This document shows positions 1-58,612 of a stretch of DNA of 58,612 nucleotides, in pieces. The notes under the pieces were generated by a model. It worked only from the letters and a program-made list of their open reading frames with translations. It did no database searches and was not told the DNA's origin. The position numbers were made by a program, and so were the translations under genes. Each line of letters starts with the position of its first letter. Position 1 is the stretch's first letter. Source of the stretch: Candidatus Fervidifonticultor octavus (lineage in GTDB: Bacteria > Sysuimicrobiota > Sysuimicrobiia > Sysuimicrobiales > Humicultoraceae); assembly GCA_031459655.1 (NCBI GenBank), contig JAVKID010000004.1, positions 1 through 58,612 on the forward strand, written 5' to 3'.

Positions 1-415
1 ACACCAGCCCCACGACCACGGGGGCCAGCACCATGGGGAGCAGCACCGCCGTACGCATGGCGATGCGACCACGCACCTCTCCCGCCAGGGCCAGGGCAAA
101 GGCCAGGCCCAGCGCGACCTGAAGGGTGACGCTGGTGACGGTGTAGACAGCGGTCACGCGGAGGCTGTGCCAGAAGCGAGGGTCGGCCAGCATCGCTCCG
201 TAGTTGGCGAGGCCGATGAATCCCGTGGCCCAGGGCCTGGTCAGCTCGATGCGGAAGAACGTCACCGCCAGCAGGAACAGCAGAGGCGCTGTGGAGATGA
301 TGATCAGCAGGAGGAGGCTTGGGCCCACCAGCAGCAGACCGAACCGAGCCTCGCCGCCGGGCCGCGCGCGCCGCAGCCCTCGGGCAGCCGGGACGGTCGC
401 CGGGTGATCGGGCAT
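1..415 (-). CDS. Carbohydrate ABC transporter permease (partial, runs off the left edge)
   Basis: Manual translation from ATG 415: MPDHP...FGLLLVGPSLLLL...FIGLANYGAMLADPRFWHSLRVT...LLPMVLAPVVVGLV. The MalF/UgpA-type GLxNY...D.xFW motif is present. Not in the ORF track. Confidence 0.9.
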   Translation of the reverse strand, partial: MPDHPATVPAARGLRRARPGGEARFGLLLVGPSLLLLIIISTAPLLFLLAVTFFRIELTRPWATGFIGLANYGAMLADPRFWHSLRVTAVYTVTSVTLQVALGLAFALALAGEVRGRIAMRTAVLLPMVLAPVVVGLV

Positions 416-517
416 CAGGCTGCCGGGGGGACCGTCCCGCGCACCGGCCGTGACGACCTTCCCGTCATGGCCACAGGGCGTATCTGGGCCGATCATCGCC
501 TTCCGCTGGCCCAAACA

Positions 518-1909
518 TCACCGGCGCAGAATACGCGACAGCTCCGCGTTGGCCTCATCGAGGGCCTGTTTGGGGGGTTTGCGTCCCACCAGCGCCTCCT
601 GGATGGCGATGGCCATCACCTCGCCGATCTCGGGCCACTCCGGAATGCGCGGACGCCAGTCGGCGTCGGTGTCCTCCCGCAACGCGGTGAGCACCACGTC
701 GGCGTAGTCGCGGGTGAACGCGATGACCTTACGATACTCTGCGTCCCGCCAGATGGACATGCGGTTGACCCCGGTGCGCACCACCGCGTCGGGACTTTCC
801 TTGAACGTGGCCGACCGCAGCTGCGTCGGCCGGCTGGCCAGCCACTGGAGGTACAACCAGGTCGCCTGCTTCTTGCGCGCGGGCAATGCGGCGTTGATGG
901 GCATCGCCCAGTTCCAGATGCTGGTGACCCGCTTGTTGGCCGGGCCCTTGGGCCACCGCTGATAGCCGATCTGTCCTGCGACCTTGGACTTCGCCGGGTT
1001 CTCGATGACCGATGCCGTGCTGTTGGCGTCGATGTACTGCACCAGCGTCCCCGCGGCGAACGCCTCCATGATCTCCGGCCAGTTCCAGTTCTCCACGCCC
1101 TTCGGCGCGAACTCCCGAAGTACGCTCACGTAGTATTCCAGCGACTTCACCCCCGCCTCGCTGTTCACCGTCGGCCGGCCCGCATGGTCGAACCACCGAC
1201 CTCCGTAGGCTCGGAACAGCGACGGCCAGATGTACATGTTCTGCCCGGGGCCGCGAAAGCCTCGAAGCGCCAGGCCGTAAAGGTTTTGGGCCGGCGCATG
1301 GCTGCGCCGGGCCGTCTCGCGCAAGTCGTCCAGCGTTTCGGGAGGGCGCAGACCCAGTCGGTCGTAGATGTCCTTGCGGTAGATGTGAATGGTGACTTCG
1401 CCTTCTACCGGCATGCCCCACAGGCGGCCGCGCACGGTGTTGGCCCGGCGCCAGAGCGGCACGATATCCTCCAGGTCGAACCAGGCCTGGTCGGTGAGCT
1501 TCGAGTCGTTAAGGAAGAGGTCGAGCGGCTCGACCCAGTTGTTGACCGCGTAGAGAGGGAGGTACATCGGGTCGGCCGTGTGGCTGGCGTAGTTGGCGGT
1601 GCGGGCGCCCAGGTCCAGTACCGCCTTCTCGCGCATCTCGCGGGGCGGGATGACCTCGAAGGTAACCTCGATGCCGGAGAGACGGGTAAACTCCGGGGTC
1701 ACCGCGCGGAATTTGGTGAAGTAGTGGGCCGGAGTGACGAGGATGTGGATCCGCTCCCCGGCCAACTGGCGCCAGTTGATCCTGGCAACCGCGTAGGGGT
1801 CGCCGCCGGAAGGTGCCGCCCACGCGGCCTCCAGCGTCCGTCCCAGATAGGCGGCAGTGGCTCCGCCAACGGTCAGGCGGAGCAGTTCACGTCGCGAGAT
1901 CCTGTGCAT
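518..1909 (-). CDS. Sugar ABC transporter substrate-binding protein with Tat signal
   Basis: SRRELL twin-arginine leader; YRKD and GMP motifs of SBP family 1; adjacent to the permease. Confidence 0.9.
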   Translation of the reverse strand: MHRISRRELLRLTVGGATAAYLGRTLEAAWAAPSGGDPYAVARINWRQLAGERIHILVTPAHYFTKFRAVTPEFTRLSGIEVTFEVIPPREMREKAVLDLGARTANYASHTADPMYLPLYAVNNWVEPLDLFLNDSKLTDQAWFDLEDIVPLWRRANTVRGRLWGMPVEGEVTIHIYRKDIYDRLGLRPPETLDDLRETARRSHAPAQNLYGLALRGFRGPGQNMYIWPSLFRAYGGRWFDHAGRPTVNSEAGVKSLEYYVSVLREFAPKGVENWNWPEIMEAFAAGTLVQYIDANSTASVIENPAKSKVAGQIGYQRWPKGPANKRVTSIWNWAMPINAALPARKKQATWLYLQWLASRPTQLRSATFKESPDAVVRTGVNRMSIWRDAEYRKVIAFTRDYADVVLTALREDTDADWRPRIPEWPEIGEVMAIAIQEALVGRKPPKQALDEANAELSRILRR

Positions 1910-3036
1910 CGCTCTTTCCCTCCCTCATCGTGGATCTTCACCCGGGGATACATCGTGCGTTCGATCCGGGCTACGAGCGTCGGCACGACGACCAGCTGAA
2001 TGACAATTCCCGGCACGCCGGTCACCAGCGCCGCCTGCAGGTAGGCCACCGCCGACATCTTGAGACCCAGGGCCGGGCCTATGATGGCGGCGGCGGTGCC
2101 CAAGGCGAGCCGTCCGGCCGCCAGAGTGGGTACGAGCCAGACGTACTCCCGGGCCAGCGAAAGGTGCAGTGGCACCTGAGTCCGGGCGCGGCCCGGCGGC
2201 GTGCCGTATGCACGTACCCAACCACGCACGACTCCCGCCACCAGACCGTACGTGGCCAGCTCGACCATCATCAGCGGCGCCACCGGCGGTACCACCGGCG
2301 GCATGCCCGTGAGCAGATGCGACAGCGCGGGGGCGACGGCCCCGACGAGGCAGCCGACCCGGGCACCGCCCAGCGCTCCCATGAGGAGCACCGGCAGGTG
2401 CATGGGGAGAAGCGTCGGGCCCAGGCCGACTGCGTGGACGACGAGGGGGAGCGCCAGGGCCATGGCCAAGCCGACGCCAGCGGCTGCATGCGTCTGCACC
2501 GCATACCGGACATCCGCAGAGGTGCGCAGGAGGCCCCTGCGCCGGCCATCGGCCCGTCCGGCGTCCGGCCGGCGCGCAGCCAGCCGGGCACTCGTGGCAC
2601 GCACCGCGGCAACCATCCCGTCGAGGCCGGCACCCCCGGTCCGGGCAGCCTCCACGGCGACCTCGAACGGACAGGGGCCGTCGCCACGGCGGTTGAGGAT
2701 CCTGGGCACCTGGCGCTGGCTGGTGAAGGCCACGCCCCGCGCGCGCGCCTCGCGGGCTGCCGCCTCGCTGGCCACCTCGGCGAAGATCATGCGCACACCT
2801 GCCCATGCCGCCACCGCCACGGCCGCCGCGCCGGCGATCCGATCCGCCAGCGCCACGCCGGCGATCCCTCGCGCGCGCAGGTCGTCCGCCGCCTGCACCA
2901 GGGCACCCAGGCCCGGGTCGGCCGACTCGGCCAGCACCAGTCCGTCGCGGACGATGACGAAGCCCAGCGCTCGGTCCCGCAGTCGCCCGGCGGCCAGGAC
3001 CAGATCCCGGGGCGCCCCGTCAGGGAGAGGACCCAT
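1873..3036 (-). CDS. Fusion of a DUF1893 (TM1506-like) domain and an ECF transporter S component
   Basis: N-terminal ADRIAGAAA...SE...ILNRRGDGPCPFE matches DUF1893. The hydrophobic C-terminal LLPMHLPVLLMG...APALSHLLTGMPP...ELATYG matches ECF S components. Confidence 0.75.
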   Translation of the reverse strand: MGPLPDGAPRDLVLAAGRLRDRALGFVIVRDGLVLAESADPGLGALVQAADDLRARGIAGVALADRIAGAAAVAVAAWAGVRMIFAEVASEAAAREARARGVAFTSQRQVPRILNRRGDGPCPFEVAVEAARTGGAGLDGMVAAVRATSARLAARRPDAGRADGRRRGLLRTSADVRYAVQTHAAAGVGLAMALALPLVVHAVGLGPTLLPMHLPVLLMGALGGARVGCLVGAVAPALSHLLTGMPPVVPPVAPLMMVELATYGLVAGVVRGWVRAYGTPPGRARTQVPLHLSLAREYVWLVPTLAAGRLALGTAAAIIGPALGLKMSAVAYLQAALVTGVPGIVIQLVVVPTLVARIERTMYPRVKIHDEGGKERCTGSRDVNCSA

Positions 3037-3988
3037 CCCCGTGCTCCGTCAGCCCTTCGTACACACGGACCAGCGCCGCGCTGTCCAGGTCGCCGAAGCC
3101 CCGGGCCCGGGCCAGATGGTTGAGGAGCTGGACCACCGTCGTCAGCACCGGCGCGCCCCCTGCCGTTCGGGCCATGCCCACGGCCAGGTCGGTGTCCTTG
3201 CAAAGCAAGTCGATGGAAAAGACAGGCACGAAATCCCCGCGCGTCATCCTGTCGCCTGCCTCGCGGAACAGTCCCGAGACGGTGGCGGCGCCGCTGGACA
3301 CGATGGTCTCGTACAACACACCGGGCGCGATACCGACGCGCGGTGCCAGGGCCATCACCTCTGCAGTGGCAGCGTTGATGATGGCAAACATCATCTGGTT
3401 GAGCAGCTTCACGGTGTGTCCGCTGCCGGGAGGGCCGACGTGGATGACCCGGGCTGCGAACGCCTCCAGCACAGGCCGCACCCGGTCGAGGACTGCCTGC
3501 TCGCCCCCCACCGGCACCGTCCACCGTCCAGCCGTGGCCGGACGGCCCAAAATGGGCGCGTCGAGGAAGCCGATCTCAACCGCGGCCGCGCGTGTGGCCA
3601 GCAGCCGGGTCGCGGCGGGATCGCTGGTGCTGGTGTCGACGATGACCTGCGGCGGAGAGGTCAGGCCGGTCAAGCGTTCTACCACCTGCCGGACAGCCTC
3701 CGGGCCCGGTAGCGACAGGATGGCCGCAACGGCACGGGCATTCAGGGCGTCCAGGTCCGGTACCGTGGTCGCTCCTGCTGCGGCCGCCGCCGCCAGCGCC
3801 CGGGCGTCGAGGTCGTGGACCATCACGTGATACCCGCCCGACAGCAGGGCCCCCACGATGATCCGCCCCATAGTGCCGCACCCGACGACGGCCAGCGGCG
3901 CCGGAGGCAGGATCAGGGCGCCCGACGTCGTCGGCTGTGCGTCGCGGGTGGGTACGCGACCTGGGAGGCGCGGCGGGCCCGGCGTCAT
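3020..3988 (-). CDS. NAD(P)-dependent beta-hydroxyacid dehydrogenase (3-hydroxyisobutyrate/2-hydroxy-3-oxopropionate reductase family)
   Basis: GCGTMG Rossmann motif, DTST, FLDAPILG, GSGHTVKLLNQ, LLCKD. ATG 3988 overlaps the stop of the upstream gene (ATGA). Confidence 0.88.
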   Translation of the reverse strand: MTPGPPRLPGRVPTRDAQPTTSGALILPPAPLAVVGCGTMGRIIVGALLSGGYHVMVHDLDARALAAAAAAGATTVPDLDALNARAVAAILSLPGPEAVRQVVERLTGLTSPPQVIVDTSTSDPAATRLLATRAAAVEIGFLDAPILGRPATAGRWTVPVGGEQAVLDRVRPVLEAFAARVIHVGPPGSGHTVKLLNQMMFAIINAATAEVMALAPRVGIAPGVLYETIVSSGAATVSGLFREAGDRMTRGDFVPVFSIDLLCKDTDLAVGMARTAGGAPVLTTVVQLLNHLARARGFGDLDSAALVRVYEGLTEHGDGSSP

Positions 3989-5433
3989 GTCCCGGACGCG
4001 GGCACGCCGGCAGCCCGACGCTCGGCGTGCAGGTGCACCTGGACCCGGGAGAGGCGTGGCACGACCAGCAGGCGCGGGCGTGATCCGACGTGCCGCGCGG
4101 CGTGCCGCAGGGCGTCGTCGAACGTGGCGGCCGGGATACACCCCATGCCGCGGGCGTAGGCGGGCGCACGGGCGCCGACGATGTACACGGCCCGCGCGTA
4201 CCGGTCGGCAAGTCCGCCCATATACGCCATGGAGAAGCCGTGGAAGGGATGGTAGGCGTACCCGTAGCGGTACCGGCGGATCCACTCGGGCCGGGTGCAC
4301 ACCTCGTCTTCGTAGCGGACCAGCGCGTCGACTGTCTGGCAGCGCTGCAACAGCCGGTAGATCTCCCGGTACGCCGGGAACCACTCGTCGTTGAACCAGC
4401 CGTCGCACACGCACGCTGCGATGATGACAGGGAACGGCCGCAGCGCGCCGAAGGCACGGGCCAGGGAGGCGCCGATGGCCTGTTTGAAGAGCAACGGGTT
4501 GGATCCCATGCCCGGCCCGTAGTGGAACGTCCGGGGAATCCCCAGCACCAGCACATCGGCGGGCTCGCCCGGCACCGTGACTTCGGTGCGGCGTCCCGCC
4601 AGGGGCCAGGTGGCCTGCTCCACCTCGGCCAGCCGTCCTGCGTAGACCGCCAGCTGCTGGTTCTGGCCGTTGAGCACGGCGTCGACGGCGAAGAACGGCT
4701 GTTTCATGGCTCGCTCTATCGCCTCGCCGATGCGGCGCAGCTGGTGGCGGAAGCGGCTCCCGGTGGTGATGGGGACGAAATCCGGCCGAAACATGGTGCC
4801 GGGCGCGTGGTGACACCGGATGGATCGCCATCCCACCAGACCGGTACAGGGCATCTTGTACCCACCACTGTAGCCACCGTAGGGGTTGCCCAGCGTGTGT
4901 CCCAGCACGATGGTCAGGTCGGCCTCCAGCACCGCGCGGTTCACTTCTACGACGTCGCCGTCGGCCGTCTCGCCCAGCCGCACCATGCCGTCCGGATCTT
5001 CGGCATCGTGATTGGTGAGCCGCCGGCCGCGAAAACGTGCGACCACTTCGGAGCCCAGGTAGCTTTCGAACTCCTCCGGGAGGTTCTTTCGATGCAAGCC
5101 GACCGCGCAGAGCAGCGTGATATCGTCCTCGCGGACGCCGGCGCCGCGCAGGTGCTCCAGCAGCAGCGGGATGGTGACCCGCCGGTGCGCTGTGGCGTGG
5201 GCACCACCCTTCACCCGGTCGGGAAAGGCAATCACCACCCTGGCGCCCGGGCCGACCAAGGCCGGCAGGCGTGGCAGCCCCAGGGGCTGCGCCAGGGCCC
5301 GCGCGGTCAACGCGACGGGATCCTCGACGGGGACGGGGTCCCGGTAGAGCGCGCCGGGCTCCACCACGACCGCGTCGTCGGGAGCGTCGACCTCGAGGAC
5401 GCCGTCACCATACTCGAGGGCTACCCGCGGCAT
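3985..5433 (-). CDS. Lactate racemase (LarA) superfamily, nickel-pincer-dependent racemase/epimerase
   Basis: PLG...L, FPD, AVGLHR, NHD, GYSGGYK and IRCHH motifs of the LarA/DUF2088 family. Confidence 0.85.
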   Translation of the reverse strand: MPRVALEYGDGVLEVDAPDDAVVVEPGALYRDPVPVEDPVALTARALAQPLGLPRLPALVGPGARVVIAFPDRVKGGAHATAHRRVTIPLLLEHLRGAGVREDDITLLCAVGLHRKNLPEEFESYLGSEVVARFRGRRLTNHDAEDPDGMVRLGETADGDVVEVNRAVLEADLTIVLGHTLGNPYGGYSGGYKMPCTGLVGWRSIRCHHAPGTMFRPDFVPITTGSRFRHQLRRIGEAIERAMKQPFFAVDAVLNGQNQQLAVYAGRLAEVEQATWPLAGRRTEVTVPGEPADVLVLGIPRTFHYGPGMGSNPLLFKQAIGASLARAFGALRPFPVIIAACVCDGWFNDEWFPAYREIYRLLQRCQTVDALVRYEDEVCTRPEWIRRYRYGYAYHPFHGFSMAYMGGLADRYARAVYIVGARAPAYARGMGCIPAATFDDALRHAARHVGSRPRLLVVPRLSRVQVHLHAERRAAGVPASGT

Positions 5434-5600
5434 CGGTTTCCCCCGTACAATGCCTAATCGGTGGCAAGCAAACGTCTTTCAAATCGCCGTATGGTGCGTG
5501 TTCGACACAAGGATTGTCCATTCCTCTATACAAATAGACTTGCTGGCTGGTCCCTCACCGGTCCAGACCCAGGGGGTGCGACGAGGGGAGGCAGCATGAG

Positions 5601-6371
5601 GTGAGGCTCGATCGAGATAGTGGCATTCCCCTCTACGTGCAGATCCGGGAGTTGATCCGCCAGGGTGTCGCCCAGGGGGCCTGGCGGGTGGGCGAGACGC
5701 TGCCTGCGGAGGACGAGTTGAGTGCGGCCTTCGGCGTGAGCCGCGGCACGGTGCGGCAGGCCCTGGGGCACCTGGCGCGGGAGGGCTTGCTGGTCCGTCA
5801 CCGCCGGTCGGGGACCCGCATCGTCCGCGCGCCGGCCGACCCCGGGCTGCTCTTCATCTCCCCCTACAGGGCCATTCGGGCGGCGGGGAAGCACCCTCGG
5901 GTGCAGGTCCTGGCACTAAGGAGGCAGCGCGCGCCGCGGCGCGTGGTAGCGGCGTGGGAAGCCGGCGGGCGGGGGCCGGTCAGCCGCCTTGCCGTGCATT
6001 TCGACCGCGTGTTCTCGGCCGACGGAGAGCCCATCGCCCGGGGAAGTTCGTGGGCACCTGCCCCGCGCTTTGACCGGCTGCTGACCATGGATCTGACCAC
6101 GCGAGCCTTCCTCGACGTGCTGGCCGGAGAGTTCGGCGTGGTCATCACCCGCATCGACGAACGCATGGAGCTGACGGCGATGTCGGCCGAGAACGCCCGC
6201 CTGCTTCGCACCCGGCGCGGAGCCCCGTGTCTGGCGGTCACTCTCTGTCAGTGGTCGCGTGCGGAGCCTGTGGAGTATGCAGAGTTCTGGCTCGACCCGG
6301 CCAAGTCGCGCTATCTGCTCACCGGCCTGATGGGCGTCGATGCCGACGTGGCCCGGGGTCGGGGGCTATAG
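5601..6371 (+). CDS. GntR family transcriptional regulator (HutC/UTRA type)
   Basis: PLYVQI...LPAEDELSAAFGVSRGTVRQAL winged HTH with a UTRA-like C-terminus; divergent from the LarA-like operon. Confidence 0.88.
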   Translation: MRLDRDSGIPLYVQIRELIRQGVAQGAWRVGETLPAEDELSAAFGVSRGTVRQALGHLAREGLLVRHRRSGTRIVRAPADPGLLFISPYRAIRAAGKHPRVQVLALRRQRAPRRVVAAWEAGGRGPVSRLAVHFDRVFSADGEPIARGSSWAPAPRFDRLLTMDLTTRAFLDVLAGEFGVVITRIDERMELTAMSAENARLLRTRRGAPCLAVTLCQWSRAEPVEYAEFWLDPAKSRYLLTGLMGVDADVARGRGL

Positions 6372-6783
6372 CTGCTCGAAGTGCTCGTCCAGCACCGGCG
6401 TGTGCCCCATGGCCAGGGGCGGCGAGCAGTGGTCTTCCTCTTCCCAGGCGGCGTCGCCGGTCTGCGGGACAGAGGCATCACCGAGATCCTCGTCAGCGAC
6501 GGCACCTTGAACAGACCCGCTGTCGGGCCGCGTCGCCTCCCAGGTACGCCTCAACGGAAAGCCCGCCGACAAGGCGGCGATCAACACCTGGCTGGCCAGC
6601 ACCTTCACTACTCTTCGGGTCGCCGGAGTTCAACGATAGCCAGATCACCAGGAAGACGCAGGAGGCCGATGCGGCCGGTCCTGACCTCGTTGTCGCCACG
6701 GCGTCCCGCGATTCGGCTGGGACGCCGTGGCCGATCTGGCGGCCTTCCTGGCGCGGACTCCGGGCCTCGTTCCCCGGTGACGA

Positions 6784-7350
6784 TCAATCCTCCAGCGCTA
6801 CGGACACCGGCACCGGGTTGCGGAGAATGTCCATTACCGGGGACGTCTGCTGGACGTAGTTGCACAGTTCGACGATCTTGTCGCGCGGAGCGTCGGCCTT
6901 GACCCGGTACGAGAGCCGGACGTTCTGGAAGCCCGCCCGTGTCTGCTCGGAGAGTCCCAGGAAGCCGTGCAGGTCCAGGTCGCCCTCCACCTTGAACTGC
7001 AGGCTCTCGACCTTGATCCCCTGGGCGGCAGCGTTGTAGACGAACCCGACGGCCAGGCAGGATGCCAGGGCGTGGAGCACCGCCTCCACCGCGTTGGGCG
7101 CGGCGTTGCTCCCCAGCAGCACCGGCGGCTCGTCGCCCTCCAGGACAAACGGCCTGGTGCGTGAGGTATCTTCCTGTCCTGCACCGTAGAAACCCTGGAT
7201 CTTTGTCCGGGACCGCCCGCCATCCACCCAATCGCTGGTGGCCCGGAACGTGAACCGCGCCAGGCTCGGGTTGGATTTGATGGCGTTGACAGTCGCTACC
7301 AGTCGCTCCACGTTGACTCCGTTCAGGATTGTCTGCGTAGCCATGCTCAT
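6784..7350 (-). CDS. OsmC/Ohr family protein
   Basis: DEPPVLLG...NAVEAVLHALASCL...GDLDLHGFLG...TSPV; AGGAGG RBS upstream. Confidence 0.88.
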   Translation of the reverse strand: MSMATQTILNGVNVERLVATVNAIKSNPSLARFTFRATSDWVDGGRSRTKIQGFYGAGQEDTSRTRPFVLEGDEPPVLLGSNAAPNAVEAVLHALASCLAVGFVYNAAAQGIKVESLQFKVEGDLDLHGFLGLSEQTRAGFQNVRLSYRVKADAPRDKIVELCNYVQQTSPVMDILRNPVPVSVALED

Positions 7351-7381
7351 CCCTCCTTGGAATGCGCATGTGGCCAGTTCA

Positions 7382-7744
7382 TCATCGCTTGACGGCGTCC
7401 GCCAGCTCGATCAAGACGTTGGGTTCGTCGCCGACGACCCATGCGTCATGTCCAGGATGCATGATGGCGACGTCGCCAGGACCAAATTCCATCTCCGTGC
7501 CATCATCCATCCGGATCCGCTGCCGGCCCGCCAGAAAGATCTTCACATGATACCGCTGGCAGCTCTCGCCACCTACAACAGGCTTCACGTGCGTTGACCA
7601 CCGCCAGCCGGGCTCAAGCGTCTCGCGATAGAATGTCAGCCCATTGAGGTGAATGACCTGGATCTTCCCTGTCTCGAACGGGCGCCGGACCTCGTCGGGT
7701 GTATCGAAGTTCTTCCCCATGATGGCGGCAGGCGCTTGCGACAT
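7382..7744 (-). CDS. Cupin domain protein
   Basis: FDTPDEVR...EPGWRWSTHVKP...CQRYH...PGHDAWVVGDEP; GAGGAGG RBS before ATG 7744. Confidence 0.85.
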   Translation of the reverse strand: MSQAPAAIMGKNFDTPDEVRRPFETGKIQVIHLNGLTFYRETLEPGWRWSTHVKPVVGGESCQRYHVKIFLAGRQRIRMDDGTEMEFGPGDVAIMHPGHDAWVVGDEPNVLIELADAVKR

Positions 7745-7798
7745 ACGTTGTCCCCTCCTCTCTCCGCGTGAGCCCTCCTCCGAAACACACACCGCCTC

Positions 7799-8161
7799 TC
7801 AGAACGAGACTACCCTGTCATATTCCGCCACCAGCGCCGCGAACTGCTTGGGCGTGATGAACTGGCCATTCTTGCCCTGCAGGTCTTGCTCGGTCACCCC
7901 ACGGGCGGCCGAACAGCCGCCTCAGACGTAGATCGGAATCTTGGACTCGATGACCTTCGCCATCAGGTCCTTCATAGGCGGCCAGCCCACCGGCACGATG
8001 GCGTTGGCCACGACCTCCTTCATCACCACCACCGCGTCGGCCACCAGGCCGATGGCAGCCTGGTGGCCGGCTTCCACGGCCCCTATGGCCGACAATAACG
8101 GCAGGACCGCCTTCGTGGGGTTCTCGGACCCGTGGGTCCCATTGAAGAACAAGCGGGCCAT
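7799..8161 (-). CDS. DsrE/DsrF-like family protein, probable selenoprotein (in-frame TGA at 7922-7924, U80-G-G-C83)
   Basis: Reading through the TGA gives 120 aa ending ...IPIYV[U]GGCSAARGVTEQDLQGKNGQFITPKQFAALVAEYDRVVSF. This is a complete DsrE fold with UxxC at the usual CxxC...RG site. Confidence 0.85.
7887..7915 (-). promoter_or_regulatory. Candidate bacterial SECIS hairpin
   Basis: mRNA 3' of the UGA reads UGUUCGG-C-CGCCC-GUG-GGGUG-A-CCGAGCA. It forms 7+5 bp with G-U pairs, and the apical loop starts with GU about 20 nt after the UGA. Confidence 0.65.
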
Positions 8162-8332
8162 CCGCGTCACCCCCCTCACCCCATCCTGAATTCATCAATG
8201 TCAGAGACGGGGCTGCGGCGCAGATTTATTGCACGACCGGAGGGCCAGGGTCCGGCCGGCCGGCGGGTCGGGCGAGCGGCCTGTCGACCCTCCGGGAAGC
8301 CGCCTGCACCACCTCCGGCGGTCAGGGCCTGC

Positions 8333-8378
8333 TTGACTTACTCATGCATTTGAGTAAAAATACTCATGGATATGAGTA
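8333..8378 (+). promoter_or_regulatory. Promoter region with two tandem TACTCA-N6-TGAGTA palindromes (putative operator)
   Basis: TTGACT at 8333; TTACTCA-TGCATT-TGAGTAA at 8338-8357; TACTCA-TGGATA-TGAGTA at 8361-8378. AT-rich island in GC-rich DNA. Confidence 0.7.
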
Positions 8379-9586
8379 ATCAGGCACATCCTGTCTTCAT
8401 CCGACCCCAGGCCCAGGTCTTGGCCACCCGGCTTGCCGAGCCACGGCGCCACCTCCAGGTGGTCGCAGGCCCCCGGCAGGTCGGCAAGACAACGTTGGTA
8501 CTGCAGGTGCTCACGACCTGGGGCGAGTACGCGCGGTACGCGTCGGCCGACGAGCCGACACTGCGGGATCGGGCGTGGTTGGTGGCGCAGTGGGAGGCGG
8601 CACGCCTGGTCGCCAGGCGGGCGGGCAGGCGCGGCGCGGTACTCGCGCTAGACGAGATCCACAAGATCCCTGGCTGGTCCGAGACGGTCAAAGGCCTCTG
8701 GGACGAGGACACACGGCAGCGCGTGCCGTTGCGCGTCGTGATCCTGGGCTCGGCTCCTCTCCTGGTGCAGCGGGGCTTGACCGAGAGCCTGGCCGGGCGG
8801 TTCGAGGTCATCCCGCTCGGACACTGGACGTTGGTCGAGATGCGGGAAGCATTCGGCTTCGCGCTCGACCAGTACCTCTTCTTCGGCGGCTATCCCGGAG
8901 CGGCGCCGCTGGCGCAGGATCCGGCGCGCTGGGCGCGCTACGTGAAGGACGCGTTCATTGAGACGACGATCGCGCGCGACGTGCTGCTACTCTCCCGCGT
9001 GGACAAACCCGCCCTCCTGCGCCAGCTGTTCGAACTGGGTTGCCACTTCTCAGGCCAGGTGCTCTCCTACACGAAGATGCTGGGGCAGCTGCAGGACGCG
9101 GGGAATACCACGACCCTGGCGCATTACCTGGAGTTGCTCTCCGGCGCGGGCATGCTCACCGGTCTGCAGAAATACGCCGGCTCGGTGGTACGCCGACGAG
9201 GCTCGAGCCCCAAGCTGCAGGTGCTCAATACGGCGCTGATGACCGCCACCATGGGCCTGAGGTTCACCGAAGCGCGCGCAGACCCGGAAACGTGGGGGCG
9301 CATCGTGGAATCCGCAGTCGGCGCTCATCTGGCCAACGCGGCCGCCGGCGGCGAGGGCGAGCTCTTCTACTGGCGCGACCGCAATCGCGAAGTAGACTTC
9401 GTGCTCCGACGCGGACGGCGGCTGGTGGCCATCGAGGTGAAGTCCGGCCGGCGGCGCCACACGCTGCCCGGACTGGAAGCCTTCGCTGACCTGTTCAGAC
9501 CCGCGCGCACTCTGATCGTGGGAGCCGACGGGGTTCCGCTGGAAGAGTTCCTGGCACGGCCCGCCACTCACTGGACGAGCCCATGA
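8366..9586 (+). CDS. AAA_14/DUF4143 family ATPase with C-terminal PD-(D/E)XK-like domain
   Basis: Walker A GPRQVGKTT, Walker B LALDEIH, LGS, ESLAGR, GGYP, C-terminal EVDF...AIEVKS. Confidence 0.88.
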   Translation: MDMSNQAHPVFIRPQAQVLATRLAEPRRHLQVVAGPRQVGKTTLVLQVLTTWGEYARYASADEPTLRDRAWLVAQWEAARLVARRAGRRGAVLALDEIHKIPGWSETVKGLWDEDTRQRVPLRVVILGSAPLLVQRGLTESLAGRFEVIPLGHWTLVEMREAFGFALDQYLFFGGYPGAAPLAQDPARWARYVKDAFIETTIARDVLLLSRVDKPALLRQLFELGCHFSGQVLSYTKMLGQLQDAGNTTTLAHYLELLSGAGMLTGLQKYAGSVVRRRGSSPKLQVLNTALMTATMGLRFTEARADPETWGRIVESAVGAHLANAAAGGEGELFYWRDRNREVDFVLRRGRRLVAIEVKSGRRRHTLPGLEAFADLFRPARTLIVGADGVPLEEFLARPATHWTSP

Positions 9587-9592
9587 GCCGGA

Positions 9593-10297
9593 TCACCGCC
9601 GCGGCGACGGCCGGTATCCCCAGATCTTGCTCGTCTTCAGCCCCATCCCGGCCAACGCACAGGCCACCGAGAACCCCGCGGCCACCGGGTCGATGACCGG
9701 GATGCCCAAATCGTCCCGCAGGCGCTCCGCGGAGCCGGTCAGCGCCGCGCACCCCAGGACGACGGCCTCGGCGTGGTCGACGTCGCGCGCCGCCAGGCCT
9801 TCGCGGCGCATGGCCGCATAGCACCCCTCCGGGTCGTCCTGGATCCCCTGCACCGAGAAGTCTACCGCCCGCCATACGCAGATGCGGTGGGCCGCCCCGG
9901 CGGCTCGCGCGTTCTGCTCCATCTTGGGGACCCACTTCCAGTCGCCCACCAGCACCGCGATCCGGGAAGCGACGATGCCGGCCAGCATGAAGCTGGCTTC
10001 TCCGATGCCGACCACCGGGATGTCCAGGGCCTCCCGCAGTTCCCACATCCCGGGGTCGTAGAAGCAGCCGATGCTGGCCGCCGCGATGCGGTGTCGGGCG
10101 ACATAGGCGGGCAGCACCGCGAGCATCAGTCCCACGGCCGCGTGGTCGTCGGCGAAGTGTTCAAGATCGGCCGGCCCGTCCGGGAGGTCGATCACGTGGA
10201 CATCCGCAGCAGGCGCCAGCCCGGCCAGGTAGGCCCGGACCGCCTCGACGCGGCCGGGCCGCGCGCGGACCGGGATCACATGCAGGACCGCCGGCAT
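9593..10297 (-). CDS. Asp/Glu/hydantoin racemase family protein (allantoin/hydantoin racemase-like)
   Basis: Two catalytic Cys motifs, IGCFYDPG and VVLGCA; IPVIDPV. Confidence 0.85.
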   Translation of the reverse strand: MPAVLHVIPVRARPGRVEAVRAYLAGLAPAADVHVIDLPDGPADLEHFADDHAAVGLMLAVLPAYVARHRIAAASIGCFYDPGMWELREALDIPVVGIGEASFMLAGIVASRIAVLVGDWKWVPKMEQNARAAGAAHRICVWRAVDFSVQGIQDDPEGCYAAMRREGLAARDVDHAEAVVLGCAALTGSAERLRDDLGIPVIDPVAAGFSVACALAGMGLKTSKIWGYRPSPRR

Positions 10298-10339
10298 GCC
10301 TGGTGGCCTCCGCAGCCCCGTCGCGTCCTCCCCCCGGCT

Positions 10340-11404
10340 TCAGTACCCGGGGACCCCGAGGTCCCGGCACGCCGCGGCGACCTCGGGATGCACGTACTTC
10401 CCGTCCACCTCCAGCGGCACGCCGTCCAGGTGGATCGTGGGGGTGAGCACCACGCAGTCGGTGTGGGCGGCGGCCTTCCACCCCACCGCCTTCATCTGGG
10501 GCCCCTGCGTCCCAATCCCCATGTTGAAGATCCCGAACATCCGCTCGTCTTCCACGATGCGGCCGGTGGGCTTGGTGACGCCGGGGTTGAAGCCGAGCGA
10601 GTAGTGCGCCACGCGGTACATGTTGGGATCCCCGAACGAGGCCAGCCACCGCTCGTAGGTCCTGGCCTCGGCGCCGCCCTCGACCTTCGTGACGACGCCC
10701 GCCTCGATGGTGAGGGTCACCGGCGTGCGCACCAGCCCGATCTCCGCTGGCGGCCAGATGCAGCCGTCCACCACGAGACGGCCGGCGATGGTTTCCTCCA
10801 GCGGCGCCCAGGAGACCTGGCCGACCAGCATGATCGGCTCGCCCGGGGTGTCGGCGAGCTTGCCGGAGTGGCGAACATAGCGGCCGGCGTTGTCGGCAAC
10901 CAGGTCGGTGCCGGCCGCGGTGGTGATCTTCACCTCCCGCGCGGCGGCCAGCAGCGCCCGCAGCCTCTCGCCCATGGCGATGACCTTCGGGTAGTCGACG
11001 CGCCCGATCGAGCGCACCATCATCTGGACGTCCATCCCCGACAGACAGATGTACCGGGCGCCGCGCTCCATCGCGCGGCGGTAGGCGTTGGAGTAGAGAA
11101 TGTAGCCGACCGCGTACTCGATCCAGACGTCGCAGTCGGCGATAGCCGCGGCCACGGGCCGGGGTGGATCCTGGCCGCTGGTGAGGTTGGTGGGATACCA
11201 CAGGACGACCGGGACCGCGCCGGCCGCGAACGCGGCGTTGGCCGTGGCCTCCACCACGCGCGCGTCGCTGCTGGAGTCGGCGGTGATCACCACCTGCTCG
11301 CCGGGTCTGGCCAGCATGACCTGCTCGACGAGTTTCCGCGCCGCGGCGGCGACCTCGAACGACTGGTACTCCTTCAGGGTTTCCGTGCCGAGTGCCAGTT
11401 CCAT
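10340..11404 (-). CDS. M29-fold metalloprotein with NicX-like H..HxD ligand set
   Basis: GRLVVDG, AHYSLGFNP, EDER, HTD; start at MELALG. Confidence 0.75.
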   Translation of the reverse strand: MELALGTETLKEYQSFEVAAAARKLVEQVMLARPGEQVVITADSSSDARVVEATANAAFAAGAVPVVLWYPTNLTSGQDPPRPVAAAIADCDVWIEYAVGYILYSNAYRRAMERGARYICLSGMDVQMMVRSIGRVDYPKVIAMGERLRALLAAAREVKITTAAGTDLVADNAGRYVRHSGKLADTPGEPIMLVGQVSWAPLEETIAGRLVVDGCIWPPAEIGLVRTPVTLTIEAGVVTKVEGGAEARTYERWLASFGDPNMYRVAHYSLGFNPGVTKPTGRIVEDERMFGIFNMGIGTQGPQMKAVGWKAAAHTDCVVLTPTIHLDGVPLEVDGKYVHPEVAAACRDLGVPGY

Positions 11405-11468
11405 CGCCCCTGCCTCCCCGTCTCGAATGCTCGAGGCCCGACGACCCGCGGGGCCTCGCGCCGGCCGT

Positions 11469-12533
11469 CTACGTGGCGGCCAGGGCCGGCGCGACCCAGC
11501 GCCCGCCAGCGATGACCGGCTGGTCGTCGAACCACACGTCCGGCCCCGGGAAAACGAAGTCCTGGTGGTAGTCGGCCACCACGACCCCGCCCATGTGGCT
11601 GTTGTCACCGACGGCCAGGTGCACCGTCCCCTGGATCTTCTCCGCCTCGACGGTGATGTCGGTCCGCCGGGCCTGCGGATTGGTCCCGATGCCCAGTTCG
11701 CCCAGCATGCGCCGCGGCCGGGTGGCCTCGCTCCGCCCGGCCAGATCCAGGATCTCGGTGATCTGCGCGCCGACCGCGCCCCCACCGTCGAGCGCCACAA
11801 CCTCACCCCGCTCGAGTCGGATCGTCATGGGCTCGGTCAACCTGGCGTGCCAGCCGGGTTCCACGACCAGGCGGCCCTGCGCGGTGCCTTCCAGCGGCGC
11901 GCAGTAGGCCTCGCCGGCCGGCAGGTTGCCCCAGGCCCCCCGCGTCACATAGATGCCGTCGTCTGACCGGCCGTCGCGGCCCTCGACGCTGAATGCCACG
12001 TCGGTGCCGGCGGGCGTGGTGATGCGCACGCGGTGCGCCGCGGTGATCAACCCGGCCATCGCGCGCGTGGCGGCGGCCACCGCCTGGTAGTCCACCGCCA
12101 TCGGGCCGTCCGGGTAGAGCATCTCCGGGATGAAGCGCGGCATGCTGGCCACCCGGGCGCCGGCGCGGCAGGCCGCCTCGCGCGCGTCGGTGTGGCTGAG
12201 TGAGAAGGACGTGATGATCAACACGACGTCTGCGGCCGCCATGGCCTCCGCGACCTCGTCGGGTGGCTCGACCGCGCTGCGGCCCGTGGAGGGGTACGTG
12301 AGGAACCGCACCGGGTGAGCCGGCAGGTGCTCGCGGGCCACCTCCGCCACCAGCCGTGCGAAATATGCGCGCCGGAGCATCGCCTCCACGTCCTCGGGGG
12401 GCAGATGGGCCCACTGCTGCGGCGTCGGCAGGTCGGTCACGACCAGGAGGCGCTCCTCGTCCCGGAGGCCCATGTTCACCCTGAGCATGGACAGGACACC
12501 CGGGGTCATCGCCTCGCGGTCAATCCACGCCAT
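11469..12533 (-). CDS. Thermophilic metallo-aminopeptidase (M29 family)
   Basis: GNLPAGE, GELGIGTNP, EAEKIQGTVHLAVGDN and HQD carry the canonical M29 ligands. Confidence 0.85.
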   Translation of the reverse strand: MAWIDREAMTPGVLSMLRVNMGLRDEERLLVVTDLPTPQQWAHLPPEDVEAMLRRAYFARLVAEVAREHLPAHPVRFLTYPSTGRSAVEPPDEVAEAMAAADVVLIITSFSLSHTDAREAACRAGARVASMPRFIPEMLYPDGPMAVDYQAVAAATRAMAGLITAAHRVRITTPAGTDVAFSVEGRDGRSDDGIYVTRGAWGNLPAGEAYCAPLEGTAQGRLVVEPGWHARLTEPMTIRLERGEVVALDGGGAVGAQITEILDLAGRSEATRPRRMLGELGIGTNPQARRTDITVEAEKIQGTVHLAVGDNSHMGGVVVADYHQDFVFPGPDVWFDDQPVIAGGRWVAPALAAT

Positions 12534-13605
12534 GCGCGTCCCTCCCGGCAGGGGGCGGATCGGCACCCAGGACGCCCGCCGAGACCTCCGAGACCCGCGT
12601 CCGGCCGGGCAGCCCGGGCGCCCCGAACGCCCGATCGTACAGGATGCACCGCGCATGGTGGTCCGGCCCCACCCGCAGCAGGTCGGGGACCACCCGGTCG
12701 CAGGCGTCCAGACGCGCGTAGCACCGGGGGTGGAAGGAGCACCCGGGGGGGACCCGGGCGGCGCTGGGGACCTCCCCGCCCAGGGTGATCTTCTCGGGGA
12801 TCAGCGCGCTCTCCTCATCGGAGACCGTGGGGATCGCCGAGAGCAGGGCGCGCGTATATGGGTGCGCCGGACGGGCGAACAACGCCTCGGTGGGCGCCAT
12901 CTCCACGATCTTCCCCAGGTACATCACGGCGATGGCATCCGCCACATTGCGGACCAGGCTGAGGTCGTGCGAGATCATCAGGTAGGTCAGGTCGAGTTCG
13001 CGCTGCAGGCGCCGCAGCAGCGCGATGATCTTGGCCTGCACCGAGACGTCGAGGGCCGAGGTGGGCTCGTCGAGCACGATGAACCGCGGCGCCAGGGCCA
13101 GCGCCCGCGCGATCGCCACCCGCTGGCGCTGCCCGCCCGACAGCGCGTGGGGGTAGCGGAACAAGAAATCGCGCGGGGGGAGTTCGACCCGTTCGAGCAG
13201 CTCATGCACGCGCCGCCACCGCTCGCGGGGCGTGCCGAGGCGGTGGACCACCAGCGGCTCCTCGACGATCTCCCTGACGCGGCGGCGGGGGTTGAGGGAG
13301 GACGCGGGGTTCTGGAAGACGATCTGCATCTGCCGCCGGATCGGCCGCAGCGCCGCTTCGTCGAGCGCGGTGATGTCGCGCCCGTCGAAGACGACCCGCC
13401 CCGCGGTGGGCCGCAGCAGCCGGACGATGATCTTGCCCAGGGTCGTCTTGCCGGAACCCGTCTCCCCCACCAGCGCCACCGTGGCGCCCTTGGGAATCGC
13501 CAGGCTGACCCCGTCCACCGCCCGGACCTCCCCGACCCGGCGCCGCAGGAGCCCGCGGGTGATGGGAAAGTGCTTGACGACGCCGTCGGCTTCGACCAGG
13601 ACCAT
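12520..13605 (-). CDS. dppF: Dipeptide/oligopeptide ABC transporter ATP-binding protein
   Basis: GETGSGKT, LSGGQRQR, DEPTSALD, HPYT, C-terminal oligo_HPY Cys motif. Confidence 0.9.
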   Translation of the reverse strand: MVLVEADGVVKHFPITRGLLRRRVGEVRAVDGVSLAIPKGATVALVGETGSGKTTLGKIIVRLLRPTAGRVVFDGRDITALDEAALRPIRRQMQIVFQNPASSLNPRRRVREIVEEPLVVHRLGTPRERWRRVHELLERVELPPRDFLFRYPHALSGGQRQRVAIARALALAPRFIVLDEPTSALDVSVQAKIIALLRRLQRELDLTYLMISHDLSLVRNVADAIAVMYLGKIVEMAPTEALFARPAHPYTRALLSAIPTVSDEESALIPEKITLGGEVPSAARVPPGCSFHPRCYARLDACDRVVPDLLRVGPDHHARCILYDRAFGAPGLPGRTRVSEVSAGVLGADPPPAGRDAHGVD

Positions 13606-13608
13606 GCC

Positions 13609-14628
13609 TCAGGCCTCGACCGCCGACGACGCCTCGACCGTGGACGACGGGTAGAGGTGGCAGGCTACCCGGCGGCCGGGCTCGACCTCGGCCAGATGGG
13701 GCCGCAGACGGTCGCAGACCGCCATCCGGAACGTGCACCGGGGGGCGAACCGGCAGGCCGGCGGCGGCGCCACGTAGTCTGGGATCCGCCCTTCGATCCC
13801 GGTCCCCATGGTGCCGGTCAGCCGGGGCACGGCCGCCAGCAGGCCCTGGGCATAGGGATGGAACTGGCGGCGGAACATCTCGCGCGTGGCGGCCACCTCG
13901 GCGATCTCGCCCCCGTACATCACGTAGATGCGGTCGGAGACCAGCCGCGCCACGCCCAGGTTGTGGGTGATGTAGAGCACCGACAGCCCCTCGGTGCGGA
14001 CCAGTTCCCGCAGTTCCAGCAGGATCTGGTCCTGGATGGATACGTCGAGCGCCGTGCCGAGTTCATCGGCGATGAGCAGTTCGGGTCGGCCGATCAACGC
14101 CAGGGCGATCAGGACCCGCTGGCGCATCCCGCCCGAGAGCTCGATGGGGTAGCGTGCGAGCATCCCCTCCGGATCGGGAACCCGGACCATGCGCAGGACC
14201 TCCACGCACCGCCGCCAGACGGCCTGGTCGGGGCGCCGCCATCCGACCCGGTCGGCGCCCTGCCACATCACGATGTCGGCCAGTTGCCGGCCGACGGTGA
14301 ACACCGGGTTGAGCGCGGTAGACGGATCCTGGAAGATCATCGCGATCTGGCGGCCGCGGACCCGGCGGAGCTCGTCTTCGGACAGGCGCAGCAGGTCCTG
14401 GCCTTTGAAGACGATACGGCCCGAGACGACCTCGGCGTTGGCCGGCAGCAGGCCCAGGATGGCCTTGGCGGTAACGGACTTCCCGCAGCCGGTCTCGCCC
14501 ACCAGGGCCACGCTCTCGCCTCGACCGACATCGAGGGTCACGCCGTTGATGACGCGGGCGCGACCCTCGTAGGTGCGAAAGTGAATCGCCAGGTCCGAGA
14601 CGGCCAGCAGCGGCTCCGTCCGGGTCAC
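13609..14628 (-). CDS. dppD: Dipeptide/oligopeptide ABC transporter ATP-binding protein
   Basis: [22 protein letters not shown] start overlaps the upstream stop (GTGA). Confidence 0.9.
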
Positions 14629-15545
14629 GAGCCGGCCCGCCACTGTTCGATCTGCACGTCGAACACGTCGCGCAGGCCGTCACCGAGCAGGTTGAAGCCC
14701 AGCACGGCAATGAAGATCGCCAGCCCCGGAAACGTCGCGGCCCACCACGATCCCGGCAGATAGGCGCGGCCTTCGGCGATCATGGTCCCCCACTCGGGCG
14801 TCGGCGGCTGGGCGCCGAACCCCAGGTAGCTGAGCCCCGAGGCGGTGAGGATGACGAAGCCCATGTCGAGGGTGATCTTGACCAGGATGGGAGACCAGGC
14901 GTTGGGGAGGATCTCGCGGAAGGCGATCCGCCAGGGGCCGGCCCCCAGCCCGCGGCTGGCCTCCACGAACTGCTCCTCTTTGAGGGACAGCACCTGCCCG
15001 TAGACCAGCCGCGTGTACCAGGGCCACCAGGCAAAAGCGATGGCGATCATGGCGTTGGTGAGGTTGGGGCGCAGGGCGGCGGTCACCGCGAGGGCCAAGG
15101 CAATGGGGGGGATGGCCAGGAAGATGTCGGTGATCCGCATGATCACGTCGCCCACCCGGCCGCCCCAGTAGCCGGCGACGAGCCCCAGGGGCACGCCGAT
15201 GCCCACGGCCAGGATCAGCACCACCGCGCCCAGCACGAGCGAGATGCGCGCGCCGAAGATGATCCGCGAGAGGATGTCCCGCCCCGCGTCGTCGGTCCCC
15301 AGGAGGTTGCGCGAGGACGGCGGCTGCAGCGCGTGCGCGAAGTCCACGAACGACCCGGCGTGCTGGGGGTAGGGGGCCACGAAGGGCGCGAGCAGTGCGG
15401 CGGCCACCATGAGGCCCACCACGGCCAGGCCGGCCACGGACAGGGTGGACTGGCGGAAGCGGAACCACATCTTCCGCCACTCCTGGGCCCGCGTGGCCCT
15501 CAGGTCCCCCGAGATGGCGGCCTCAGCCACCCTGACGCCCTCCAC
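14625..15545 (-). CDS. dppC: Dipeptide/oligopeptide ABC transporter permease
   Basis: LGTDDAGRDILSRIIFGARISL, EAA-like loop, PPTPEWG, NLLGDGLRD. Confidence 0.92.
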   Translation of the reverse strand: MEGVRVAEAAISGDLRATRAQEWRKMWFRFRQSTLSVAGLAVVGLMVAAALLAPFVAPYPQHAGSFVDFAHALQPPSSRNLLGTDDAGRDILSRIIFGARISLVLGAVVLILAVGIGVPLGLVAGYWGGRVGDVIMRITDIFLAIPPIALALAVTAALRPNLTNAMIAIAFAWWPWYTRLVYGQVLSLKEEQFVEASRGLGAGPWRIAFREILPNAWSPILVKITLDMGFVILTASGLSYLGFGAQPPTPEWGTMIAEGRAYLPGSWWAATFPGLAIFIAVLGFNLLGDGLRDVFDVQIEQWRAGS

Positions 15546-15572
15546 GCGGGCGACCGGACTGTCGGGGCGTCC

Positions 15573-16583
15573 TCATCCCTCGCCGTACCGGATGCGCGGG
15601 TCCAGGTAGCCGTACAGGAGATCCACGAGCAGGTTGACCACGGCGTAGGCCGCCCCGACGACGAGCGTCACCGCGATCACCGCGTTGAAGTCCTTCCACA
15701 GCAGGGCGTCCACCCCGTAGAAGGCCAGGCCCGGCCAGGCGAACACGGTCTCGACCAGGAACGCGTTGCCCAGCAGGAACCCGTAGCTCAGTCCGATGAT
15801 GGTCAGCGTGGCGGTGAACGCGTTCTTCAGCAGGTACCGGTAGATGATCAGGCGGGGCGGCAGGCCGTAGGAGCGCGCGGCGAGGGCGTAGTCGCGCCGC
15901 ATCTCCTCGATCATGCTGGCCCGGATCAGGCGCATGATCTGGGCCAGGGTGCCCACCGAGAGGGCGAAGGCGGGCATCGCGAGGTACTTCAGGGACGTCG
16001 CGAACGCCTTGAAGTCCCCCGCCAGCACGCTGTCCAGCAGGTAGAGCCCGGTGATCTGGACGGGCGGGGCCGGCCCGCGGCCGATGGTGGGCAGCAGGCC
16101 CAGGTGGTAGGCGAACGCCAGCTGCAGCAGGATCGCCAGCCAGAAGCGGGGCAGCGCCACCCCGACCAGGGCGACGAGGCGGCTGATGTGGTCGTCCAGC
16201 GCGTCCTTGTGGACGGCGGCGCGAATCCCCAGGGGGACGCCCAGGGCAACGGCCAGCAGCATGGCCACCGACGTCAGTTCCAGCGTCGCGGGGAAGAAGT
16301 CGCGCAGGTCCTTGGCGACGTCGCGGTGCGTGCGAAGCGAGAAGCCGAAGTCGCCCCGGAACAGCCCGGCCATGTAGGTGACGTACTGGACGTACAGCGG
16401 GCGGTCCAGCCCCATCTGGTGGCGGAGTTGCTGGACCTGCTCTTCCCGGGCGTCGGGGCCGAGGGCCAACCGCACGGGGTCGCCCGGAATCACCCGCGAC
16501 ACGATGAAGATCAGCACCGACAGCCCCACCAGCACGGGCACGAGGTGGAGCACGCGCCGGAGCAGGTACGTGCCGAATCCCAT
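15573..16583 (-). CDS. dppB: Dipeptide/oligopeptide ABC transporter permease
   Basis: PGDP...GLDRPLYVQY...GDFGFS, ETVFAWPG, DPRIR. Confidence 0.92.
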   Translation of the reverse strand: MGFGTYLLRRVLHLVPVLVGLSVLIFIVSRVIPGDPVRLALGPDAREEQVQQLRHQMGLDRPLYVQYVTYMAGLFRGDFGFSLRTHRDVAKDLRDFFPATLELTSVAMLLAVALGVPLGIRAAVHKDALDDHISRLVALVGVALPRFWLAILLQLAFAYHLGLLPTIGRGPAPPVQITGLYLLDSVLAGDFKAFATSLKYLAMPAFALSVGTLAQIMRLIRASMIEEMRRDYALAARSYGLPPRLIIYRYLLKNAFTATLTIIGLSYGFLLGNAFLVETVFAWPGLAFYGVDALLWKDFNAVIAVTLVVGAAYAVVNLLVDLLYGYLDPRIRYGEG

Positions 16584-16644
16584 GGCCTACGGGCGGGTGG
16601 GGACAGCCGGGGCTGCCCCCACCTCGCGCCTATCGCGCCATTGC

Positions 16645-18228
16645 CTACCGCTCGATGGTGAAGTCATAGAACGCGACGTCGAAACCCAGCAGGCCCACGT
16701 AGCGGTAGCCCTTGACGTGGTTGCGGAAGGCGATCCGGTGCAGCGGGTTGGCCACGTAGATGCTCGGCGCGTCCCGCACGATGGGGACCTGCACGTCCCG
16801 GTAGAGTTTCATCTGCTGCTCGGGGTCCACCGCCCGCCGGGCCGCCTCCAGCATCTTCGTGACCTCGGGGTTCTCGTAGAAACTCATGCAGCGAAACGTC
16901 CCCCAGCAGCTCGGGTGGTACATCCCGTAGGTGTGGCTGTCCACGTGGGGGTACTTCAGGGTGTCGAAGATGGCGGTGATGTGGGGGGTCGTCTCCGGTT
17001 TGGTGGCACGCTCCACCACCCGCGCCCACGGTTCGCCGATGATCTCCACGTTGATCCCGATCTCCTCGAGGTTGCTCTTCAGCAGCAGGCCGATCAGCCG
17101 CTCCATGGGCACCGCGGTGATCCACAGGTACTGGATGGTCAGGTCCCCGGGCTTGTAGCCGGCCTCGGCCAGCAGCCCCCTGGCCCGGGCCACGTTCCGG
17201 CCGTAGACCGGCACCTGCGGGCTCCACCCGGGCACCCGCACCGGCACCGGCCCCTTGGCCTTGGTGGCCCCCACGAAGATCTGCTGGATGGCGATGTCAT
17301 AGTTGAAGGCGTAAGAGATGGCCTGGCGCACCTTGACGTTGTCCAGGGGCTTCAACTTGGTGTTCATCTGCAGGTGGAAGAGCTGGACGCTGGGATCTTC
17401 CTTGACGGTGATGCCGGGCACCTTCAACTCCTGGAAGCTGGGCGGGGACAGCCACTGGTTGACCATGTCGGCCTGGCCGGCGACCAGCAGGGTCTTCACC
17501 GTAGCCTCTTCCGGCACGTACCGGTAGATGACCCGGCTGATCTGCCCCGGCTTCCAGCCGCGCCAGTAGGCGTCGTGCCGGACCATGAGCATGTCGCCCG
17601 CCCGGTCCCACCGCTCCATGCGGTAGGGCCCCGAGCCCGCGTCCTGGCGCTCCAGCAGGCTGGCCCCGTAGTCGCCGAACTCCCCGAAGGGGCCCGGACG
17701 CAGGTTGGCCATGATCAGGTCCTTGTCCATGATGAACAACAGCAGCAGCGTCCCCAGGAACGGCGCGTAGGGCTCCTTCAGTTCGAAGCGGACCGTGTAC
17801 CGATCCACGGCCCTGGTCCGTCCCGGTTCCAGCACCGGCGTCCAGGTCCACGAGAAGCCGCGCTTGAGGCGCAGCGCCCGATCCATGGAGAAGACCACGT
17901 CGTCGGCGGTCATCTCGCGGCCGCTGTGGAACCGGACCCCCCGGCGCAGTTTGAACGTGTAGATCCGGCCGTCGGGCGAGACGGTCCAGGACTCGGCCAG
18001 GTGCGGGCGGGGTTCCATCGACCCCTTCTCGACGTTGGGGTAGAGCAGCGGGTCGTAGAGGTTGATGGCCGAGTGCAGGCTGCTCTCGTCCACCGCCGCC
18101 TGGGGGTCGATGGCGGTGATGATCTGCTGCTCGATGTACGTCATGGTGATGGGCGGCTGCGAGCGCGCCTGCAGTGGCACCACCAGGAGCAGCGCGACCA
18201 GGACGACTGCCCCAAGACGATATCGCAT
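16645..18228 (-). CDS. dppA: Peptide/nickel ABC transporter substrate-binding protein (family 5)
   Basis: Signal peptide MRYRLGAVV..., PHLAESW...YTFKLRRGVRFHSG, GSGPY, VRQAISYA. Confidence 0.9.
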   Translation of the reverse strand: MRYRLGAVVLVALLLVVPLQARSQPPITMTYIEQQIITAIDPQAAVDESSLHSAINLYDPLLYPNVEKGSMEPRPHLAESWTVSPDGRIYTFKLRRGVRFHSGREMTADDVVFSMDRALRLKRGFSWTWTPVLEPGRTRAVDRYTVRFELKEPYAPFLGTLLLLFIMDKDLIMANLRPGPFGEFGDYGASLLERQDAGSGPYRMERWDRAGDMLMVRHDAYWRGWKPGQISRVIYRYVPEEATVKTLLVAGQADMVNQWLSPPSFQELKVPGITVKEDPSVQLFHLQMNTKLKPLDNVKVRQAISYAFNYDIAIQQIFVGATKAKGPVPVRVPGWSPQVPVYGRNVARARGLLAEAGYKPGDLTIQYLWITAVPMERLIGLLLKSNLEEIGINVEIIGEPWARVVERATKPETTPHITAIFDTLKYPHVDSHTYGMYHPSCWGTFRCMSFYENPEVTKMLEAARRAVDPEQQMKLYRDVQVPIVRDAPSIYVANPLHRIAFRNHVKGYRYVGLLGFDVAFYDFTIER

Positions 18229-18295
18229 GCTCGATCCTCCCTCCTCTGCTGAGGTCACTTCACGTCCCAAAGGCCTCTTGCGCCTTCACGGGGCA

Positions 18296-19114
18296 TCACG
18301 CAGGACGCGCCTGCCCGACGGCCCGGTGCCCGCCCAGCAGGCGCAGGCTCACCTCCTCCGCCGCCTCCCGGACGTGCCGGATCAGGGCCGGGAGCGCATC
18401 TGCCGAGAACCGCGCGGCAGGGCCGCCGATGCTGATGGCGGCGACGACCTCGCCGCGCGAGTCCCGGATGGGGGCGGTGATGGCGGCCACGCCGGGATCG
18501 AACTCTCCGACGGTGAACGCATACCCCTGGCGGCGGATGCGGACCAGGTCGCGGCGCAGGGCCGCCGGGTCGGTCATCGTCCGCTCGGTGTAGCGGGGCA
18601 GCCCGCGGGCCATGATCTCTCGCATCCGGCCCTCGGGCAGGAAGGCCAGGTGGAGCTTGCCGGCGGCGCCGGCGTGCCAGGGCGTGACCCGCCCGATCTG
18701 GAAACTCGCCCGGATGCGCTGCGGACTGTCCACGGTGTCCAGGCAGATGACACCGTCGCGGCCCGGCGCGGTCAGGACCACCGACTCCCCCGTACGCTCA
18801 GCCAGCGCCAGCATCGTCGGGCGGGCGACGTCCCGCACCTCGAACCGGCGCAGGACCACGCCGGCCAGTTCCAGCGGCTTGGTCCCCAGCGCATACCGCC
18901 GCCCGTCGGTCTGCACGATGTAGCCGTGCCGCTCCAGCGTCCGCACCAGGCGGAAGACGGCCGCCTTGCTCAGGCCGGTGGCCCGGGCGCACTCGCTGAT
19001 GCCCCAACTGCCGGTGCCGTCGGCCAGGAGGTCGAGGAGGGCCAGCGCGTGGTCCACCGACCGGACCAGGGAAGGCCTGACGGGATCCCGGGATCGCGTC
19101 CGCCTGTTTCGCAT
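18296..19114 (-). CDS. IclR family transcriptional regulator
   Basis: VRSVDHALALLD HTH, GAAGK, GYA...E...GVAAITAPI. Confidence 0.9.
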   Translation of the reverse strand: MRNRRTRSRDPVRPSLVRSVDHALALLDLLADGTGSWGISECARATGLSKAAVFRLVRTLERHGYIVQTDGRRYALGTKPLELAGVVLRRFEVRDVARPTMLALAERTGESVVLTAPGRDGVICLDTVDSPQRIRASFQIGRVTPWHAGAAGKLHLAFLPEGRMREIMARGLPRYTERTMTDPAALRRDLVRIRRQGYAFTVGEFDPGVAAITAPIRDSRGEVVAAISIGGPAARFSADALPALIRHVREAAEEVSLRLLGGHRAVGQARPA

Positions 19115-19137
19115 CGAGAAACCTCGTTTCGCAACGA
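19106..19137. promoter_or_regulatory. Putative IclR operator (GTTTC-N7-GAAAC palindrome plus direct repeat)
   Basis: GTTTCGCATCGAGAAAC at 19106-19122 spans the iclR start codon; GTTTCGCAACGA is repeated at 19126. Confidence 0.4.
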
Positions 19138-19234
19138 CTCGTCGCGGCTCTGTTCGAGGCCGGAGGGGAGAACCCCTGCCTGCTGGAAGCACTCGGAGGA
19201 GCAGACGCGGTCAGACGGCCGCCGGGAGGGGACG

Positions 19235-20329
19235 ATGCATCGCGGCCTGATGGTCTGGGTCCTGGGGATCCTGGCGACGGCGGCGCCGCTGCCGCCGCAG
19301 GGCTACGCGGCAGCCGCCGCCACCGAATCCAACAACCAGCACAAGATCGTCTGGGCCGGCGACCGCCTGTACGTCACGTACTCGAAGCTCGCATCGGGCG
19401 TCCCGCAGGTCTTCGCAGACGTCTCCACGGACGGCCGCACCTGGCGGTCGCTGGGCCAGGTGAGCCGCGGCGAGGCGCCCTCCACCCTCTCGACCCTCAT
19501 CGTCGATGCCCGCGGCCACGTCCATCTCCTCTGGACCCGATTCGATGGCGGGATCGGCCGCGTCTACCACAGCCGCTACGACGCACGATGGAGCCCGCAG
19601 ACGCCGCTGTCCCCCGCGGGGTCGTACGCCGGCTACCCCTCCCTCGACGTGGCCTCCGGCGGGCGGCTCCACCTGGTGTGGTACGGGATCCGGGAGGCCT
19701 CGGCGGGCCAGCCGGTGTCCCACGGCGGCATCTACGAGATTTACTACCTGACCTTCGACGGCCGCTGGAGCCCGCCGGAGCGGCTCTCGGGCGGGATCCC
19801 CGACGCGTTGAACGCCGCCATCGCCGTCGACAGGCAGGACCGTCCCCACGTGACGTGGTTCCAGTCCGACGGGCAGGCGTTCCAGGTCTTCTACACCGTG
19901 CGGGACGGCGCCTGGTCTCCGCCGATCCCGCTGACGTTCGGGCCGCAGCCGTCGACGAAACCCGCCATCGCCGTCGATGGGGGCGGACGCGTGCACCTCG
20001 TGTGGGAACGGCTCGAGCGCGGGCAACCCGTCATCTACTACCTCACCGGCGCCCCGGGCCGGTGGAGCCGGCCGCTGCGGATCTCCGAGCGCGGCGGCCG
20101 GCACCCCACGGTCGGCCTCTGGCCGCGGGGCGTCTTCGCGCTGTGGCAGGACGAGGACGGCACGGTCATGCTGCGCGCGTTCGACGGCCGGTGGCGCGCC
20201 CCCAGGCGGCTGGGGCCGGGCGACTATCCCAACGCGACGCCGTGGAAGGGCTCCGGGTCGCTGCAGCCCTTCGCCGTCTGGACCACGCGGGACGGCGTCC
20301 GGGTGGTCGATCTGGCGGCGCTCCTGTGA
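19235..20329 (+). CDS. Secreted beta-propeller protein with BNR/Asp-box-like motif
   Basis: Signal peptide, STDGRTW Asp-box, about six repeats of P-x-hydrophobic-D-x-x-G-x-x-H-hydrophobic-W...WS.P. Confidence 0.7.
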   Translation: MHRGLMVWVLGILATAAPLPPQGYAAAAATESNNQHKIVWAGDRLYVTYSKLASGVPQVFADVSTDGRTWRSLGQVSRGEAPSTLSTLIVDARGHVHLLWTRFDGGIGRVYHSRYDARWSPQTPLSPAGSYAGYPSLDVASGGRLHLVWYGIREASAGQPVSHGGIYEIYYLTFDGRWSPPERLSGGIPDALNAAIAVDRQDRPHVTWFQSDGQAFQVFYTVRDGAWSPPIPLTFGPQPSTKPAIAVDGGGRVHLVWERLERGQPVIYYLTGAPGRWSRPLRISERGGRHPTVGLWPRGVFALWQDEDGTVMLRAFDGRWRAPRRLGPGDYPNATPWKGSGSLQPFAVWTTRDGVRVVDLAALL

Positions 20330-20333
20330 GGCC

Positions 20334-21527
20334 GTGGGCGCCCAGGACCGCGTGACCGGCCGGGTGCGGCTGCGCCGCGGCCGTGAGGGCCGCGTGGCGG
20401 AGGGTCACCTCTGGGTCTACGACGGCGAGATCGGTGCCGTGGACGGCCATCCCGCTCCGGGGAGCATCGTGGACGTGTGCACCTCCCGCGGCCGGTTCCT
20501 CGGCCGCGGGTACTTCAACCCGCACTCCAAGATCCGCGTTCGCCTGCTCACCGATCGCGACGAGCCCATCGACGAGGCCTTCCTGGCACGCCGCCTGCAG
20601 GCGGCAATCGCGCTCCGCCAGCGCGTCGTCAACGGAACGACCGCCTACCGCCTGATCTTTGGCGAAGGCGACCTGTTGCCCGGCCTGATCGTGGACCGCT
20701 ACGGCGACCTGCTGGTGATGCAGACGCTCACCGCCGGGATGGACGTGCGCAAGGATCAGATCGCGGACCTGCTGGTCAGCCTGACCGGCGTAGGAGCGGT
20801 CTACCTGCGCAACGACGCCAAGAGCCGGGCCCAGGAAGCCCTGCCGCTCTACCAGGGGTTCGCGCGCGGCCAGGCGCCCACCCAGGTGGAGATCCGGGAG
20901 GGCCCCGCGCGCTTCCTGGTGGACGTCGCGGGCGGTCAGAAGACCGGCTGGTTCTGCGATCAGCGCGAGAACCGGCTGGCCGCCGCCGCCCTCGCGCCGG
21001 GCGCCGCCGTGCTCGACGCCTTCTGCTACACGGGCGCCTTTGGCATCCAGGCCGCCCTGGCCGGCGCGGTCAGCGTCGTGGGGCTCGAGGTCAGCGAAGA
21101 CGCCGTCGCCTCAGCCCAGGCCAACGCCGAACGCAACGGCGTCGCCGGCCGGTGCGCCTACCGCCGGGCGAACGCCTTCGACGAACTGCGCCGGCTCCAG
21201 CAGGAAGGCGCCCGCTACGATCTCGTCATCCTGGACCCGCCGGCCTTTGCGCGGAGCCGGGCCACCGTGCCCCAGGCGCTGGCCGGCTACAAGGAGATCA
21301 ACCTGCGCGCGATGAGCCTGCTGCGCCCCGAGGGCTTTCTGGTGAGTTGCTCGTGCTCCTGGCACGTGGACGAGCGGATGTTCTGGACGGCGGTGCTGGA
21401 CGCCGCGCGGGACGTCCGGCGGGGACTGCGGCTGATCGAGTTCCGCTCCCAGGCCCGCGACCATCCCATGCTGGCTGCGATGCCGGAGACCCGCTACCTG
21501 AAGTGCCTGATCCTGCAGGTCTTCTGA
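20334..21527 (+). CDS. rlmI: 23S rRNA m5C1962 methyltransferase (RlmI family)
   Basis: PUA-like GHLWVY, EGDLLPGLIVDRY, GQKTGWFCDQRENR, ILDPPAF, SCS, ETRYLK. Confidence 0.9.
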   Translation: MGAQDRVTGRVRLRRGREGRVAEGHLWVYDGEIGAVDGHPAPGSIVDVCTSRGRFLGRGYFNPHSKIRVRLLTDRDEPIDEAFLARRLQAAIALRQRVVNGTTAYRLIFGEGDLLPGLIVDRYGDLLVMQTLTAGMDVRKDQIADLLVSLTGVGAVYLRNDAKSRAQEALPLYQGFARGQAPTQVEIREGPARFLVDVAGGQKTGWFCDQRENRLAAAALAPGAAVLDAFCYTGAFGIQAALAGAVSVVGLEVSEDAVASAQANAERNGVAGRCAYRRANAFDELRRLQQEGARYDLVILDPPAFARSRATVPQALAGYKEINLRAMSLLRPEGFLVSCSCSWHVDERMFWTAVLDAARDVRRGLRLIEFRSQARDHPMLAAMPETRYLKCLILQVF

Positions 21528-21536
21528 CGCGCGGGG

Positions 21537-22583
21537 CTACCGGTTGGTGCGCTGGGGTTCGCCCAGGGGAGGGCCGAAGGCGAGGAACAGCTTCTCCAGG
21601 GCCAGCCGCGGGTTGACGTTCCGCCGCAGCGAGTCCTTGGCCGCCTCCACGGCCTCGATGCGCGCGGCCAGCGTGGCCTCGTCCTGCCGGTCGGCCAGCA
21701 GGGCGATCTGCTCCTGCCGGTCGAGGTTCGTCAACAGCCGCGGCTCCTTGAGCTGCTTCCAGATCAGCAGGTCCCGGTACCACAGGACGGCCAGGTCGAG
21801 GAGCTCGGGCAGCAGGTCGGCCTGCTTCGAGAGCGCTTCCGCGGCGTCGAGCCGCTGGAGCATGTCGCCGGTCTCCAGGGCCGGCAGCAGGTCCAGCAGC
21901 CGGTCGCGGGCCTCCAGACGGTCCTCCGATCTCGCCCACTCCAGCGCGCGGCCCAGCCGGCCGTCGGCCAGGGCCGCCAGGACCCGCGCGCGGGCGGGGT
22001 CCATCTGCCAGCGCTCGACCAGGGCCTTCTCGATCTGATCGGTCCTCAGGTGCGCGCAGCGCACCAGCTGGCAGCGGGACACGATGGTCGGCAGCAGCGC
22101 CACGCTGGACTCGGCGATGAGGATCACCGTGACGCGCGGGGGCGGCTCCTCCAGCGTCTTCAGCAGGCTGTTGGCCGCCGACGCGCTCATCTTCTCGGCG
22201 TCGGCCACGATGTACACCTTCCACCGGCCCTCGTAGGGGGGGTAGGCCGCGTCCTGCCGCAGCGCCCGGATCTGATCCACCGGGATCTCCCGGCCTTTGT
22301 AGTCCTTCCCGGGGACTTCCAGGAACTGGCCGCGCGCGACATCCAGGGTGCGCACGTCGGGGTGGGTGCCGCGGGCGATCTTCTGGCAGGCAGGACACTC
22401 CCCGCAGGCATCGCCGTCGGGCCGCTCGCAGTTCAGCAGCTGCGCGAACGCCAGCGCGAGGCTGCGCCGGCCCACGCCGGAGGGCCCCACCAGCAGGTAG
22501 GCGTGGCTCACCCGCTGCAGGCGGTGGGCCCGCCGGAACAGCAGCACGGCATGATCCTGGTTGACGACGTCGCGAAACGCCAC
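21537..22583 (-). CDS. holB: DNA polymerase III subunit delta'
   Basis: HAYL, Zn motif C...CGECPAC, HPD, AANSLLKTLEEPP, LLPTIVSRCQ. Confidence 0.95.
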   Translation of the reverse strand: MAFRDVVNQDHAVLLFRRAHRLQRVSHAYLLVGPSGVGRRSLALAFAQLLNCERPDGDACGECPACQKIARGTHPDVRTLDVARGQFLEVPGKDYKGREIPVDQIRALRQDAAYPPYEGRWKVYIVADAEKMSASAANSLLKTLEEPPPRVTVILIAESSVALLPTIVSRCQLVRCAHLRTDQIEKALVERWQMDPARARVLAALADGRLGRALEWARSEDRLEARDRLLDLLPALETGDMLQRLDAAEALSKQADLLPELLDLAVLWYRDLLIWKQLKEPRLLTNLDRQEQIALLADRQDEATLAARIEAVEAAKDSLRRNVNPRLALEKLFLAFGPPLGEPQRTNR

Positions 22584-22594
22584 CGCGCCTGGGG

Positions 22595-22924
22595 CTAGAT
22601 CCGCTCCATCCGCTCGACGTTCAAGACGAAGACGATCGCCCCGCCCACCTCCACCTTCACCGGATACGTCACGTACGAGTCCACCGGTTCCACGACCGGG
22701 GGGATCGGCGTCATCAACTGCTCGCGCCGGTGGCAGATCCTGCGGACGACCTCGAGGACGGGATCCACCTGCTGGTCCTCGACCACCGAGATGATGGTGG
22801 AGTTGCCCTCCCGCAAGAACCCGCCGGTGCTGGCCAGGACCGTGGCCTGAATCTCCGCCTGGGTCAGGGCGTCGATGAGCCGGCCGGCATCCTTCTCCTG
22901 GACGATCGCCAGAACGAGTTTCAT
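22595..22924 (-). CDS. darA: Cyclic-di-AMP receptor, PII-like (DarA/PstA/YaaQ)
   Basis: MKLVLAIVQ...LASTGGFLREGN...VEVGGAIVFV; lies between tmk and holB as in Firmicutes. Confidence 0.9.
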   Translation of the reverse strand: MKLVLAIVQEKDAGRLIDALTQAEIQATVLASTGGFLREGNSTIISVVEDQQVDPVLEVVRRICHRREQLMTPIPPVVEPVDSYVTYPVKVEVGGAIVFVLNVERMERI

Positions 22925-22968
22925 CGCCGCACCTCCCGCGCCCCGGCGCGCGGCGGCATCCGGGCCCC

Positions 22969-23658
22969 TCAGGATCCTGCCAGCCACCCCCGCTGCGTCA
23001 GGAACGTGCGGACGGCGGCGACCAGCGCGGCATGCACCTCGTCCCGCGGGAGCCCCCCGTCGAAGACGAGAACGCGCGAAGGCTCTTCGCGCGCCAGTTG
23101 AAGGAATCCTGCGCGGACCCGCTGGTGGAACGCCAGATCCTCCTGTTCTAGCCGATCGCCACGGCCGGCGGGAGCGTCCTTGCCGCCGGCCTGCCGCGCC
23201 CGGGCCAGGCCCGCCGCCGGGTCGATGTCGAGCAGCAGGGTGAGATCGGGGCGCAGCCCCCGGGTGGCGACCTCGTTCACCCGGCGCACGACCTCCACCG
23301 GCAGCCCGCGGCCGTAGCCCTGGTAGGCGATCGAAGCGTCGGTGAACCGCTCGGAGAGCACGCAGATCCCGGCCTCCAGGTTGGGCAACACCACCTCAGC
23401 CACGTACTGCGCCCGGCTGGCGGCAAACAGCAGCATCTCAGCCTCGGCGGACATGCCCCGGAAGCGCTCGTCCAGCAGGATGGCGCGGATGGCCTCGCCC
23501 ACCGGCGTGCCGCCCGGCTCGCGCGCCAGCACCAGCGGGATGGTGCCCTTGAGGGTGTCGTACAGCCGGCGGGCGTGGGTGGTCTTGCCGGCGCCCTCCG
23601 GGCCTTCGACGGTCACGAAGAGGCCGCGCCGTGGCTGCGTGGGAGAGGAGGCCGTCAT
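22969..23658 (-). CDS. tmk: Thymidylate kinase
   Basis: EGPEGAGKTT, REPGGT, LLFAASRAQ, AYQGYGRG, PDLTLLLD. Confidence 0.95.
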   Translation of the reverse strand: MTASSPTQPRRGLFVTVEGPEGAGKTTHARRLYDTLKGTIPLVLAREPGGTPVGEAIRAILLDERFRGMSAEAEMLLFAASRAQYVAEVVLPNLEAGICVLSERFTDASIAYQGYGRGLPVEVVRRVNEVATRGLRPDLTLLLDIDPAAGLARARQAGGKDAPAGRGDRLEQEDLAFHQRVRAGFLQLAREEPSRVLVFDGGLPRDEVHAALVAAVRTFLTQRGWLAGS

Positions 23659-23668
23659 AGACGCCTGA

Positions 23669-25213
23669 CTACTTGGGGTAGATGACGACGCGGCGGAACG
23701 GTTCTTCGCCCTTGCTCTCCGAGACGAGGCCGTACCGCTGGACGAGCTGGTGCTGGAGGCGGCGGATGTACGCGTTCTGGGGTTCGAGTTCGACCGCCCG
23801 CGCGGAGGCGACGACCTGGGCAATGGCGCGCTCGACCTCGGTGAGCGCCTCCTCGTGCTCCCCGGCCTCATCCTCGACGTCGAAGATCTCGCGGAGGAAC
23901 TGCTGGATCTGGGTCACGGTGTTGCTGCGCAGCACGTGCACCGGCACCCCCCGGGCGGCGGCGTCCTTGAGGCGCGCGGGCTGGCGCCGTTCCTGGGATT
24001 TCACCGTGAGGACCAGATCGGCTTCCGCGGCCGAGTCCACGATGTAGGCCGGGACGTGCAGTTCCCGGATGGCGCGCTCCAGGCGGTTCCGGCTGACGGC
24101 ATAGGGGTAGATGCGCACGATCCCCCGTCCGGGCCGGTCCCGGGTGGCCGGCGCCTCGGCGGCAAACGGCCCCTCCGGCGCCCAGGACCGGACCGCCGCC
24201 GGCCGAGGAGCGGAGATCTCCACCTGACCGCCCTCGGTGCGGACCCGCAGTTCGGGCCGGGGCGCGACGCCGCGCAGGTAGCGGTCCACGACCGCGGCGA
24301 CATCGTGGTGGACGGCGAGCCGGTCCTTGTCCTGGATCTCGATGATGACGTCGAAGGTGGGCGGGGCCTTGCGCTCCAGCACCGTCTTCTGGGTGCCGCG
24401 CCGGCGGGCCTCCTCGTCCGAGAGCGTCACGGCCTGGATGCCGCCCACGAGGTCGGACAGGGTCGGGTTCTGGAGCAGGTTGTCCAACGTGTTGCCGTGG
24501 GCCGTGGCGATCAACTGGACGCCGCGCTCGGCGATGGTGCGGGCCGCGGCGGCCTCGGCCTCGGTCCCGATCTCGTCGATGACGATGACCTCGGGCATGT
24601 GGTTCTCGACGGCCTCGATCATCACCGCGTGCTGCAGGGTGGGAACCGGCACCTGCATGCGGCGGGCCGCTCCGATCCCGGGGTGCGGGATGTCGCCGTC
24701 GCCGGCGATCTCGTTGGAGGTGTCCACCACGATGACGCGCTTGTGCAGCTCATCGGCCAGGACCCGCGCCGCCTCGCGCAGCAGCGTCGTCTTACCCACG
24801 CCGGGCCGGCCCAGCAGCAGGATCGAGCGTCCGGACTCGATGACGTCCCGGACGATGTCCACCGTGCCGATGACGGCCCGGCCCACCCGGCAGGTGAGCC
24901 CGATGATCTCGCCCTCGCGGTTGCGGATGGCGCTGATCCGGTGCAGGGTCCGCTCGATGCCCGCGCGATTGTCCTTCCCGAAGGTGCCGACCCGCTCGGT
25001 AATGTACCTCAGCGTCTCCCGGTCGACGAAAGCGTCGTCCAGCGCGAGCGTCTCGCCGGGGAAGCGCGCCTCGGGCTTGCGCCCCAGGTCGAGCACCACC
25101 TCCAGGAGCTGGTCGAGGTCGGGGCGCCGCTCCAGGGCGGCGCGAAGGCGCGGCGGCAGGACGTCGAGCAGGAGGTCCAGGTTGTCCGTGATCTGGGTCT
25201 GGCGGGCGGGCAC
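23669..25213 (-). CDS. SpoIIIAA/Ycf45-like AAA ATPase with C-terminal R3H domain
   Basis: [42 protein letters not shown]; R3H motif RRLQH; GGGAGG RBS before GTG 25213. Confidence 0.88.
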
Positions 25214-25232
25214 GGCGACTCCCTCCCGGGCA

Positions 25233-25374
25233 GGATGCGGTGAAAATACAGCGGGGAACCCCTGGGCTCCCCTGCGTCGTGATGGCTCTGTGGGATCCGA
25301 CGGCCTGACAAACGCGCGATGACTCAAGCGAACCTCAGACGACGCTGCGCGTCCACTGGTGTTGCTCCACGTCC
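25233..25374 (-). ncRNA. Structured ~142-nt RNA (6S/SsrS-like candidate or structured leader)
   Basis: Nested helices GGACGUGG/CCGCAUCC, CAGUGG/CCGCUG, GCGUCGU/ACGACGC and GGUUC/GAGCC. G-U pairs favour the minus strand. The 5' end coincides with the predicted transcription start. Confidence 0.5.
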
Positions 25375-25380
25375 AAGGGC

Positions 25381-25409
25381 ATTATAGAGGTCGACAGCGA
25401 TCGGCGCAA
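25381..25409 (-). promoter_or_regulatory. Sigma70-type promoter TTGCGC-17-TATAAT
   Basis: -35 at 25409-25404, -10 at 25386-25381, 17-nt spacer. Confidence 0.75.
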
Positions 25410-25550
25410 CACGACCCCGGACGGCGTCGGGTGGCGTAGCCCGATCAGCCGATGAAAAAGCAGCGAGCAGCGGGCCGGCGTGGAGGCGTTCCGGCGGATG
25501 CTACAATCGGAGTGCACCGGACCTGAGACCGGTCTTCGCAGAGGGGAGCC

Positions 25551-27003
25551 ATGCGCCCCGATCCCGATGCGATCACCTCGCCAACGGCGTTCCTCCGCGC
25601 CATGCTCGGTGATGTGCCCGGCTGGGACGAACTGAGGGCGTACGAGGCCTGGTGGGAAGCGGAAGGTCAGGCGACGTCGGACGCCATCGACCGGGCAGGC
25701 ACGCCGGCGCTGCGCCTCTTCGACAGACTGGGCCGCCGGATCGACGAGGTCGTCTACCCACCTGCCTACTGGCAGGTGCTCCGCCGCGGCTACTGCGCCG
25801 GTGCGGTCTGGCGGGCGTTCGAGGGGTCACTGGTCCCGGCGTATCTGCTCGGCTACGTGACGAGCTTCTACGACCCCGGGGTGTACTGTCCCCACACCGT
25901 CTCGCTGGCCACTGCGGTGGCGCTCCATACGTACGGCACCCGCGCCCTCAAAGCGGCCTTCCTCGAACCGTTGCTGCGCAGGGACGAGACCGTCTGGCAG
26001 GGTGCGACCTGGAGACGGAGGCCGCGGGGGGATCGGACCTCGGAGCCGCCGTCGAAACAGCAGCCGTGCCGGAGGGCAGCCGGTGGCGGCTGCGGGGCGA
26101 GAAGTACTTCGCCAGCAACGCAGGCGCCGAGGTGGCGGTGGTGGCGGCGCGTCCACAGGGGGCGCCCGCCGGCGTGCGCGGGCTGGCCCAACGGGAGAGG
26201 TGGAGCTCCACGACAGCGAGGCCCATCTGTTGGGAACCACCGAACAGGGGATCTACCTGATCCTCGAGGTGCTGAACGTCTCGCGGGTTGCCAACAGCGT
26301 CGGCAGCGCCGCCCTGGCCCAGCGGGCGCTGGCTGAGGTGTACCGGTTCGGGCGGCAGCGGACGGTGTTCGGCAGGCCGATTTTGGACCAGCCGCTGCTC
26401 CGCGCTCAGTTCGATCGGCACGTGGAACGCGTGCAGCGGGCCTTCGCGCTGGCGTGGGAGGCCGTCGCGCACCTCGACGCCGTGTGGCGGCAGACGCCCA
26501 GGTATTCAGGCGGGTACCACCTGTTCCGCCTCATCGCGCACCTGGCCAAGTACTGGACCGCCGACGTCGCCGTGCAGACCGCCACGTGGAGCATGATCGC
26601 CCACGGAGGAGCCGGGGTGCTGGCCGACTACCCGGTCGAGCGGTTGCTGCGCGAGGCCATGATCCTGTCCATCTGGGAAGGCACCCCTCACCGCCAGATC
26701 CTGGACGGCCTCGAGGTCATGGATCGCCGGGAGGCCCACCACCTGTTGTTCCGGCATCTGGCCGACGATGCCGATCCCCGGGCCCAGGCAGACCTGCAGG
26801 CCCGCACCGAAGCGCACCTCGCGCTCGGCCAGGCGGATAAAGAGGCCCGGGCAGACGACCTGCTCACCGCGCTGGCTGAGGCCACGGCCGACGCGGCGCT
26901 GCGGCGCCTGGCGCGCGTCAGGTCGATCGCGTCTCGGTCTCCAGCGCCAGATGGCGCCCCAGGATCTCGCGATCGGCCCGCAGGGCATCGGGGGTCCCGG
27001 TGA
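25551..27003 (+). pseudogene. Acyl-CoA dehydrogenase (AidB-like), disrupted by a frameshift and an internal deletion
   Basis: Homology is split over three frames: ...WQGATW | TEAAGGSDLGA...GEKYFASN...GVRGLA | PTGEVEL...RTVFG...HGGAG...LLREAMILSIWEGT. Confidence 0.85.
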
Positions 27004-27631
27004 ACACCACCTGCCCTTTGCTGAGCACGTACACAACGTCCGCCACGCGCAACGCGAGGGGGAGGTTCTGCTCGACCAGCACCGCCGCCAGCTCCAATCG
27101 CTTGAGCTCGGTCAGCACCCCGGCGACCTCCTCGACCAGGAGCGGCGCCAGGCCCTCCGACGGCTCGTCCAGCAGCAGGAGGTGCGGATTGGTCATCAGC
27201 GCCCGACCGATGGAGAGCATCTGCTGCTCGCCGCCCGAGAGCTGATGGCCCCGGTGGTGGCGGCGCTCCGCCAGACGGCCGAAGAGACGGTAGACCGACC
27301 CCAGGGACCAGCGGCCTGGCCTGCGGGCACCCACCAGGAGGTTCTCTTCGACCGAGAGGGAGGGAAAGACCCTCCGACCCTGCGGCACCAGGGCCATGCC
27401 CATCCGGGCGATCGTGTGGGGCGGCAGGCCGGAGATCTCCCGGCCCTGGAACAGGATGGAGCCCCGGCGCGGAGGCGTCAGCCCGGCAATCGACCGGATC
27501 AGCGTCGTCTTGCCCATGCCGTTGCGCCCCACCACCGCCGCGACCTGGCCGTCCTGGAGCGCCAGGGAGACGCCATGGAGGACATGGCTCTGCCCGTAGT
27601 ACGTGTGGATGTCCCGGACCTCCAGGATCAT
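26918..27631 (-). CDS. livF: Branched-chain amino acid-type ABC transporter ATP-binding protein
   Basis: GRNGMGKTT, LSGGEQQM, DEPSEGLAP, VEQN. Confidence 0.92.
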   Translation of the reverse strand: MILEVRDIHTYYGQSHVLHGVSLALQDGQVAAVVGRNGMGKTTLIRSIAGLTPPRRGSILFQGREISGLPPHTIARMGMALVPQGRRVFPSLSVEENLLVGARRPGRWSLGSVYRLFGRLAERRHHRGHQLSGGEQQMLSIGRALMTNPHLLLLDEPSEGLAPLLVEEVAGVLTELKRLELAAVLVEQNLPLALRVADVVYVLSKGQVVFTGTPDALRADREILGRHLALETETRST

Positions 27632-28374
27632 GCCCCCGCTCCCAGGTAGATCTGCCGGACCGTGGGGTCGCGGCGGACCGCCTCGGGCGTGCCCGAGGCC
27701 ACGACCTGGCCCTGGTGCAGCACCACGATGTGCTCGCAGACCCCGAAGACCACCGTCATGTCGTGTTCGATGAGGAGGATGGTGATCTCGCGGGGGAGGC
27801 CCCGGATGACCCGCAGCACCGCCTGGGTCTCAGCCGGCGAGAGACCGGCCGTCGGCTCATCCAGCAGCAGGATCCGGGGCCGGGCAGCCAGCGCGAGACC
27901 GAGTTCCAGTTGGCGCTGCTCGCCGTAGGAGAGGCTTCCCACCGGGACATCCCGCGTGTCCCAGAGGCCCAGGGGGCCCAGCAGACCTTCCGCCCGATCA
28001 TAGAGGTGGGGAAAGCTGCGCATCGGCCGCAGCAGGGCGTACCGCGTCCGCTCCAGCGCCTGCACCGCCAGGAGCATGTTCTCAAGCACCGTCAGATGCG
28101 GGAACAGGTTGGTAAGTTGGTAGGTCCGTCCCAGGCCCAGGGCGGTGCGCCGGTGGGGCGGGAGGCGGGTGATGTCCCGCTCCAGCGCGAAGATCCGGCC
28201 GCCGGTGGGCATCAACTCGCCGCTGATCAGGTTGAACAGGGTGGTCTTGCCGGCGCCGTTGGGCCCGATGATGGCCAATCGGGCGCCGGCCTCCACGTCC
28301 AGCGACACGCGGCTGACCGCCTGCAGGCCGCCGAACGCCCGTGAGACCTGCCGGAGGCGGAGGACGGCGCTCAT
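27628..28374 (-). CDS. livG: Branched-chain amino acid-type ABC transporter ATP-binding protein
   Basis: FGGLQAV, GPNGAGKTT, LSYGEQR, DEPTAG, IEHDM, YLG. Confidence 0.92.
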   Translation of the reverse strand: MSAVLRLRQVSRAFGGLQAVSRVSLDVEAGARLAIIGPNGAGKTTLFNLISGELMPTGGRIFALERDITRLPPHRRTALGLGRTYQLTNLFPHLTVLENMLLAVQALERTRYALLRPMRSFPHLYDRAEGLLGPLGLWDTRDVPVGSLSYGEQRQLELGLALAARPRILLLDEPTAGLSPAETQAVLRVIRGLPREITILLIEHDMTVVFGVCEHIVVLHQGQVVASGTPEAVRRDPTVRQIYLGAGA

Positions 28375-29369
28375 CGGCCGGGCGGCAGAGGGGGAACGGC
28401 GATCCGGCTCCGCCGCCGCAGGACGCCCACGATGCCCTCGGGCGCGTAGAGGACGACCAGGATGTAGATGATCCCCAACACGGCCATCCACCGTCGGGTG
28501 AACGTGCTCAGGAGGTTTTGGAGGAGCACGAGCACACCGGCGCCCAACACCGGCCCCCCCACGGTGCCGCTGCCGCCGAGGATCACCATCAGCACGGTCT
28601 GGGCGGAGATGGACACGTGCAGGTCCTGCGGGCCCACGAAGCCGTTGTAGAAGACGTGGAGGACCCCCGCCACCCCGGCGAACACCCCGGAGATGACGAA
28701 GGCCGCATACTTGTACCCCCACACGGGATACCCCAGCGTGCGCATGCGGGCTTCGCCTTCCCGGATACCCCGCAGCGCGTAGCCAAACGGCGAGTCGGTG
28801 ATCCGCACCAGCAGGGCGAACGCGACGGCCGTGACGAGCAGCGTGAACAGATAGTACCCGCGCACATCGGCCAGCGGCCACCCGATCACCAGCGGCGGGC
28901 GCATCACGCCGGGCAGACCGTTGTCGCCTCCGGTCACCGACACCCACCGGTAGGCCAGGCCCCAGGTCACCTGGCCGAGCGCCATGGTGATGAGCAGGAA
29001 GTAGACCCCCCGCGACCAGGTGGCCAGCGCCCCGAACAGCGCGGCCAGCCCGCCGGCGACCGCCAGCGCCCCGAGCGCGGCCTGCCCGAAACTGCCGCCG
29101 TAGCGCAGCGAGATGACCGCCGCGGCATAGGCCGCGGAGCCGAAGTAGGCCGCGTGCCCGAAGCTCGTCAGCCCGGCATACCCCATGAGCAGGTTCAGAC
29201 TCATCGCCAGGAGGGCGAAGATCAACGCGAGGACCGCCAGGTGCACGTAGTACGAGGGTGCCCACGCGAGGACCACGGCGGCTGCGCCCAGGGCCGCCCA
29301 CGGCGCCACCCGGCCCATCCGCCCGAGGGATCCGGACGTCAGCCGCCGGTCGGACCTCCTAGCGCCCAC
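28371..29369 (-). CDS. livM: Branched-chain amino acid-type ABC transporter permease (start uncertain)
   Basis: GLTSFGHAAYFG, TGGDNG, SPFG...IRE, ILGGSG. Confidence 0.88.
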   Translation of the reverse strand: MGARRSDRRLTSGSLGRMGRVAPWAALGAAAVVLAWAPSYYVHLAVLALIFALLAMSLNLLMGYAGLTSFGHAAYFGSAAYAAAVISLRYGGSFGQAALGALAVAGGLAALFGALATWSRGVYFLLITMALGQVTWGLAYRWVSVTGGDNGLPGVMRPPLVIGWPLADVRGYYLFTLLVTAVAFALLVRITDSPFGYALRGIREGEARMRTLGYPVWGYKYAAFVISGVFAGVAGVLHVFYNGFVGPQDLHVSISAQTVLMVILGGSGTVGGPVLGAGVLVLLQNLLSTFTRRWMAVLGIIYILVVLYAPEGIVGVLRRRSRIAVPPLPPGR

Positions 29370-30183
29370 AGTACTGGCACGGTGGGTAGTCCCGAGAGTA
29401 GACCGGCGCCCGCAGGAACTCGTCCGGGTTGTACTGCCAGAACTGGGAGACGTTGGGGTACGTGTGGATCACGGTGTTCTGCAGCCGTCCGCCGACCCGG
29501 TCCACGCGGCGGATGTAGATGTTCTGCACGATGTTCCCGTGGGCGTCCAGGCGCACCGGGCCGCGCGGGGTGTCAGCCACGACCAGGGCCTGCATCGCCC
29601 GCATGAACGCCGGCTTGTCGGCCAGTTGCCCGCCCACCCGCAGGAAGGCCCGGTCGATCCACAGCGCCGCCGTGTACCCGGCTTCGGAGTAGGCATTCGG
29701 CGTCCTGGCGTACTTGGCCTGATAGCGGTCGACAAACGCCCTGTTCCACTGGTTGTCGAGGACGGCGCTATAGTGCAACGCGGTGATCATCCCCACCGCT
29801 TCCTCACCCATCTGGGGGAGGTTGAGCTCATCGGTCATGTGCCCGGGCCCGACGATGGCAAACCGCGCCTTGAGCCCGAAGTCCGCATACTGCCTGAGGA
29901 ATCGCAGCGCGATGGGGCCGACCACCGCCGCCACGACCGCCTCCACATCGGCAGGGATGCGCGCCAGGTACGGGCTGAAGTCGGCGGTGCCGATGGGCGA
30001 CCAGATCTTGGCGACCACACGGCCCCCCGACTCCTCAAACGCCCGCTGGAACCCGCCCACCCACTCGTGCCCGAAGGCAAAGTCGTCGGCGATCGTGGCC
30101 ACCCGGCGGTACCCGAGCTGGCGCGCCACGTAGACGCCGAAGGGGTGCGCCGTCTGGCTGGACGCCCCCCAGCCCGTGCGGAC
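29359..30183 (-). pseudogene. LivK-type (aromatic-acid-like) substrate-binding protein, 5'-truncated
   Basis: The frame reads VRTGWGASSQTAHPFG...DFAFGHE...TADFSPY. Signal peptide and N-terminal third are absent, and homology stops near 30183. Confidence 0.8.
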
Positions 30184-30694
30184 GGAGAACCGCGCCCGCG
30201 TCGAGGAGCTCTTCCGCAGCTACCTCCCGGACGTCACCATCAAGGCCGGGGCCGCCGAGGCGATCGACGGGCTGGCGGCGGGAGGATACCACCTGGGCGT
30301 GATCTCCAACGCCGCCCACGGGCCGTTCATCTCCTGGGCGCTGGCCGATGGGGGGTTGCTCGCCCGGTTCGACCGGATTGTGGTGTCGGCGGACGTGGGG
30401 ATCCGCAAGCCGTGGCCGCAGATCTTCCACGCGGCGCTGGGCCCGATGGGGCTGGCTCCGGCCGAAGGGCTCTACGTCGGCAACGACTACATCCGGGACG
30501 TCATGGGCGCGAAGCTGGCGGGGCTGCGCGCTATCTGGATTCCCGCCTCGGGCGACCGGGACTACCGGGCGTATACGCGGGTACACCCCGATGCCGTCTC
30601 CGACCGGCTCGAACAGCTCCCCGATCTGGTGAAGAGCCTCGACCGGCTCGAACGCGCGGAAGAGATCTCGCCGGCGGATGGAGGCCGGCGATGA
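30184..30694 (+). pseudogene. HAD-superfamily hydrolase, 5'-truncated
   Basis: Motif II (ISN), motif III (RKP) and motif IV (VGND...D...GAK.AG) are present. The N-terminal DxD motif I is missing. Confidence 0.75.
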
Positions 30695-33015
30695 CCGCTC
30701 CGGCCTCGCCAGCCGAGGGGCTGGGCCGGTTCCTCCGGGGTGCGGGGGTCTTTGTGGACGACATCCGCCTCCCGGGCATGCTGCACCTGGCGTTCGTCCG
30801 CAGCCCGCACGCCCACGCGCGGATCGCGGGGTTCGACGGGCGGGCGGCCCTGGCGACGCGGGGGGTCGTCGCGGTCCTGGCAGCCCAGGACCTGGGCTCG
30901 TTCAACACGCCGATCCCGGTGCGCTTCCAGCATCCCGGCCTACGGCACGCCCGCATGCCGGCCCCCCTGGCGCACGGCGTCACCCGCCATGTGGGAGAGC
31001 CCGTCTGCGCAGTGCTTGCGGACTCTGGCTACCTGGCCGCCGACGCGGCCGACCTGGTCCAGGTCCACTACGAACCGCTGCCCGCGGCGGCCACCGTCGA
31101 GCAGGCCCGAGCGGGGAGCCCGCTGGTCCACGAGGACGCCGGGGAGAACGTGGCCGGGACCTACACGTGGCGCGTCGGCGACCCCACCAGGGCACTGGAG
31201 GAGGCACCGGTCAGGCTGCGGTGCCGGCTGACGATCACCCGCGGGGTCGCCAACCCCATTGAACCCCGGGGCTGCGTGGCCGCCTACGACGCCCATGACG
31301 GCCGGCTGACGCTGTGGGCGTCCACCCAGAGCCCTCACTACCTCAAGAAGATGACGGCGCAGACCCTCGGTCTGGACGAGGCCCGGGTACGGGTAATCGC
31401 TCCGGACGTCGGAGGCGCATTCGGCGTCAAGGGCGGGGCGCCGCGGGAGTACCTGCTGGCCGCCTTCGCCGCCATGCGGACGGGCCGGCCGGTGAAGTGG
31501 GCCGAGTCGCGGAGCGAACATTTTGTGGCCTGCCAGCACGACCGCGACCAGATCCACCACGTGGAAGTCGGCGCGACCCCCGACGGCCGCCTGCTGGCGC
31601 TGCGGGACCTGTTCTGGCTCGACGTGGGCGCCTATACGCTCTACGGCCACCTGCTCGGGGTGCACACCGCCGCGCACATCGTCGGTCCCTACCGACTCCC
31701 TCACCTGGAGGTCTGCCTGGAGTCGGTGTTCACCCACCGGGTCCCGACCGGTGCGTATCGGGGTGCAGGTCGCCCCCAGGGGGTCTTCGTCATCGAACGC
31801 GTGATGGATCGGGTGGCGCGGGAGGTCGGCCTGGACCCGGCGGAGGTCCGGGCGCGCAACCTGATTCCTCCTGAAGCGATGCCGTGGGATTCGGGGCTGG
31901 AGTTGTTCGACGGGCATCGGGTCCGCTACGACAGCGGCGACTATCCTCATCTGTTGCGCACCGCCCTGGATCGCTTCGACTACTCGCGCTGGCGGCGGGA
32001 ACAGCAGCGGCGTCGGCGGTCGGCCGCGGGTGAGGCCCTCCTGGGCATCGGCATCGCCTGCTACGTCGAGCAGACCGCCTCGCACGGTCACGAGGCTGTG
32101 ACCGTGCGTATGACCGGCGCGGACCGGGCCACGGTCGCCGCGGGCCCGCCCTCGCAGGGCCAGGAACACCGCGCGATGCTGGCCCGGCTGGTGGCCGGGG
32201 AACTCGGCATCCCGGTAGAACGGGTGCTCGTCACGACCGGGGACACCGCCGCCGTCATGGAGAGCTTCGGGACGTTCGGCAGCCGGGTGGCCACCCTGCT
32301 CGGGAACGCGGCCGCGCTGGCCGCCCGCCGGCTGAGCGGGACGCTGCGCCGGCATGCCGCCGACCTGCTCGGCTGTCAACCCGACCAGGTCGTCCTGACA
32401 TCCGGCAGGGCCGTCTGCCGCGACGACTTCGGCCGATCGGTCACCCACGCGGACCTCTTCGCTCGCGCCACAGCCCTCGAACAGGTCGGGCCCGCGTGGG
32501 ACGAGCTGGAGGCGACAGTGCAGTTCTCGCAGGAGGACGCCGCCTGGGCAAGCGGGGTGCACCTGGCCGTGGTGGAGATCGACCGTGACACCGGCGCCGT
32601 GCGCATCCTCCGCTACCTGGTGGTCCACGACTCCGGCCGCGTCCTCGACGAGGAGGCGGTGCGCCGGCAAGTGCTGGGAGGGTTGCTCCAGGGTCTGGGC
32701 GGCACCCTGGTGGAGCGGCTGGTCTACGACGACCTGGGGCAGCTGCTGACCTCAACCCTCGCCGACTACGGGCTGCCGCGGGCGACGCAGGTGCCGCCGG
32801 TGGAGGACCTGCGCATCGAGCACCCGTCCCCGCTGAACCCGCTGGGCCTCAAGGGGGTGGGCGAGAGCGGGTGCATGGCTCCCTATGCGGCCATCGCCGG
32901 AGCCGTGGAGGACGCGCTGGCGCCCACCGGCTACCACGTGGACGGGGTGCCGATCGTGGCCGCGCGCCTGTGGCAGTGGGTGTACGGGCCGACCGGGGAT
33001 GGAGGGCAACGATGA
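30691..33015 (+). CDS. Xanthine dehydrogenase family molybdopterin-binding large subunit (form II CoxL-like)
   Basis: RSPHAHARI, STQSPH, DVGGAFGVK, AYRGAGR, SQGQEH, KGVGESG. Confidence 0.88.
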   Translation: MTAPASPAEGLGRFLRGAGVFVDDIRLPGMLHLAFVRSPHAHARIAGFDGRAALATRGVVAVLAAQDLGSFNTPIPVRFQHPGLRHARMPAPLAHGVTRHVGEPVCAVLADSGYLAADAADLVQVHYEPLPAAATVEQARAGSPLVHEDAGENVAGTYTWRVGDPTRALEEAPVRLRCRLTITRGVANPIEPRGCVAAYDAHDGRLTLWASTQSPHYLKKMTAQTLGLDEARVRVIAPDVGGAFGVKGGAPREYLLAAFAAMRTGRPVKWAESRSEHFVACQHDRDQIHHVEVGATPDGRLLALRDLFWLDVGAYTLYGHLLGVHTAAHIVGPYRLPHLEVCLESVFTHRVPTGAYRGAGRPQGVFVIERVMDRVAREVGLDPAEVRARNLIPPEAMPWDSGLELFDGHRVRYDSGDYPHLLRTALDRFDYSRWRREQQRRRRSAAGEALLGIGIACYVEQTASHGHEAVTVRMTGADRATVAAGPPSQGQEHRAMLARLVAGELGIPVERVLVTTGDTAAVMESFGTFGSRVATLLGNAAALAARRLSGTLRRHAADLLGCQPDQVVLTSGRAVCRDDFGRSVTHADLFARATALEQVGPAWDELEATVQFSQEDAAWASGVHLAVVEIDRDTGAVRILRYLVVHDSGRVLDEEAVRRQVLGGLLQGLGGTLVERLVYDDLGQLLTSTLADYGLPRATQVPPVEDLRIEHPSPLNPLGLKGVGESGCMAPYAAIAGAVEDALAPTGYHVDGVPIVAARLWQWVYGPTGDGGQR

Positions 33016-34259
33016 GGCACGCGGAGCCCGCAGCGGGACGGCGCTGGCCCCACGGGGTGGAGGTCAAGGTGTGGCACCACTACTTTGGTAGCGAGTACGG
33101 ACCGGAGGAAGTCCAGGCCATCTTGGCGGCGCTCCAGCAGGAACATCTCACCAACGGACCGCAGACCGTTGCGTTCGAGGAGGAGTTTGCCGCGTTCTGC
33201 GGCACCCCCCACGCGGTCGCGACCTCGAACTGCACCACCGCGCTCAGACTCGCGGCGCAGCTGTGCGGTCTCGGCCCCGGCGACGAAGTCATCACGACCC
33301 CGCTGACGTTCATCGCCACCAGCCAGGCCGTCCTGGCCTGCGGGGCCACGCCGGTCTTCGCCGATGTGGACCCCCGCACGTTCAACCTGGATCCTGCCAG
33401 CGTGGCCGCCTGCATCACGCCGCGGACCCGCGCTATCTTCCTCACGCACCTGTTCGGGCAGTGCTGCGAGATGGACCCCATCGACGCCGTCGCCAGGGAG
33501 CACGGCCTGCACGTGGTGGAGGATGCGGCCAACGCCATCGGGGCGGCCTACAGGGGGCGCCGGGCGGGTTCGCTGGGAGACGTGGCCGCCTTCAGCTTCC
33601 ATTCCAGCAAGAACATGACCACCCTGGGCGAGGGCGGCATGCTGACCACGCGCCACCAGGCGTGGGCCAGCAAGGCCAGGCTGCTGCGGACCATCGGGGT
33701 CAGCTACGCCGACGGCATCGAGCGGCCAGACCCGCTGGACTACTGGCTCCCGCTGCCCTACGAGGCGGACGATCCCGACGGGTACCTGCCCAACAACTAC
33801 CGGATGCATGAGTGCCAGGCGGCGGTGGGACGCGCCCAGCTGCGGAAAGTGGAGCGGCTCAACGAGCGCCGCCGCCAGATCGCCCACCGGTACACCGAGG
33901 CGATCCGGGAGATCCCCGGCCTGACGCCACCCTACGAGCATCCCGACTGCACCCACGTGTACTACCTCTACACGGTGCTCGTGGACCCGGCGCGGGCAGG
34001 ATTCACCCGGGACGACCTGATGCGCGTGCTGTTCCGGGAGTTCGGGGTCCACACGATCACCGGGTATCCGCCGAGTTACTGGCTGCGCATCTACCGAAAG
34101 CGGGGCTACGCGCGGGGGCTGTGTCCTGCGGCAGAACGCGCCTACGCCCAGATGATCACGCTGCCCATCCACCCGCGCCTGACGGATGAGGAGATCGCCT
34201 ACGTGACCGCCAGCGTGGGCCGGGCGGCCGCGAGGCTGGCGGGGCGGCGGGGGCCATGA
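33012..34259 (+). CDS. DegT/DnrJ/EryC1/StrS family PLP-dependent aminotransferase
   Basis: GPGDEVITTPLTFIAT, VEDAA, SFHSSKNMTTLGEGG, NYRM, ITLPIHP. Confidence 0.9.
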   Translation: MRHAEPAAGRRWPHGVEVKVWHHYFGSEYGPEEVQAILAALQQEHLTNGPQTVAFEEEFAAFCGTPHAVATSNCTTALRLAAQLCGLGPGDEVITTPLTFIATSQAVLACGATPVFADVDPRTFNLDPASVAACITPRTRAIFLTHLFGQCCEMDPIDAVAREHGLHVVEDAANAIGAAYRGRRAGSLGDVAAFSFHSSKNMTTLGEGGMLTTRHQAWASKARLLRTIGVSYADGIERPDPLDYWLPLPYEADDPDGYLPNNYRMHECQAAVGRAQLRKVERLNERRRQIAHRYTEAIREIPGLTPPYEHPDCTHVYYLYTVLVDPARAGFTRDDLMRVLFREFGVHTITGYPPSYWLRIYRKRGYARGLCPAAERAYAQMITLPIHPRLTDEEIAYVTASVGRAAARLAGRRGP

Positions 34260-35022
34260 GGGTCGGGGCGACGAGGTCGCGCGCCAAGCCGTCGTTTGAC
34301 AACGGCACGCTCAGCCAGCGCGTCCGCGATCACCTGCTGCACGCCATCCTCTCCAATCGCCTGCCGCCGGGGACCCACCTGCAGGAGGAGGAGATCGCGG
34401 CGCAACTGGGGATCAGCCGCGCCCCGGTGCGCGAGGCCCTGCGGCTGCTCGCGGCGGAAGACCTGGTCACGATCGCGCCCCGCCGGGGGGCGATCGTGAC
34501 GTCGCTGTCGCCCCGAGAGTTCCTGGAGGTCTACCAGGTGCGTGAGAGTCTGGAGGGCCTGGCGATCCGTCTGGCCGTTCCCCGGTTCACGGACGCCGAC
34601 CTCTCCAGGCGCTGCGCCAGCTCCACCGCCAGATGACAGACTATGCGCGCCTGGGCGACGTGGACCGCTTCTTCCAGGCCAACGCCGCCTTCCACGCCCT
34701 GATAGTGGACGCCTCGGGCAACGAGCGGCTCCGGGCCTTCTACCGCCAGCTGGCGAACCAGATGCGCCGCTACCGGATGCGCTCGCTCGGCCTGCGGGGG
34801 GGCATGGAACGGTCGCTCGCCGAGCACGCGGCGATCCTCGACGCCATCGAGCGGAAGGACGCCGCCGCAGCCGCGCAGCTCATGGCCGAGCACATCCAGG
34901 TCCCCCAGCGCATCCTGCAGGCGGCCCCGGAGGACGAACTGGTGCAGGTCGCCGTCAGAAGAGGGTCGTCTGGGCCGGTTCGGGCTCGCGCGGCGCTCCG
35001 CCGGCCTCCTCGCCGTCCTTGA
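34256..35022 (+). pseudogene. GntR family regulator (FCD type), frameshifted near 34603
   Basis: The HTH frame (ISRAPVREAL) and the FCD frame (NAAFH...SGN...EHAAILDAI) join in one frame if an extra TC in CTCTCCAG is removed. Confidence 0.8.
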
Positions 35023-36208
35023 AGATGCTGATCTCGCCGAAGACGCCGTCGTAGCCGGGGGCGATGCTCACCCGGCCCTCCCGCACCCGGCGCAGCCCTT
35101 CGGCCACCCGCGCCGAACTGTGCCTGGCCACCTCGTCAATGGGCGCATCCAGCAGCACGGCGAACTCGCCGCCAAAGGTCCGGCACAGGTTGAAGTATTC
35201 CTCGCGCACCCCGGCGGTGCCGGGCTGCGAGCCGCGAGCCTCGGCGATGATCTCCTCCAGCGGGATCAGGTTCCGGTAGGGCACCGCGCCTTCGGGGACG
35301 AAGCCCTCTTCGCGGTCGGCCAGGGTCTCCACGCGGTGCAGCACGCCCACCGTCGGCGGTTTCCCGCAGACCGGGCACCGGCCGCCGGCGGCCTTGGTCT
35401 CCTTGGGGGTCATGCGCCGGTTGCAGGCGCGGTGGCCGTCGTAGTGGTACTTGCCCTCCTCGGGGAAGAACTCGATCGTGTAGAGGAAGCGGGCGGTGTC
35501 CTTCTCGCGCAGCACCCGCATGATCTCGAAGTAGTCCAGTGGGCAGGCGAAGACGTTGGCCTCGCGCCCCAGCTTGGCGGGCGAGTGCGCGTCCGAGTTG
35601 CTCACCAGCACGACCCGGTCGAGTTCTGAGAGGCGCCAGTTCATCGGCGGATCGCTGGACAGCCCGGTCTCCACCGCCGCGATATGCCTGAGCTGGTCGC
35701 CGAAGCACTCGGCGATGGTGTCGAACCCGGACATGCTGCCGTAGAGCGAGAACCACGGGGTCCAGGCGTGCGCGGGGATGACCATGCAGTCGGGCGAGAT
35801 CTCCATCACGTACTCGACCAGACGGTCGCTTGGCAGGGCCAGCGTCGGCCGGCCGTCAGCCAGCAGGTTGCCGAAGCGGCCCAGGACCGCGTTGATCCTG
35901 TCCGCCACCTCGAAGGACGGTGCGCAGACGATGTGGTGGATCTTGCGCAGCCGCCCCCGCGCCGTGTAGATGCAGGAGACCTCCACCGTGAGCATGAAGT
36001 GGGTGCCGCCGTGCACGTAGAGGCCCCGGTCGGTTGGCCGCAACTTGGCGCGCAGTTCCCGCAGCCAGACCGGGTGGGTGAAGTCTCCGGTCCCCAGCAG
36101 GGCGATGCCCTTGATCTTGGCCCAGCGGGCCATGTTCTCGACATCCATGTCCCGGCTGGTGGCCCGGCTGTACCGTGAGTGCAGGTGCAGGTCCGCGATG
36201 ATCCGCAT
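34955..36208 (-). CDS. Endonuclease Q-like PHP-domain protein (TIGR00375 family)
   Basis: ADLHLHSRYSRATS, GTGDFTHP, PAHAWTPW, ETGLSSD, NSDAHS, GKYHYDGHRAC...CPVC, PGYDGVFG. Confidence 0.85.
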   Translation of the reverse strand: MRIIADLHLHSRYSRATSRDMDVENMARWAKIKGIALLGTGDFTHPVWLRELRAKLRPTDRGLYVHGGTHFMLTVEVSCIYTARGRLRKIHHIVCAPSFEVADRINAVLGRFGNLLADGRPTLALPSDRLVEYVMEISPDCMVIPAHAWTPWFSLYGSMSGFDTIAECFGDQLRHIAAVETGLSSDPPMNWRLSELDRVVLVSNSDAHSPAKLGREANVFACPLDYFEIMRVLREKDTARFLYTIEFFPEEGKYHYDGHRACNRRMTPKETKAAGGRCPVCGKPPTVGVLHRVETLADREEGFVPEGAVPYRNLIPLEEIIAEARGSQPGTAGVREEYFNLCRTFGGEFAVLLDAPIDEVARHSSARVAEGLRRVREGRVSIAPGYDGVFGEISIFKDGEEAGGAPREPEPAQTTLF

Positions 36209-36225
36209 CGGGGCCGCTCCAGGGC

Positions 36226-37587
36226 CTATGGCCTCAACATCTTGTGGTCTTCTCCGGATTTGGCCACAGTATATAGCGGCGCGGCCGTCTTCGCAACCGG
36301 GGAGCCGCCGTCGCTCCAGAACGAGAGCAGGGCGGCGGCCAGGGCCGCGGCCACGGTGGGGGCGAGGCGCAGGTCCCGGAGGCCCGCCCGAAGCGCGGCG
36401 GCCAGGACCGGCCGGGCCAGGCGCGACTGGTACTGGGTGTCCCCGTGCTCTTCCACCGCCCGGCGCAGGCCCCCGTCGGTCGCCAGCGCGCGGATGACCG
36501 CGGCGACGTGCCGGTCGGAGAGGCGGTTGAGCGCCAGGCGGACGACCGAGGTGAAGCGCACCTCGCGCCCGAAGGCCGCGGTCCACTCCTCTTCGTAGGC
36601 GCGCAGCGCCGCCCGTGCGGCCGGCCCTCCGCCCAGATACCGGGCCGCCGCGCGGCCGGCGATCTCGCCGGCGACCATCGAGAAGTAGATGCCCCCGCCG
36701 CTGGTGGCCTTCACCTGGCCGGCGGCGTCGCCGACGACCAGCATGCCGTCGGTGAAGGTGGGTCGGCGCAGGCCCAGGATCGGGATGCGGCCGGCCAACT
36801 TCCGGACGATGCGGGCCCGCCGCATCCGCGGCGCCACCACGGGATGCCGGGCCATCAGCCGCTCCAGGTAGTACAGCGGGGGCCGGTCGGCCAGGCGCGG
36901 GTCCACCGCCAGGCCCAGGCGGCCGCGACCTCCCCCGATCGGCATCAGCCAGGCGAAGAACCCCGGCGCCACGTCGCGGCCGAAGTACAGGTCCGGGGCG
37001 TCGTCGGTCTCGAGGACGGCGCCCTCGACCTCGTACTGCAGGCCGTGGACCAGCGTGCGCCGGGGCCGGATGCCCAACTGAGGCGGGAGGATGGGGTTGG
37101 CGCCTTCGGCGTCGATGACCAGCGGGGCCTCGATCGCCATGCGGCCCCCCCGGCGCTCGACCTCGACGCGCAGTGTCCCGCGCCCGCGTTCGCGGGTCAC
37201 CAGGCGCGCCCGGGCCCCGGTGAGGATGTCAGCGCCCCAGGCGGATGCGCGGTCGGCGAGGAAGCGGTCGAACGGGTCGCGGTCGACGACGTAGGAGTCG
37301 ACGGACGGCCGGCGGACCCGCGCCACCGTCCCATCGGGCGCGTAGAGGGCCGCGGCGCGCAGCGCGGTCTGGACCAACGAGTGCGGCAGGTTGAAGCGTT
37401 CGAAGGCGTGCACCGAGAGCTTGCCGGTGCAGTGCGTGGGGCAGCCGACCTCCGGGTGCTCTTCGAGCACGATGGTGCGCAGGCCGAGCCGCGCGCAGGT
37501 CTGGGCCGCCGTCGTACCGGCCGGGCCGGCGCCGACGACGAGGACATCACAGGTCACACACCGCTCCTCGACCGGGTGCTGGTACAC
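36226..37587 (-). CDS. Geranylgeranyl reductase family FAD-dependent oxidoreductase (start uncertain)
   Basis: DVLVVGAGPAG, CTG, R..FD..LA, DAEG, WLMP, VGDAAGQVKATSGGGI. Confidence 0.85.
   Translation of the reverse strand: MYQHPVEERCVTCDVLVVGAGPAGTTAAQTCARLGLRTIVLEEHPEVGCPTHCTGKLSVHAFERFNLPHSLVQTALRAAALYAPDGTVARVRRPSVDSYVVDRDPFDRFLADRASAWGADILTGARARLVTRERGRGTLRVEVERRGGRMAIEAPLVIDAEGANPILPPQLGIRPRRTLVHGLQYEVEGAVLETDDAPDLYFGRDVAPGFFAWLMPIGGGRGRLGLAVDPRLADRPPLYYLERLMARHPVVAPRMRRARIVRKLAGRIPILGLRRPTFTDGMLVVGDAAGQVKATSGGGIYFSMVAGEIAGRAAARYLGGGPAARAALRAYEEEWTAAFGREVRFTSVVRLALNRLSDRHVAAVIRALATDGGLRRAVEEHGDTQYQSRLARPVLAAALRAGLRDLRLAPTVAAALAAALLSFWSDGGSPVAKTAAPLYTVAKSGEDHKMLRP
36268..36296 (-). promoter_or_regulatory. 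Sigma70-type promoter TTGCGA-17-TATACT for the EndoQ-like gene, inside the upstream CDS
   Basis: -35 at 36296-36291, -10 at 36273-36268. Confidence 0.55.
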
Positions 37588-37778
37588 TCCTGCCTGGCCT
37601 GGTAGCGACCCTACTATACCAGACGGCGGCGCACATGAGGCGGCGTACCGGGGCACAGTCGAGAGACGCCGACGGGGGCAGCAGGGGTCGCACCATCCGG
37701 TCGGCCCGTTATCCGGTCGGACCGTTCGGAGACACGATCGGGGGCAGGTGCATGGCGGCCGTCGAAACTGCTACACTC

Positions 37779-38309
37779 ATGACTATGCCGACCCGATACC
37801 GCCCGGCCGGGCGGCGCCAGAACCGAGCGCCCTCGGCCGGCCTTGCCCTGGCGCTGGCCGCGGCCATGCTGGCCGTCGTCGCCGCGGGCGCGGCGCCGGC
37901 GCCGGCCGCGGTCCGGTACGAGCGCGGGGTGGTGCACATCGTCCAGGGGACCCGGCGGGTGACCCTCCAGGTCGAGATCGCCCGGACCCCCGAGGCCCGC
38001 GCCCAGGGACTGATGTCCCGGACCTCGCTGCCGGAAGACGCCGGGATGCTCTTCGTCTTCGAACAGGACGGCAGGTGGGGGTTCTGGATGAAGAACACCC
38101 TCATCCCGCTCTCCATCGGGTTCATCGACAGCCGCTGGCGGCTGCTGGAGATCCTGGACATGGACGTGGCGCCCGATCCCGTGAATGGGCCGTTTCCGAT
38201 CTACGAACCCGCCCAGGCCTACCGCTACGCGCTCGAGGTCAACCAGGGGTTCTTCCGCCGCAAGGGGATCACCCCCGGAGCCCGCCTCGAGCTCGTCGTC
38301 ACCAAGTAG
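37779..38309 (+). CDS. DUF192 family exported protein (start uncertain)
   Basis: VEIA...RAQGLM...GMLFVF...FWMKNTLIPLSIGFID...YALEVNQG; signal peptide. Confidence 0.88.
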   Translation: MTMPTRYRPAGRRQNRAPSAGLALALAAAMLAVVAAGAAPAPAAVRYERGVVHIVQGTRRVTLQVEIARTPEARAQGLMSRTSLPEDAGMLFVFEQDGRWGFWMKNTLIPLSIGFIDSRWRLLEILDMDVAPDPVNGPFPIYEPAQAYRYALEVNQGFFRRKGITPGARLELVVTK

Positions 38310-38312
38310 CCC

Positions 38313-39977
38313 ATGGGGCCGCTGCCGTCCGCCCGCGACCGGCTCGAGCGCAAGGAGGCCGAGATCCGGGCCCTGCGGGACATCAGCCAGGCCATCGGGG
38401 CCGCCCTCGACCTGGACGAGACCCTGCACCTCATCACCCGCAAGACGGCCGAGGTCATGGGGATGGATTCGTGCTCCATCTACCTGCTGGACCCCGCCGG
38501 CGAGTCCCTGGTGCTCCGGGCCACGACCGGGCTGGCCCCCGAATCCATCGGCCGCGCGCGGCTGCGGTTCGGGGAAGGCCTGACCGGCTATGCCGCGCGC
38601 TCCGGCAGCCCGGTCTACAGCAGCGACGCGGCCAGCGACCCGCGGTTCGTCTACGTCCCCGGCACCCGCGAGTACGCCTTCCGCTCGCTGCTGGCCGTGC
38701 CGCTACGCAGCGCGGGCCGCACGCTGGGGGCGATGAACGTCCAGACGACCGCCGTCCACGAATACGCCCCCGACGAGATCGAACTGCTGTCGGTCATCGC
38801 CGACCTGGCGGCCGGCGCCATCGAGAAGGCGACGCTCTACGACAACATGCGCCGCCAGATCAACGAACTGTCCACGCTGGCCGAGGCCAGCAAGACCATC
38901 ACCTCGCCGCTCTACCTGGAAGAGATGCTACACCTGATCGTGGAGATGGCGGCCGGCATGATGGACGCCCGGTTGTGCTCGCTCATGTTGCTGGACGAGC
39001 AGACCGGGGAATTGGTCCTCACCGCCTCGTACCGCGCCGGCGAGCGCTACCAGACCCGGCCCACCCTGCGCGCCGGCGAGGGGATCGTCGGGCTCGTCGC
39101 CCAGACCGGCCGACCGGTCGCCGTCGCCGACGTCCTGGAGGATCCCCGCTTCGTCCACAAGGACATGGCGCGCGCAGAGGGCCTGCGGGCGCTGCTGGCG
39201 GTGCCGCTGGTGGTGCGCGAGCGGATCATCGGCGTGTTCAACTGCTACAAGGACCGGCCGCACCAGTTCACCCGCGACGAGATCTCGCTCGTCTCCACCC
39301 TGGCCAACCAGACCGCACTGGCCATCGAGAACAGCTCGCTCATCGTGCGCTCCGCGGTGGTGCGCGAGATGCACCACCGCGTCAAGAACAACCTGCAGAC
39401 CATCGCCATGCTCCTGCGCCTGCAGCTGCGCGACGGCCGCGAGGTCTCGGGCCGCGAGGTGCTGACGGAGACCATCAACCGGATCCTCAGCATCGCCGCG
39501 GTGCACGAGATCCTCTCGGTGGAAGGGTTCCGCCTCATCAACGTCCGTGAACTGCTGGAGCGCGTGACCCAGACCGTCGGCCAGACCATGGCGCGGCCCA
39601 CGCTGCGCGTCGCGGTCGGCATCGAGGGCGCCGACCTCTACATGCCGTCGCAGCAGGCCACCTCGGTGGCCTTGGCCGTCACCGAACTGGTGCAGAATGC
39701 CATGGAGCACGCCTTCGCCGACCGGTCCGAGGGCCACATCCGTATCCTGCTGTCGCAGACCGAGCGCGACTGGATCATCGAGGTCTCCGACGACGGGGTG
39801 GGCCTGCCGTCCGGGGTGGACCCCATGGCCACCGACAACCTGGGCCTCAAAATCGTGCACGCCCTGGCCACGGAGGACCTGGGCGGTCGGTTCGAGCTCC
39901 AGGCCGGCGGCGCCGGAACCCGCGCGATCCTCACCGTGCCCCGGGTGCGCGAGGCCGCGCCCGGCGTCCCCTCCTGA
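38313..39977 (+). CDS. Cytoplasmic double-GAF HisKA_2 sensor kinase (PdtaS/EutW-like)
   Basis: Two GAF domains, EMHHRVKNNLQ, ELVQNAMEHAF, DDGVG, LGLKIV; no transmembrane segment. Confidence 0.9.
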   Translation: MGPLPSARDRLERKEAEIRALRDISQAIGAALDLDETLHLITRKTAEVMGMDSCSIYLLDPAGESLVLRATTGLAPESIGRARLRFGEGLTGYAARSGSPVYSSDAASDPRFVYVPGTREYAFRSLLAVPLRSAGRTLGAMNVQTTAVHEYAPDEIELLSVIADLAAGAIEKATLYDNMRRQINELSTLAEASKTITSPLYLEEMLHLIVEMAAGMMDARLCSLMLLDEQTGELVLTASYRAGERYQTRPTLRAGEGIVGLVAQTGRPVAVADVLEDPRFVHKDMARAEGLRALLAVPLVVRERIIGVFNCYKDRPHQFTRDEISLVSTLANQTALAIENSSLIVRSAVVREMHHRVKNNLQTIAMLLRLQLRDGREVSGREVLTETINRILSIAAVHEILSVEGFRLINVRELLERVTQTVGQTMARPTLRVAVGIEGADLYMPSQQATSVALAVTELVQNAMEHAFADRSEGHIRILLSQTERDWIIEVSDDGVGLPSGVDPMATDNLGLKIVHALATEDLGGRFELQAGGAGTRAILTVPRVREAAPGVPS

Positions 39978-39984
39978 GCGTCCG

Positions 39985-40551
39985 ATGCCGCCGCTGCGCG
40001 TGGTCATCGCCGACGACGAGGCCCTGATCCGCATGGGCCTCAAGACGATGCTGCACGAGGCCGGCTACCAGGTCGTCGGCGAGGCCGGGGACGGCCGGCG
40101 GGCCCTGGACCTGATCCGCAAGCTCGACCCCGACCTGGTCTTCCTCGACATCAAGATGCCGCCGCCCGACGGCCTGGCGGTGGCCGAGCAGGTCATGGCG
40201 ACCGGCCCCCGGCCCATCGTGCTGCTGACCGCCTACGGGGACCGGGAGTTCGTCGAGCGCGCCAAGCGCCTGGGCGTCATGGCGTATCTGGTGAAGCCGA
40301 TCAAAGAGGCCGACCTGGTGCCGACTGTCGAGCTGGCCGTGCGGCACTACCGGGCCCTGGGCACGCTGGAGGACCGCATCGAGAGCCTGGAGGAGGCGCT
40401 GGAAACCCGCAAGCTCGTCGAGCGGGCGAAAGGCATCCTGATGCAGCGGGAAGGTCTCTCGGAGGCCGACGCGTTCGCGCGGATCCAGCGGGCCAGCCGG
40501 GACCGGCGCCGACCGATGAAGGAGATCGCCCGGGAGATCCTGGAGGCCTAA
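39985..40551 (+). CDS. REC-ANTAR response regulator (PdtaR/EutV-like)
   Basis: IADDE, LDIKMP, YLVKP, ANTAR RKLVERAKGILM...SEADAF. Confidence 0.92.
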   Translation: MPPLRVVIADDEALIRMGLKTMLHEAGYQVVGEAGDGRRALDLIRKLDPDLVFLDIKMPPPDGLAVAEQVMATGPRPIVLLTAYGDREFVERAKRLGVMAYLVKPIKEADLVPTVELAVRHYRALGTLEDRIESLEEALETRKLVERAKGILMQREGLSEADAFARIQRASRDRRRPMKEIAREILEA

Positions 40552-41726
40552 CCCCCCGACCGCCTCCGCCCGAACGTCACCGTGAGCATCTCGTCCCGCA
40601 CCTTCGCGCCCCTGGCCTCCAGCCCCGCCAGGGTCCGGGGGAGGGCCACGTTGCGGCGATAGGTGCCGATCCGCACGGTCAGGTCGCCGTCGCTCTGAAA
40701 GACCTCCACGTCGCCCTTGGTGACGAACGGCACGTGGAGGGTGAGCACGTACTCGTCCTTGCGCTTCTCGATCTTCTGGGGCGTCCCGGTGTAGAACCGC
40801 ACCGTCGGGTCGTCGCCGCCGTAGAGGTCGACCGCCACCCGGGCTAGCATCCGCAGGCCGGTGGTCTCCCGCTCGTAGAAGGGCACCCGCCGGATCGGCA
40901 CCGGCGAGAACCCCTCGTCCACCATGCGCAGGTACTGCTCCTGGGCCTGCCGCCAGGCGGCGAAGTACCCGGCCCCGGCGCCCTCGGGCAGCACCCGGTT
41001 GACCACGATCAGGTCGGTGGCGTAGCCGAACAGGTTGAAGTAGGTGAACGCCCGCTGGGCTTCCTTGATGACCATCTTCTCGGGATTCAGGACCAGCCGG
41101 ATCGACGTCCTCGCGACATCCGCCAGGATCTCCTTGATGCCCTCCACGTCCAGGATGAGGTCCCGCGCCGCCACGAACACCTCATCGGTCGGCAGCGGGA
41201 TGTCCACCAGCGGCTGGACGACGGGGTGGACGAGGCGCGCCACGCGGCGCTGGATCGGGAAGATCTTGTTGAGCCACCAGCGGGCCATGTCGGGGAAGCC
41301 CAGCAACTGCATCGTCTCGCCGGTGGGCGCGCAGTCAATAACGATCACATCGTAGCGCCCGCTCTCGACGTGGAGGCGCAGCTCCATGAGGCTGGCGATC
41401 TCCTCCATGCCCGGCAGGTTCGCCAGTTCGTCGGCCACCACGTCCTCCAGCCCCCGCGAGTGGAACAGGGTGACCATATAGCGCCTGAGCGTGCCCCAGT
41501 ACTTCTCCAGCTGGTAGAGGGAGTCCACCTCCTGCGCCCACAGGTGCGGCGCGATGCGGACGACCTCCTGACCCACGGGTTTCTCCAGGACGTCGCCCAG
41601 GCTGTGGGCGACGTCGGTGCTCATCACCAGGGTGCGGTGGCCCCGCTCAGCGGCCCGCAGCGCGGTGGCGGCGGCCACGGTGGTCTTGCCGACGCCGCCT
41701 TTGCCGGTGAACAGGACGACCCGCAT
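40548..41726 (-). CDS. ArsA/Get3 family ATPase with C-terminal HSP20-like domain
   Basis: GKGGVGKTT, STDVAHSL, LPGMEE, DCAPTGET, NPEKMVI; alpha-crystallin-like beta-rich tail. Confidence 0.9.
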   Translation of the reverse strand: MRVVLFTGKGGVGKTTVAAATALRAAERGHRTLVMSTDVAHSLGDVLEKPVGQEVVRIAPHLWAQEVDSLYQLEKYWGTLRRYMVTLFHSRGLEDVVADELANLPGMEEIASLMELRLHVESGRYDVIVIDCAPTGETMQLLGFPDMARWWLNKIFPIQRRVARLVHPVVQPLVDIPLPTDEVFVAARDLILDVEGIKEILADVARTSIRLVLNPEKMVIKEAQRAFTYFNLFGYATDLIVVNRVLPEGAGAGYFAAWRQAQEQYLRMVDEGFSPVPIRRVPFYERETTGLRMLARVAVDLYGGDDPTVRFYTGTPQKIEKRKDEYVLTLHVPFVTKGDVEVFQSDGDLTVRIGTYRRNVALPRTLAGLEARGAKVRDEMLTVTFGRRRSGG

Positions 41727-41730
41727 GCGC

Positions 41731-41952
41731 CTACTTCACCCTGACCCGCCTCGGCCGACGCGGGGACGGTGCGCCCTCGAGCCGGTCGAGCGCCCGATCC
41801 ACGGTGGACCGGACGGCCAGCAGCAGTTCGCGGCGGGCCGCGGCCAGGTGGTCGCGGACGTCGGAGGGCACGGCCTGCTCCACCGCCTCCCAGAACCGGT
41901 CTTCCGCCTCCGCCAGCGCCCGAAACGGGCGCAGCCGGCGCCGTGTGGCCAT
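41731..41952 (-). CDS. Small helical hypothetical protein (73 aa) upstream of the Get3/ArsA ATPase
   Basis: GGGAGG RBS; MATRRR...VRDHLAAARRELLLAVRSTVD...RVRVK; stop lies 4 nt before the ATPase start. Confidence 0.7.
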   Translation of the reverse strand: MATRRRLRPFRALAEAEDRFWEAVEQAVPSDVRDHLAAARRELLLAVRSTVDRALDRLEGAPSPRRPRRVRVK

Positions 41953-42066
41953 GATCGACACCTCCCGGCGCGAGATGATCCCGTGCGTATGATAGAGTGC
42001 AGGCCGAAAAAATGGAACGCCCTGGGATGCTCGGCACGCCCCGCGGAGTCCTGGACTCACCTGAGA

Positions 42067-42891
42067 TCAGGGCGACGGCCTGATGCTGTGGACCCACCGC
42101 CTCCCCACCAGCGACGCCGCCCCGAACAATCCCAGCGCCGCCAGCACGATCGCCCCGCCCGTCGGCAGGTCCAGGTAGAAGGCGGCTACGGTCCCCGCCA
42201 CCACCGCGGCCAGCGAGCAGGCCACCGCGATGAATAGCGCGCTCCTGAAACTGCCTGCCAGCCGCAGCGCCGTGATGGCGGGGATCACGACCAGGGCGCT
42301 GGTCAGCAGGATGCCCACGATGCGCATCGCCACGACCACGGTGAGGGCGACGAGCGCGGTCAGCAGCAGGTTCAGGGCGTCTGCGGGGACGCCCTGCACG
42401 CGGGCGCCTTCTTCATCGAACGTGATGGCGAAGAACTCCTTGGAGAAGGCGGCCACCGTCCCCAGCACCACCAGCCCGAGGCCGAGGATCACCCACAGAT
42501 CCACCGGCTGCACCACGGTGATGGCGCCGAAGAGGTAGCCGAACAGGTCCACGTTGAACCCGCCGGCCAGACCGATAAGCACCACAGCCACCGCGAACCC
42601 CCCCGAGAGGAAGACCGCCAGGGCGGCCTCGCCGAACAGCCGGCCCGACGTGCGCAGCCGTTCGATCCCCACCGCCCCCACCAGCGCTGCGGCCAGCGCG
42701 CCGGCGACGGGATAGGTCTGCAGCAGCAGGCCGGCGGCCACCCCGGCCAGCGCCACGTGCGCCAGGGTGTCGGCGATCAGGCTCAACCGGCGCAGGACCA
42801 GGAAGACGCCGATCAGCGGGGCGATGGTGCCGATCATCAGCCCGGCGAGGAGGGCGCGCTGCATGAAGCCGTACTGGAGGATCTCCGGCAT
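42067..42891 (-). CDS. znuB: Zn/Mn ABC transporter permease
   Basis: DTLAHVALAG, YLFG, VGILL...IPA, PTG. Confidence 0.9.
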   Translation of the reverse strand: MPEILQYGFMQRALLAGLMIGTIAPLIGVFLVLRRLSLIADTLAHVALAGVAAGLLLQTYPVAGALAAALVGAVGIERLRTSGRLFGEAALAVFLSGGFAVAVVLIGLAGGFNVDLFGYLFGAITVVQPVDLWVILGLGLVVLGTVAAFSKEFFAITFDEEGARVQGVPADALNLLLTALVALTVVVAMRIVGILLTSALVVIPAITALRLAGSFRSALFIAVACSLAAVVAGTVAAFYLDLPTGGAIVLAALGLFGAASLVGRRWVHSIRPSP

Positions 42892-42897
42892 CGCGGG

Positions 42898-43689
42898 TCA
42901 GTGCCGGTGCGCGACCATCCAGCTCTCGGCCCGGTACATCTGGGCGATGGCGCCGGACTGGATGGCCTCTTCGGGGCTGCCGTGGTAGGTCAGCGTGCGG
43001 TTGAGACACGCCAGCTGCGTGACTTCCTTGGCGATCGCCGCCAGGTCGTGGGAGACCAGGACCAGGGTGGTGCCCATCTCCCGGTTAAGGCGTCGCAGCA
43101 GACTGTAGAACTGCTCCTGGGCGTCTGGGTCCACGCCGACGGTAGGCTCGTCGAGGACCAGCAGGTCGGGCCGGCTGGCCAGGGCCCTGGCGATGAAGAC
43201 GCGCTGCTGCTGGCCGGCCGAGAGCTGTCCGATCAACCGGTCGCGGGAGGCGGCCATGCCCACGGTCTCCAGGGCCTCCAGCGCCGCCTCCCGGTCGCGC
43301 GCGTCGAAGCGGCGGCCCAGCCCGGCCAGGCCGCACCGGCCGCTCTGCACCACCTCAAAGACGCTGGCCGGAAAGCGCGACTCGAAGGTCACGGCCTTCT
43401 GGGGCACATAGCCGATCCGGTGCCACTCGGGGAAGTCCCGCACGTCGACCCCGAAGAGCCGCACGTGGCCGCACTCGGAACGCGCCAGTCCCAGCATGAT
43501 CCGCAGCAGCGTGGTCTTGCCCGCGCCGTTGGGCCCGATGATCCCCAGGAAGTCGCCCCGGCGGATCTGGAGGCTCACCTGGTCGAGCACCAGTTCGCCC
43601 CCGTAGCGGAAGCACACGTGCTCCAGCGCGACCAGGGGAGCGTCGCTAGCGACAGCCGAGGCCTTCGGCGAGCTGACGGAGGTTCTCAT
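42898..43689 (-). CDS. znuC: Zn/Mn ABC transporter ATP-binding protein
   Basis: GPNGAGKTT, IGYVPQ, LSAGQQQR, DEPTVGVD, SHDL, CLN. Confidence 0.9.
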   Translation of the reverse strand: MRTSVSSPKASAVASDAPLVALEHVCFRYGGELVLDQVSLQIRRGDFLGIIGPNGAGKTTLLRIMLGLARSECGHVRLFGVDVRDFPEWHRIGYVPQKAVTFESRFPASVFEVVQSGRCGLAGLGRRFDARDREAALEALETVGMAASRDRLIGQLSAGQQQRVFIARALASRPDLLVLDEPTVGVDPDAQEQFYSLLRRLNREMGTTLVLVSHDLAAIAKEVTQLACLNRTLTYHGSPEEAIQSGAIAQMYRAESWMVAHRH

Positions 43690-44536
43690 GCATCACCGTG
43701 ACGTACGTCTCGCCCCGCCGCTGCTGGTCGGGGGTCAGCCCTTCCACCGGGTTCAACACGCCGGTGGCGGCGCCCACCTCGCGCGCGATGGTCTGGGCCA
43801 CCTTCGGGCTGACCAGGGTCTCGAAGTAGATGACCCGAACGCCGTGCCGGCGGACTACGCGGACGATCTCCCGGAGGCGGGCCGGGGAGGGCTCGACCTC
43901 GGGCGAGAGGCCCGCGATCGAGAGCATCGTCAACCCGTAGCGCCTGGCCAGGTAGCCGAATGCGGCGTGCGCGGTGACGAAGGTCCGCCGCTCGCAGCGC
44001 TGCAGCGTCTGCGCGTACCGGCGGTGGAGGGCCTGGAGGTCGGCCTTCAGGCGTGCGGCGCCGGCCGCATAGTCTGACTGGTGCGCGGGATCTGCCCGGA
44101 CGAACCCCGCCAGGATGTTGTCCACCTGCTGCTGCGCCAGGACCGGGTCGAGCCACACGTGGGGGTCGGACCCCACCAGCGGCAGCCCGGCGGTGGCGTT
44201 GACCCGGATCACGTGCTCCGGGAGGGACGGCAGCAGGCGCTGCACCCATCCCTCGAATCCCGCACCGTTGTAGACCAGCAGTCTGGTCTTCGAGAGCACT
44301 GCGACGTCGCGGGCGCCGGGTTCGTACGCATGGGGCTCGACGCCTGGGGGGACCAGGTTGCGCACCCTGGCCCGGCGGCCGCCGACCGCGGAGGCGAACT
44401 CGTAGAGAGGGTAGAACGAGGCGGCCACCGTCACCGGGTCCGCGGCCTGGGCCCGACCGGACGGCGCCCCCTCCGGGAAGACTGTGCTCCCGGCGGCGAT
44501 CAGGGCCGCGAGCATCATGGCCAGACGGGGCATCAT
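43646..44536 (-). CDS. znuA: Zn ABC transporter substrate-binding protein
   Basis: EPHAYEP, DPHVWLDP, HAAFGY, NPVE (H-H-H-E ligands); no His-rich loop. Confidence 0.88.
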   Translation of the reverse strand: MMPRLAMMLAALIAAGSTVFPEGAPSGRAQAADPVTVAASFYPLYEFASAVGGRRARVRNLVPPGVEPHAYEPGARDVAVLSKTRLLVYNGAGFEGWVQRLLPSLPEHVIRVNATAGLPLVGSDPHVWLDPVLAQQQVDNILAGFVRADPAHQSDYAAGAARLKADLQALHRRYAQTLQRCERRTFVTAHAAFGYLARRYGLTMLSIAGLSPEVEPSPARLREIVRVVRRHGVRVIYFETLVSPKVAQTIAREVGAATGVLNPVEGLTPDQQRRGETYVTVMHENLRQLAEGLGCR

Positions 44537-44937
44537 CGGTCCGCCTCCCGGCACCGGGCGCAGTGGCCGAAGACTTCGAGACGATGCCCGGTGACCGCAA
44601 ACCCGGAGGGGACGCCGCCGGAGGCGGCGGGAACCGGACATGCCTCCAGCGGCTCCCACGCCCCGCAGGTCAGGCAGACCAGATGGTCGTGGTGTCGGGC
44701 GGCCAGGCCGTAGCGCACCCGTCCGTCCCCGATGTGGACCGGCTCGACCACGCCTGCGCGCACGAACGCCTCCAGTGCCCGGTACACGGTGGCCAGTCCG
44801 ATGCGGCGGCGGCCGCGCTGGAGCCGGCGGTGGATCTCGTCGGCCGCCAGGTGGCAGGACGCGGTCTCGATGGCCCGCAGCACGGCCCGGCGCTGCCAGG
44901 TCGTCCGCGGGCGCGCAACGGGAGGGTGCGTGGTCAC
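44533..44937 (-). CDS. zur: Fur family regulator, probably Zur
   Basis: TWQR, IGLATVYRAL, HHDHLVCLTCG, GHCARC; heads the znuACB operon. Confidence 0.85.
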   Translation of the reverse strand: MTTHPPVARPRTTWQRRAVLRAIETASCHLAADEIHRRLQRGRRRIGLATVYRALEAFVRAGVVEPVHIGDGRVRYGLAARHHDHLVCLTCGAWEPLEACPVPAASGGVPSGFAVTGHRLEVFGHCARCREADR

Positions 44938-44959
44938 GGTGGCCCCCGGCGATCCTAAT

Positions 44960-44974
44960 TGAGAATGATTCTCA
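44960..44974. promoter_or_regulatory. Fur/Zur box (perfect 7-1-7 palindrome TGAGAAT-G-ATTCTCA)
   Basis: Lies just downstream of the -10 element and ~23 nt before the zur start; resembles Fur-family 7-1-7 boxes. Confidence 0.8.
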
Positions 44975-44986
44975 GATCGTATGGTG

Positions 44987-45015
44987 ATGCTACCCGTTCC
45001 GGGATGGCGTGTCAA
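44987..45015 (-). promoter_or_regulatory. Sigma70-type promoter TTGACA-17-TAGCAT for zur-znuACB
   Basis: Minus strand reads TTGACA CGCCATCCCGGAACGGG TAGCAT. Confidence 0.75.
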
Positions 45016-45296
45016 GACGCAGGGGCGCGACGGGGGATGAGCCGCGGTTGAGCAGAGCGTCGGACGGGTCAGCACTGACGCGGCCGGGGTGGGGAAGGCA
45101 GATGGGGATGCGACGGTGCGCCTCAGTTGCCCGCTGGGCGCCGCGGGAAGATCACGTGCGTCGCGCTGCGCCGCACCGCCGTGCCGGATTCGGCGGCAGG
45201 CGCGTCTCCCCCAGCATCCCGGCCGCGCCATCTTGTGCTGCGTGACGATGGTTCAGCCGACGGGCAACCCCAGAAAGCGAAAACGCGAGCGCGAAT

Positions 45297-45323
45297 GGAA
45301 GCACTCGCCCTCGCGGTGCTTCC
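45297..45323 (-). terminator. GC-rich hairpin directly after the riboswitch (candidate expression platform, weak U tract)
   Basis: GGAAGCAC-CGCGAGGGCGA-GTGCTTCC; shares GG with the 3' strand of aptamer P1. Confidence 0.4.
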
Positions 45324-45409
45324 TCTTCGGCAACCCAGCCGGCCACCTTGACCTTCGTGGCCCTGAGGCTTTGCGTCCCCGGATTGCTCCGGGTTTGCCC
45401 GTTCGGAGG
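45322..45409 (-). promoter_or_regulatory. Cyclic di-GMP-I (GEMM) riboswitch aptamer
   Basis: CCUCCGAACGGGCAAACCCGGA-GCAA-UCCGGGGACGCAAAGCCUCAGGGCCAC...GUGGCCGGCUGGGUUGCCGAAGAGG matches the GGCAAAC...GNRA...GGGACGCAAAGC...GGUURCCG consensus. Confidence 0.9.
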
Positions 45410-45433
45410 TCCGCCTGTATTCAGTTACTCCAT

Positions 45434-45462
45434 AGTATACCCAACTGCGGCGATTCTAGCAA
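45434..45462 (-). promoter_or_regulatory. Sigma70-type promoter TTGCTA-17-TATACT driving the riboswitch RNA
   Basis: -35 at 45462-45457, -10 at 45439-45434; predicted start ~45427. Confidence 0.75.
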
Positions 45463-45627
45463 CAATCTTTTTTGGGCGCACCGGCGGAACCGCCGCGGAA
45501 CTTCCCGAGAAGTTCCCCCAAACCGCTGGCGTCTTCGGCGTCCCGTCGCAGGGTACATACCGAAGTGCCACCGGCCGGCCGCGCCGGGGAGCCCGCGCCG
45601 GCACCGAGGTCTCTGCCGGGAGAGGGG

Positions 45628-46077
45628 ATGTCCACGATGTCGGGAGGAAGTCCAGCGCGTCTGTGCGAAGACGCACCTGCGGTGCACCGCCCCGTTGTCG
45701 TCCTGCTCCTCATCGCCGTCCTCGCCGCGTCGGCCTGCGGCCGGGCCCCCGGCCTCAGCCGGACAGCCCGCGAGCCCTTGATCGCTCCAGCTCCGCCGGC
45801 GCCGACGTCTTCGGTGGTCATCGAGGTCTTCGGCACGCCGGGACTGCGCTTTGGAGGCTCCTACGGCGAACTCGGCGCGCCCCAGACGGTGACCGGCGTC
45901 GTCCCGTCCAAGTACACCTTCCAGACGAGGTCGGGATTCTCGGTCTCGTTGCAGAAGCGCGGCGACGGGGGCGAACTCGGCATCCTCGTCACGGTGGACG
46001 GGCGCATCCTGCACCGGTCTGTGACGAAGAAGGAGTCGGGGCTCGTCACGTTCGTCTATCAGATCTCGTCCAAGTAG
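45628..46077 (+). CDS. Hypothetical lipoprotein (start uncertain, alternative GTG 45682)
   Basis: Hydrophobic leader with lipobox ASA-C, Pro-rich linker, small beta-rich domain; 1 nt from nadE. Confidence 0.7.
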   Translation: MSTMSGGSPARLCEDAPAVHRPVVVLLLIAVLAASACGRAPGLSRTAREPLIAPAPPAPTSSVVIEVFGTPGLRFGGSYGELGAPQTVTGVVPSKYTFQTRSGFSVSLQKRGDGGELGILVTVDGRILHRSVTKKESGLVTFVYQISSK

Positions 46078-46078
46078 C

Positions 46079-46819
46079 ATGCCCCGGCCCACCGTCGCCG
46101 AGACCGCCGAGCACCTGGTGGCCTGGCTGCGCCGCCGCGCCGACGAGGCCGGCGCGTTGGGCGCTGTGGTGGGCGTCTCCGGCGGCGTGGACTCGGCGGT
46201 GGTGGCCGCGTTGTGCGTGCGCGCCTTTCCGCAGTCCACCCTGGGCGTGCTGATGCCCTGCCACAGCGACCCGCGCGACCTGGCCGACGCCCGGGAGGTG
46301 TGCACAGCGCTGGGGGTCCCCCACGCCACCGTGACCCTCGACGGCGTCTACGACGCCCTCGTCGACGCGCTCCGGGCCTCAGGGCAGTTCGCGGAGCACC
46401 CCCTGGCGCTGGCCAACCTTCGCCCTCGCCTGCGGATGACGGCCCTCTACTACTTCGCCAACCGGCTCAATCGCCTCGTCGTCGGCACCGGCAACCGCAG
46501 CGAGGCCTACGTGGGCTACTTCACCAAGTACGGCGACGGCGGGGTGGACGTGCTGCCGATCGGCGGACTGGTGAAGGCCGAGGTGCGGGCGCTGGCGGCG
46601 CAGCTGGGCGTCCCGCGGGCCGTCATCGAGCGTGTCCCCTCGGCCGGGCTGTGGCCGGGGCAGACCGATGAAGGCGAGATGGGACTCACCTATGAGGTCC
46701 TGGACCACTTCCTCCTGACCGGCGAGGCCCCCGCCCCGATCCGCGCGCGCATCGAGCAGTTGCATGCCGCCAGCGAGCACAAGCGCCGCCCGCCGCCTGT
46801 GGCCGACCTCCCGCGATAA
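46079..46819 (+). CDS. nadE: NH3-dependent NAD+ synthetase
   Basis: GVSGGVDSA, NLRPRLRM, GTGNRSE, GYFTKYGDG, PSAGLWPGQTDE, SEHKR. Confidence 0.95.
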   Translation: MPRPTVAETAEHLVAWLRRRADEAGALGAVVGVSGGVDSAVVAALCVRAFPQSTLGVLMPCHSDPRDLADAREVCTALGVPHATVTLDGVYDALVDALRASGQFAEHPLALANLRPRLRMTALYYFANRLNRLVVGTGNRSEAYVGYFTKYGDGGVDVLPIGGLVKAEVRALAAQLGVPRAVIERVPSAGLWPGQTDEGEMGLTYEVLDHFLLTGEAPAPIRARIEQLHAASEHKRRPPPVADLPR

Positions 46820-46844
46820 CCCGTCGTAACCCGTCGCGTTCGCA

Positions 46845-46873
46845 TTCCCGCGTGCGCTCTTCAGCGGTACAAT
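46845..46873 (+). promoter_or_regulatory. Possible mfd promoter TTCCCG-17-TACAAT
   Basis: Good -10 and weak -35, 27 nt before the ATG. Confidence 0.4.
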
Positions 46874-46900
46874 GAAAGTTACGGCATCGCTGGAGCAACC

Positions 46901-50194
<3,294 letters not shown>

Positions 50195-50267
50195 CGGGCG
50201 GCCCTAGCCGCCGCCGTCGGGCTGCGATATGCTTGACCTTGTTCCCCTGAAGGAGGGACCCGATTCC

Positions 50268-51248
50268 ATGAAGATGCGCAGTGCGCTCCCGATCGCCGGC
50301 GCCGTCGTGGTCGTCGTGGCCGCCGGGGTCGGGGCCTGGATGCTGACCACCATCGCCCGGCGCGGCGCCGCGGTGGCCGCCACGGTGAACGGCGAGCCCA
50401 TCTACTGGTCGCAGGTGGACGCGGAGATCAGGCGCACCGCAGCCCAGTTCGGCATGGACCCCGCCGGCCAGGAGTTCGCCAAGCAGCGCGACGAGATCAC
50501 GAAGGCGGTCGTCGACCAGCTCGTCGCCCGCCAGCTCATCATGCAGGAAGCCCGGAAGCGGAACCTCGTCGCCGCAGACAAAGACGTGGATGAGCAGCTG
50601 GCCGCGATCAGGCAGCGGCTGCCCTCCGAGAAGGCCTTCAATGAGGCCCTGACCCAGTACGGGTTCACCCTCCAGACGCTGCGCGACCTCATCCGGATGG
50701 ACCTGACGCAGCGCCGCGTGGCCGACGTCGTGGCGCCGGTCGCCGTGTCGGACGACGAGGTGCGCGCGCAGTTCGAGCGCCACAGGGCCCAGTACGACCG
50801 GCCGGCCCAGATCAGGGTGGGGCACATCCTGTTCCGCGGCGGCGACAAGAGCCAGGAGGCGGTGGCGCAGGCCAAGCTCAGGATCGTCCAGGCGAAGCTG
50901 GCCGAGGGAGCCAAGTTCGAGGACCTGGCCTCGCAGTACTCCGACGACTCCGGCAGCGCCGCGCAGGGCGGCTCGCTGGGCTTCGTGGCGAAGGGCACGC
51001 TGGTCAAGGAGTTCGAGGAGGCGGCATGGGCGTTGCGGCCCGGCCAGGTGAGCGGGCCGGTGAAGACCCAGTACGGGGTGCACCTCATCAAGGTCTACGA
51101 GATGAAGGACGCCGAGAAGGCCACCTTCGACAAGGTAAAGGAGCAGATCCGGGCCCAGTTGCTCCAGAGCAAGCGCGAGAAGGCGTTCGAGGCCTGGCTG
51201 GAGGCGCAGCGGAAGAGCGCCAGGATCGAGCGCTTCACCCGATCGTAG
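50268..51248 (+). CDS. PrsA/SurA-like parvulin peptidyl-prolyl isomerase
   Basis: N-terminal TM anchor, AATVNGE SurA-N domain, HIL...FEDLA..YSDD.GS...GGSLG...PVKTQYGVHLIK. Confidence 0.9.
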   Translation: MKMRSALPIAGAVVVVVAAGVGAWMLTTIARRGAAVAATVNGEPIYWSQVDAEIRRTAAQFGMDPAGQEFAKQRDEITKAVVDQLVARQLIMQEARKRNLVAADKDVDEQLAAIRQRLPSEKAFNEALTQYGFTLQTLRDLIRMDLTQRRVADVVAPVAVSDDEVRAQFERHRAQYDRPAQIRVGHILFRGGDKSQEAVAQAKLRIVQAKLAEGAKFEDLASQYSDDSGSAAQGGSLGFVAKGTLVKEFEEAAWALRPGQVSGPVKTQYGVHLIKVYEMKDAEKATFDKVKEQIRAQLLQSKREKAFEAWLEAQRKSARIERFTRS

Positions 51249-51255
51249 GCCGGCA

Positions 51256-51284
51256 TTGACCGCGCCCCGAAGGGCACCTATCAT
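51256..51284 (+). promoter_or_regulatory. Sigma70-type promoter TTGACC-17-TATCAT
   Basis: -35 at 51256-51261, -10 at 51279-51284. Confidence 0.65.
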
Positions 51285-51305
51285 CGGCGCGGGGAGCAGG
51301 CGGAC

Positions 51306-52058
51306 GTGGCGTTGGATCAGCGCGTCGACAGACTGGAGCGAGCCCTTGCGGACCTGGCGGAGGCGCAGGCCCGCACGGAGCGTGTCCTCGCGACGTTGGT
51401 GGGGCGCGTGGAGCGCCTCGAGGACCGCATGGACCGCATCGAGGCCGCCCTCGTCCGCCTCGCCGAGGCCCAGGGCCGCGCCGAGGAACGGCTCGCGCGC
51501 CTGGAGGAAGCCCACCTCCGCGCCGAGGCGCGGCTCGCGCGCCTGGAGGAAGCCCACCTCCGCGCCGAGGCGCGGCTCGCGCGCCTGGAAGAAGCCCACC
51601 TCCGCGCCGAGGAACGGCTCGCGCGCCTGGAAGAAGCCCAGATCCGTACCGAGCACGCCCTGCAGTCCTCGGCCGCTCAGGTCGGCCGCCTGAGCGACGT
51701 GGTGGGGTACTCCCTGGAAGATCTGGCCCGCGAGGTCACTCCGGCCTATCTCGCGCGGCACTTCGGTGTGGATGTGCCCACGCTGGATCGGCGGTTCTTC
51801 ACCGTCGATGGCGAGGAGATCGAGATTGACTTCTACGGCGAGGGCCTGCGGGACGGGAAACCCGTCGCGGTGGTCGGGGAGGTCCGCTCCTGCATCTACG
51901 GACGCGACGTCGAGGCAGCCGTCCAGATCGCGCGGCGCCTGATACCCCTGCTGCCGGGTCCCGCGCTCCCCGTGCTGTTCGGGTTCGTCGTCCACCCGTC
52001 CGCCAGGGAAGCAGCGGAACGGACCGGCGCCATCGTGATCACCTCGATGGGCCGTTAG
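51306..52058 (+). CDS. Heptad-repeat coiled-coil protein with C-terminal PD-(D/E)XK-like domain (DUF3782-like architecture)
   Basis: Repeats of RAE(E/A)RLARLEEAHL, then GYSLED...EIDFYG...VVGEVRS. Confidence 0.75.
   Translation: MALDQRVDRLERALADLAEAQARTERVLATLVGRVERLEDRMDRIEAALVRLAEAQGRAEERLARLEEAHLRAEARLARLEEAHLRAEARLARLEEAHLRAEERLARLEEAQIRTEHALQSSAAQVGRLSDVVGYSLEDLAREVTPAYLARHFGVDVPTLDRRFFTVDGEEIEIDFYGEGLRDGKPVAVVGEVRSCIYGRDVEAAVQIARRLIPLLPGPALPVLFGFVVHPSAREAAERTGAIVITSMGR
51477..51644 (+). repeat. Four tandem 42-bp in-frame repeats
   Basis: CGCGCCGAGG(AA/CG)CGGCTCGCGCGCCTGGA(G/A)GAAGCCCA.. units start at 51477, 51519, 51561 and 51603. Confidence 0.95.
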
Positions 52059-52062
52059 GCAC

Positions 52063-52782
52063 GTGCGATTCACGTTCGACGACCTCGTCGCCGTCATGGC
52101 CCGCCTGCGCGGCCCGGAGGGTTGTCCGTGGGACCGGGAGCAGACCCATGCCTCGCTGGCCCCCTACCTGCTAGAGGAAGCCCACGAGGTGCTGGAGGCG
52201 ATCTCCCGCAACGATCCCGAGGCTTTGCGCGCCGAACTCGGCGACCTGCTGCTCCAGGTCGTCTTCCACGCCCAGATGGCCCGGGAGGCAGGCCGTTTCG
52301 ACGCCGGGGCCGTCGTGGATGGTCTTGCGCGCAAACTGCTCGACCGCCACCCGCACGTCTTCGGCGAGGTCCGATTGGGGACAGCCGGCGAGGTCCTGGC
52401 GCAGTGGAACGAACTCAAGCGCCGCGAAGACCCGCAACGGGGCGCCTTCGACGGCATTCCCGCCTCGCTGCCCGCGCTGGCGCGAGCGCAGAAGGTGCTG
52501 GCGCGGGCCGCCTCGCGCACGGCGGGCGAACACGATGCGGCGGGCCTGGCGCCGCTGGCGCCGGCACAGGCTGCGGCGGCGGCCCGACGCCACCTGGACC
52601 GCCTGACCGGCGCGCTGGCGCGGTCGGGCGACGCTCGGGAGGGAGCGGGCGATGTGCCGGAACGTCTGGGCGATCTGCTGATGGCCGTCGTCGCGCTGGC
52701 CAGCGCCGCCGGGCTGAACGCGGAGTCGGTCCTACGCGAGGCCTGCGATCGCTTCATCACCGCCCAGACGGCCCCCGGATAG
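52063..52782 (+). CDS. mazG: Nucleoside triphosphate pyrophosphohydrolase MazG (second domain degenerate)
   Basis: LRGPEGCPWDREQT, EEAHE, ELGDLLLQVVFH, RHPHVFG, LPALARA. Confidence 0.88.
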   Translation: MRFTFDDLVAVMARLRGPEGCPWDREQTHASLAPYLLEEAHEVLEAISRNDPEALRAELGDLLLQVVFHAQMAREAGRFDAGAVVDGLARKLLDRHPHVFGEVRLGTAGEVLAQWNELKRREDPQRGAFDGIPASLPALARAQKVLARAASRTAGEHDAAGLAPLAPAQAAAAARRHLDRLTGALARSGDAREGAGDVPERLGDLLMAVVALASAAGLNAESVLREACDRFITAQTAPG

Positions 52783-52787
52783 GGGAC

Positions 52788-53243
52788 TCACGGGCAGCCG
52801 CTCGCCCGCCAGAGCAGGAGTCCCGCGGCGGCGGCCACGATGGCCTGCGTGAGCACACCCCACACCCAGTGCCGGCGCGCCACCGCCCAGTGCAGGCGCG
52901 GCGGGTGGGCCATGTCGGCCCCGACGAACCGCAGCGTCAGCATGGCGATCAGGTCCGGAGCCAGCCCGCCCAGCGCTCCGAGCCACACCCGCAGCGCCTG
53001 GGTGCCCGGACAGGCGACGACCAGCCACCCGAGGACCGCCGTCCCGACGAACAGTTCAAGCCCTGCCTCGATGAGGTCGGGCCGCAGGCCTCGACCGGCC
53101 GCCACCCCGAAGGTCTCGGCGTCCGTGTGGGGGACCGCATCGAGGACCAGATGGCTGAGGAGGCCCCCGACGACGGCGGCGGCGGGGCTGGGGCCGGTCT
53201 GGCCGACGAGCGCGCCGGTCAGGATGTGGGCCAGCGGATGCAT
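52788..53243 (-). CDS. Small membrane protein, possible metal-dependent hydrolase
   Basis: H..AH, SHLVLDAVPH, APD and H motifs among several hydrophobic helices. Confidence 0.6.
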   Translation of the reverse strand: MHPLAHILTGALVGQTGPSPAAAVVGGLLSHLVLDAVPHTDAETFGVAAGRGLRPDLIEAGLELFVGTAVLGWLVVACPGTQALRVWLGALGGLAPDLIAMLTLRFVGADMAHPPRLHWAVARRHWVWGVLTQAIVAAAAGLLLWRASGCP

Positions 53244-53424
53244 GGGGTTGACAGTTTCGCTCGAGGGACCCATGGATTCCTGGATTGAGCCTCGATCCGA
53301 GGGGGCCCCACCGAGAGGAGGCTCAGGCCCCCCTGGCGTCCGACCAGCACCATGCCGCCGTGTGGTACCATCTGGTCTGAGGCCACCGGCACGGCAGACG
53401 GGCCTTACGTTTCGACCGCGTTTC

Positions 53425-55013
<1,589 letters not shown>

Positions 55014-55128
55014 CGCCCGGGACAGACCGGCCAGGGCAGACCCGGCGCCGGCAGGATTCCGGGCCAGCACCGCGAATCGCGCGCATGGGACACCAGGCCA
55101 TCTCTGGGCATTCGCTGCAGCATCCGTC

Positions 55129-55539
55129 GTGCCACCGGTCGCCGCGCCTCGTCCGCACCTGCCTCCCGGCTCACGCCGCCGGTCTGTGCCGCGGTGGCTG
55201 GGTCCGCTGGCGGCCGGCGCCCTGTTGCTGGCGCTGACCGCGGTCCTGGCCGGGGCGTACTGGGATGGCTACCAGCTCAGACGCGAGGCCATGCGGCTGG
55301 CGCGGGAACGGGAGCAGCTGCAGAGGCGCAACGCGCAGCTGCGCGAGGAGATCCGGCTGCTCGGGGAACCGGGATACATCGAGCGCATTGCCCGCGAGCA
55401 ACTGGGGCTGCTGCGTCCTGACGAGATCGCGGTGATCCTGGTGCAGCCGACCCCGGCGCCGCCGCCCTCGCCGGCCGACAGGACGGACCAGGACGCCGCG
55501 ACCTGGTGGAGGCGGCTGATCGGGCGTCCGCGCGATTGA
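55129..55539 (+). CDS. ftsB: Septum formation initiator FtsB/DivIC (start uncertain, alternative GTG 55186)
   Basis: Single TM segment, coiled coil, YIERIAREQLGL..PDE; follows eno. Confidence 0.85.
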   Translation: MPPVAAPRPHLPPGSRRRSVPRWLGPLAAGALLLALTAVLAGAYWDGYQLRREAMRLAREREQLQRRNAQLREEIRLLGEPGYIERIAREQLGLLRPDEIAVILVQPTPAPPPSPADRTDQDAATWWRRLIGRPRD

Positions 55540-55565
55540 CACCCCGCGCGGCCGGCGCGTATAAT
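55536..55565 (+). promoter_or_regulatory. Consensus sigma70 promoter TTGACA-18-TATAAT
   Basis: Both hexamers are perfect; the -35 overlaps the ftsB stop codon. Confidence 0.8.
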
Positions 55566-55621
55566 CCGTCGCGCGCCGGGTGCACGAGGGAGGCGCGGGA
55601 AAGGAGCGTGGCATCGCGGGA

Positions 55622-56008
55622 ATGGAAGTGTCCGCCGACAGTCTGATCGGCAGCATCGTCGAGGGCACTGTGGTCAAGATCACGCACTACGGGGCCTTCG
55701 TCGAACTCCCGGGCGGCAAGAGCGGTCTCGTCCATATCTCCGAGATCGCCGATACCTACGTCAAGGACGTCAAGGACTACTTGAAGGAACAGGAGAAGGT
55801 CAGAGTCAAGGTCCTCGGCCTCAACGAGAAGGGGAAACTCGACCTCTCGGTGAAGCAGGCGCTGTCGCCGGAGGAGCGGCAGACCCGCACCAAGTCGCGC
55901 TCCTCGTTCGAAGAGAAGCTCAAGGCCTTCATGAAGGAGAGCGAGGAGCGGCTGCTCGACCTCAAGCGGAACACCGAGGCGAAGCGGGGCGGCCGGCGCC
56001 GCAAGTAG
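55622..56008 (+). CDS. S1 RNA-binding domain protein (YabR-like)
   Basis: GTVVKITHYGAFVEL...GLVHISEI; C-terminal SFEEKL..FMKESEERL...KRGGR. Confidence 0.9.
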   Translation: MEVSADSLIGSIVEGTVVKITHYGAFVELPGGKSGLVHISEIADTYVKDVKDYLKEQEKVRVKVLGLNEKGKLDLSVKQALSPEERQTRTKSRSSFEEKLKAFMKESEERLLDLKRNTEAKRGGRRRK

Positions 56009-56017
56009 CCCGCGCGC

Positions 56018-56368
56018 CTACTCGATCCCCAGCAGCCAGACCACCTCTTCAAACGCCCGCCAGGTGATGTCGTCGCGCTCGAGCTGGCGCGACGGTTCGG
56101 TGATGTCAGCCCGCGCGTCCAGGGCCCGAATCTGCTCGTCCATGCGCTCCAGCCGGTTGCGGATGCCGATGATCTCCGCCGACAGGGTCGCCTGGGGGAG
56201 GGCCGCCCGGATCTTCTCCAGGGCGTCCAGCTCGACCTTGCGGGCCAGCCGGTCCATCTCCTGGGCGTCCATCCGCGAATAGATCACCAGGCCGCGGCGT
56301 TCCTCCAGCGCCGCAATCGCCATCTCGCGCAGCATCTTGAGCAGAGGATCACTGGTCCGAGCCGCCAC
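56018..56368 (-). CDS. Hypothetical helical protein (116 aa)
   Basis: GGAGAGG RBS before GTG, GC3-biased codons, 9 nt after the ABC exporter stop. Confidence 0.7.
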   Translation of the reverse strand: MAARTSDPLLKMLREMAIAALEERRGLVIYSRMDAQEMDRLARKVELDALEKIRAALPQATLSAEIIGIRNRLERMDEQIRALDARADITEPSRQLERDDITWRAFEEVVWLLGIE

Positions 56369-56377
56369 GCCTCTCCC

Positions 56378-58204
56378 TCACTCTCCCGGATGCCCGCCCG
56401 GTCCGGCCCCCGCCCCGGCAGGCCGCCGTTCCTGATCACGATATTGCAGTTCGTAGAGCTTGCTGTAAATGCCGCCGCGGGCCAGCAGGCTCCTGTGGGT
56501 GCCTTCCTCGACGATCCGCCCCTTGTGGACCACCACGATGCGGTCCACGTGCTGGATCGTCGAGAGCCGGTGCGCGACGATGATCGAGGTGCGGTTGCGC
56601 AACACGCGGCGCAGGGCCTCCTGGATGAGGATCTCGGTCTCGGTGTCCACGCTGCTGGTGGCCTCGTCCAGCACCAGCAGCACCTCGGGGTTGTGGGCGA
56701 TGGCCCGGGCAAAGGCGATCAACTGCTTCTGGCCCACCGAGAGGGTGGCGCCCCGCTCCTGGACGGCCGCCCGGTAGCCGCCGGGCAGCCGCTCGATGAA
56801 CGGAGCGGCATTGACGAACTCCGCCGCGCGGCGCACCTGGTCGTCGCCGATCGCCGCCGTCCCCAACCGGATGTTGTCCTCGATGGTGCCCGAGAACAGG
56901 AAGACATCCTGGAGGACCAGGCCGATGTGCCGGCGGAGATCGCGTTGCGCCCAGCGCCGGACGTCGATGCCGTCCACCAATACCTGGCCGCGCTGCGGGT
57001 CGTAGAACCGCATGATCAGGTTGATGATCGAGGACTTCCCGGCGCCGGTGTGTCCGACCAGCGCCACACTCTCGCCGGGCTGGATGCGAAACGAGACCCC
57101 GCGCAGCACCCAGTCGCCCGGCTCGTAGGCGAACCAGACATCCCGGAACTCGATCTCGCCGCGCACGCGCTCCACGCGCACCGGCTCCGGCGGATCGGCC
57201 AGGTCGACCGGCTCGTCCAGCAGCCGGAAGATGCGCTCCGACGACGCCATGGCCGCCTGCAGGATGTTGTACTTCTCGGCGAGATCCTCGATCGGCTCGA
57301 AGAACCGCTGCGCGTACTGGACGAACGCCACGATCAGCCCCACGCTGGCGGCGCCGGTGAGGACCCGCACGCCGCCGTAGCCGACGATGACGGCCACCGA
57401 GGCGGCACTCAGCACGCCCACCGCGGGGTGGAAGACGGCAAACGAGCGCAGGGCCGCCAGGCTGGCGGCCAGGTGGTCACGGTTCAGCGCGTCGAACCGC
57501 TCCTGCTCCCTGGCCTCCCGCCCGAAGAGCTGCACGACGCCCATCCCCATGATGTGCTCGTTGAGGAAGGCGTTGAGGCGCGCCAGGCGCACACGCACCG
57601 CGCGGTACGACTCCCGCGCCTGAGCGCGGAACCGCGCGGTGAACCCCACGATGGCCGGCAGCACGGCCAGGGCGGCCAGCGCCAGCCGCCAGTCCAGATA
57701 CACCATGACGCCCACGATGAGCACCAGGGTGAGCAGGTCGCCGAAGACCGCCACGACCCCCTGCGTGATCATCTCGTTGAGGGCGTCGATGTCGTTGGTG
57801 ATGCGCGTCACCAGCCGGCCGACCGGCTGTCGGGTGTAGAACGCGACGGAGAGCCGCTGCAGGTGCCCGAACAGCTCCATGCGCAGGCGATACATCGCCT
57901 GCTGCCCGACCCACTGCATGACGTACGACTCCCCGTAGCGCGCCAGGAACGCCGCCACCAGGGCGCCCACATAGGCCAGGATGACCACCCCCAGCCCGTC
58001 GAGGCGACCGGGGGCGATGTGGTCGTCGATGGCGATCCGCACTAGGTAGGGGCCGGCCAGACTGAACGCCGAGGTGAGCACCAGCAGGACCACGGCCAGG
58101 GCCACCGCCGGGCGGTACGGGCGGACGTAGCCCAGCAACCGGCGCATGAGGCGTGCGTCGTAGGCGCGGCCGACGAGTTCGTCCTCGTGGAACATCACGC
58201 TCAC
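56378..58204 (-). CDS. Heterodimeric ABC exporter subunit, fused TMD-NBD (MdlB/TmrA-like)
   Basis: Six-TM domain, GHTGAGKSS, degenerate LSVGQ signature, [18 protein letters not shown]. Confidence 0.92.
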
Positions 58205-58612
58205 GGCGCGCCGGCCTCCTCGGCCTCCAGGGCCTCCCGGAGCAGCTGTTTCTCATACAGGTCGGCGTACAGGCCGCCAGCGGCCAGCAGGGCGTCGTGC
58301 GTGCCTTGCTCTACGATGCGGCCGGCCTCCAGTACGACGATCAGGTCGGCCCCCCGGACCGTCGAGATCCGGTGGGAGATGATCAGGCTGGTGCGGGTGG
58401 CGATGATCCGGCGCAGGCCCCGGAGGATCTCCTCCTCGGTGCGTGCATCCACGCTGGAGAGCGCGTCGTCGAGGATCAGGATGGCCGGGTCGCGGGCCAG
58501 CGCCCGCGCCAGGGTCGCCCGCTGCTTCTGGCCGCCCGACAGCGTGACCCCGCGCTCGCCGAGGACGGTCTGGTAGCCCAGGGGGAAGTCTCCCACGTCC
58601 CGGGCGAGCTGC
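58201..58612 (-). CDS. Heterodimeric ABC exporter subunit (MdlA/TmrB-like), partial 3' end
   Basis: [18 protein letters not shown] (catalytic Glu replaced by Asp), ISHR; runs off the right edge. Confidence 0.9.

Follow-up and report, generated by a model that had tools for sequence, protein, structure and literature searches.

An in-frame UGA in a DsrE-like gene of a hot-spring bacterium from the phylum CSP1-3 (Sysuimicrobiota) is probably decoded as selenocysteine

Does the DsrE-like reading frame on the minus strand of this DNA end at the TGA at 7922..7924, where standard annotation would truncate it, or is that codon read as an amino acid in a longer protein? The window (the whole stretch of 58,612 nucleotides analysed here) is a contig (C88) of a metagenome-assembled genome of Candidatus Fervidifonticultor octavus (G000), an assembly of 2.89 Mb in 153 contigs that is 84.7% complete. 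A preliminary description of the letters had noted that the frame continues for 40 codons past the TGA, that these codons complete a DsrE fold, and that the TGA stands where the first cysteine of a CxxC..RG motif would lie; it took the gene for a selenoprotein of an already known kind that gene callers cut short. These points were borne out by the analysis below. We conclude, with a probability of about 0.92, that the product of 8161..7799 (minus strand) is a cytoplasmic protein of 120 residues with the DsrE/YchN fold, in which the UGA of codon 80 is decoded as selenocysteine (Sec).

The gene (7799..8161) begins with ATG at 8161..8159, runs for 120 codons and closes with a terminal TGA at 7801..7799. 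Homologues start at this ATG with MARLFF or MAKIL, and a purine-rich GAGGGGGG lies upstream of it at 8177..8170; a GTG at 8179, six codons further upstream, had been given as the start by the ORF lister, and no homologue matches it. Past codon 80 the frame stays open for 40 sense codons up to the terminal TGA. Translation with TGA read as U yields 120 residues with the motif I-Y-V-U-G-G-C-S-A-A-R-G-V, in which the in-frame UGA supplies the first residue of U-G-G-C and a TGT codon at 7913..7915 supplies Cys83, the second residue of the UxxC pair.

The Pfam DsrE profile (PF02635) aligns with residues 5–120 over profile positions 4–116 of 116 (E 9e-12; score 45.6 bits, cut-off 22.7), thus indicating that the last 40 residues belong to the domain. 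An AlphaFold2 model calculated from a 28-row alignment has a mean pLDDT of 98.1, with 120/120 residues at 90 or above. The 40 C-terminal residues make up three helices and two strands of this model, and residue 80 is predicted to sit at the end of strand 77–80, directly before helix 81–87. The best Foldseek matches in the PDB were YchN (1jx7), DsrE/DsrF of DsrEFH (2hy5), 3mc3 and TusD (2d1p), with TM scores of about 0.8. A phmmer search of the PDB with the single protein returned no match, and matches were obtained by profile search alone; NCBIfam holds no family for this protein.

Codon 80 was compared across 97 loci, which comprise 17 from the same phylum and the best 80 of 550 confirmed metagenome matches, the latter being a choice that biases the set toward relatives of the Sec-form query. 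The column holds TGA in 46 loci, Cys in 47 (TGC in 37, TGT in 10) and Ser in four, which form a distant SxxS subfamily. Wherever a match from the phylum carries a TGA, it falls in this column (13/13). Full-length homologues have Cys here, in the context CGAC(S/C)RARG, which agrees with the placement of the TGA at the first cysteine of the motif. Among the database homologues, one has Trp (TGG) and one has Ser at the position. Cys83 is nearly invariant in the alignment (A5), and is present in 46/46 TGA forms and 47/47 Cys forms.

Some copies keep the TGA column in a damaged frame. In L028/L036 (G002:C3:1814-2174) there is a frameshift near residue 57–60, and in L017 (JAVKIJ010000005.1, Ca. Fervidifonticultor quintus) only residues 51–95 match, in two frames. 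These degraded copies could be pseudogenes or assembly errors.

In bacteria, the SECIS element, for example that of E. coli fdhF, is an in-gene hairpin just 3′ of the UGA with a G/U that starts a small apical loop. A hairpin in this position is found at 7888..7914 (minus strand), or RNA positions 11–37 counted from the U of the UGA. It consists of a lower stem of six pairs (7914..7909 with 7893..7888), a C·A mismatch (7908/7894), an apical stem of five pairs (7907..7903 with 7899..7895) and the loop GUG (7902..7900), which begins 19 nt after the A of the UGA and is 3 nt long if the closing C–G pair forms. The preliminary description had reported a hairpin of 12 bp; the hairpin is real, and its stem has 11 pairs plus the mismatch. 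Placement and loop G/U are those of the fdhF type, as in the other loops found in the same genome (GGUCU in FdhA and GUC in SelD, beside GUG in the DsrE-like gene), whereas the sequence of the hairpin is unrelated to that in fdhF. An Rfam scan of 7600..8300 with E values up to 10 gave no SECIS family and six weak, unrelated matches, the best with E 0.4.

Taken alone, the sequence of this region in the window folds no better than its shuffles (z −0.01 over 81 nt; −1.56 over the 42 nt past the codon), and the case for the hairpin therefore rests on comparison, for which 42 distinct TGA-form sequences are available. The tree splits this set by clade: 12 sequences form a divergent clade with another hairpin, and covariation was assessed in the 30 TGA forms outside it, using the structure derived from the window sequence. 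With all 42 forms placed in the register of the window, 63.9% of cells are paired, a diluted figure. Within the 30, pair 18–30 is GC in 16, CG in 13 and broken in one, with column 30 falling on the third, synonymous position of a Val codon. Pair 17–31 is AU in ten, UA in eight, GC in three, CG in one, UG in one and broken in seven, including the window with its C·A mismatch; pair 21–27 is CG in 28 sequences and UA in the other two. In the loop, columns 23 and 25 are G throughout. The covariation score was 0.217, compared with 0.111 ± 0.016 in shuffles (0/500 reach the observed value) and no more than 0.102 when the register was slid, and RNAalifold recovered the same apical stem, with six pairs, from the 30 sequences unprompted.

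The hairpin overlaps the codons of the conserved A-R-G-V motif, and its imprint can be read in codon choice. Under the apical stem, TGA forms encode Ala with GCC in 31/46, Arg +7 with CGN in 46/46 and Gly +8 with GGG in 43/46, whereas at the same conserved residues the Cys forms use AGR for Arg +7 in 26/47 and GGG for Gly +8 in only 15/47. At the protein level the TGA forms diverge much more than the Cys clade does, yet they vary much less at these synonymous sites. Folding of the 42 nt past the codon differs in the same direction, with a mean MFE of −17.7 kcal/mol, a mean z of −1.42 and a GC content of 0.69 for TGA forms (n = 42 distinct) and corresponding values of −11.6 kcal/mol, +0.42 and 0.67 for Cys forms (n = 40 distinct). 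The Mann–Whitney p value of 8e-8 for this difference overstates the independence of the data, because 46/47 Cys forms belong to one clade and the comparison of Sec with Cys forms amounts almost to one phylogenetic contrast. Judged from these alignments, the hairpin is conserved and covarying, and it constrains synonymous codons in TGA forms only.

The divergent clade of 12 TGA forms (SH-aLRT 99; metagenome loci L064-L067, L069, L071-L075, L079 and L080) has the motif YI-U-G-[LM]-C-A-R-G-R-G-I and a different hairpin, CCCGC-GGUC-GCGGG, which is invariant within the clade. Its loop starts 15 nt after the A of the UGA, about 4 nt nearer to the UGA than in the main type, so that there is no single family-wide SECIS. 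A further hairpin, GGCGGC/GCCGCC, directly after the UGA (7904..7921, minus strand) had been put forward in the preliminary description as mutually exclusive with the first. It can be found in the window, but it is not conserved: 54.4% of cells pair in the 30 sequences, compared with 61.1% at a slide of +3, and it was rejected as a functional element.

The genome offers its own evidence on Sec decoding. Among the sel genes named in the preliminary description, selD was identified with 372.8 bits at G000:C132:43543-44463 (−); it has an in-frame TGA of its own, at CAGUASKL, and a downstream hairpin with the apical loop GUC. FdhA (G000:C49:3312-5486, +) has a TGA at the canonical CARLUHAPSV site, followed by the hairpin with the GGUCU loop. 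The assembly, which is 84.7% complete, yielded neither selA nor selB nor tRNA-Sec; the top hits of the tRNA-Sec model in it were tRNA-Ser and tRNA-Leu. No tRNA-Thr or tRNA-Tyr is present either, so that the assembly is plainly incomplete.

A relative shows where the missing genes may have been. In 5/5 relatives with a TGA form that were checked, selA, selB and tRNA-Sec are clustered, and in a genome of the same genus (G006) selC-selB-selA lies at C1:21.5-27.5 kb. In BLASTN comparisons at 94% identity, G006:C1:12000-18338 matches contig C114 of the Ca. F. octavus assembly to its end (base 1), and G006:C1:32615-45000 matches contig C99 from its first base. What separates the two matches is C1:18339-32614, about 14.3 kb with tRNA-Sec, selB and selA, which places the selC-selB-selA stretch exactly between two contig ends and indicates an assembly gap. 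This is strong circumstantial evidence that selA, selB and tRNA-Sec of Ca. F. octavus were lost to that gap; we infer their presence rather than see it. Across the phylum, selA scored above cut-off in 76/94 genomes, a tally that includes the unpublished G016 and G024. It is present in 10/13 genomes with the TGA form, the three without it being G000, G075 (68% complete) and G057 (91% complete); selA is so common in the phylum that its co-occurrence with the TGA form is uninformative.

Selenocysteine need not be the residue inserted. The UGA might be read through without selenium, as Cys, Trp or another amino acid brought by a near-cognate tRNA or by a non-Sec tRNA delivered by SelB, or TGA might be reassigned altogether. 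The single homologues with Trp (TGG) and Ser in the codon-80 column would fit such a reading, and the existence of Cys forms demonstrates that a thiol is functional here. Reassignment of the code is excluded by the use of TGA as the commonest stop of open frames of at least 400 codons in this genome (1281/2156) and at the end of the DsrE-like gene itself. Read-through by another tRNA would leave a dedicated hairpin at SECIS distance, conserved in TGA forms only, to be explained, together with the TGA codons that SelD and FdhA of the same genome carry at their canonical Sec positions, and we regard it as very unlikely.

A second possibility is that the TGA is a true stop, and that the gene is a 79-residue stub or a pseudogene with a remnant of a frame downstream. 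Gene callers and databases agree on this stop: of the 120 best-matching homologues in the database, 92 have a length of exactly 79 residues, with 80 of these 92 ending in PIYV. As the preliminary description had anticipated for standard annotation, this pattern points to the same truncation being made repeatedly by gene callers. The failure to find selA, selB and tRNA-Sec in the assembly would also suit a stop. A remnant, however, would not preserve an open and conserved frame of 40 codons across 46 loci whose proteins are only 33–75% identical upstream, nor would it keep a covarying hairpin. Mean identity between the window protein and 17 other TGA forms is 0.56 over the 40 residues after codon 80 and 0.51 over the 79 before it, so that the part past the TGA is as conserved as the part before, which is not the behaviour of a dead remnant. 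Termination at codon 80 would also deprive the predicted fold of two strands and three helices, and copies that are really degraded look otherwise, being frameshifted (G002) or fragmentary (L017). A true stop is accordingly even less probable than read-through without selenium.

An assembly or sequencing error for TGC or TGT, conceivable in a metagenome-assembled genome of 153 contigs, is the least credible explanation, since the same TGA occurs in 45 other loci of other assemblies and the contigs of three DNA runs show no other letter at 7922..7924, one of them being a strain variant with nine differences nearby (these runs are possibly the source of the window and are thus not independent support).

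Decoding of the UGA as Sec agrees with what is known of the family. A DsrE-like family with a UXXC motif (Pfam02635) and a predicted SECIS is among the new selenoprotein families described from the Sargasso Sea (Zhang, Fomenko and Gladyshev 2005, PMC1088965), a DsrE-like protein is included in the selenoproteome of Desulfovibrio vulgaris (Zhang et al. 2006, PMC1794560), and a 2026 catalogue of prokaryotic selenoproteins lists the DsrE-like family, with functions that are largely uncharacterised (PMC13188914). The window gene shares with the published family the Pfam family, a UxxC motif with Sec in first place, Cys homologues and, immediately downstream of the UGA, a SECIS hairpin whose apical loop contains a G. 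It differs in coming from hot springs and from the phylum CSP1-3, and the likeness is one at the level of Pfam family and motif. By sequence, the gene is a genuine member of this DsrE-like (UxxC) selenoprotein family in CSP1-3 (Sysuimicrobiota). The main text of the description of the phylum mentions no selenocysteine, selenoprotein, selenium or DsrE (PMC11604079).

The closest structural relative is E. coli YchN (1jx7; Foldseek E 4e-7, TM 0.80), for which profile alignment sets C-K-T-C...GRG over the U-G-G-C...ARG of the window protein. YchN differs in having Cys at the Sec position, and sequence identity is only 17%; YchN is itself a protein of no known function. DsrE (2hy5) and TusD (2d1p) have the same fold as the window protein (TM 0.75–0.77). 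Cys78 of DsrE binds persulfide, and its position has been proposed as the active site of the DsrE superfamily (Stockdreher et al. 2012, PMC3397948). In profile alignments a Cys of 3mc3, of YchN (C-K-T-C) and of 3pnx falls in the column of Sec80, and from its position in the modelled fold Sec80 is probably equivalent to Cys78 of DsrE/TusD, 2hy5_A being matched by fold only. The DsrEFH and TusBCD complexes differ from the window protein in being heterohexamers, with DsrF/H or TusB/C, and in having Cys78 as a single active-site cysteine. None of the partner subunit genes (DsrF/DsrH, TusC/TusB) flanks the DsrE-like gene, whose neighbours are a cupin-like gene, an OsmC-like gene and an AAA_14/DUF4143 ATPase gene, and a second DsrE-family gene adjoins in 0/14 related loci scanned.

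A mechanism is proposed where SelB carrying Sec-tRNA(Sec) is recruited by the in-gene hairpin with its GUG loop 19 nt 3′ of the UGA, and selenium would enter the protein at codon 80. Sec80 at the strand end and helix N-terminus, with Cys83 one turn on, would fit a redox or sulfur-carrier site. If Cys78 of DsrE/TusD and the thiol oxidoreductases are taken as models, the selenolate would most likely attack a sulfane-sulfur, peroxide or disulfide substrate, and the intermediate could be resolved through an Se–S bond with Cys83. The protein may thus act as a selenol-based oxidoreductase or as a sulfane-sulfur acceptor that cycles through an Se80–S83 bond, and the presence of Cys83 as an additional, resolving cysteine hints at redox chemistry and not at sulfur relay alone.

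The surroundings of the gene offer little guidance on function. The cupin-like gene (7382..7792, minus strand, probable start ATG 7744) follows on the same strand after a gap of about 54 nt and may be co-transcribed with the DsrE-like gene; its matches to AraC_binding_2 (E 8.5e-4) and Cupin_3 (E 2e-3) lie below the curated cut-offs. Third on the strand is the OsmC-like gene (6784..7350; Pfam OsmC E 2e-18), which has no in-frame TGA. It scores 63.5 bits with the NCBIfam model NF041052, ‘OsmC-related (seleno)protein’, below the cut-off of 95, and, lacking an in-frame TGA, appears to be related, as a Cys form, to a different known selenoprotein family. Neighbours across 14 loci include methyltransferases in three, cupins in two, and OsmC, TusA, rhodanese-ArsR and AhpC in one each; a locus of the same genus has DUF1326 downstream, where the window has the cupin-like and OsmC-like genes. 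The neighbourhood is not conserved and gives no firm functional clue. A metatranscriptome contig from another study (X5) spans only 8047..8303, short of the TGA.

Further observations concern the flanking DNA. In the contigs of the strain variant, the 64 nt from the DsrE-like stop to the cupin-like start (7731..7796) are replaced by 74 other letters, which indicates that the intergenic spacer varies between strains. On the other side of the gene, the intergenic region that separates it from the divergent AAA_14/DUF4143 ATPase gene (8366..9586) contains a pair of near-identical palindromes, TACTCA-N6-TGAGTA, at 8339..8356 and 8361..8378, with 4 nt between them. The sole match to a sigma-70-like promoter (TTGACT, 17 nt, AAAAAT; 8333..8361, plus strand) overlaps with these palindromes, and the window contains two matches to the palindrome, compared with none in 100/100 shuffles. 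The pair looks like an operator pair for a regulator.

The tree also bears on how Sec and Cys forms are related. Rooted on the SxxS forms, it has the TGA forms as paraphyletic and 46/47 Cys forms as one nested clade, and the TGA forms differ in loop type, most having G-N-G at +20 and the clade of 12 a GGUC tetraloop. This could mean that Sec is the older state in the YchN-like UxxC clade and that, on at least one occasion, the SECIS was remodelled while Sec was retained, a reading that we consider possible but rather doubtful. Six Cys homologues of 146–150 residues (P0013, P0017, P0023, P0058, P0073 and P0083) have an N-terminal extension with R-R-S/T-F-L followed by a hydrophobic stretch, which we take to be twin-arginine (Tat) signal-like, and the TGA forms have no such extension with an RR motif. 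The Cys clade thus appears to be exported, and going by these N-termini it would seem that exported copies use Cys and cytoplasmic copies Sec. If true, the family would offer a compact natural example of Sec giving way to Cys in connection with export, and also of SECIS turnover under coding constraint.

The family, the motif and the recoding mechanism are already published, and the window gene is a new member; it raises no new question. Its practical value lies in annotation. This gene and most of its relatives are stored as 79-residue stubs, and protein catalogues thus lack their active site and one third of their fold. With codon 80 read as selenocysteine, as is probable, the DsrE-like protein joins SelD and FdhA in the selenoproteome of the phylum CSP1-3 (Sysuimicrobiota).
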